Shown here one piece after another: positions 1-38,673 of a stretch of 38,673 nucleotides of DNA. Both the position numbers and the translations under genes were made by a program. The notes beneath the pieces were generated by a model that did no database searches, was not told the origin of the DNA, and was given only the letters and a program-made list of their open reading frames with translations. Position 1 is the first letter of the stretch; every line of letters starts with the position of its first letter. Source of the stretch: an uncultured Burkholderiales bacterium (GTDB taxonomy: Bacteria; Vulcanimicrobiota; Xenobia; Xenobiales; JADMJV01); NCBI GenBank assembly GCA_964423525.1, contig CAYRFU010000001.1, positions 278 to 38,950 of the forward strand, written 5' to 3'.

Positions 1-726
1 TTCGTGGGCCTGCTCCATTTTCGGCGCCTCCTCCTAGAAAGCGACGCCTTCTGGATCGCTCTGAAGAACAATCTCTTCTTGATGACGGTCATCCCGCTCG
101 TGGTGATGCCGGTGGCCTTGGGCCTGGCCTTTGTTCTCCACCAGGGAGTGTGGGGCTCCAAGTGGTTTCGGGTGGCCTTTTTCTTTCCCAATCTTCTAGG
201 CGTTGCCGGCATCCTTTTATGGCAACAACTCTATAATTCCAAAGGGCCGGTCAACCGACTGATGGAGGCCCTCGGACAAGAGCCTCAGGCCTGGCTTTCG
301 CCCGAGCTTCTCTACTATGCTCTGATCCCGATGGGAGTGTGGGGAGCCTTCGGTTTCCACATGGTGCTCTACCTGGCCGCCATGCAAACCGTCCCGAACG
401 AACTTTATGAAGCGGCTGATTTAGATGGGGCTGGAGCTGTGAGGAAGTTCTGGAATATCACCGCTCCTATGATCGCCGAGACAGTGGCTGCTTCGGTCAT
501 TTTCATGGTGATCGCGGGTATGAAGGCTTTTGAAGTGATCTGGCTTTTAACCGACCAGGCTCCCACTACCGACACTCACGTAGTCGGAACCTTGATGGTT
601 CGCTCGATGTTCAGAGACCAGCAGATCGGCCAAGCCGCCGCTATCGCCTGCCTCCTTTTCGCCCTGGTGCTGGTCGGCTCTCTGTTGACGGCCCGCTGGA
701 CCAGGACCGAGGCTATCGAACGATGA
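1..726 (+). CDS. Carbohydrate ABC transporter permease (MalF/UgpA type), 5'-truncated by the window edge
   Basis: Frame open from base 1; hydrophobic helices; EAA motif ELYEAADLDGAG..RKFWNITAP; stop overlaps the next start (ATGA). Confidence 0.93.
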   Translation, partial: FVGLLHFRRLLLESDAFWIALKNNLFLMTVIPLVVMPVALGLAFVLHQGVWGSKWFRVAFFFPNLLGVAGILLWQQLYNSKGPVNRLMEALGQEPQAWLSPELLYYALIPMGVWGAFGFHMVLYLAAMQTVPNELYEAADLDGAGAVRKFWNITAPMIAETVAASVIFMVIAGMKAFEVIWLLTDQAPTTDTHVVGTLMVRSMFRDQQIGQAAAIACLLFALVLVGSLLTARWTRTEAIER

Positions 727-1550
727 GAAAAACGACCCTCGCCACCCTGTTGATCGGATTCTTAGTAGCGACAGTGGCACCTATGGTCTGGTTGGTGGTG
801 ACCTCTTTCAAGCCCAGCCGGGAAATCTTTCTAGACCCATTCGCTCTCCCTGGCCAATGGACAGTTGGAAACTATCTGCGCGCCTGGACCGTAGGTCAGT
901 TTGGCGACTTCTTCCTGAACAGCGTGGGATTGACCGCGGCCACTGTAGCAGCGACCGTTCTCCTCTCCTCTATGGCTGCCTACGCCCTGGCCCGGTTTTC
1001 CTTTCCCGGCTCCCGAGCTCTGCTGTTTTACTTTCTGGCTGGCCTGATGATCCCGCTCCAGTTAGCCGTCGTTCCTCTCTTTTTTGAAATGCGGTTGCTC
1101 GGTCTTCTCAATACTCGCCTCGGCCTGTTCCTGGTCTACCTGGCAACCAGTCTCCCCTTCGCCGTCTTTTTGTTGACTGGCTTCTTTCGCGGTCTGCCTT
1201 CCTCTTTGAGGGAGTCGGCTTTATTGGATGGAGCCAGCGAGGCGACGATCTTCTGGAAAGTGATGTTCCCCCTAGCCCAGCCGGGCTGGGTGACGGTGGC
1301 AATCTTTACCTTCCTGGGCGTCTGGAACGAGTATCTGGTAGCCTTCATGCTTCTCTCCGGTCAGGACGCTGAGGGCTTAAGAACTTTACCCCTGGGACTC
1401 GCCAATCTGACCATCGTCAGCCAGTTCCGGACCGATTTTGGCCTGGTTTTTGCCGGTATCGTCGTGGTTATGCTCCCTACACTAATGGTCTATGTGGCCC
1501 TGGAACGCCATTTGACCCGGGGGATCACGGTAGGGGCGACAAAGGGGTGA
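723..1550 (+). CDS. Carbohydrate ABC transporter permease (MalG/UgpE type)
   Basis: AAYALARFSFPG, EAA loop LRESALLDGAS, WNEYL, and typical C-terminus LTRGITVGATKG. Confidence 0.95.
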   Translation: MRKTTLATLLIGFLVATVAPMVWLVVTSFKPSREIFLDPFALPGQWTVGNYLRAWTVGQFGDFFLNSVGLTAATVAATVLLSSMAAYALARFSFPGSRALLFYFLAGLMIPLQLAVVPLFFEMRLLGLLNTRLGLFLVYLATSLPFAVFLLTGFFRGLPSSLRESALLDGASEATIFWKVMFPLAQPGWVTVAIFTFLGVWNEYLVAFMLLSGQDAEGLRTLPLGLANLTIVSQFRTDFGLVFAGIVVVMLPTLMVYVALERHLTRGITVGATKG

Positions 1551-1553
1551 CGG

Positions 1554-1892
1554 GTGAACGAGAACTTCTATCATCGTGTCTATGACCTGGTCCGAAAAAT
1601 CCCGCGAGGACGATTGATGACCTATGGGCAGATCGCTCGCCAACTCGGTTCGCCGCGGGCCGCGCGGGCGGTGGGCTATGCCCTGCGGGCTCTCGACGAG
1701 AAGGGAGTTCCCTGGCAGAGGGTTCTTAATGCTCAAGGCCAGATCAGCCAGCGATCTCAAGGCGGATCCGCGCAACTCCAACGCAAACTGCTAGAGGCCG
1801 AAGGGATCGAGTTTGGGCCGGACCATCGTTGCGATTTAAAACGGTATCGGTGGAACGGGATTCTGGGCGACGAGTCCGAATTCCGAACTTGA
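1554..1892 (+). CDS. Alkyltransferase-like protein (ATL/YbaZ-type MGMT family, non-catalytic)
   Basis: IPRGRLMTYGQIA, PRAARAVG helix-turn-helix and QRKLLEAEG; active-site motif is PWQRV, with Trp replacing the Cys of PCHRV, which defines ATL proteins. Confidence 0.9.
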   Translation: MNENFYHRVYDLVRKIPRGRLMTYGQIARQLGSPRAARAVGYALRALDEKGVPWQRVLNAQGQISQRSQGGSAQLQRKLLEAEGIEFGPDHRCDLKRYRWNGILGDESEFRT

Positions 1893-1919
1893 CTTTTGTT
1901 TCTTGAGAATGTAATCTCA
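1889..1919 (+). promoter_or_regulatory. Sigma70-type promoter for the MerC-domain gene with an overlapping inverted repeat (Fur/Zur-like operator candidate)
   Basis: TTGACT (1889-1894), 17 bp, TAATCT (1912-1917); TGAGA-N6-TCTCA (1904-1919) overlaps the -10; ATG starts 7 nt after the -10. Confidence 0.65.
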
Positions 1920-1924
1920 CCGCG

Positions 1925-2320
1925 ATGAATGGCCACGAGATCCTGGAGCGCCCATCCCCATGGGACAAGCTAGGCATCCTCATATCAGGGGCTTGCTTAC
2001 TTCACTGCGGCCTGGTGCCGGTTCTCTCTATCCTTCCGGCTATCGGCGCCCTCAAGTCTGAGCACGAAGGGCTTCATCATCTCCTCTTGAGCCTGGCTCT
2101 GCCTGTTGCTCTTTTGGCCCTGATTCCGGCTGTCAAGAAGCACGGCAAGCTTGAGATTATCATCTTCGCTGGTCTGGGCCTTCTTCTCTTGGCCGCAGGT
2201 CTCGTTTTCCACGCCCTAGAGCAGCCTCTCACCCTGGCTGGCGCGGCTCTGTTGGGTCTGGCCCACATCGAAAACTGGCGGAGCTGCCGAGTTCAACGCG
2301 GCGACTGCTGCGACCACTAA
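1925..2320 (+). CDS. MerC-domain membrane protein (putative metal uptake)
   Basis: WDKLGILISGACLLHC motif, about four TM helices, His cluster HEGLHH, AHIENW, C-terminal CCDH. Confidence 0.85.
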   Translation: MNGHEILERPSPWDKLGILISGACLLHCGLVPVLSILPAIGALKSEHEGLHHLLLSLALPVALLALIPAVKKHGKLEIIIFAGLGLLLLAAGLVFHALEQPLTLAGAALLGLAHIENWRSCRVQRGDCCDH

Positions 2321-2337
2321 CTCGAGCGCGAAACGGC

Positions 2338-2421
2338 CCGACAAAACAGAAAGGGGTTCGGCTTGGACAACGCCTAAGGCAGGTTGTGCTAGAAGTCCCT
2401 TAGAGTTCGCTGTTTTGGCGG
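2338..2421. other. Long imperfect intergenic hairpin (about 84 nt)
   Basis: Nested complementary segments CAAAACAG/CTGTTTTG, AAGGG/CCCTT, TTC/GAA, ACAAC/GTTGT and GCC/GGC around a TAA loop. Confidence 0.4.
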
Positions 2422-2425
2422 ACGG

Positions 2426-2460
2426 AAAAAGCCCCGGGCGACTGACCGACCGGGGCTTCT
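2426..2460 (-). terminator. Intrinsic terminator downstream of the lipoprotein gene
   Basis: Stem AAGCCCCGG (2429-2437)/CCGGGGCTT (2450-2458) followed by a T run on the minus strand. Confidence 0.8.
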
Positions 2461-2485
2461 AATCTAAGGTTATGCCAGAAATCGC

Positions 2486-3313
2486 TTAAGGTTGCGTGCC
2501 GGTAGTGCCACCGCCACCAGTGGTGCCACCACCCGTGGTTCCTCCACCGGTGGTTCCTCCACCGGTGGTTCCGCCACCGGTCGTTCCGCCACCGGTCGTT
2601 CCACCACCGGTCGTTCCACCACCCGTGGTGCCACCCGTGGTGCCCAGACTGTTGGAAGCATTGTTTACGAGCGTCTGAGTATTCGCGTCGGTCACAGTCG
2701 AACCGTTGGCGTTAGTCCAGGCAGTCGAACTCTGAACGTTGGTGTTCACCTGGTTCAGCAGGGCCTGGGCCGCAGCGTCCGTTCCAGCGCGGACAACGTT
2801 CTCAAGAGCGGCAAAGTTGACGGTGCTGAGGTTCCCGTTGCCAGACTCCAGGCCGATCAAAGTTGCCGTGGTGGTAGCCGCGTCGATCACTCCGGTGGTG
2901 CCGCCACCAGCCGTGCGGACGGTCTGGAAAACGACTCCCGGGGTGGCCGTAGTGGCCACGAAACGAAAGACTCCTGAGGGAAGATTGTTGAAACTCACCG
3001 CCCCGTTGGCGTTAGTGGTGGCCGTTGCCACAACCTGGTTAGCCTGGTTGTAGACCGTCACCGTCGCGTTAGGGATCGTGAACAGTTGCTGAGCATAGGC
3101 TGGAGTGAAAAGGACTCGGGTCACAGCATAGACCCGACCTTGCGGGGCGATCGCCACCTGCTGAGCCCCGGGAGTGCCAGCAGGGACTCTGAGGTTTAGA
3201 GTAGTGCCCGTTCCCTGGACCTGATTAAAGACAAATTCGTCGTCGTCACTCCCACAAGCGTAGAACAGTGACAGCAGGGCCAAGAGAGCCACTGATACTG
3301 TAAGTTTCTTCAA
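2486..3313 (-). CDS. Lipoprotein with a beta-sandwich (prealbumin/CarboxypepD_reg-like) segment and a C-terminal (GGGTT)n tail
   Basis: AAGGAGG RBS before TTG; signal peptide MKKLTVSVALLALLSLFYA-C20; NATVTVYNQANQVVATATTNANGAVSFNNLPSG pattern; Gly/Thr tail. Confidence 0.8.
   Translation of the reverse strand: MKKLTVSVALLALLSLFYACGSDDDEFVFNQVQGTGTTLNLRVPAGTPGAQQVAIAPQGRVYAVTRVLFTPAYAQQLFTIPNATVTVYNQANQVVATATTNANGAVSFNNLPSGVFRFVATTATPGVVFQTVRTAGGGTTGVIDAATTTATLIGLESGNGNLSTVNFAALENVVRAGTDAAAQALLNQVNTNVQSSTAWTNANGSTVTDANTQTLVNNASNSLGTTGGTTGGGTTGGGTTGGGTTGGGTTGGGTTGGGTTGGGTTGGGGTTGTQP
2498..2645 (-). repeat. Coding tandem repeat, 15-nt unit encoding GGGTT (10 Thr-Thr pairs)
   Basis: Repeated CCACCGGTGGTT-like units with synonymous variation between copies. 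Confidence 0.9.
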
Positions 3314-3324
3314 AACATCCTCCT

Positions 3325-5670
3325 TTAGTCTAAACCGATACGAACCTTTGAAGGGGGGCTGTTCACCCTACAGAACTTATTCTCCTTCAGGAGGAAGAGC
3401 TGAAGGTCGTAAAGACCTTTCGTAATCGGAGTGGCTACGGGAATCGTCAAAACCAAACTTTCTTGGGGACCTACTCTCGGCAAAGTCACCACCATCATCT
3501 CCCGCCTCTCGGGCGGCTCCCCGAAACCGTAAGCTAGCCTGGTGCCTGGCGAGATCGGATCGGGTTCTAGATTGGTCAGACGAATGGTGACGTCGGTCGA
3601 GAAACCTGTCGAATAGGAGTCCTGACCGAGCCATTCCACCTGGAGAGAATCTTGCGGAGCACCAAATTCCTCCGGCCAGGAAAGCCTCGGCCTGTCGACC
3701 CGAAACAAGCTCCAGCTGGGAGTTCGTTCAACCTCTTCGACTCCCTCGAGCTCCCTTAGCCTGGCTCGCGTCTTGTCAAAGCCGATGTCTTGTCTCAGAT
3801 AAATCCAGTCAGGCTCAAGCAGGTCGAGGGCGGCTGGGTCGAATCCTTTCCAGAAAGCTCGAGCCAGGGCTGACATATGATAAGGCGGTGTCCCCACCGG
3901 TTCTCCGTCAAGAGGTAGAGAGTGACCCACCAATCGTAACCCGGTCCAACCCGAAAGCGTCGATTGAAGATGGATCGACGATGGGGCCTCGTGAGGAAAG
4001 TTGACCAACAACGTTTGACCCGGTCGACTTAGCTGACGGAGACGTTCAGCGGCCTCAAGGTCCATCGGGTAGAAACGGGTCTTCTCGGCGTTGAGGCGTA
4101 ACCAGGGCTTGGCCTTCAAAGGCAGCAGAAGAAGCGGGCGATAGCTGTAGCGAGCCCAGCCCTGGACGGCCCTGGGCAGGAACAACTTGAAGAACGGATA
4201 GATACACAACCCTACCAGAAAGAGAGCCAGGGCGGTCGAGACCCAACCGTAACGACGACCCTGGGCCTGCTCGACCAGCTTACCCAGGGCGCTCCCCAGC
4301 ACGTAAGCGAATCCCAGCCCGGCAGCGTACTGCCAACGATAGTATTCGAATTCGTAAATGGGTCCGAAATTCACCAGCCCCGGTGTCACGAAAGCCCCTA
4401 CTGCGAACAACCCTATACTGAGCCCAACCACTTCTCGCTCTCGCCACAGGAGAAACAGAGAGAAGGGAGCCAAATAGGTAGCGAGCCAGTGGATTTGAAG
4501 CACATCCCAGGACCACAAGGGTCGATACGGTGTGCCTGCAGCGATGGGAGCATAGTCGGTCAGAAAAGGATACACCCGGTAGGCACATGAGACCCTCTGA
4601 TAATCTCCGTAACCCAGCTGGAGTTGGAACAGTTCTCGCTTGGGGAACTTCAAAACCACCACCTGCCTCTGGTTCATCTCACCCTCTGACAGCGAAACTG
4701 ATGAGGGGGCGCTCCCCACCAGCCGTTTGGCCAACTTGGTGATCGGCCCCCCCTGAGTGGCTGCCAGGAGACCAGCCAGAGCGAAGGCTAATCCAAGACC
4801 TCGGAGAGGCTTCTTCGAGAAGGCAGCAGCGACCAGCGCTACCACCAAGACGATCATCAGGAGACCGAAATGGGTCTCGTAAACGGCAGCCAAACTGCCA
4901 AGAGCGAGCCCAAGGGCCACCCCCCGAGGCTTGTTTTGCGGCGCTTGCCAAACCAGATAAAGAAGATAAACCGTCAAGATCAGATAAAGATGGACAACGG
5001 CGTTGTTATTCTGGAAACAATCGAGGGCCCCGGCTCGTCCGCCCACGTTGATCCCAAAAAAGACCAGGGTGGTCCCTCCCACTGCTCGCGCCTCTGAACC
5101 CGTGGCAGACACGGTCAAACCAAAGAGCAGACCCAGAGCCAGAAGGGAAGCCAAAGTTGTCAACGACGTTTGAACGGCAAAGATCTTGAACCCCGTCAGG
5201 ATAGACAAACTGGATATCAAAAGGTCCCGTCCGTAGTGTCCATTCATCACGATATCCGGGAAAAAGGGGTGGGAGGGAGGCAAGTTCCCCAAAGCCATCA
5301 GGGATTGGAGTGGAGTGTGAACCCAGTAATCATCGTCGGGGGTCAGATTCTGATTCAGGTTCAGGAAAGCGAACGCGAAAAATCCCAACGTTATCAGCCA
5401 CACCAGACCCCATCGGGAGACGCCCACGGGCTGGAAAGCCGGTCGCGGCCAACCCAACCAGCCAGCCAAGCCGAGCAGCAACTGAACCACCAGTGCGGCC
5501 CAGGCCGCCTCTCGAACAGTGAGAAACTGACCTAGACCGTTGGTCAAGGTAAGAAAGAGCACCAAAGCGAAGGCCACCCCTCCAAAGACCGCTGTAAGTC
5601 GGTTAGAATCTTGAAGAGGTCCCCGAATCAACCCGTAGCCCGTGAACGAAAGTAGCGCCAAGATAACCAT
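3325..5670 (-). CDS. Polytopic membrane protein, putative GT-C glycosyltransferase with a C-terminal soluble (Ig-like) extension
   Basis: More than 10 hydrophobic segments; acidic PDDDYWVH motif in a loop after the N-terminal helices; extensive motif identity with 5686..7680; function is inferred. Confidence 0.65.
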   Translation of the reverse strand: MVILALLSFTGYGLIRGPLQDSNRLTAVFGGVAFALVLFLTLTNGLGQFLTVREAAWAALVVQLLLGLAGWLGWPRPAFQPVGVSRWGLVWLITLGFFAFAFLNLNQNLTPDDDYWVHTPLQSLMALGNLPPSHPFFPDIVMNGHYGRDLLISSLSILTGFKIFAVQTSLTTLASLLALGLLFGLTVSATGSEARAVGGTTLVFFGINVGGRAGALDCFQNNNAVVHLYLILTVYLLYLVWQAPQNKPRGVALGLALGSLAAVYETHFGLLMIVLVVALVAAAFSKKPLRGLGLAFALAGLLAATQGGPITKLAKRLVGSAPSSVSLSEGEMNQRQVVVLKFPKRELFQLQLGYGDYQRVSCAYRVYPFLTDYAPIAAGTPYRPLWSWDVLQIHWLATYLAPFSLFLLWREREVVGLSIGLFAVGAFVTPGLVNFGPIYEFEYYRWQYAAGLGFAYVLGSALGKLVEQAQGRRYGWVSTALALFLVGLCIYPFFKLFLPRAVQGWARYSYRPLLLLPLKAKPWLRLNAEKTRFYPMDLEAAERLRQLSRPGQTLLVNFPHEAPSSIHLQSTLSGWTGLRLVGHSLPLDGEPVGTPPYHMSALARAFWKGFDPAALDLLEPDWIYLRQDIGFDKTRARLRELEGVEEVERTPSWSLFRVDRPRLSWPEEFGAPQDSLQVEWLGQDSYSTGFSTDVTIRLTNLEPDPISPGTRLAYGFGEPPERREMMVVTLPRVGPQESLVLTIPVATPITKGLYDLQLFLLKENKFCRVNSPPSKVRIGLD

Positions 5671-5685
5671 CGGACCGACCTTTAG

Positions 5686-7680
5686 GTGCGCCTGGACGTG
5701 ATCTCCTTCTGGCTGGTCCCCACCCTCTTGACTTTTGCCTGGTGGCTTCCCGAAAAACTTTATGGGTTGGTCGGCTGGGAAAGGCTACCCTTAGGTGTCT
5801 CTAGCACTCTCTTCTCTACCCTTTTTCTGGTCAATCTCGGACTGAGATTAGGCCTGCCGTGGAACGGCTCTCTGATCGTCTGCGGCGCAATCCACCTTCT
5901 TCTTATCGCGGCCCTCTGGAAAACCCAAGCCCCGGAACCTGAGACGTCCGAAATCTCCTGGCTAGAAGCCTCACTTCTTCTGGGCTTTTGCTTGATGGTG
6001 GTGATGGTAACCAACGCCGGCCAGTTGCACTCGCCAGACGACGATTATTGGCTTCACACCCCTCTACAAGCCCACCTAAAAGACGGTTCCTTTCCGCCTC
6101 TCAACCCCTTCTTCTCAAACCTGGAACTCAAAGGACACTACGGTCGAGACCTGCTGATCGTGATCGGGGCGAAAGTGCTAGACCTCAACCTGACTCGCTC
6201 TCAATGGTGGCTCACCACAACCTGCCAAACCCTGACCGCACTCCTTCTCTTTGCCCTTTTCAAAGGCTACGGACGGCATCCCTACTCGGCCTGGCTCGCG
6301 CTCCTTTTCGCCTTCCTCGGCGTGGGAGTGGGTTACAAAGCCGGACTGCTCGATCTCTACCAGAACAACTCCGGCCCCCTTCACCTCGGTTTCTTTCTGC
6401 TGGTGACCCTCTTCTTTCGCTGGCTCGAAAAACCGACCCTTGCCAGGGCTATTCTGTTGAGCCTCACACTGGCCACCTACGCTTTCGTCTATGAAACCCA
6501 TTTCGGTCTTTTTCTGATCGCCTGTCTTCCCCTGGTCGCTCATCAACGCGTTCGACTCTCGCAACTGACCCCGGCTTTTCTGCCGGCCCTCCTCCTGGCC
6601 CTGGTTCACGGTGGTGTCTTCACCGATCTAGCCCAGCGAAGTCTTAACCCCGCCCCCACCGACTCGAGCCTACTGAACCAGTCGCAAAGAGCCAGCCTCA
6701 CCTTTCCAAAACCCCAATTCCTCCAACTCAGGATGGCGCAGGGAGAACTGCAGCCCATCTCCTGCGCCTACAAAGTTTGGCCAGGCAGACTCGCTTTCCG
6801 TCATCTCGATCATCAACCTCGGAGGCAGGACCCTGTCTACGTATCGATCTTCTCCTGGTATGTCTTACGAATGCACTGGTTGCCTCTCGTTCTTTCCCCT
6901 TTGAGCCTCTGGGTGGCGATAGAATCTCGCGACCGGCTGGGTCTTTTCTTCTGGCTCTTCGGAGCGGCGGCATTCCTGGTTCCGGGCCTGGTCCACTTCG
7001 GCCCTATCCATGAATGGGAATACTTCCGTTGGGAATTTGCCTGTGGACTGGGACTGGCGCTAGCCCTGTCTCAAGCCTTGGCTCAAATCGCTTCCGAAAG
7101 TCGATTAGCGACGGCCACGACGATGCTGCTGGTCGCCCTCACGGTCAGTCCAGGATTAGCCCAGCTTGGCCAAGCCTCCACCCAGATCAGCTCGTTGGGA
7201 CCCTTGAGAACCGCCAGCCTCGGCCTCTCTTACCCAGAGTGGCTTCGGCGCCATCGCCAGAGTCTTTATCTGCAGCCTGGCGACGTGGAAGCCCTCGGTC
7301 GCCTGAAACCACTGGTCACCCCAGGCCAAACCGTACTGGTGAATTTCGAACCAGACCAACCTTGGTCGATCCTCTTCGAAAGCACTCTTGCCGGCGTGAC
7401 TGGTCTCTATCCAGTGGGCCACCAGCTCCCACGACCCGAGGATCCAGTGGGCCTTCCCCCTCACCGGATGAGCCAGCAGGCCCAAGATTTTCTCGAGAAG
7501 CCCGAAACCCAAACCCTGAAGGCCCTCGATTTCGACTGGCTTTATCTTCGTCGTAACCGTCTTGCATCAGAGACCATAGCCGCCTTCTCGAACCTTCCCG
7601 AACTCGAACTCCGAGTCCAAGTCGAGAGGCCGGGAGCCCAGGTCTTGATTTTCAAGCGCAAAAAAACCCGGGTCGACTGA
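5686..7680 (+). CDS. Polytopic membrane protein, putative GT-C glycosyltransferase, paralog of 3325..5670 (start may be GTG at 5698)
   Basis: PDDDYWLHTPLQ, GHYGRDLLI, YETHFGL, FGPI.E.EY.RW and PGQT.LVNF shared with the neighbour. Confidence 0.65.
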   Translation: MRLDVISFWLVPTLLTFAWWLPEKLYGLVGWERLPLGVSSTLFSTLFLVNLGLRLGLPWNGSLIVCGAIHLLLIAALWKTQAPEPETSEISWLEASLLLGFCLMVVMVTNAGQLHSPDDDYWLHTPLQAHLKDGSFPPLNPFFSNLELKGHYGRDLLIVIGAKVLDLNLTRSQWWLTTTCQTLTALLLFALFKGYGRHPYSAWLALLFAFLGVGVGYKAGLLDLYQNNSGPLHLGFFLLVTLFFRWLEKPTLARAILLSLTLATYAFVYETHFGLFLIACLPLVAHQRVRLSQLTPAFLPALLLALVHGGVFTDLAQRSLNPAPTDSSLLNQSQRASLTFPKPQFLQLRMAQGELQPISCAYKVWPGRLAFRHLDHQPRRQDPVYVSIFSWYVLRMHWLPLVLSPLSLWVAIESRDRLGLFFWLFGAAAFLVPGLVHFGPIHEWEYFRWEFACGLGLALALSQALAQIASESRLATATTMLLVALTVSPGLAQLGQASTQISSLGPLRTASLGLSYPEWLRRHRQSLYLQPGDVEALGRLKPLVTPGQTVLVNFEPDQPWSILFESTLAGVTGLYPVGHQLPRPEDPVGLPPHRMSQQAQDFLEKPETQTLKALDFDWLYLRRNRLASETIAAFSNLPELELRVQVERPGAQVLIFKRKKTRVD

Positions 7681-7691
7681 CCCGGGTCTTT
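7660..7691. terminator. Probable bidirectional terminator between the membrane-protein gene and groEL
   Basis: A7 run, stem ACCCGGGTC/GACCCGGGT with a 4-nt loop, then CTTT; overlaps the TGA at 7678-7680. Confidence 0.8.
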
Positions 7692-7708
7692 GATGGGGTA
7701 AGGCTGGC

Positions 7709-9367
7709 TTAGAAGCCGCCCATTCCACCCATTCCGCCCATTCCGCCCATTCCGCCCATGTCAGGCATATCGGGGGTTGCGCCTTTCTTCTCGGGCTTCT
7801 CGGTAACCAGGGTCTCGGTGGTGAGAACCATTCCAGCGATCGAGGAGGCGTTCTGAAGAGCCGACCGGGTAACTTTAACCGGGTCAACAATACCGACTTT
7901 GACCATGTCGACATAGTCGTCGTTGAGAGCGTCGTAGCCGTGACCTTTTTTGAGGCCTTTGACTTTCTCGACGATCACAGCGCCTTCTTTACCGGAGTTG
8001 TTGGCGATCTGACGAAGAGGCTCGACCAGGGCGGCGCGGATGATCTCCACTCCAACCATTTCGTCGGCGCTCAGGCCTTTGATCTTATCCAGCACGGAAA
8101 GAGCGTTGATGAAGGCGGTTCCGCCACCAGCAACGATTCCTTCTTCAACAGCAGCGCGAGTAGCCGAGAGGGCATCTTCGATGCGGTGCTTCTTCTCTTT
8201 GAGTTCGGTTTCGGTGGCGGCACCGACGCGGATGAGAGCCACACCGCCGACCAGTTTGGCCAGGCGCTCTTGCAACTTCTCCCGCTCATAGTCGCTGTCA
8301 GTGTCGTCGATCTGACGCTTGATCTGCTCGATGCGGCCTTTGATGTCGGCGTCTTTGCCAGCCCCTTCGACGATGGTGGTGTCGTCTTTGGTGACTATCA
8401 CTTTGGTGGCCTTACCGAGCATGTCAACGGTCACTTTGTCGAGCTTGAGACCGAGGTCTTCAGTGATGACCTGACCACCGGTGAGGATGGCGATGTCTTT
8501 GAGCATTTCTTTGCGGCGGTCGCCAAAACCAGGGGCTTTAACAGCACAAGCGGTCATGGTGCCGCGTAGCTTGTTCACCACCAGGGTAGCGAGGGCTTCA
8601 CCTTCGATGTCTTCAGCCACGATGAAGAGAGGCTTCTGAACCTGAACGACTTTTTCGAGCAAAGGCAAGATGTCGGAGATGGCCGAGATCTTCTTCTCCA
8701 CGATGAGGATGAAGGGGTCGTTGAGGACCGCTTCCATGCGCTCACTGTCGGTCACGAAGTAAGGGGAAATGTAGCCTTTGTCAAACTGCATCCCTTCAAC
8801 GTGCTCGAGGTCGGTCGAGAGGGTCTTGGACTCTTCGACGGTGATGACGCCGTCTTTGCCGACTTTCTCGATGGCTTCCGAGATGAGACCACCGATCTCT
8901 TTGTCGTTGTTAGCCGAGATAGCGGCCACCTGGGTGATGGCGTCGCCGGTTTCGACCGGGGAAGCCATCTTCTTGATCGCTTCAACCACTTTCTCGACGG
9001 CCAGGTCCATACCCCGCTTGATGAACATCGGGTTGGCACCAGCGGTCACGTTCTTGAGGCCGGTCTTGATCATGCTCTGGGCCAGAACGGTAGCGGTGGT
9101 GGTTCCATCACCAGCGATGTCGTTGGTTTTGGAAGCGACTTCCCGAACCAACTGGGCACCCATGTTTTCGAAGGGGTCTTCCACTTCGATCTCTTTGGCG
9201 ACGGTGACGCCGTCTTTGGTGATGGTGGGGGAGCCGAACTTCTTGTCGAGCACCACGTTGCGACCGCGGGGGCCGAGGGTGATCTTGACGGCATTCGCCA
9301 GAATGTCGGTTCCACGCTCGAGAGCTTTTCGGGCGTTCAGGTCATACTTGAGAATCTTAGCTGCCAT
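7709..9367 (-). CDS. groL: Chaperonin GroEL
   Basis: [47 protein letters not shown]-repeat tail. Confidence 0.99.
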
Positions 9368-9390
9368 GTCTCTTATCTTTCTCCTTTAAA

Positions 9391-9696
9391 CTACTTATCG
9401 AATACGCCGAGGACATCCGTCTGCTTGAGGATGACCAACTTTTCGCCTTCGATTTTGACTTCCGTGCCGGAATACTTCCCATAGAGAACGGTCTCGCCCA
9501 CTTCAACTTCCATGGGCACCTTCTTCCCGTTATCGAGAACGCGGCCGGGGCCGACGGCGATGACCTTAGCGGTCATCGGCTTCTCCTGGGCAGTGTCAGG
9601 CAGGATCACTCCGCCTGCGGATTTTTCCTCGCTGGGGATTGGCTCGACGACAATCCGGTCGGCCAGCGGCTTCAAAGTTAGGGTCTTCGTCGCCAT
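9391..9696 (-). CDS. groS: Co-chaperonin GroES
   Basis: LKPLADRIVV, SAGGVILPDTAQEKP, VAVGPG-like, KYSGTEVK; GGAGG RBS. Confidence 0.99.
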   Translation of the reverse strand: MATKTLTLKPLADRIVVEPIPSEEKSAGGVILPDTAQEKPMTAKVIAVGPGRVLDNGKKVPMEVEVGETVLYGKYSGTEVKIEGEKLVILKQTDVLGVFDK

Positions 9697-9740
9697 TCCA
9701 AAACCTCCGAAATTTTTTCTTGGAGCGCCGAGAGCTTATG

Positions 9741-9770
9741 CGACCACTCGGCGCCAGTGAGTTTATACCA
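9741..9770 (-). promoter_or_regulatory. groESL extended -10 element overlapping a degenerate CIRCE-like site
   Basis: Minus strand reads TGGTATAAACT; plus strand cgacCACTC-N9-GAGTttata matches 11 of 18 positions of TTAGCACTC-N9-GAGTGCTAA with the exact 9-bp spacer. Confidence 0.45.
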
Positions 9771-9825
9771 CCGCCGAAAAGGAAACCAAACGACAACAAA
9801 ATTAGAGTTGTGTTAGAAGCGGAGC

Positions 9826-10578
9826 CTAATCGCGGCTTCGGAGCTTGGCCAGGAGGCGGAGGATCTCCAGGTAGAGCCAGATGAGAGTGACCAGCAACCC
9901 GAAGGCCGCATACCATTCCATATATTGAGGCGCCCCCCGCTCCACACCCTGTTCAATGAAATCAAAGTCGAGCACCAGATTGAGGGCAGCCACCACGACC
10001 ACAAAGAGACTGAAAAGGATGCCGGCCGTGCCTGATTCGTGGATGAAGGGTATGCTGTAGCTGGCGAAAAGGCGTAAGCCCATATTGACCAGGTAGAGTA
10101 AACAGATACCACCGGTGGCCGCAAACAGGCCGAGTTTGAAGTTTTCGGTAGCGCGGATAAGCCGGGCCCTGTAAACGAAGAGCAGGGCGAACAGCGTGCC
10201 GAAGGTCAAGGCTACGGCCTGGATCACAATGCCAGGATACATCGCCTCGAAAAGGGAGGAAATCGTGCCCACGATGACTCCCTCGATCACAGCGTAAAGC
10301 GGGGCTGTGTAAGGAGACCAATCTTTCTTAAAGCAGGTCACTAAAGCCACGATAAATCCCAAAATGGAACTTCCGATGACGGCCGGGTAGAGCACTTCAG
10401 GGTGGGTATAGACCAGATTCCAAACCACGGAGGCCGCGGCCACGACCAGGCACAACAAGAAAAAGGTGCGGTGGACCGTTCCATCCAGCGACATCCGCCC
10501 TGGCGAGCCAGACACGGTGGTGACGTTGCTCGTGAAGGCGGTCTCGCTCAGGGTAGGGTTGCCAGTTCTCAAAGCCAT
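9826..10578 (-). CDS. Bax inhibitor-1/YccA family membrane protein
   Basis: About seven TM helices; LNLVLDFDFIEQG..GAPQYMEWYAAFGLLVTLIWLYLEILRLL C-terminus. Confidence 0.92.
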   Translation of the reverse strand: MALRTGNPTLSETAFTSNVTTVSGSPGRMSLDGTVHRTFFLLCLVVAAASVVWNLVYTHPEVLYPAVIGSSILGFIVALVTCFKKDWSPYTAPLYAVIEGVIVGTISSLFEAMYPGIVIQAVALTFGTLFALLFVYRARLIRATENFKLGLFAATGGICLLYLVNMGLRLFASYSIPFIHESGTAGILFSLFVVVVAALNLVLDFDFIEQGVERGAPQYMEWYAAFGLLVTLIWLYLEILRLLAKLRSRD

Positions 10579-10605
10579 GGCCCGATGATACCACGACCCT
10601 TCCTC

Positions 10606-11274
10606 TTAGCCAAGACCTCCTGGGCAAGAGCCGCCAGTCCACAGACCAGCTGGCACCGGCAAGTCCACGGCTTGTTCAAGCCTAGCCAAGAAATCTCGCC
10701 GTCGGATATTACGGGCCCCGAGACGGTGAGTGTGAGGCGTTAGAACTTGAGCGTCAAGAAGCTCAACTCCAAGCTGCTGGAGCTTTTGATCGAGAAAAAA
10801 GAGAGCCACCTTGGAGGCGTCAGAGACGCGATGAAACATAGACTCCCCAGAAAAATAGCCTCCTATCTGAATCCCGTAAAGGCCACCGACCAGGTGCTGG
10901 TTCAGCCAGACCTCCAAACTGTGAGCATGACCCGCCCGGTGAAGTTGGCTGAAGGTCCGGATAAAAAGGGGGGAAATCCAGGTGCTTCGATGATGGAAGG
11001 CACAGGCCCTGATCACGTCGGCAAAAGCCTGGTCGTAGCTGACCTGAAACTTCTGTTGGCGGATCACTCGCCTGACCCGCTTAGGGATATGGACCTCCTC
11101 GAAGACCGCCCGAGGATCGGGAGAGAACCAGCGCACAGGGCTCTCGGTCCAGGGAAAAATGCCTCGGCGATAAGCCCACAGGACTAACTCGGGAGACATC
11201 GTGCGCGAAACTCCGACCAGGCCGTCGGGCCCAGCCAGAGCAGGCTTAAGAAAGCGAAAAGAGGGGGACAACAA
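10606..11274 (-). CDS. aat: Leucyl/phenylalanyl-tRNA--protein transferase
   Basis: AYRRGIFPW, WFSPDPRAV, AHSLEVW, LVGGLYG, FSGESMF, DASKVAL. Confidence 0.95.
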   Translation of the reverse strand: MLSPSFRFLKPALAGPDGLVGVSRTMSPELVLWAYRRGIFPWTESPVRWFSPDPRAVFEEVHIPKRVRRVIRQQKFQVSYDQAFADVIRACAFHHRSTWISPLFIRTFSQLHRAGHAHSLEVWLNQHLVGGLYGIQIGGYFSGESMFHRVSDASKVALFFLDQKLQQLGVELLDAQVLTPHTHRLGARNIRRRDFLARLEQAVDLPVPAGLWTGGSCPGGLG

Positions 11275-11277
11275 GAC

Positions 11278-12030
11278 CTAAAAGGTCTCTTCAGGAGCGG
11301 AGTTCACCACTTTCTTCTTGAGACGTCCCGAGGTCAACACCCACAGACCTTTGACCCGCTCCACGGTATAGACGCCAAGGTAGGGGACATCCTTCCCACC
11401 CTCGTCGGCCACCATCGAGACGTCCACTTGGAAACGGTCCTCCCCTAATTCCACCACATTGATGATCTCGCTTCGCAAGCGGGTGGTTTTGGAATAACCG
11501 TCGGTAAACTGGGCGTAGGATAGCTCCCGCTTCCAATCTGGGGAGAGATGAGTATAAGCGCTCGAGAAGTCCCGACGAGACACGTTCTCGTAGAAATTCA
11601 TCACCTTCTCCTCGGCGGCTGAGGGAGTCTTGAGATTGGCTGGCCGGGTAAAGGTGAGATAGCGGCTTTCGACCCAGGCTTGAGTTCCATCCTCGAGAGC
11701 GACCTGGTCCCAATTGTCCGACTCCCCGAGCCAACGCACCTCCTCCCACCGACTCATAGTTTTCACCTCAGCCATATTCAGGCCCGCCTGTTGACGCGCG
11801 ACCACGCCATCCTCAGTGATCCAGGCTACTTTCAAGCGGGGCTTGTCGCTGGTTGGAGGAACGACCGGGCCAGTCGCTCCTCCAGTAGAGCTACTGGGGG
11901 GCGGTGGGCCGGGTTGGTCAGGGCCATCGCCCTGACCCACCTTGACAGCATAAAGAATCAGGGCGATCACAGCTATCGCTCCCAGAAAGGCCCCCAACCA
12001 GACTACCGAGGAACCCCGCGATGATGCCAC
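11278..12030 (-). CDS. Membrane-anchored SH3b-domain protein with an NTF2-like C-terminal region
   Basis: N-terminal TM helix, Pro-rich linker, WDQVALEDGTQAWVESRYL (SH3b-like), FYENVSRRDFSSAYTHLS. Confidence 0.65.
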   Translation of the reverse strand: MASSRGSSVVWLGAFLGAIAVIALILYAVKVGQGDGPDQPGPPPPSSSTGGATGPVVPPTSDKPRLKVAWITEDGVVARQQAGLNMAEVKTMSRWEEVRWLGESDNWDQVALEDGTQAWVESRYLTFTRPANLKTPSAAEEKVMNFYENVSRRDFSSAYTHLSPDWKRELSYAQFTDGYSKTTRLRSEIINVVELGEDRFQVDVSMVADEGGKDVPYLGVYTVERVKGLWVLTSGRLKKKVVNSAPEETF

Positions 12031-12338
12031 TATTCGATATCCAGAAGGGTGTCGAGATTGAGCAGACCAAAATGGCGACGAACCTCGGGGGAGCCCGGCG
12101 TGATGGTCAGTCTTCCGCCCCGCCGAATCAATCTCTTGGAAGCTCCCACCATCACCGCGATAGCGACCGAGCCGATGTAGTCCACTGCCGTGAGGTCGAG
12201 TCGAACGGTGGTCGCCCCCTGGGCCATCAACTCATCGAGCTTGGCCTCCAAATCGTCCTTGGTGTGAACGTCCAGGTCGCCGCGCAAATGAAGAACGGCC
12301 GTCCCTTCCAGCTCGGATTGTTCGATCGTCAGCGGCAT
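12030..12338 (-). CDS. STAS-domain protein (anti-sigma factor antagonist-like)
   Basis: VLHLRGDLD and LDLTAVDYIGSVAIAVMV (compare DL..V.YIDS.GL); 102 aa. Confidence 0.88.
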   Translation of the reverse strand: MPLTIEQSELEGTAVLHLRGDLDVHTKDDLEAKLDELMAQGATTVRLDLTAVDYIGSVAIAVMVGASKRLIRRGGRLTITPGSPEVRRHFGLLNLDTLLDIE

Positions 12339-12409
12339 AGCTTGGGTTTCCCCGAAGATGGCGATCCTCCCTCCAGCACGACCTTCCTCCGCTCCGAGGG
12401 CCTGAACCG

Positions 12410-13312
12410 TTGGAAAGCGAACGGACCCAGGTGGCCTCCATTCTGGTCATAGAAGACGATCCTGATCTGCGTGAGCTTCTGGTTGAGTCGTTACTCGACG
12501 AGGAGTATCAGGTGGTCGGTTGCGCCGATGGCGAAGCGGCTCTAGGAGTGGCCGATCAGAGAACCTTTGACATGGTGATCTCCGATATCCGCATGGCCGG
12601 AGCCGACGGGCTTGAGACGCTGGGCCGTCTGCGCCAGATGCACCCCAAGATGAGAGGGGTCGTGATCACCGGCTACGCCGACCTGGATGCTCCCGCCCGG
12701 GCTATCCAAGTCGGCGTCTGGGACTATCTGTACAAACCGTTTACGCTCGACCAACTCACAGAGTCAGTCCGGCGCGTGCTAGAAGCCGATCAGGAAACCG
12801 AGCAGGCACACGCTCTCCTAAGTCAGCTCTTTTCGGGCTATCGTCGTTTTTTGGAGGCCGTCTCCAAATCTCTTTCCAACGCCCGCGTGGCCACCGTGGA
12901 GAAAAAAAGGCAAGGAGCTTTCGGAGGGTTTTTCATCGCGACCCGCTCAAAAGGGATAGGTCGCAATCAGGCTCTTGATCTGTGGGACCGACTCGAGCAG
13001 CTGGAAAAAAACCGCCAAACGATGTTCCTTCAGCAGGATGCCAGCCTTTTTCCCAGCCTGCAAGAGGGCTACAAGACCATCCTGGAAATGCTCTCCCGTC
13101 TGACTCCCGAAGACGTCCCTCCCTCAGCCAAGCGCCCTGAGGGTGCCATCGCCATCGACCGCTTCCAACAGATGGTCAAGAGGATCGAAAATGGCCACCT
13201 GGCCGCCCACCTGTTGCCGATGGCTCCTTATCTCCGCCAGATACCGCCCGCCAGCCTGGAGGGCTCCGAGCAGCTCAGACAACTCTACGACCAGGTCTGG
13301 GGAGATTCTTGA
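12410..13312 (+). CDS. Response regulator (receiver domain plus uncharacterised C-terminal domain); start may be GTG at 12431
   Basis: ILVIEDD, DMVISDIRMAGADG, VITGYA, DYLYKPF. Confidence 0.9.
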   Translation: MESERTQVASILVIEDDPDLRELLVESLLDEEYQVVGCADGEAALGVADQRTFDMVISDIRMAGADGLETLGRLRQMHPKMRGVVITGYADLDAPARAIQVGVWDYLYKPFTLDQLTESVRRVLEADQETEQAHALLSQLFSGYRRFLEAVSKSLSNARVATVEKKRQGAFGGFFIATRSKGIGRNQALDLWDRLEQLEKNRQTMFLQQDASLFPSLQEGYKTILEMLSRLTPEDVPPSAKRPEGAIAIDRFQQMVKRIENGHLAAHLLPMAPYLRQIPPASLEGSEQLRQLYDQVWGDS

Positions 13313-14364
13313 CGCGAGACTACAAGAGGCTCCTCGTCTTGGCCAAGAGAGCCAGCGACGGCCAGGACCTGACGCCGATCCTGGAAGATCTGGCTCGTTT
13401 GATGGAGCAGAACCTTCCCAGCGCCGAAGGACTGATCGTGGTCGCGCCCGACTACTGGCCGTTTGGTAAAAACCGTTCGGTCGAAGCGCTGGAGCAAGCC
13501 ATGATGGAGACTCTGGAGGAATCTCCCAAGGTCCTTCTGCGCCACTTCTCAGAAGAAGCGGCAGGCCTGTTCGCCCGCAATCCCCAGCCTTTTCCGCCGG
13601 GAGAAAGAGAGTGGTTGGAGTTAGCCGCCGCTCAGCTCGGCCTGATCCTCACCCGCCGCGAACGCGAGGCGGCTCGCCAACAGCTGATTCACTCGAGCAA
13701 AATGGCCTCAGTCGGGCAGCTCACGGCCGGGGTGGCCCATGAGTTGGGCTCCCCCCTCAACACAGTCTTACTAGCTCTCTACAGTGCCGAGAAGAAATTC
13801 CAAAGCCAACCAGAAAAGGCCGTGGAACGTTTGGCGCGGGCACGAAAGGCTGCCAATCAGGCTCGTTCGGTGGTCGAGAAACTTCTGACCTTCTCGCGGC
13901 CAGCCCAGGTCGATGAGAACGCCATCGATCTGGCCCAGGTGGCCCGAGACAGCCTCGACTTTCTCGCCCATCAGATCAAAGCCGAGCAACTCGAGGTCAC
14001 TCTCGACCTGGAGCCCGCCCCCACGGTGGGGCTAGCGAGCCAGCTCCAACAAGTGTTGGTGAATCTGCTTTTGAACGCTCGCGACGCTCTGCGAGAGGTG
14101 CACGATTCTCGTCATATTCACGTGGTCACAGGTCAAGGCGAGGAGCTGGCCTGGTTGGAAGTTCGAGATAACGGCCCAGGCATCGCCCCCGACAATCTTC
14201 CCCATCTTTTCGAGCCCTTTTTCAGCACCAAGGAGATCGGCAAAGGGACAGGGCTAGGCCTTTGGGTCAGTCGCCAGATCGTCGAGCGCCAGGCTGGCAC
14301 CCTGACCGCCCGCAATCGAGATAGCAGGGGCGCCGTCTTTCGGCTGGAGATGCCGACTCGCTAG
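13309..14364 (+). CDS. Cytoplasmic NtrB-type histidine kinase with a GAF-like remnant
   Basis: H box SKMASVGQLTAGVAHEL, N box QVLVNLLLNARDA, DNGPGI, FEPFFSTK, GTGLGL; no TM helix. Confidence 0.93.
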   Translation: MTRDYKRLLVLAKRASDGQDLTPILEDLARLMEQNLPSAEGLIVVAPDYWPFGKNRSVEALEQAMMETLEESPKVLLRHFSEEAAGLFARNPQPFPPGEREWLELAAAQLGLILTRREREAARQQLIHSSKMASVGQLTAGVAHELGSPLNTVLLALYSAEKKFQSQPEKAVERLARARKAANQARSVVEKLLTFSRPAQVDENAIDLAQVARDSLDFLAHQIKAEQLEVTLDLEPAPTVGLASQLQQVLVNLLLNARDALREVHDSRHIHVVTGQGEELAWLEVRDNGPGIAPDNLPHLFEPFFSTKEIGKGTGLGLWVSRQIVERQAGTLTARNRDSRGAVFRLEMPTR

Positions 14365-15129
14365 GATCTCGGTCATAGAAGAGTGGAGGGAGCCGTTGCT
14401 AGCCAGCAAGTCCACTTTGGCGGTCAACCGAACTGGGCCTTGTGGCAGGCTCGTGACCCGGCCTCCGGCCTCCCGAACCAGAAGCACGCCAGCGGCCACA
14501 TCCCAGGGACCGAGTTTGAACTCCCAGAAGCCATCGTAGCGCCCCACCGCCACATAGGCCAGGTCTAGAGTAGCAGCCCCCATTCGGCGCACCCCACGAG
14601 CTCGAGTCAAAAAGGCCTCAAGCTGGCGAACGTTGTTGTGGGGGTCGGTGTGGCGATCATAGGGAAAACCGGTAGCCAACATAGCCTCGCCTAGCCGAGA
14701 GGTGGAAGCGACCTGGCACCTCTTCCCGTTGAGACGGGTTCCTCCATCCAGGTGGGCTTCAAACAGTTCTTCTTTGACCGGATCGTAAGTGAGAGCGACC
14801 CGAGGCTGATCGTCCTCGTAGAGAGCCATCGAAACAGCGAAATGGGGGAGCTTATGAGCGAAGTTGTTGGTCCCGTCGAGAGGGTCGACATACCAGCGCA
14901 GACCCCCTTCGCGACGGGCTCCCTCCTCGGCCACCAGACCGTGGTCGGGAAACTCCTTTTGGAGTCGAGAGGCGATCGTCTCTTCGGCCAACTTGTCAAA
15001 ACGAGTCACCAGGTCCACCGACGAACTCTTTCTATCAAAATCCGGGCTCTCTTGAAGCCCCTTTCGGAGAATTTGACCGGTCTCTAGAGCGATCGGCCTG
15101 GCTCGCTCTTTCACGGATTCCCAGTTCAT
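14254..15129 (-). CDS. suhB: Inositol monophosphatase family protein (SuhB-like)
   Basis: DLVT..D, AEEG, WYVDPLDGTNNFAH, ATGFPYD, RRMGAATLDLAYVA.GRYDGFWE, WDVAAG. Confidence 0.92.
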   Translation of the reverse strand: MNWESVKERARPIALETGQILRKGLQESPDFDRKSSSVDLVTRFDKLAEETIASRLQKEFPDHGLVAEEGARREGGLRWYVDPLDGTNNFAHKLPHFAVSMALYEDDQPRVALTYDPVKEELFEAHLDGGTRLNGKRCQVASTSRLGEAMLATGFPYDRHTDPHNNVRQLEAFLTRARGVRRMGAATLDLAYVAVGRYDGFWEFKLGPWDVAAGVLLVREAGGRVTSLPQGPVRLTAKVDLLASNGSLHSSMTEILASRHLQPKDGAPAISIAGGQGASLALDDLATDPKA

Positions 15130-15135
15130 GGCGTC

Positions 15136-15884
15136 CTACTTTCGCTGGAATTCGAAAACCCCGTCCAAGCTAGGCAAGTCGGCCAGGGCCCTGCTGACAG
15201 GGTCGTGGTCGAAGCGCTCCCCCCCTTCAAAACGCGAAATCTCGTCTGGACTTAAAGCCGAACCGCCTAGTTCCTGGCTTCCAGCAAGCAACCCGTTCAG
15301 CCTTCAGACATACTGAAAGCCGTTATCAAGGCGTTGCTGCTCGCGAACCCACCACTCTTCTTGGGCCCGGTTGAGAGTAGCCGTCTGGTCGACCTGGCTT
15401 TGAGCCAGCTGCTGGACCTGATAGGCGTTCTGGTTGCGTTGACCTTCCAGCTCACGGAGGCGACCTTCGTGTCCTTGTCGCTCGTTAGCTAGAGCGTAGA
15501 GACTCTGACTCAAGCTCGGAAGCTGTTGGTAGGCCAACCGTCCCGCCTCCGTTCCCTTTCCAGTTGCTGGCGTTTATAGCCGAGTTCTCGTTCCACCTTT
15601 CTCTGCTCTTCTTGCTCGATCGCTTCTTGCTGACGTTGCAAAGTTTGACGGTCTTGTTCGATCTGGCTGAGGGTGTAGGGAGTGGTATCGATCACCCTTT
15701 GAAGGTCGTGAAGCCTGCTACTGAGCCACTCCCACTGGTCGGTGCGGAGATAGTCCTCAGTATGATCCATGACTCTTTCCATGAAGGCGTCGTCTTCGTA
15801 GCGATCATCCTCCCCGCCGAACTGGAAGAATCCTCGAGACCAGGTATAGTGATCATGGGACTGACCTTGCTTTTTCTGTGCCAT
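15136..15884 (-). pseudogene. Disrupted coiled-coil hypothetical gene (one frameshift and one in-frame TGA)
   Basis: ORF 15884..15510 passes into the frame of 15537..15304 near 15551; after the TGA at 15304-15306 that frame continues RLNGLLAG...VFEFQRK to a TAG at 15136, just upstream of the suhB start. Confidence 0.6.
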
Positions 15885-15931
15885 AGTAGATTTAGTCTAC
15901 CTGGTCTGAAGAGCCAGGAATGTGAGCGGGA

Positions 15932-17317
15932 TCACAATCCTGCCCGAAAGTGGCCGTGAAAGCCGAAGGGAATGGCGTCAGGAACTTCGGCTCGAGCGAC
16001 TTCCTCCAGGCTGTCGGCAGCCAGCACCACCAGGTAAGAGAGGCCCCGCTCTCCGTCGAGCACTACCGCCAGCAGCACTCCGTCGCCCTCTTCGGTGGCT
16101 CCGGGACGTGGCACGAAGACCGGTTCGCCCGGGAAGCAGTCCGACTCTTTCCAGATTCGACTCGATCGCTCTTTCAAGTCCAACCGCACGATCTGATCGT
16201 AGAACCCTGGCGAGCGACTCATTCCGATTCCGAAAACAAACCGATAGTCGCGCCCCTGGCAGCGCTGGTAGTCAATGGTGGGAAGCTCAAGAAACTCTTG
16301 CGACTCCCACTCCAGGTAAGCTCGCCCGTCGGCCAAACGGTAGCGATGGAACCGACCGGGGCGAACGGGGGCCTCCTGACGTAGCTTGGAGAGATAGAAA
16401 TCGGAGACCACCTGACTGTCGGGGTAGCCGACCATATCGACCACCACCTCACCTTTTTCGCGAAACGAGTTGACATGGTGAAAAGCGAACACCGAAGGCC
16501 CCCAGTAGCAGTCAGTGTGGCCCCTCTTCCAATCGGCCACTTCGAATAAGGTTCCCCTCTCCGGCTTCCAACGATAATTCTCGATGAATGGTCGGCGTCG
16601 GAAAAGTAGCTCGAGGGGGCTAACGCAGAACGGGAAATTGGCCAACACGATAGTATTAGGAGCCATCCCAAAGCTATGAACATAGCTGACCTCGTGCTTG
16701 GGTAGAGTCACCAGGCTGCGCCTTCGGTGTTGACCCGGATCGAGAGCGTAAAACGTGAAATCTGTGTGTCTCCCGAAACGCAGCACGTAGTTGACCAGTG
16801 AGCCTTCCACCAGGTGGGGGTGGGCGGTAGTCATCCCTTCGCCGAGCTGATCTTGATAGTGGAAAACTCCCACCGTCTCCAGCGTTTGCGGGTCGAACTC
16901 GATCGGCATCGGAAGCTCGGTCAGAGCTAGTTCCTTCTCGCCCAGAGTGACCAGATTGACGTTAGGGTTCTGAGTCACATCAGGCACAAAAAGAGCCTTG
17001 AGCCGGCGAAAAAGTGACCAGCATGGGTCACTAGCGAAAGTGGGAAAGGGGATTCTTCCGTCCTGATCGGAGCGACGATAATCGAGACTGCGCAAGAAAC
17101 GGCGGGAATAGGAAATCTGGCTGTTCTGGAGACGGAAGCGATGGACCAAGGCTAGCCCGTCAAACCAGTGACGAAAAGATTGCTCCCCAAGGTCCCAACG
17201 ACCCGGACCGTTGCGCAAAAGCGTGCCCTGGAGCCAGCCGGGCAGTTGGCCCTGCACCTCCAAAGAGATCGGCTGGGCGAGTTCCTGGGCATTCTGATAG
17301 CCGAGGGAGTAGCCCAT
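15932..17317 (-). CDS. Carotenoid oxygenase family protein (RPE65/BCO-like)
   Basis: GQLPGWLQGTLLRNGPG and HWFDG; four Fe-ligand His in TAHPH, YVHSF, FHHVN and FGFHG; EPVFVPRPGATEEGDG. Confidence 0.95.
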   Translation of the reverse strand: MGYSLGYQNAQELAQPISLEVQGQLPGWLQGTLLRNGPGRWDLGEQSFRHWFDGLALVHRFRLQNSQISYSRRFLRSLDYRRSDQDGRIPFPTFASDPCWSLFRRLKALFVPDVTQNPNVNLVTLGEKELALTELPMPIEFDPQTLETVGVFHYQDQLGEGMTTAHPHLVEGSLVNYVLRFGRHTDFTFYALDPGQHRRRSLVTLPKHEVSYVHSFGMAPNTIVLANFPFCVSPLELLFRRRPFIENYRWKPERGTLFEVADWKRGHTDCYWGPSVFAFHHVNSFREKGEVVVDMVGYPDSQVVSDFYLSKLRQEAPVRPGRFHRYRLADGRAYLEWESQEFLELPTIDYQRCQGRDYRFVFGIGMSRSPGFYDQIVRLDLKERSSRIWKESDCFPGEPVFVPRPGATEEGDGVLLAVVLDGERGLSYLVVLAADSLEEVARAEVPDAIPFGFHGHFRAGL

Positions 17318-18315
17318 TACCAGTTCGTGTCCACTTTCACTGGCTGCCCGCTGCGAATCGATGCTTCGACGGCCCGAATGATGCAGAAATTCTCGTAGGC
17401 CTCCTCGAGCGAATTCAAGGGCTGATGCCCGGTGTCGACAGCTTGAACAAAGGAGTGATACTGATGACCCAGATCGATCACCTCTTGCACCACCTCAAGC
17501 TCGAAACTGGAGCCGGCCACCTCCTCTCCCTTTCTCTGGTGGACAGTTGTGCCCACGATGCTCCCTTCGGCCAACCACATCTGAAGAGAAATGTCGCGAG
17601 GCTGGAAGGCGCTAGTCGAGACCAACATCTCACCCAGGCAGCCGTTCTCATACTCCAGCGAACATGAGAAAGTGTCGGCCTTATAGTCATCACCCAACTC
17701 AAAACCTGAGGCCCGAGCAAAGACCGAAGCCACCGGACCGCCGATCCACTGGAGCAAGTCGATACAGTGGATGCCGTTGGCGTGGAGAAAAAAGTAGACG
17801 TCACTCGGATGCTCTCTCCACCACGGTTTCTCCCTTCTCTTGGCCGCCTGGACAGCGTTGTGAAGATAGACGCCTCGTAGGAACCGCAAGTCCCCCAGTC
17901 GGCCCTGATGGACCAACTCTTGGGGCTTGGAGTACTGCTCTCGATAGCGACAGTTCATCCCGACCTGGAGAACTTTCTGAGACCTATCTCGTGCCTCTCT
18001 CAGGAGTTGGAAATCTCGACAGGTCCAGGCCAGAGGTTTTTCGCAGAAAACGTGCTTACCGGCTTCCAGGGCCCTCAGAGTGAACTCGACATGAGTCGGG
18101 TCGGGACTACAGATGAAGACAGCTTCCGTGGTGGGGTCCCGCAAAACCTCATCGAAATCCTGGGTGCGCCGGTTATAGCCAAATTCGGACTGGAAGGCGG
18201 CCGCTCGCTCAGCGCTCCGGCGAGTCGAGCAGACCCACTCCAACTCGGCCAACTGTCGCAACACGGTCGAGTGTTTTCGAGCCATGTAGCCGGTCCCCAC
18301 CAGGGCCAGTTTCAT
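17317..18315 (-). CDS. Gfo/Idh/MocA family oxidoreductase
   Basis: LALVGTGYMA, AGKHVFCEKPLA, GIHCIDL; overlaps both neighbours. Confidence 0.93.
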   Translation of the reverse strand: MKLALVGTGYMARKHSTVLRQLAELEWVCSTRRSAERAAAFQSEFGYNRRTQDFDEVLRDPTTEAVFICSPDPTHVEFTLRALEAGKHVFCEKPLAWTCRDFQLLREARDRSQKVLQVGMNCRYREQYSKPQELVHQGRLGDLRFLRGVYLHNAVQAAKRREKPWWREHPSDVYFFLHANGIHCIDLLQWIGGPVASVFARASGFELGDDYKADTFSCSLEYENGCLGEMLVSTSAFQPRDISLQMWLAEGSIVGTTVHQRKGEEVAGSSFELEVVQEVIDLGHQYHSFVQAVDTGHQPLNSLEEAYENFCIIRAVEASIRSGQPVKVDTNW

Positions 18316-19064
18316 GGGCTTCTCCAGGCCAGCACTCGGGCCACAAGATTAGGAAAAAGCCCGTCCAGGGCCAGGGCCCAAGCGGCCAACTGGCTGGTAT
18401 GCACCTCAGCCTGACCGGTCTCGATCGCTTTGAGAACGCAGCGAGCCACCCATTCCGGCGTTTGAACCAGGCCTTTCGGTTGATAGCCGGCCGCCGAAAA
18501 GAACGGCGTGGCCACCGAAATCGGCAAAACCTCGCTGACGGCCACACCGTCTCTTTGGGCCTCGAGTCTGAGGGCCTGCCCGAAGCTATGCATAGCGCCT
18601 TTGCTAGCGGCGTAAGCCGTCATCTCACTGAGAGCTCGGCGAGCTGAGGCCGAGGAGACGTTGACGATAGCTCCTCGACCACGACTTCTCATAGATTCGA
18701 GGGCCGCTCGACTCAAAGTCACGGCCGCAAAAAAGTTGACCTGAAACAACCTTCGAAACTCGTCGTCGGTCGATTCAAGCAAGCTCTTATGGAGACCGAT
18801 TCCAGCATTGTTGACCAGAATATCAAGCGGCCCTGCCAACCCCTCAGCTCGCTCGACCAGATTCTCCACCTGGTCCTTCTTCAAAAGATCGGCTTCAAGA
18901 GCGGTGGCCGAGTCTCCGATCGCTTTGGCCGCCTCTTTGAGCTCATCGGGGACGTTTGAGACTAAAATCACCCGAGCCCCTCGGCGGGCCAGTAGAGCCG
19001 CCACCTCCAACCCGATACCGGATGAGGCGCCGGTCACCAGCGCGATTTTGTTTTTAACATCCAT
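18312..19064 (-). CDS. Classical short-chain dehydrogenase/reductase
   Basis: TGASSGIG, DILVNNAG, VSS, YAASK; start reassigned to ATG 19064, which follows a GAGGAG RBS. Confidence 0.93.
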   Translation of the reverse strand: MDVKNKIALVTGASSGIGLEVAALLARRGARVILVSNVPDELKEAAKAIGDSATALEADLLKKDQVENLVERAEGLAGPLDILVNNAGIGLHKSLLESTDDEFRRLFQVNFFAAVTLSRAALESMRSRGRGAIVNVSSASARRALSEMTAYAASKGAMHSFGQALRLEAQRDGVAVSEVLPISVATPFFSAAGYQPKGLVQTPEWVARCVLKAIETGQAEVHTSQLAAWALALDGLFPNLVARVLAWRSP

Positions 19065-19164
19065 GGAATACTCCTCAAGATTTAACAACCAGACCAGGTC
19101 CCGATCCTTTCAATGGCAGTTTTCAAGCCGTTTTTCCTATTGAAAAAGTTTACAGCTCGTTCGC

Positions 19165-19193
19165 TTGACTGTTCTGCCACGGATTGTTACACT
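19165..19193 (+). promoter_or_regulatory. Near-consensus sigma70 promoter pointing antisense into yaaT/ricT
   Basis: TTGACT (19165-19170), 17 bp, TACACT (19188-19193), with extended -10 TG at 19185-19186. Confidence 0.55.
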
Positions 19194-19265
19194 CGGCAAC
19201 CATAAGGCCAAAAGGCTTGCTGTGGAAAAGCCTGGGGAAAAGTGCAAAACTTGACTGGGCTTCTT

Positions 19266-20096
19266 TCATTTGGTCTTCTTTTGAGAACAAGACTGGCACA
19301 CTTCGGCTGGCCCTTCCAGGGCTCTGCCGGCTGGAATGTCGAAGATGCCGAGTTCTTCATGTTCGACGGTCAGCGTTCGAGAAAGAAGCTGCACTTCCCG
19401 CACCGTCACCGTGCCCTCCGGGATTTTCAGGGTCGAACCGACGCGAGGCATTTCCGCTCTCAATTTCCGATACGTTTCATACTCATAGCGGAGACAACAC
19501 ATCAGTCGACCACAGGCTCCCGAGATTTTGGCAGGATTCAAAGACAGCCCCTGCTCCTTGGTCATCTTAATAGAAACTGGAGCAAACTCCCGGAGCCAGG
19601 CGGTGCAACAGCACTGACGCCCACAAGGCCCTATGCCACCAGCGATCTTGGCTCGGTCTCGAGCTCCGACCTGATGCAGTTCGATCCGCTTGCGAAAGGT
19701 GGCCACCAGGTCCTTCACCAGCTGACGAAAGTCCACCCGTCCTTCAGCCGCGAAAAAGAAGACGATCCGATTGGCGTCGAGAGTGTAATGAGTCTCGAGT
19801 AACTGCATGGGGAGCTCGTGGTCGCGAATCTTGGCCAGGGCGACTCGATGCGCTTCTTCGGCCTTGAGCCGATTGCGAAAATGAGTCCTCAGGTCTTCGC
19901 GAGTGGCCAATCGTTCGATGATAGGAATCTCCTCTTCGGGAGCCTGGGGCTCAAGCCCGCTGGCGAGACTGACCACTTCCCCCAACTCAAAACCCCGAGC
20001 CGTCTCCACCACTACCTGGTCTCCGGCCTTCAGCTCCAAGCCGGTATTCCGGAAATACTGGCGTTTGCCCGCCTCTTCGAAAGCCACCGCTATCAA
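19266..20096 (-). CDS. ricT: PSP1 domain protein, YaaT/RicT family
   Basis: GRVDFRQLVKDL, RIELHQVGARD, GGIGPCGRQCCC, KISGACGRLMCCLRYE; directly downstream of holB. Confidence 0.93.
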   Translation of the reverse strand: MIAVAFEEAGKRQYFRNTGLELKAGDQVVVETARGFELGEVVSLASGLEPQAPEEEIPIIERLATREDLRTHFRNRLKAEEAHRVALAKIRDHELPMQLLETHYTLDANRIVFFFAAEGRVDFRQLVKDLVATFRKRIELHQVGARDRAKIAGGIGPCGRQCCCTAWLREFAPVSIKMTKEQGLSLNPAKISGACGRLMCCLRYEYETYRKLRAEMPRVGSTLKIPEGTVTVREVQLLSRTLTVEHEELGIFDIPAGRALEGPAEVCQSCSQKKTK

Positions 20097-20097
20097 T

Positions 20098-21105
20098 TCA
20101 ATTTCCTTTCGCCAAACGCATACAAAGTCTTTGCAGCCAAAGCCTGGGAGAGACGTTGAAACTCATTTGCTCTTCCGCTTCAGCTATTCGCTGCAAAGCG
20201 AGGACGGCTCGACCCTGGCCAAGCTTCTCGGTCAACTCAGAGATCTCGGCCTGACGGTGCCCGTTTGCCAGGGCAACAACCGGACCCCCCGCCGCTCTTA
20301 TCATAACATCTCGGTAAAGCGACCGCGTAGTTTCGAGGAGCCGCTCCAAAGCGCCCCGATCCTCTCGGTCCACCCGTAACCCTTCAAGCTCCTGGGAAGT
20401 CTCTAGAGCGGTCCAGAGGTCCCCTCCTGGAAGCTTCAAAAGAAGGTCCAAAGTGGCCTCTCGCTGCTCCCAGAGAAGGGGGGACTGCACATACCTGAGG
20501 GCTGCCCCGACGCGACCCTCAGCCAGACCAGCCACTTGTTGGGCTTGCTCTCTGCCACAGCCTCGTTGAACCAGTAACTGCTCCACCTCCTCGTTGGCGA
20601 GGGGTCGGAACCGAAGGGGCTGACAACGAGAGGTCACTGTGGGCAACAAAATGCCGGGGTTGGAGGTCACCAAAACCGTAATCAAGCTTCTGGGAGGTTC
20701 TTCTAGGGTTTTGAGCAGCGCGTTTTGAGCCTCTTCGGTGAGGCGCTCTGCTTCGGGCACGATCCAGACCCTAAAGCCTCGTTCAAAAGGCGCGTACTGG
20801 GCCCGAGAAATCCCTTCCCGGATCTCCCCCACCCCCAGTGTCTTTTTGTTGTCGACCCGCTCGGAAACTAGAAGATCAGCGTGATTGCCGCTCGCGATCT
20901 TAAGACAAGACGGGCATTGACCACACGGCTCAGCCCCTGCCTGATGACAGTTTAAAAGAGCGGCATACCAGAGGGCGCAAAGGCGCTTACCCAACCCCTG
21001 GGGACCGGTAAACAAAAGGGAAGGATAGGGTCCGCTGCGAGAGCGACTCAACCATTGGCGAGCCTCGGCGTTGCCGGCGATATCGAGATATTCGGGCCGG
21101 GTCAA
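20098..21105 (-). CDS. holB: DNA polymerase III delta' subunit
   Basis: LLFTGPQGLGK, zinc module C..PCGQCPSC, AQNALLKTLEEPP, LPTVTSRC; position after tmk. Confidence 0.93.
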   Translation of the reverse strand: MTRPEYLDIAGNAEARQWLSRSRSGPYPSLLFTGPQGLGKRLCALWYAALLNCHQAGAEPCGQCPSCLKIASGNHADLLVSERVDNKKTLGVGEIREGISRAQYAPFERGFRVWIVPEAERLTEEAQNALLKTLEEPPRSLITVLVTSNPGILLPTVTSRCQPLRFRPLANEEVEQLLVQRGCGREQAQQVAGLAEGRVGAALRYVQSPLLWEQREATLDLLLKLPGGDLWTALETSQELEGLRVDREDRGALERLLETTRSLYRDVMIRAAGGPVVALANGHRQAEISELTEKLGQGRAVLALQRIAEAEEQMSFNVSPRLWLQRLCMRLAKGN

Positions 21106-21791
21106 TCCACCTGGGGGCGCTCAAAACTGAGGCGACCGGGGTCGGGCATCTTCTTCTTGACCTCTCGCAAAGCCAGATGCTGAATCTTGCTGGCGATCAA
21201 ATCTTCTTCGCCGGTAGCGTCAACCACCCGAAACCGAAAGGGCTCCTCTTGGGCGATCTCAAGATAGCCATCGCGGACCCGTTCGTAAAAAGCGAGGTCG
21301 AGCTGTTCGAAACGATCCATCTGGGTGAGGGTGGCCACCGAGCGAGTTCGGACCCGATTGAGCCCTCGAGCCGGTTCGATATCCAGCAGGAAGGTTACGT
21401 CAGGTCTGACCCCCCAGCTGCACATATCGCTCACTTCTCGAATCTGAGTGGGATGGACTCCACGACCGTAGCCTTGGTAAGCCAAAGTCGCGTCGATGAA
21501 CCGATCGCAAATCACGATGCGACCTTCACCCAACTGAGGACGAATGAATTGCTCGACCAACTGACTGCGAGAAGCGGCAAAAAGGAAGACCTCGGTAAGG
21601 GGAGCGATATCGCTGTGCTCAGGGTCGATCAACAGGCTTCGGATAGCCTCGCCGATAGCCGTACCGCCGGGTTCTCGCACCAGCTTGACCGGATACCCTT
21701 CTTGGCTCAAAAACTCAGCCAAACGGGCGGCTTGGGTCGTCTTGCCGGCCCCTTCGAGTCCTTCAAAGGTGATAAATATGCCTTCGGTCAT
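21102..21791 (-). CDS. tmk: Thymidylate (dTMP) kinase
   Basis: FITFEGLEGAGKTTQ, REPGGT, CDRFIDATLAYQGYGRG; start reassigned to ATG 21791 so it does not overlap the upstream gene. Confidence 0.97.
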   Translation of the reverse strand: MTEGIFITFEGLEGAGKTTQAARLAEFLSQEGYPVKLVREPGGTAIGEAIRSLLIDPEHSDIAPLTEVFLFAASRSQLVEQFIRPQLGEGRIVICDRFIDATLAYQGYGRGVHPTQIREVSDMCSWGVRPDVTFLLDIEPARGLNRVRTRSVATLTQMDRFEQLDLAFYERVRDGYLEIAQEEPFRFRVVDATGEEDLIASKIQHLALREVKKKMPDPGRLSFERPQVD

Positions 21792-21801
21792 GGATGGTGC
21801 C

Positions 21802-23382
21802 TTACTTATGGATTCGGACGTAACGATAGGGCTCTGCACCGACACTCTTGGAGTTGAGAGCCTGCTTCTCGGCCAGTTCGTGCTGGAGACGTCGTAGAGC
21901 GGGTTTTTGCGGCGCCAGGTCGATAGACCTTCCTGAGGCCGAGACCTTCTTAATCGCCTCTTCCGCCTCGCGAACGGCCAGCTCTTCCTGGGTCAGGTCG
22001 CCGAGGGCGAAGTATTCTTTGAGAAACTTTTGAATCTGAGCCACGGTATTCGATTTGATGGTATGTACAGGAACGTTGCGGCGGGCCAGTTCGCTAAAAC
22101 GGGAAGCGGCTTTTCGGGCTTGAGCTTTGAGTGTCAACACCATATCAGCCGACTGCTGATTGCGCACAATCTCGGCCGAAACACCCAGAGTCTTGATAGC
22201 CCTCTCCAACCGATTGCGACTAACGGAATACGGGAAAATGCGAACACCTTCTAGTGGTTCGTGACCGGGGGGAGGAGGAGCAAGAGCGTGACGGTCTCCC
22301 TCCTCCTGGCGACGGAGGCCTTTCCCGTAGGCCAAGAACTCTAGATTGGATTGCTGAAGCACCTCAATTCCGTCATCCAGGCGAACCCTCACCTCGGGGG
22401 ATGGGAGTTCATCTCGGAGCATCAAGTCAACCACCGTAGCAACATCTTCGTGAATGGCGAAGGTTCGTTTATCCTGAATCTCGATTAACACGTCGAAAGT
22501 TGGCGGAGCCCGCCTCTCAAGCACGGTTTTCTGGGTGCCCCGCCGTCTCGCTTCTTCATCTCCCAGAGTGACCGACTGAATCCCCCCGACCAGGTCGGAG
22601 AGAGTGGGGTTCATAATCAGATTTTCCAGGGTGTTACCGTGAGCGGTGGCCACCAGCGTCACCCCTCGTTCGGCGATCGTTCGAGCCGCATAGGCCTCGG
22701 CTTCAGTGCCGATCTCGTCGACCACGATCACCTCGGGCATATGGTTTTGAACGGCCTCGATCATCACCTGATGCTGAAGATCGCTCTGAGGAACCTGCAT
22801 GCGCCTCGACATCCCGATGCCGGGGTGAGGAATATCTCCATCTCCGGCGATCTCATTGGAGGTGTCTACGATCACGACGCGACGCTCCAGGTCGTCGGCC
22901 ATAATGCGAGCGATCTCACGCAAGAGGGTGGTTTTGCCCACCCCAGGCCGACCCAACAACAGAATACTCTTGTTCGACTCGACCACATCTCGGATGACTT
23001 GGACGGTTCCGAAAACGGCTCGACCCACTCGACAGGTCAGGCCCACGACGTCGCCCTGGCGGTTGCGGATAGCCGAAATCCGGTGCAGGGTTCTTTCGAT
23101 ACCGGCTCGGTTGTCAAGACCGAAGGAGCCCACTCGTTCCGTCACATGCTGCAGATCCTCGCGGGTGATCTGGCGCTCCGATAGAAACTGGAACCGATCT
23201 AGGAACCGGGCTTCACAACGTCGCCCCAGATCGAGAACCACTTCGATCAAGTTGAGCAGGTCCTCCTCATGCTGGAGTAGCCCGGCTCGAATATAGTTAG
23301 GGAAGATATCGAGGAGCCGATCCAGATTGTCTGTGATCCGCAGTGCCGAATCGATAGCCAGGTCGTTGCCGTTGTCTTCCAA
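21802..23382 (-). CDS. Ycf45/SpoIIIAA-like AAA+ ATPase with C-terminal R3H domain
   Basis: [65 protein letters not shown] (R3H). Confidence 0.92.
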
Positions 23383-23390
23383 GAGTACCT

Positions 23391-24803
23391 CTACTTAACG
23401 ACTCTCAAGGTGGCGAGCGAGGGGTCGTGAGCCCCCTCGACAAGCCTGCCCAGGTCGATCTCTTTCCTAAGATAGACGACCCACTCGGAACTGACAAGTT
23501 GCCCCGGACACAGAGCCGGGATTCCGGGTGGATAAGGGGTCAGCATCTCAGCACAGACCCTCCCCACCGCCTCTTCGGCGGGAACCATCTCCCAATCAGC
23601 CAAAACAGCTTGACGCAAAGACATCACGAACGCCATCGTGGGTGGCAAACTCCTGCAACCGGTATCCCTCTCCTGGCCGATCTCTATTCTTCTGAAGGCT
23701 TGAACCAAAGCGTCGACGTCTTGTTGCTCATGGCCTGGCAACATCATCAACACCACTTGGGAGCAGTCGGACATCTCGACCTGGATCGCTTCCTGACGCC
23801 TCAGGTGTTCCTCCAGCCGATGGCCGCTCCAACCTTGCACACGGATGATGAGTCGAGTTTCATCCCAATGGGCTGCCGGAGGACGGCCGAAGCAAGTCAC
23901 GCCTGGTATCTGCTGGAGCCTTTCTCGGGCCTGCCGAGCCAAAGCCAGACAGTCCCCCCACAAAGCTTCCCCTTCCTCAACGAGCTGACGGCGGGCCGCG
24001 TCAAGAGAGGCCAGAACCAGGGTCGACGGGCTGGTCGACATGAGAGTCCGGAGCCAAAACTCCAGCCGCGCCGGGTCGACCCGGTTGCCCTGACGGTGGA
24101 GCCAGGCGGCCTGACTCAACCCTGACGCCGTCTTGTGAGGACTTTGAACGACCAGGTCACTACCGGCCGCCACAGCTGAGCGCGGCAGCTCAGGATGGAA
24201 AGCGAGATGGGCTCCCCACGCTTCATCGGTCAGCACTACCAAATCTCTTTGGTGGGCCCAATCGATCAAGCCATCAACATCGGCCGCCGCCCCAAAATAG
24301 GTTGGTGTGGAGAGCCAGAGAGCCTTATGACCGCTCTGGTAAACCTCCTCGAGATCGGCAATTCGAGGCGGATGAAAGGCTTCCATGGCCTGGTCGTAGG
24401 GACAAGAATAGACGACCGGTTCAGCTCCACTCAGCATCAAAGCCCCCAGCACCGAACGATGAGCGTTGCGCGGCACCAGAACAGCATCACCCGCCCGCAA
24501 AGCCGTCAGGGCCATCAAGTGGTTCCCCCCCGAAGAGCCGTTCACCATAAAACATGTTTGTTCGACGCCATAGGCCTGGGCGGCAAGACGCTGAGCCTCA
24601 AGGCAGGCCTGACGGGGGTGATGGAAGTCATCGAGCCCCAGAACCTGAGTGGTGTCGCAGGCGAAAACGGTCGAACCGAACAAGCTCTTGAGAGGTCTAG
24701 GTGCGGCCCGCCCCTGACCGTGACCCGGCATATGGAAAGACCGGTTGCCCTGGCCCGCCCACTCGGTTAGAGCCTCCAGATAGGGAGCCCGATGCTGCTC
24801 CAA
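23391..24803 (-). CDS. Orn/Lys/Arg decarboxylase family PLP enzyme (YaaO-like)
   Basis: FHMPGH, VNGSSGG, PRNAHRS, DEAWGAH, QSPHK (PLP lysine), STSPS, PYPPGIP. Confidence 0.92.
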
Positions 24804-24974
24804 TTAAGTCTCGCTTTGTTGGCGGGCGATTTCAGCCTTCAAGACGTCCCGAATATCGAGCAAGACCTCTAGCACGGCGGCGCGCCACCGGCTGTCGGCG
24901 TGAGGGCTAATTTCCCAACAGCCATCGAGATCTCGTTCGGGGAACTGCTCTAGGATCTCTTTGCGTGTTCTCAA
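24804..24974 (-). CDS. Small hypothetical protein (56 aa) not in the ORF track
   Basis: TTG..TAA frame MRTRKEILEQFPERDLDGCWEISPHADSRWRAAVLEVLLDIRDVLKAEIARQQSET fills the operon gap; its TAA abuts the next TTG start. Confidence 0.7.
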   Translation of the reverse strand: MRTRKEILEQFPERDLDGCWEISPHADSRWRAAVLEVLLDIRDVLKAEIARQQSET

Positions 24975-24990
24975 AGCCTTGGGCCTTTCC

Positions 24991-25758
24991 TCAAATTTCG
25001 CTTTCCCCCTGCAGGACGATTCTATCCCCAGGAACCAACCTTAAAAGGTCCCCAGCATGGCCCTGATTGGAGGAAACCTCGAGCAGGTTGTCAGAGCCCC
25101 AAATGGTCAAGAGTTCCCCTTTTTCCACCTCGCTATAACTGTCGGCCATAGGGATGGTCCGGTCGCCGACCCGGGCTTTCCAGCGACCCGGCCGAGCAAA
25201 GTTCGTGACCAGGTTACCGAAGTGATCAACGGCCAGGACGGTGGCTAGAAAGTCTTGGCCTTCTGGCTCGACGGGGGCGAAGTCCAGTTCCAGCAGTCGC
25301 TCGGTCGGCGGCCCAAAGGCCGAAGGTTTGACGCCGGCGGCAAGATGACCGGCCGCGGGAGCAAAGATGTCTCGCCCGTGAAAAGTCCGACTGACCGAAC
25401 GGAGCCGATAACTGGCCTCTGTCAATTCATAAGCTCGGTAGCGCTTGAGTCGGGAGAGACAGTGAGTCATCAAGCCGTTATCGGGCACTACGAAGTAATG
25501 ACCATCCCCTTCAACCACGACAGCCCGACGCTCCCCTCCCACGCCGGGATCCACCACCGCCAAATGAATGGTACCTCGCGGAAAACAGGAAAAGCCTCGA
25601 GCCAATTGGTAAGCCCCTTCGGCCACATCTTGTCGTCTCACCAGGTGGGTCAGGTCGACTAAACGCGCGCTTGGGCAAAGCCCCAGGATGACGCCTTTCA
25701 TCATGCCCACATAGGGGTCTTTCAGTCCGAAATCGGTTAGCAGCGTGATGACCGGCAT
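24991..25758 (-). CDS. DUF62 SAM hydroxide adenosyltransferase (chlorinase/fluorinase superfamily)
   Basis: ITLLTDFGLKDPYVGMMKGVI, VVDPGVGGERR, SRTFHGRDIFAP, DHFGNLVTN; start ATG 25758. Confidence 0.93.
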   Translation of the reverse strand: MPVITLLTDFGLKDPYVGMMKGVILGLCPSARLVDLTHLVRRQDVAEGAYQLARGFSCFPRGTIHLAVVDPGVGGERRAVVVEGDGHYFVVPDNGLMTHCLSRLKRYRAYELTEASYRLRSVSRTFHGRDIFAPAAGHLAAGVKPSAFGPPTERLLELDFAPVEPEGQDFLATVLAVDHFGNLVTNFARPGRWKARVGDRTIPMADSYSEVEKGELLTIWGSDNLLEVSSNQGHAGDLLRLVPGDRIVLQGESEI

Positions 25759-26579
25759 AAAGCTTTGCAAAAATCGATCTGGTCAGCCCACTCGGGGTAG
25801 TCGATGAGGGGATTGCGATTCCCCTGAATCTCCTCAATAGCCATGTTCCGATGTTTTTCATAGAGCGAGGGCGGAAACCTTCGGTGCCGGTCTAGCAAAG
25901 TCTCAAGCCCTTCCCGGTCATATTCGTCGATGGCCTGGGGATACCGTAGCAGGAAGTAGAGGGTGGCGCGGGCCAACGCTCCCACTCCCAGATTCCCTTG
26001 GGGACTCTTGCGACCAGACTCGCAAGTGAAAAGGTGATGCAGGTCTCCCCTCATCGGCTCTTGCCCGCCATACCAAGACCGAGGCACCACCTGTTCACAG
26101 TTGAGAGCCTCGTAAGCATCCATCGTAGCTAGACTAGCAGCAGCCATTTCCGGACTGGTGAGGAAGTTCACTAGAATCTGGCTCCGAAGGCACCAGTAGT
26201 CTTCTCGAATCGCTTCCTCGGCCTGGATGGTTTGGCCGGAGTAGATGCCTTGAAGCTGACCGTCAGGACGCAAGTCCACCCACGCATAAAGATAGCGAGA
26301 AGGAGAATAGGGCCGCGGCTGGTTGTGGGTCTGGCTCACTTTTTGATGAAGGCTTTCAAAAGTGGGCTCAATCTCGGCGTAATAAGCCTTTCGTCTCTCT
26401 TCATCGACTTCAGCTGGATAGTAAACTCGCTCTCGGGAGCGGGCCAACTCTTCTAGCTGGCCTTGAAGTTCTGGCGGGCCGGGAGGGCCTACAAAGCTAT
26501 CGGGACAGCCGCAAGCGGCAGGCCGAGTAGCCTTCCACGAAACAGGGGGTGGGGCTATCCCCACAGAGCCGATGATCAC
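25737..26579 (-). CDS. Endonuclease I family protein, apparently catalytically degenerate
   Basis: LYAWVDLRPDG..IYSG, NCEQVVPRSW, PMRGDLHHLF, ARATLYFLLRY, YEKHRN.AI..IQGNRNPLID. Confidence 0.8.
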   Translation of the reverse strand: MIIGSVGIAPPPVSWKATRPAACGCPDSFVGPPGPPELQGQLEELARSRERVYYPAEVDEERRKAYYAEIEPTFESLHQKVSQTHNQPRPYSPSRYLYAWVDLRPDGQLQGIYSGQTIQAEEAIREDYWCLRSQILVNFLTSPEMAAASLATMDAYEALNCEQVVPRSWYGGQEPMRGDLHHLFTCESGRKSPQGNLGVGALARATLYFLLRYPQAIDEYDREGLETLLDRHRRFPPSLYEKHRNMAIEEIQGNRNPLIDYPEWADQIDFCKALCRSSRC

Positions 26580-26624
26580 CTCACGAATCTATGCTTCGTC
26601 AGGCGAAGAGTTGTTACCGGTCTG

Positions 26625-27350
26625 TTACAGACTCAAATAGACAACGTGGTGGTAGGGGTTGTCAGGATTGAGAATCTCTACCTTAGGAAACAACGGTTCC
26701 ACCATCTTAAGCGTCTGCCGCTTGGTGAACCCGCCGCAGGTTACGGTGTTACCGTAGCGCTCCAATTTGGGAATGTTGCAAATGAACCGCCCCCCAGGCC
26801 GCAACACCCTTTTCACCTCTTCCAGGTAGGCCTGGGTAACGTAGCGCGGGACGTGCTGAAAGACGAGCTCGCACCAGCCCAAGTCGAACTGACCATCACC
26901 CAGCGGGGCCAGGCTTTCCCCATCGTTTTGGGAGATGGTCACGTTGTCGTACTCCTGACATTTCTGGCGAGCCAGGTCGACCATGGTGGAGGAGAAGTCC
27001 ACCGAGTGGATCTTCTTTACCTTGGGAGCGAGGTGGAACTCCACTCGACCCGCTCCGCAGCCGATATTGAAACAAACGTCCTCTTCAGTGGGCTCGGCCA
27101 GGTAGACGATCGACTCTGTGTTGGCGTAGAAGGAATCTTGGGTGTGACACCCCGTGCAGATCTTGTGGTAAACTTCCGGGTCGTCTTCTTTCTCCCAGCC
27201 GTAGAACTCGAGCACTTCTTTCTTCCAGTACTCGCTCTGCTTCTTAGGGTCTAGAGCTATCAAGCCTTCTTTGATCGCATCCCCGACTCGAACCACTTTC
27301 AGGTCGGCGGCCAGGTCGGTCAGCCAGGTTTCTTTCTTTTCGTCACTCAC
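26625..27350 (-). CDS. Class I SAM-dependent methyltransferase
   Basis: IGCGAGRV motif I, VDFS..M, FDL, VFQHVP, RVLRPGGRF. Confidence 0.9.
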   Translation of the reverse strand: MSDEKKETWLTDLAADLKVVRVGDAIKEGLIALDPKKQSEYWKKEVLEFYGWEKEDDPEVYHKICTGCHTQDSFYANTESIVYLAEPTEEDVCFNIGCGAGRVEFHLAPKVKKIHSVDFSSTMVDLARQKCQEYDNVTISQNDGESLAPLGDGQFDLGWCELVFQHVPRYVTQAYLEEVKRVLRPGGRFICNIPKLERYGNTVTCGGFTKRQTLKMVEPLFPKVEILNPDNPYHHVVYLSL

Positions 27351-27391
27351 CTGACTCTTCTACCTCCCTTTGCCACACAGAAAACCCGTTG

Positions 27392-27997
27392 CTAGGCGGA
27401 ACGAAGCTGGAACGGAGTTCTGGATTTGTCCACCAGCGAGGCGAAAAAGCGATGAAACCGCTGGTCCCGGCTGAGCTCGGGGTGGAAAGAGGTGGCCAGC
27501 AGATGCCCTTTTCTTACGGCCACAATCTGACCTTCGACCGTGCCCAAGACCTCGATGTCGGGGGCCGGATGACGAGCTAGGGGCGCGCGGATAAAAACGG
27601 CCGGAAAGGGTAAGTCCCCAAGCTCTCGGACCTGGACCCCGGCCTCGAAGGAGTCAACCTGACGCCCAAAGGCGTTGCGTTCGACTTCCATATCTAGCAG
27701 GGCCAGAGAGTGTTGCTCGGGCAGCCCGTTGGTGATCCGGGTGGCCATCAAGATCATGCCGGCACAAGTACCCCACAAAGGCATCCCCGCCAGGGCTCTC
27801 TCCTGAATCGCTTTGAGCAGACCAAACCGGTCCAGCAGCTTCCCGATGGTGGTGGATTCTCCACCTGGCAAAATCAAACCGCCCACCTCCTGGAGATGAG
27901 CGAGAGTGCGCACCTCAACCCCCTCAAAACCACAAGCTTCGAGGACGGAGAGGTGCTCGATGACGGCCCCCTGAAGGGCCATCACACCGATCTTCAT
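27392..27997 (-). CDS. pdxT: PLP synthase glutaminase subunit
   Basis: GVMALQGAV.EH, PGGEST, GTCAGMIL, RNAFGRQVDSFE, FIRAP, FHPEL. Confidence 0.98.
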   Translation of the reverse strand: MKIGVMALQGAVIEHLSVLEACGFEGVEVRTLAHLQEVGGLILPGGESTTIGKLLDRFGLLKAIQERALAGMPLWGTCAGMILMATRITNGLPEQHSLALLDMEVERNAFGRQVDSFEAGVQVRELGDLPFPAVFIRAPLARHPAPDIEVLGTVEGQIVAVRKGHLLATSFHPELSRDQRFHRFFASLVDKSRTPFQLRSA

Positions 27998-28893
27998 TAC
28001 CAGCCCCGGGCCTGCAGAAGCTCGCGCTCAGGGATGGACGAAATCTCAAGACCTTTCATCGGGTCTCCGATCCCTTTCGAGAACTCAACTAGCTGCTCGG
28101 CGTCGGTGTAGTGGGCGGTGGCATCGACGATAGCGCGGGCGCAACGCGCGGGGTCGCTCGACTTGAAGACTCCCGAGCCGACGAAAATCCCGTCGCAACC
28201 CAAGCGCATCATCAGCGCGGCATCGGCCGGGGTGGCGATCCCGCCAGCGGCGAAATTGACAACCGGGAGGCGTCCTAGCTCTTTGACCTGCTTGACCAGC
28301 TCGTAGGGGGCACCGATATCCTTAGCAAAGGTCATCAGCTCTTCCTCTGGCAGGAGTTGAACCTTGCGAATTTCGGCGTTGATGCAGCGCATGTGACGAA
28401 CTGCTTCTACCACGTTACCAGTGCCGGCTTCCCCTTTGGTGCGGATCATAGCAGCCCCTTCACCGATTCTTCGTAAAGCCTCTCCGAGGTTACGAGCGCC
28501 GCAGACGAAGGGTACGTCGAAGGCATGTTTGTCGATGTGGAACTCTTCGTCAGCCGGAGTCAACACTTCGGACTCGTCGATATAGTCAGCTCCGAGAGCC
28601 TGCAGAATCTCCGCTTCGACGAGGTGGCCAATTCGAGCTTTGGCCATTACCGGGATCGTGACGGCGTCGATGATGGTTTGCACCAGGGCCGGATCTGCCA
28701 TCCGGGCCACGCCGCCTTCCTTACGGATGTCAGCGGGGACACGCTCGAGCGCCATCACGGCGACGGCCCCAGCCTCTTGAGCAACGACGGCCTGCTCGGG
28801 GGTGGTCACATCCATGATCACTCCCCCTTTGAGCATCTGAGCCAATCCACTCTTTACCTTGATCGTCCCCTTCTTCTTGCCGTTCTTGGCCAT
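27997..28893 (-). CDS. pdxS: PLP synthase lyase subunit
   Basis: [56 protein letters not shown]. Confidence 0.99.
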
Positions 28894-28974
28894 TCCAATT
28901 TCTCCAATATCTCTAGGTTGGCTGACGCCCCGAACTGTTCTTACCCCATTGGAAAGAAGATATTCATGGGTCGC

Positions 28975-28994
28975 TCAGCGCCACTGGCGAAGGG
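28975..28994 (+). repeat. Direct repeat, left copy (TCAGCGCCACTGGCGAAGGG)
   Basis: 19 of 20 positions identical to 29587-29606. Confidence 0.75.
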
Positions 28995-29050
28995 CCTCCA
29001 GACGAACTCGACCGCCTTGAGGTTCAAGCTAGACGGCGGAGGGAACTCCA

Positions 29051-29080
29051 ACTCAACCCGACCGGAGTTGAGTACTCAAC
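29051..29080. promoter_or_regulatory. Operator-like triple motif ACTCAAC-N9-GTTGAGT-ACTCAAC
   Basis: Perfect 14-bp palindrome GTTGAGTACTCAAC (29067-29080) plus a third half-site at 29051-29057. Confidence 0.35.
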
Positions 29081-29190
29081 CTTGTGAGTCCGCTAAAGTT
29101 AACAATTCTCTCGACGGGAGCTCTATCAGGCTCGGCGAAGATGGAATCGCGTCTGCTTTGGACGGGCGTCATTTCGATAAAGGACCTACA

Positions 29191-29535
29191 ATGATGGCGG
29201 AGGACCGATTTCAAAGGTATGAAGATACCCAACAAGAGCAGACCGAGCTGCTCCAGGACGTTAAGGACCGCGTGAGCAACCTGGAAGAGGGCCAAAACGA
29301 GTTGAAGACGGAAGTCAAAGGCCTTAAGGACCGGATCGATGACCTGGCTGAGAATCAGGCGTTCTTCCTGGAGCAGATGAATCAGATGGAAGTTAGAATT
29401 CTGCGCCACTTTGCCATGGCTCAAGAGGCTTGGCAGCACGACATGAAGGCCTTTCGCGAGGGGTGTTTGGCGAACAATGAGCAGATCGATGACCACGAGA
29501 CGCGGTTAAGTCGGCTAGAGGATCGGGCGTCGTAG
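29191..29535 (+). CDS. Hypothetical coiled-coil protein (114 aa)
   Basis: AAAGGA RBS before ATG 29191; heptad pattern VKDRVSNLEEGQNELKTEVKGLKDRIDDL; this is the 3' part of track ORF 28525..29535. Confidence 0.75.
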   Translation: MMAEDRFQRYEDTQQEQTELLQDVKDRVSNLEEGQNELKTEVKGLKDRIDDLAENQAFFLEQMNQMEVRILRHFAMAQEAWQHDMKAFREGCLANNEQIDDHETRLSRLEDRAS

Positions 29536-29586
29536 CGGCTGCGGTATTCTCGGACCGCCCCCCGCAAAGACACCAGTGCTAACCGA

Positions 29587-29606
29587 TCAGCGCCACTGGC
29601 TAAGGG
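29587..29606 (+). repeat. Direct repeat, right copy (TCAGCGCCACTGGCTAAGGG), the last codons and stop of the M64-like gene
   Basis: 19 of 20 positions identical to 28975-28994. Confidence 0.75.
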
Positions 29607-30755
29607 GGTAGCGGGTCCGGTAGGTGCTTTCCTGAAAGCGTCGACCACTCATCTTGTAGATCTTGCGGGTCAGGACTTCGTGACAGACTGGGCAGAAGAC
29701 GTCAAAATCCCCGTTTCTCATCACGCAACGATAGCTGGGACGCCAAACACCGACCTTCATACCCGCCCCACCCTGGTAGGCGCTGACCAACGGATAGGCC
29801 TCGTCCAGGCTGAGACAGTGGCCCCACTTAGCCGTCTTAGCGATGGTCTTCTGGTTGCTGGGATCGATATACTCAGAGGTCGTGAGGTTGGGATAGGGCA
29901 GATCGGCGCCAGCTCGGGGTCCCCCGGAAGCGTAGCCGTAGCTAGTATCGTCATATTCGTCTCCCAACCCACCAAGAGCGTAGCCGAGTTCGTGAGCCAG
30001 AGCGTAGGGCCTACTCGCGGTTAAGACCACCATCCCCTCTCGACCGTGAGCTCGACCTTCTAGTCGGCTGACCACGATGGTCACATCCCGTCCAGGAGCT
30101 GCCGTGGCCGCCTCCTCAGCCGCAAATCGATTTCGAATTCTCACAAAGTGGCCGCGCGTGGCGTGGGTGGAGCCGAAGGGGAAGGGCTCGTCGTCGTTTC
30201 TTGTTTTCTTTGAAGGGCGACACCGTCCACAAGTGACGAAGGATGGCCTGAACGTCTTTCTCCAAAAGGTATCGATCGCTTTGACGATAACCGTCGCCCA
30301 GGAAAGTAAGATCGACCTTTTGGGCCGGACTCCCTTGATTTTGAAGAGCCTTGCTTTGGTCCCGCGGCTCGGACCGTTTGACCGTTTCCAAAGTGAGGAT
30401 CGGTTGAGACGACGCTTCTCTCGGGCGACCAGCCACTTTTCCCTGCGTCTCGAGGGAGTAGGCTCGACCATATCCGGTCAGCTTAAGGCCAAGATGCTCA
30501 GCCAGAGGCCCTAAGCCTATCAAAACCGCGCCCTCTGGGGCTAGAGGCAAGACCAAAGCGACGGCCTCCTACGATCATGGCTCCTGCTTCTCGTTGATAC
30601 TCCACCTTTAGTAAGTTCAAAAGCGGAACCGCTTCGACCATCAAAGGCGGCACAATGACCAACCCCTGAAACTCCTCGCCATCGACCGTCAGGGATCCAA
30701 CCATGTTCGCGGAAACGGGAAGGACTAGAAGGCAGAGAATCAGCAGTTCCCGCAA
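29587..30755 (-). pseudogene. Disrupted secreted M64 (IgA peptidase-like) metallopeptidase
   Basis: Three frames join: signal peptide MRELLILCLLVLPVSA; KVDLTFLGDGY..PFKE; HELGYALGGLGDEY..PNLT..WRP..CVMR..FCPVC. Frameshifts near 30556 and 30197; HExxH reads HELGY. Confidence 0.8.
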
Positions 30756-30764
30756 TGAGACCTT

Positions 30765-31025
30765 CTAATTCCAGCCAGTACCCGTCTGGGCCCAGGTGAA
30801 GGTAAACTCTTCTTCAGGAGGGAGGGTCTGGGCTCGACGAGCAGCCGAGTCGGAGGCCCGAGCCTTGATCGGATTAGACTCTTTTGAATCCTGGGTTAGC
30901 ACTGTCGCCTCCAACTTTTGCCAAAACCGTTCACCGCAATTGAGGCAGCAGTATTCATCGACAGAGCGAGGCAAATCGTACATCTTGTCCCGGTGAAGAT
31001 CGCCTCCGCATCGTCCGCACTGCAT
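30765..31025 (-). CDS. Small zinc-ribbon protein
   Basis: MQCGRCGG...CCLNCGER (two CxxC pairs); ATG 31025 (the track start is TTG 31040). Confidence 0.65.
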   Translation of the reverse strand: MQCGRCGGDLHRDKMYDLPRSVDEYCCLNCGERFWQKLEATVLTQDSKESNPIKARASDSAARRAQTLPPEEEFTFTWAQTGTGWN

Positions 31026-31063
31026 AGGGAAAAACTTCAATGAGAGTAAGGGAACTCCTCCGG

Positions 31064-31297
31064 CTAACCCTGGATGGTGAAGGAGCTGTTGGGGGGCAAA
31101 ACTGGCAGCGCCTGGTAAGTTGCCCGGTGCTTTTGGGTGGGTTCAAAGAAAACGCAGTTCTGACCGGTGGTGACCAAGACATCGAGGGAGGGCTGATTGC
31201 GGGTCTTGAAGCCGAAATAGCGACAGCCCCGGGGAAAACGGTTATCCCAGGTGACGTGATAATGCACACAGTGAGAGCAGTTGGGAGTCTTACTCAT
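31064..31297 (-). CDS. Small four-Cys conserved hypothetical protein (77 aa)
   Basis: MSKTPNCSHCVHYHVTWDNRFPRGCRYFGFKTRNQPSLDVLVTTGQNCVFF fits a CxxC-TWD-PxGC-GFK-PS-GxxC small-protein pattern I recognise; this is the 3' part of track ORF 31064..31621. Confidence 0.75.
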   Translation of the reverse strand: MSKTPNCSHCVHYHVTWDNRFPRGCRYFGFKTRNQPSLDVLVTTGQNCVFFEPTQKHRATYQALPVLPPNSSFTIQG

Positions 31298-31406
31298 CAG
31301 CCCCACAATACCGGATCGATGTTGCCACAACCTTACGAATTTGTAAAACCCACCTCTTAGGCCACGTGGGAGGGGGGGGCTTGCAACTTGAGAAGCTGCG
31401 GCCATT

Positions 31407-32316
31407 GTGACAAAGACCGTGAACGTCGTAACGTCCGTCAGTCTCCTGCTCCTCTTTTTGGCTTGCGGAGGAGGAGACTCCGCACCCACTGGCCTCTCCA
31501 GTGTAGGACCCGGTCCCGGGGGGAGTGGAAGCCTGTCACTGCGGCTCGACACCTCAGCCATCCCCCGAGCCCTCCTCCAGACTGATAGCCAACCCGACAC
31601 CCTGATGATTGACGTCCTCAATCCTCAGGAGTTGATTCCGATTGCTCCGCGTTCGGTTTTCACCATCGACCGCACTCAAGCGGTCCAAGTCTTCACCGTG
31701 ACCGGGATCCTCTATGTCGTCGACCGAGGTAATGCACCCCCGACCCCAAGGACCCTCTACCAGGGTCAACCTGAACACAGACGGCACCCTCAGTGGGATT
31801 GGTGGGACCGACACCTATAGCTAGGGCGGGTTTCCCGGGTTTGTGCGGCCAGTGGTGCTGGCCAGCAACCTCTTTCTGTATTCCAATGTGAATAGTGTCT
31901 TCGGTAGCCCGCCTTTCGGCATCGAAGTCTTCTCGACCGACGCAAGCGGGAGCCCTGCGGTGGAGTCGCCAGCCGCTATCGATGCTGCCCTGGACGGGAC
32001 AGCCCAGGACCTGGTGATAGCTGGGAACTTTATCTTCACCTGCACTACCATGGGGAAGATTATTCGCTTCGACCTCGACCCTGCCACTGGGGGGCTATCT
32101 AATCCCACCGAGCTAGCCGATGTTACGACCGACGGGCTCCAAGGGATCGGGGTCGATCCTAGCCAACGAGTTCTTTGTGTCTGCACCGATGGGAGCCCAC
32201 AAGGAGAGCTCGTCGTCTTTAGCTTGGACGTCACCAACGGCACCCTGGTAGAAACCAGCCGCCAACCCCTGGGCGACGAACCCGGCGTTCTTCACATCGC
32301 CAATCCTACCAACTAA
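31407..32316 (+). pseudogene. Disrupted lipoprotein with beta-propeller-like C-terminus
   Basis: Lipobox LLLLFLA-C; frameshift near 31740; second frame ...VNLNTDGTLSGIGGTDTYS-TAG(31822-31824)-GGFPGFVRP is in frame with ORF 31843..32316; repeated F.LD..TG.L blade motifs. Confidence 0.7.
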
Positions 32317-32342
32317 CCCTGACTGAAAGAACCGTGAAAACT

Positions 32343-33518
32343 CTAAGACATCATCTTGGAGGACACGTCGGCCAGGGGTAACAAGACGCTGAGCACCAAC
32401 GTTCCCACCATGACTCCCATGAAGAGAATCAAAGCCGGCTCGAGGAAGCGGGTCAAGATTGCCCGGCGACGCTCTAGCTCTCTCTCATAGAAAGAGGCGG
32501 CCGAATCGAGCATAGGGGAAAGCTCTCCAGTCCGCTCACCCGTCTTCAAGAACTGCTGAAGCAGGGGTGGAATCAGATAGATTCGACCGATCGAGACAGC
32601 CAATCCGTCGCCGCGTTCAACCGCTTTCTCGGCTCCGGCAAGCTCCCGTTTCAGGGCCTCGTTCTCGAGTGACTCACGGGACAGCTGCATAGCCCTGACC
32701 AGGGGCACCCCGGCAGCGTGGAGCATCCCCAAAGTCCGAGCCCACTGCTCCATCAGGCCACAGGACAACATGGGCCCCAACAGAGGAAGGCCAAGACGCC
32801 AACGGTCGAGAGTGACTCGAGGCATCATCCGAAGTCCGAGCAAAAGGGTGGCCACGCCGCCGATCAGCACGAACAGACCAAACCCCGTGAGAGAATTCCC
32901 CATCCAGACAATCCACTTGGTTAACCAGGGGAGTTCGATGTCGAGGGCCCCATACATCTCCTCCAGGACGGGCGTGAGAAAGTAGAGCAAGCCCATCAAC
33001 AAAGCGATGGAGAGGGTAATCAAAACGATAGGGTAACTCAAGGCCCCTACCAAAGCTTGGCGGTGCTCAATGTCACGCTTAAGATAATCGGCATAACGGC
33101 CAATGATCTCAGCCGGCTGACCCGACTCCTCTCCGGCCTGGACCATTCTCACCAACATGGGAGGAAAGGCCTGCTCCTCAGCCATCGCGCCGGTCAGCGA
33201 GTCCCCCTCCCGAAGCTTAACTCGAACCCGACGCAAAGCACTGCGCATTCGAGGGTCTTCGTCAAACTCAGCCAGAGACTCGAGAGCCTCGTCAAGAGGA
33301 ATGCCCGAGCGGATGAGAGCGGAAAGCTGTTGCAAGGAGTAGGCTAACGACTCGCCAGCGGCGGCCTGCTTGGAGTTTGAGACCTCAACGTTAACCTGGA
33401 TAGGAAAAAGACCCCGAGCCTTAACCTTCTGATAGGCCACCGATTGGCTGGCAGCGTCGACCAGGCCGTTGACCTGCTTGCCGCGATGGTCAGTCGCGAC
33501 ATACTGATAAAGAGGCAT
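32343..33518 (-). CDS. gspF: Type II secretion system inner-membrane protein F
   Basis: MPLYQYVA, QLSALIRSGIPL, MVQAGEESG, ALSYP, GERTGEL, LEPALILFMG. Confidence 0.93.
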   Translation of the reverse strand: MPLYQYVATDHRGKQVNGLVDAASQSVAYQKVKARGLFPIQVNVEVSNSKQAAAGESLAYSLQQLSALIRSGIPLDEALESLAEFDEDPRMRSALRRVRVKLREGDSLTGAMAEEQAFPPMLVRMVQAGEESGQPAEIIGRYADYLKRDIEHRQALVGALSYPIVLITLSIALLMGLLYFLTPVLEEMYGALDIELPWLTKWIVWMGNSLTGFGLFVLIGGVATLLLGLRMMPRVTLDRWRLGLPLLGPMLSCGLMEQWARTLGMLHAAGVPLVRAMQLSRESLENEALKRELAGAEKAVERGDGLAVSIGRIYLIPPLLQQFLKTGERTGELSPMLDSAASFYERELERRRAILTRFLEPALILFMGVMVGTLVLSVLLPLADVSSKMMS

Positions 33519-33520
33519 CC

Positions 33521-34969
33521 CTAGCCTGCCCTGGCGACCCGAAGGGCTTCTTCGGTACTGGTCTGACCGGCAAGAACCTTGGCGGCGGCGTCTTCCATTA
33601 AAGACCGCATACCCTTTTTGCGGGCCAGCTGACCCAATTTCAAAGAGTCTTCCTCGCGAGCGATTCGACTCGACATCTCACCGTCCACTACCATGAGCTC
33701 AAAGACGCCCGTTCGACCCCGGTAGCCGGTGCCCAGACACTCATCACAACCCATCGGACCGAAAATCGAATCCGTCTTAGGGGCCGAGTTCAAGCCCAGT
33801 CGCTTCAGTTCGGCTTCGGTCAGCGTGTAGGGTTCCTTACAGTGTGGACAGAGCCGACGCACCAATCGCTGAGCCAACACGCCGATCAAACAGGAAGACA
33901 GCAGATAGGGTGGGACACCCAAGTCGAGGAGGCGAGTGGCCGCTGAGGGGGCGTCATTGGTATGAAGAGTCGACAAAACCATGTGACCGGTCAAGGCGGC
34001 GTGGACCGCAATGTCAGCCGTCTCGGGATCACGAATCTCACCCACCATCAGGACATCGGGGTCCTGGCGCAATACCGAACGCAAACCTGAAGCGAAGGTC
34101 AATCCCACCTTCTCGTTGACTTGAATCTGTCCCACGCCTGGAACGCGATACTCGACCGGGTCTTCGATGGTGATGAGATTGCAGGTGTCGGAGCGAAGTT
34201 TCTCGAGCACCGAGTAAAGGGTGGTCGTTTTCCCAGAACCGGTCGGCCCTGTCACCAAAAGCAACCCGAAGGGATTGCCGAGAAGATGATTGATCTTGGA
34301 CTCGGTGTCAGCCAACATTCCGACCTGCTCGAGAGTCAACAGCTTCAAGTCTTTCTCTAAGAGACGCATCACGACCCGCTCACCGTGGAGAGTCGGGACT
34401 GTCGAGATCCTGACATCGAGTTTGCGCTCCCCCGAGTGAACGTGGAGACGGCCATCCTGAGGACGACGAGCTTCGGCCAGGTCGAGCTTGGACATCACTT
34501 TGAGCCGAGCTGCGATCTGACTGTGGCGCGAGCGGGGAATGCGGTGGGTCTCGTGGAGCACGCCATCGATCCTCATCCGCACCAACGTTTCTTCCTCGAA
34601 CGGTTCGACGTGAATATCGGAAGCTCGCGTTTGCATGGCCTTCAGGAACATAGCGTTGATCAGACGCACCACCGGTGCCCCGGCCGCATCGCCTAAAAGG
34701 TCTTGACTCGTATCGATGTTGAGGTCGCTCGACTCATCCTCTTCGACCAGGTTGGAATCGTCATCCATCACCAAGCTGCGCAGTCGATCGTCGATCTCTT
34801 CCGGAGTCATCTTGACCGGACGGACATCCTTTTGAAGAGTCAGGCGGATATCTTCAAGGATCTCGCGAGGAGTACCCGGTGCGATGCCAACGCTGAAACG
34901 ATCCTCTTGTTCCTCCAGAGGAACCAGGCGATGGCGCTGCCAGAACTCGATGGGAATAGTGGTGGTCAC
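33521..34969 (-). CDS. gspE: Type II secretion system ATPase E
   Basis: ASDIHVEP, RRPQDGR, GPTGSGKTTTLY, TIEDPVEY, LRQDPD, TGHMVLSTLHTND, CPHC..CDEC. Confidence 0.96.
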   Translation of the reverse strand: MTTTIPIEFWQRHRLVPLEEQEDRFSVGIAPGTPREILEDIRLTLQKDVRPVKMTPEEIDDRLRSLVMDDDSNLVEEDESSDLNIDTSQDLLGDAAGAPVVRLINAMFLKAMQTRASDIHVEPFEEETLVRMRIDGVLHETHRIPRSRHSQIAARLKVMSKLDLAEARRPQDGRLHVHSGERKLDVRISTVPTLHGERVVMRLLEKDLKLLTLEQVGMLADTESKINHLLGNPFGLLLVTGPTGSGKTTTLYSVLEKLRSDTCNLITIEDPVEYRVPGVGQIQVNEKVGLTFASGLRSVLRQDPDVLMVGEIRDPETADIAVHAALTGHMVLSTLHTNDAPSAATRLLDLGVPPYLLSSCLIGVLAQRLVRRLCPHCKEPYTLTEAELKRLGLNSAPKTDSIFGPMGCDECLGTGYRGRTGVFELMVVDGEMSSRIAREEDSLKLGQLARKKGMRSLMEDAAAKVLAGQTSTEEALRVARAG

Positions 34970-37080
34970 TCCTGGATTTCCTCCTGTCGAATGGGCCGAG
35001 GGGGGTCGGAAGGGGCTCGGTCGTAAGGGGAAACGAACTCCTCTTTCTTTCGGGTTTCGCGGATCTCGTGTTGATGGTCACGGGGAGCCCGGTCGCCTTT
35101 CAGGAATTCCTGATAAGGCTCGTCGAGGCGATGGACGTCCTCAGGCTGCTCGATGATATGAGGAGTGAGCGAGATAAAAAGAGTGGTCTTTGCCTCTTCC
35201 TTGCGCAGCTCTCGAAAGAGACGCTGAATCAGAGGAATGTCCCCCAGGAGAGGAACCTTTCGCATGGTCTCGGTGGTTCTTTTCGAGATCAGGCCGCCGA
35301 TCAGGAAGGTCTGCCCGTCTTTGACTGTGACCGTCGTTTTGACCGTACGGTTGGAAATCAGGGGCACAATGTAGCCGAACCCGCCAATATCCTGCTCCAG
35401 GAAGTCAGTCACCTCTTGAACCTCTTGTTCGAGTTCGAGACGAATTTTCTCGGACTGGCTGACATGGGGAGTCACTTTCAGGTTGATCCCAACGTCTCGA
35501 TAGTCGTAGGTCACGGTCGGCTGCCCGAAGTTATTGAACTGAGCCCCGGTGGCGAACGGCACCACGTTTCCAACGTTGATCTCAGCTTCCTTGTGATCTT
35601 CGGTCATGACCCGCGGGGCTGAGATCAGGTTGAAGTCGGAGTTGGTATTTTGACCGGTCAGGAAGGCGAAAAGCTCAGGCACCTCGACATCGCGACCGTT
35701 GACTTCGATGGTTCGAGTGCCCGCCCCAACGCTACCGGCCACGAACTGACCTGAGGCCAAAAACGAGAGGAGACCTTCCTCCGTCAGGCCGCCATTGAAG
35801 GTCGAAATGATACCTCCGTCGGTCAAAACCTGGAAGGCTGCCCCTCGCTCGAGGATCTCGCTGAGAGTCACCTCAGCCACCACTGCGGTGACCAAAATCT
35901 GACGCCGAGGCGCATCAAGTTGTTGGACCAGCGCCACCACCTCTTTGTACTCCGAGGGGGACACATAGAGGACCAGAGAGTTGGTCTCGGGATCGGAGGC
36001 GACCTTGGCCGACACGAAAGGAAGCTTCTCGCCGGACTGGTTCTGAGCGGGAGCTCCCGGTTGCTGGGCACCAGCCGGGTTGCCGGCATCGTTGGCGCTG
36101 GCCGTGGCCTGCCTTAGAGCCTGGGGGTTCTGCTGGAGACGCTGCTGCTGGAGGGCCGCCTTCTCGGAGAGCATCTCAGACAGGATGGTGGCCACGTCCT
36201 CGGCCTGCGCATGCTGGAGGGGATAAACGTAGAATTTCGGCTCCTGGACGTCTTCTGGTGCCGCCGAGGGAACATCAAGACGCGCCAACAGGCCTTTCAC
36301 TTCTTTGATCTGCTCGTTCGAACCTTGAATCAAGACCGCATTAGCCGCCGGAAAAGCTTTGATCTGGTAACGACCTTCGTTGGTCATACCAGGTCGATTC
36401 AGAAGCTGGTCGAGAGTCGGTGCCACCTCTTCAGCTTGGGCGTATTTGGGAAAAACGACCGAAGTGGCGAAGCCGGGGTGGGCTACGTCGAGATAGCGAG
36501 CCACCGAAGAGATACGAGCCACCACCTCCGACTTGTCGGCCACGATCAGGGCTTTCCCGGGCTGGTAGGGCTGAACCACGCCAACCTCGGAGAGCAGAGG
36601 TCGGATGCTGTTCTGGAGGATGTTCACGTCGGCATCCTTAAACAGCAGAACCGCCATCGACATCCCTTCGGTCGGGGCCGTACGAGGATTGACCAGCACT
36701 TTGGAGTTGGTGCGTGTATCTTTGAGAGGCACGACCTGAGTGAACCCACTCCTTTCCACGGTGCCGAAACCGTAGCGGCTCAAGGCGACTCGAAAGATCT
36801 CCCAGGCTTCATTAGGGGTCACTTCCCGAGAGGACAGGACCGTCAGACGCCCTTGAACATTCTGATCGAAGACGATGTTTCGTCCCGTCAGCTCCGCCAT
36901 CAAACGACCCATCAAACGGATATCCACATCCTCGTAATTAAGAAGGATGCGGCCGCTCCGAAGCGATTCCGCTCGTCCACCCTCAAGCAATCGAGGAGAG
37001 GACTTGGGAGGCGCGGGAGGCTGGCCCCAGGCTTGCAGCACGCAGATGGCAATCAGTATCACAACAGGGAATCTTTTCAT
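34966..37080 (-). CDS. gspD: Type II secretion system secretin D
   Basis: Signal peptide from ATG 37080 (GAGGTG RBS); N0 domain LNYEDVDIR, N-domain repeats, LDAPRRQILV, DVGINLKVTPHV, KVPLLGDIPLI. Confidence 0.95.
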   Translation of the reverse strand: MKRFPVVILIAICVLQAWGQPPAPPKSSPRLLEGGRAESLRSGRILLNYEDVDIRLMGRLMAELTGRNIVFDQNVQGRLTVLSSREVTPNEAWEIFRVALSRYGFGTVERSGFTQVVPLKDTRTNSKVLVNPRTAPTEGMSMAVLLFKDADVNILQNSIRPLLSEVGVVQPYQPGKALIVADKSEVVARISSVARYLDVAHPGFATSVVFPKYAQAEEVAPTLDQLLNRPGMTNEGRYQIKAFPAANAVLIQGSNEQIKEVKGLLARLDVPSAAPEDVQEPKFYVYPLQHAQAEDVATILSEMLSEKAALQQQRLQQNPQALRQATASANDAGNPAGAQQPGAPAQNQSGEKLPFVSAKVASDPETNSLVLYVSPSEYKEVVALVQQLDAPRRQILVTAVVAEVTLSEILERGAAFQVLTDGGIISTFNGGLTEEGLLSFLASGQFVAGSVGAGTRTIEVNGRDVEVPELFAFLTGQNTNSDFNLISAPRVMTEDHKEAEINVGNVVPFATGAQFNNFGQPTVTYDYRDVGINLKVTPHVSQSEKIRLELEQEVQEVTDFLEQDIGGFGYIVPLISNRTVKTTVTVKDGQTFLIGGLISKRTTETMRKVPLLGDIPLIQRLFRELRKEEAKTTLFISLTPHIIEQPEDVHRLDEPYQEFLKGDRAPRDHQHEIRETRKKEEFVSPYDRAPSDPPRPIRQEEIQE

Positions 37081-37081
37081 A

Positions 37082-37816
37082 TCACCTCGGGATAACCGCC
37101 CAGCTGGGATTCTCCCATGTACCTCCAAGTCTCAATGTCCCCCGACCTCGGGGCGACTCAAACGGAAGGCTTCCGTTTAAAAGGGGTGACCCGCCCGCTG
37201 GGGGGGTCTCAATATTGACGTTGCCTGAGGCCGAATACCGGCCCTCACCACCGATCATCTTGAGGTCGATCAAGACTAGGCTCCGGGGTAGCTCGGGTGT
37301 GCCGACATTCTGGATCTCGAATGGACCCCCCAGCTCAACCGAGGCCTCGGGCAGGGGAGGGGGAGGACGAAAATTCGGCATGGAGAGATGGAGCTCCCCA
37401 CTTCCGGTGCGATTGGTGAGATCGAGGGTGATAGTGCCTCGAAAACGCGAAACCCCGAACTGGGAGGAGGCCGTATCGACCTCCAGATCTTCCAGGGCGA
37501 GTTTCACCTGACGACCGTCGAACAGCAACTCAGCCGACCCTTCTTCCTGCTTGAGGTTGGCCCGAATGCCGTCCCGAGTGGGAGCGATTCGAGCTTCAGC
37601 CATCTGGAGATTCAAACCCGAAGACATCACGATCCGAACGTCTTTGACTCGGACTCCGAAGGGACCGGCCGAGACCGGAGTGTAAGTGACCGAGGCTTTG
37701 GTTGCCCGTTCCAGGGTCCTAACTGATTTTTTCACCAAAGTGTCGTAAGGAAAACGGATAGCCAGGAACACACTGTAGAGCAGCAAGCCCAACACGATAT
37801 GGCCGACGATTCTCAT
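37082..37816 (-). CDS. Putative type II secretion protein N
   Basis: N-terminal TM ending FLAIRFPYD, beta-rich body, C-terminal LRLGGTWENP; position after M. Confidence 0.6.
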   Translation of the reverse strand: MRIVGHIVLGLLLYSVFLAIRFPYDTLVKKSVRTLERATKASVTYTPVSAGPFGVRVKDVRIVMSSGLNLQMAEARIAPTRDGIRANLKQEEGSAELLFDGRQVKLALEDLEVDTASSQFGVSRFRGTITLDLTNRTGSGELHLSMPNFRPPPPLPEASVELGGPFEIQNVGTPELPRSLVLIDLKMIGGEGRYSASGNVNIETPPAGGSPLLNGSLPFESPRGRGTLRLGGTWENPSWAVIPR

Positions 37817-38292
37817 TCCGCTTCACCGGGGACTCGAACCATCAGCTCGATATCCCACCGGCCGTCGCCGTCCCAGTCGTTGAGGTCCAGACGTTCTAGC
37901 ATCAAGTTCACTCTGGTCAACTCTCCGAAAAACCGAACTGTTTGAGCTGGACTGAGCTTGCGAAGCTTGACCGAGGCCCCCGCCCCCTGGGCGTAGCTAT
38001 CGTTACTGATCAAATTCTTCTCCAGTCCGATCAAAGCGTTTTGGGCGATCCAGGACCGCAGGTCGGGCCGGTCGTCAGATGAGGGCGGGTCAGGCACCTT
38101 CTGATGGAGTTTCTCGACCTCGGGTAAAAGAGCCAACAGTTGACCTCGCACCTGCTCAAGCTGCTGAATCTCCTGGGCCAGAGCCTGATTGCTTCGGTGG
38201 CGGGGCACGGCGTAACCGTAGACAAAGACCAACACCAGCACGATCACAACACCGGCTATCACGGCGGGATTGAGAGAGCGTTCGGTAGCCAT
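37813..38292 (-). CDS. Putative type II secretion protein M
   Basis: Single TM, coiled coil, ferredoxin-like C-terminal pattern; operon position. Confidence 0.55.
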   Translation of the reverse strand: MATERSLNPAVIAGVVIVLVLVFVYGYAVPRHRSNQALAQEIQQLEQVRGQLLALLPEVEKLHQKVPDPPSSDDRPDLRSWIAQNALIGLEKNLISNDSYAQGAGASVKLRKLSPAQTVRFFGELTRVNLMLERLDLNDWDGDGRWDIELMVRVPGEAE

Positions 38293-38294
38293 CT

Positions 38295-38673
38295 CTAAGG
38301 CTGGGGCATCCTTCCTTCGATGGTGAAAAGAAACGTCTGGTCCGCTCCAGGGCGGGTTTTGACTTGCTCGACACCGGTGAAGATCTCGGCCAGGCTACTC
38401 TTGATATTCTCGGTCTGGGCCAAACCGGTGACCTTGCCCTCAAATTTTACCACTTCATCGTCGAAGGTCACCGACCGCAGATCGGAGCCCTCGTTCTGCT
38501 TGAAAGCGGCGGCCGTCCTGCCCAGAGCCTTCATCAGAGTGGTTGGGGAAGCGGACAGCACGCGGCGACGAGCCTCGACATGCTCTTCCAGTTGCTGAAT
38601 GATCTCGCTCCCCTCCAGAACGGCCACATCTCCCACCACCGGTCGAGCGGCTTGCTCGACCACCTCTCGAACC
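38295..38673 (-). CDS. Putative type II secretion protein L / PilN-like C-terminal part (5'-truncated)
   Basis: Frame open to the window edge; LRSVTFDDEVVKFEG..ENIKSSL..F PilN/GspL-like periplasmic pattern. Confidence 0.55.
   Translation of the reverse strand, partial: VREVVEQAARPVVGDVAVLEGSEIIQQLEEHVEARRRVLSASPTTLMKALGRTAAAFKQNEGSDLRSVTFDDEVVKFEGKVTGLAQTENIKSSLAEIFTGVEQVKTRPGADQTFLFTIEGRMPQP

What the first reader, a model, noticed from the sequence alone, without database searches (positions are those of the whole stretch)
2486..7680. Candidate protein O-glycosylation module: two paralogous GT-C-like membrane enzymes plus a Thr-repeat lipoprotein
Seen: the 781-aa and 664-aa multi-TM proteins share motifs along their length (PDDDYWxHTPLQ, PPxxPFF, GHYGRDLLI, QNN, YETHFGL, SCAY, HWL, FGPIxExEYxRW, GHxLP, DWxYLR). 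The larger one ends 11 bp before a lipoprotein gene with a strong RBS whose tail has ten Thr-Thr pairs in Gly spacers. Known: GT-C enzymes (PMT O-mannosyltransferases, STT3/AglB, ArnT, Aft) have many TM helices, acidic catalytic residues in an early external loop and a soluble C-terminal domain; yeast Pmt1/Pmt2 act as a paralog heterodimer on Ser/Thr-rich regions. Inference: a dedicated, possibly heterodimeric or sequential, glycosylation system acting on the adjacent surface lipoprotein. I do not recognise this family as characterised.
Basis: partly seen in the sequence, partly recalled or inferred. Interest (0 to 1): 0.72.

Follow-up and report, generated by a model that had tools for sequence, protein, structure and literature searches.

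The report
Sugar-transferase pair with client lipoprotein
Two related membrane proteins, predicted to fold like lipid-linked sugar transferases and belonging to an unnamed family multiplied in one little-studied bacterial group, sit beside a predicted lipoprotein with a glycine-threonine repeat tail that they likely decorate with sugars, and similar enzyme-plus-lipoprotein gene clusters recur in relatives.

Summary
In detail: the ten shared motifs, 39% identity, ten TT pairs and the 11-bp gap are all there. Both AlphaFold models (pLDDT 94/92) are GT-C folds: the top 18 and 17 VIA hits are GT-C-fold proteins (STT3/AglB, ArnT, AftA, Pmt). The Asp-rich loop lies outside, where the catalytic Asp is expected. 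They are not PMTs: no PMT profile hits them, they carry an STT3/ArnT-type C-terminal domain, and the genome has a separate true Pmt. They belong to an unnamed family (7 genes here, found in 32 of 44 class genomes) whose core members sit with polyprenyl-phosphate-sugar synthases and a flippase. The exact trio is not conserved. However, 3 of 4 loci of the 781-aa protein's clade have an adjacent lipoprotein. Gly-rich Thr/Tyr tails were found beside family genes (2 of 136 neighbours besides this one) and in 0 of 7,148 other genes. Best reading (0.45): a mobile enzyme-plus-client cassette for protein O-glycosylation. Main rival (0.35): envelope-glycan or LPS decoration. An obligate heterodimer is unsupported. 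No activity has been shown.

The parts
3325..5670 (-). P0001, 781 aa GT-C enzyme: 3 extra N-terminal TM helices, 11-TM GT-C core (86-506), STT3/ArnT-type alpha/beta domain (531-659), Ig-like domain (665-781)
5329..5337 (-). P0001 D112-D113-D114; D114 is Asp in 233 of 244 family sequences; predicted catalytic Asp in the first external loop of the core
4336..4338 (-). P0001 R445 (241 of 244 conserved) in the last external loop; predicted to bind the donor phosphate
3328..3678 (-). C-terminal Ig-like (CARDB/ILRUN-Fw-like) domain of P0001, absent from P0002
5686..7680 (+). P0002, 664 aa GT-C paralog of the short clade (no Ig domain); divergent from P0001; start possibly GTG 5698
6037..6045 (+). 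P0002 D118-D119-D120 acidic motif
2486..3313 (-). P0003, 275 aa predicted lipoprotein (C20) with a prealbumin-like beta-sandwich (PF17802, residues 80-130, above cut-off); a tail-less 581-595 aa paralog lies on contig C11
2489..2644 (-). (GGGTT)n tail, 52 aa, 10 TT pairs; the only Gly/hydroxy-residue C-terminal tail among 6,420 called proteins of the genome; candidate acceptor
3319..3326 (-). Ribosome-binding site of P0003, overlapping the P0001 stop codon (operon-like coupling)
2426..2460 (.). Left boundary hairpin (about -20 kcal/mol) between merC and P0003; shares 19 of 22 nt with the right hairpin
7661..7691 (.). Right boundary hairpin (about -21 kcal/mol) between P0002 and groEL

Best explanation
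The three genes are likely a mobile enzyme-plus-client cassette in which two predicted GT-C transferases would add sugars, on the outer face of the inner membrane, to the Gly-Thr repeat tail of the neighbouring predicted lipoprotein. Steps: (1) a GT2 enzyme encoded elsewhere in the genome (contig C330; ArnC/GtrB/DPMS-like) would load a monosaccharide on undecaprenyl phosphate (inferred from family-wide linkage). (2) A Wzx-type flippase beside it would move the donor out (inferred). (3) D114/D120 would activate an acceptor hydroxyl while R445/R448 holds the leaving phosphate (fold and position predicted; chemistry from known GT-Cs). (4) P0001, co-transcribed with P0003, is the likelier enzyme for the tail. 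P0002 would add a second sugar or act on another target, working in sequence rather than as an obligate dimer (inferred). Whether the first sugar goes directly on Thr or on a sugar placed by the genome's separate Pmt is open.
For: GT-C fold for both proteins: P0001 AglB Z 18.4 (rmsd 6.5, 431 aligned), STT3 18.3-20.1, ArnT 17.8, AftA 16.4; P0002 ArnT 16.6, STT3B 16.2. All conserved polar residues fall in external loops. P0001 is coupled to P0003 by an overlapping RBS. The trio fills the groEL-merC slot, which holds an unrelated lipoprotein in same-genus genome G001, and is bounded by related hairpins. Of 4 loci of the P0001 clade with context, 3 have a lipoprotein gene directly adjacent: the window; G001:C4, a (GGY)9-tail lipoprotein between two divergent family genes; and L065, two lipoproteins between two family genes. 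G035:C313 has a YGGA-tail lipoprotein 68 bp upstream of a family gene. Gly-rich S/T/Y tails occur in 2 of 136 other direct neighbours of family genes against 0 of 7,148 background genes (Fisher p 3.5e-4; 3.5e-4 to 0.019 over 9 thresholds). Tyr, Thr and Ser O-glycosylation is known in bacterial S-layers (PMC2943079, passages). The GT2's best solved relatives are ArnC, GtrB and DPMS.
Against: No P0003 homologue in 39 family loci, and only weak hits in 4 of 40 relatives. The GGGTT repeat occurs in 1 of 44 class genomes, while the family occurs in 32 of 44. G001's closest equivalents of the pair (L033) are tandem, at another site, with no adjacent lipoprotein. Most family genes neighbour other paralogs, GT2, Wzx or methyltransferases, the signature of glycan-decorating systems. 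The two Tyr-tail cases sit by enzymes of one clade, so they may be one event. The tail filter was defined after seeing the cases, and the background is mostly one genome. The L065 lipoproteins have no Gly-rich tail. The genome has a true Pmt that could serve Thr tails.
Confidence: 0.45

Rival explanations
1. [quoted passage not shown] The lipoprotein is a passenger in a variable surface cassette or a non-acceptor helper.
For: A GT2 of one family lies within 3 genes of a family gene in 8 of 33 genome labels, Wzx in 5, a methyltransferase in 9. All 16 genomes with strong hits to that GT2 have the GT-C family. The distant member in G048 sits in a WbqC/DegT sugar cluster. Family clusters lie beside pfa/ole lipid genes. 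LpxC is in 43 of 44 class genomes. AftA gives the longest structural alignment (484 residues). Such systems are common (PMC8035078, PMC11127046, passages).
Against: Does not explain the repeated adjacency to lipoproteins with rare Gly/Thr/Tyr tails or the coupled RBS. No GT2 or flippase lies in the window.
Confidence: 0.35
2. P0001 and P0002 form an obligate heterodimeric O-glycosyltransferase like yeast Pmt1/Pmt2.
For: A short-clade gene and a P0001-clade gene are adjacent in both genomes of the genus (window; L033). GT-C enzymes often dimerise (AftA, Emb, Pmt; PMC10265970, passages).
Against: The genes are divergent here and tandem in G001. P0001-clade genes pair with a different clade at G001:C4 and L065. 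P0002's sister paralog stands alone after uppP on C426. Many genomes have one copy. Both proteins keep full catalytic motifs.
Confidence: 0.08
3. They are divergent oligosaccharyltransferases (GT66-like) for N-glycosylation.
For: STT3/AglB chains score highest by VIA (Z 18-20) and share the C-terminal alpha/beta domain; P0003 has 4 sequons.
Against: WWDxG (motif recalled) in 0 of 244 family sequences; PglB model 11 bits against a cut-off of 1300; no sequon enrichment in P0003 (4 against 4.8 expected) or in 100 lipoproteins and 391 signal-bearing proteins (ratios 0.95, 1.03).
Confidence: 0.04

Closest known systems
STT3/AglB/PglB oligosaccharyltransferases (GT66; 8agb, 6s7o, 3waj, 5ogl)
   Same: Top VIA scores (Z 15.7-20.1, rmsd 6-7 A, 420-460 aligned); TM core plus C-terminal alpha/beta domain; acidic first external loop; Arg in the last external loop.
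   Different: 9-12% identity; no WWDxG; three extra N-terminal helices; many paralogs; no sequon enrichment.
ArnT (GT83, 5f15) and AftA (GT85, 8if8)
   Same: Z 17.8 and 16.4. The ArnT range (model 85 = chain 26) puts D114 on D55 if ungapped. AftA also has extra N-terminal helices and the longest alignment. The linked GT2 is ArnC/GtrB-like.
   Different: No Pfam, NCBIfam or PDB sequence hit; acceptor unknown; cassette with lipoproteins.
PMT protein O-mannosyltransferases (GT39; Pmt1/Pmt2/Pmt4)
   Same: Same TM core (Z 15.7-16.5, rmsd 4.3-4.8 A); proposed acceptor chemistry (Thr hydroxyl) would be alike.
   Different: Pmt aligns only to model residues 85-510, not to the C-terminal domain; no PF02366 or PF16192 hit; the genome has a separate Pmt1-like protein.
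DUF2298 (YYY, PF10060), DUF6541 (PF20176), DUF6077 (PF19554)
   Same: Nearest uncharacterised families: homologue P0165 matches their predicted models at TM 0.62-0.67; 3 of 39 homologues hit DUF2298 weakly (E 1.6e-5 to 6e-3).
   Different: All below the Pfam cut-off; no hit for P0001 or P0002; the literature search on their names gave 2 listings, neither evidently on function.
Multi-component transmembrane glycosylation systems (GtrABC, ArnC/EF/T, CsbB-GtcA-YfhO, GT136)
   Same: GT2 polyprenyl-P-sugar synthase, flippase and GT-C all occur at core family loci.
   Different: Up to about 10 GT-C paralogs per genome; accessory copies travel with lipoprotein genes rather than with the GT2 or flippase.

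Membership tests
GT-C superfamily | Multi-TM core superimposable on solved GT-C enzymes | tested here: met
   AF2 models pLDDT 94.4 and 92.3; the top 18 and top 17 VIA rows are GT-C-fold chains, including GPI-transamidase subunits
GT-C superfamily | Acidic DD/DxD motif in the external loop after the first core TM helix | tested here: met
   D112-114 follow helix 86-109; the preceding loop has 3.1-3.2 K+R, this loop 0.5-0.75; D114 in 233 of 244; rule from PMC6801728 and PMC7801869 passages
GT-C superfamily | Conserved phosphate-binding Arg in the last external loop | tested here: met
   R445 in 241 of 244, at the start of the penultimate TM; equivalence inferred by position, not by residue-level superposition
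GT-C superfamily | Transfer from a polyprenyl-linked sugar | not testable with these tools
   Needs an assay; only genomic linkage to an ArnC/GtrB-like GT2
PMT / GT39 | PF02366 or PF16192 profile match; sequence similarity to Pmt1/4 | tested here: not met
   0 Pfam hits for P0001 and P0002; no PDB sequence hit; control protein C439 hits PF02366 at 2e-25 and Pmt1 at 3e-7
PMT / GT39 | Architecture without an STT3-type C-terminal alpha/beta domain | tested here: not met
   Pmt chains align to model 83-510 only; residues 531-659 match the AglB/PglB C-terminal domain (Z 9.5, 8.3)
PMT / GT39 | Paralog pair working as a dimer | tested here: inconclusive
   Gene-level evidence only: partner clade varies between loci and single-copy genomes exist
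STT3 / GT66 OST | WWDxG motif (recalled, from no call) | tested here: not met
   0 of 244
STT3 / GT66 OST | Profile match | tested here: not met
   No Pfam STT3 hit; NF050801 11 bits against cut-off 1300
ArnT GT83 / AftA GT85 | Family profile or sequence match | tested here: not met
   the fold is shared
DUF2298 / DUF6541 / DUF6077 | Pfam score above gathering cut-off | tested here: not met
   Best 24.5 bits against 27.8 (P0049); none in own genome for PF10060
Multi-component transmembrane glycosylation system | GT2 donor synthase and flippase present and linked to the GT-C | tested here: inconclusive
   Present in the genome and linked to paralogs on C330, not at this locus
Protein O-glycosylation system | Enzyme-dependent sugar on Ser/Thr/Tyr of a protein | not testable with these tools
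   Only gene adjacency

The most novel reading that the evidence does not exclude
Xenobia bacteria run an undescribed protein O-glycosylation system built on an expanded STT3/ArnT-shaped GT-C family, unrelated in sequence to Pmt or PglL, in which mobile cassettes bring each enzyme (or enzyme pair) together with its own lipoprotein client carrying a Gly-rich Thr or Tyr repeat as a glycan display tail; different clades would be Thr- and Tyr-specific, giving a direct handle on the little-studied enzymes of tyrosine O-glycosylation.
Probability: 0.3. Interest if true: 0.8.

Novelty: new variant of a known kind. Interest (0 to 1): 0.58.

Why it matters
It defines a GT-C family with no Pfam, NCBIfam or PDB sequence match and points to testable enzyme-acceptor pairs: a (GGGTT)n tail here, (GGY)n and (YGGA)n tails in relatives. 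Acceptors are the hardest thing to assign for orphan GT-C proteins, including the related DUF2298, DUF6541 and DUF6077 families. If the tails are modified, this is a new route to bacterial protein O-glycosylation with short peptide tags of possible use in glycoengineering. If not, it is still a lineage-specific surface-glycan toolkit in a class that, as far as I recall, has no cultured member.

Tried and rejected
Complex prediction of the two TM domains (P0001 1-506, P0002 3-496): no answer, score 0.00, no evidence either way. RNA runs: none was listed. Pfam/NCBIfam on both enzymes and PDB sequence search (single and profile): nothing significant. Metagenome scan with the P0001-clade alignment: only 3 loci. 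Homologue search for P0003: none at near length; at longer length one paralog plus generic SdrD-type repeats. My first neighbourhood filter counted only Thr/Ser-rich windows and found nothing beyond the window and one Met/Ser-rich protein. T2SS-F and SH3/NTF2 neighbours were dropped as links because the genome has 34 and 9 homologues. R445 was dropped as a marker of monophosphate donors because OSTs have the same Arg. The promoter scan found no sigma-70-type site and did not flag the two boundary hairpins. The careful IQ-TREE run did not finish; one search is the quick tree, searches are FastTree. Earlier-findings look-ups gave nothing relevant. Paper searches listed no paper on this family; subscription journals and supplements were not searched.
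Full report
OBSERVATION. The three ORFs are as described. P0003 follows P0001 after 11 bp behind a strong RBS, and its 52-aa tail has 10 TT pairs. No sigma-70-type promoter was found in 2200-8000.

FOLD AND ACTIVE SITE. Neither enzyme hits Pfam (0 families each), NCBIfam (one hit at E 0.1) or PDB sequences. AlphaFold2 with 83- and 18-row alignments gave pLDDT 94.4 and 92.3. Foldseek's top 19 hits for P0001 are GT-C enzymes. In the Foldseek-independent search the top 18 (P0001) and 17 (P0002) rows are GT-C-fold chains: AglB Z 18.4, STT3B 18.3, ArnT 17.8, ALG12 16.6, Pmt2 16.5, AftA 16.4 for P0001; ArnT 16.6, STT3B 16.2 for P0002. Yeast and human STT3 reach Z 20 in the second look. These scores are close and identities are 7-14%, so the fold names the superfamily, not the family. 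Across 14 hydrophobic helices the K+R content of loops alternates without exception (about 1.5-3.2 inside, 0-1.05 outside), placing the DDD loop, E265, the long loop 306-395, E440/E442/R445 and the C-terminal domains outside. In 244 family sequences D114 is kept in 233, H118 in 217, E265 in 224, E442 in 228 and R445 in 241. The acidic motif after the first core helix is the GT-C catalytic site (PMC6801728 and PMC7801869, passages read: D55 in ArnT, D77 in Pmt1). The VIA range for ArnT (model 85, chain 26) maps D114 to D55 if ungapped (inference). AftA uses D128 and an Arg on its penultimate helix and has extra N-terminal helices (PMC10265970, passages), as predicted here.

NOT A PMT, NOT AN OST. 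Pmt chains align only to residues 83-510, while residues 531-659 match the AglB/PglB C-terminal domain. The genome has its own Pmt-like gene on C439 (PF02366 E 2e-25; yeast Pmt1 E 3e-7; 51% identical to a G001 protein that hits Pmt1 at 6e-13) and 8 PMT_2 matches. WWDxG (recalled OST motif) is in 0 of 244 sequences, and sequons are not enriched. The nearest named families are uncharacterised: DUF6541, DUF2298 and DUF6077 at TM 0.62-0.67 for homologue P0165, below Pfam cut-offs.

THE FAMILY. The profile finds 747 representatives at E<=0.001 and 172 at <=1e-30. Named relatives are Vulcanimicrobiota / Ca. Xenobia records. It is found in 32 of 44 class genomes and 34 of 301 phylum genomes, where only 2 candidates per genome were scored. 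The own genome has 8 matches, probably 7 genes since two contig-end pieces match the two halves of one relative; G001 has 10 matches, and many genomes have one. In the quick tree P0001 groups with G001's 771-aa gene (98) inside a wider clade (99), and P0002 is sister to the C426 paralog (98) in a short clade (98). Their best G001 matches are 38-42% identical, against 60-62% for two core paralogs: these are fast-evolving accessory copies.

CORE NEIGHBOURHOODS. Over 91 family ORFs in 33 genome labels (about 31 genomes, one label duplicated, plus metagenome contigs), genes within 3 places were: a degenerate paralog c1 (13 labels), another paralog (11), a methyltransferase (9), one GT2 family (8), Wzx (5). 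That GT2's best solved relatives are ArnC (E 8e-21), GtrB and DPMS. It has strong hits in 16 of 44 genomes, all of which carry the GT-C family, but it is missing from other carriers, including all 10 single-copy g5 genomes. In G048 the family gene lies in a WbqC/DegT cluster two genes from the same GT2. GT2 + flippase + GT-C is the known layout for extracytoplasmic glycosylation from polyprenyl-P-monosaccharides (PMC8035078, PMC11127046, PMC10920833, passages). This supports the donor type and is the case for the glycan rival; LpxC is in 43 of 44 genomes.

THE LIPOPROTEIN LINK, AGAINST. P0003 has no homologue in 39 family loci, weak hits in 4 of 40 relatives, and one close paralog without a tail, beside an LptF/G gene. 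The GGGTT repeat is in 1 of 44 genomes. G001 keeps a short-clade + P0001-clade pair, but in tandem between a hydrolase and a probable GNAT, with no lipoprotein; the own genome has those flanks without the pair. So the exact trio is not conserved.

THE LIPOPROTEIN LINK, FOR. In G001 the groEL-merC slot holds an unrelated lipoprotein and no GT-C. Here the slot holds the trio between two hairpins sharing 19 of 22 nt, whose core has one other match (1 mismatch) in 7.3 Mb; this suggests joint arrival, though short two-copy repeats can be chance. P0003 is the only one of 6,420 called proteins with a Gly/hydroxy-residue C-terminal tail. G001:C4 has two divergent family genes, one in P0001's wider clade, with a lipoprotein ending in (GGY)9 between them. 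G035:C313 has a YGGA-tail lipoprotein directly upstream of a family gene and near a probable transposase fragment. Those repeats occur at 2 places and 1 place in 44 genomes (patterns drawn from the cases themselves). Metagenome locus L065 has two lipoprotein genes without Gly tails between two family genes, the second in P0001's clade (support 0.84-0.95). Thus 3 of 4 P0001-clade loci with context have an adjacent lipoprotein, and all 4 have a second paralog within three genes. Leaving out the discovery case, such tails mark 2 of 136 direct neighbours and 0 of 7,148 background genes (p 3.5e-4; up to 0.019 across 9 thresholds). Caveats: the filter is post hoc, the background is mostly one genome, and the two Tyr cases lie by one enzyme clade. 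The three tail-bearing lipoproteins are not detectably homologous to one another by phmmer (E>0.1). P0195 and P0027 carry accession numbers two apart on equal-length contigs, consistent with the G001:C4 layout, but the middle gene was not seen. Bacterial O-glycans on Ser, Thr and Tyr are known (PMC2943079, passages).

MECHANISM. Shown by sequence: gene layout, motifs, tail, family size, neighbours. Predicted: GT-C fold, topology, catalytic Asp. Inferred: undecaprenyl-P-monosaccharide donor from the C330 GT2/Wzx genes; the tail as acceptor (0.45); envelope glycan or LPS as acceptor (0.35); obligate heterodimer (0.08); N-glycosylation (0.04). Nothing here shows expression or activity.

NOVELTY. 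Ten literature searches (listings only, except the papers named above and PMC9259500, passages, which has no occurrence of 'glycosyl') listed no description of this family; subscription journals and supplements were not seen. It is a new family within a known superfamily, with an enzyme-plus-lipoprotein cassette habit that I did not find described. Verdict: new variant of a known kind, interest 0.58.

Noticed in passing
L123:2802-4664 (G000:C330) and relatives, e.g. L036:10529-12475, L026:10739-12565: A ~620-aa degenerate paralog (c1; hhalign 99.6%) lacks the DDD, GHYGR, YETH and E.E..R motifs and the three N-terminal helices; it follows a family gene on the same strand at 14 of 85 family genes and is near one in 13 labels. 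A candidate pseudo-enzyme partner: the conserved pair in this family may be this one.
   Followed up: partly
L018-L022, L068-L073, L075-L079: In genera g1 and g3 the main GT-C cluster is interleaved with a pfa-type PKS, oleBCD-like genes and ~1,020-aa membrane proteins, raising the possibility of a glycosylated long-chain lipid in the envelope; may be inherited synteny only.
   Followed up: partly
L002 (G000:C426:2166-4979): P0002's closest paralog starts 12 bp after uppP/bacA (undecaprenyl pyrophosphate phosphatase).
   Followed up: no
L122:621-1850 (G000:C439): A compact 409-aa Pmt-like protein (GT39 type); PMT_4TMC matches occur in 20 of 40 relatives, suggesting protein O-mannosylation in an LPS-bearing lineage.
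   Followed up: partly
L070:16703-20000 (G005): GT2, an ArgE/DapE-like deacylase and an AAC(3)-like acetyltransferase lie downstream of a family gene, reminiscent of acyl-aminosugar donor processing as in the Arn pathway (recalled).
   Followed up: no
L051, L055, L060, L061 etc.: In the small single-copy genomes the family gene directly follows a GmhA-like phosphoheptose isomerase (8 of 8 labels).
   Followed up: no
L095:8336-8809 (G048): A 157-aa secreted Thr-rich beta protein lies directly downstream of the distant family gene and upstream of the GT2; another possible acceptor.
   Followed up: no
G000 whole genome: 34 T2SS-F/PilC-like homologues and 9 SH3/NTF2-like membrane-anchored paralogs; one of each lies in the window (32343-33518, 11278-12030).
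   Followed up: no
G000:C113:6195-7847 and C508:2742-3437: Two other proteins with Gly/Thr low-complexity stretches, not near family genes.
   Followed up: no
window 15932-17317: Carotenoid-oxygenase (RPE65 family) gene.
   Followed up: no
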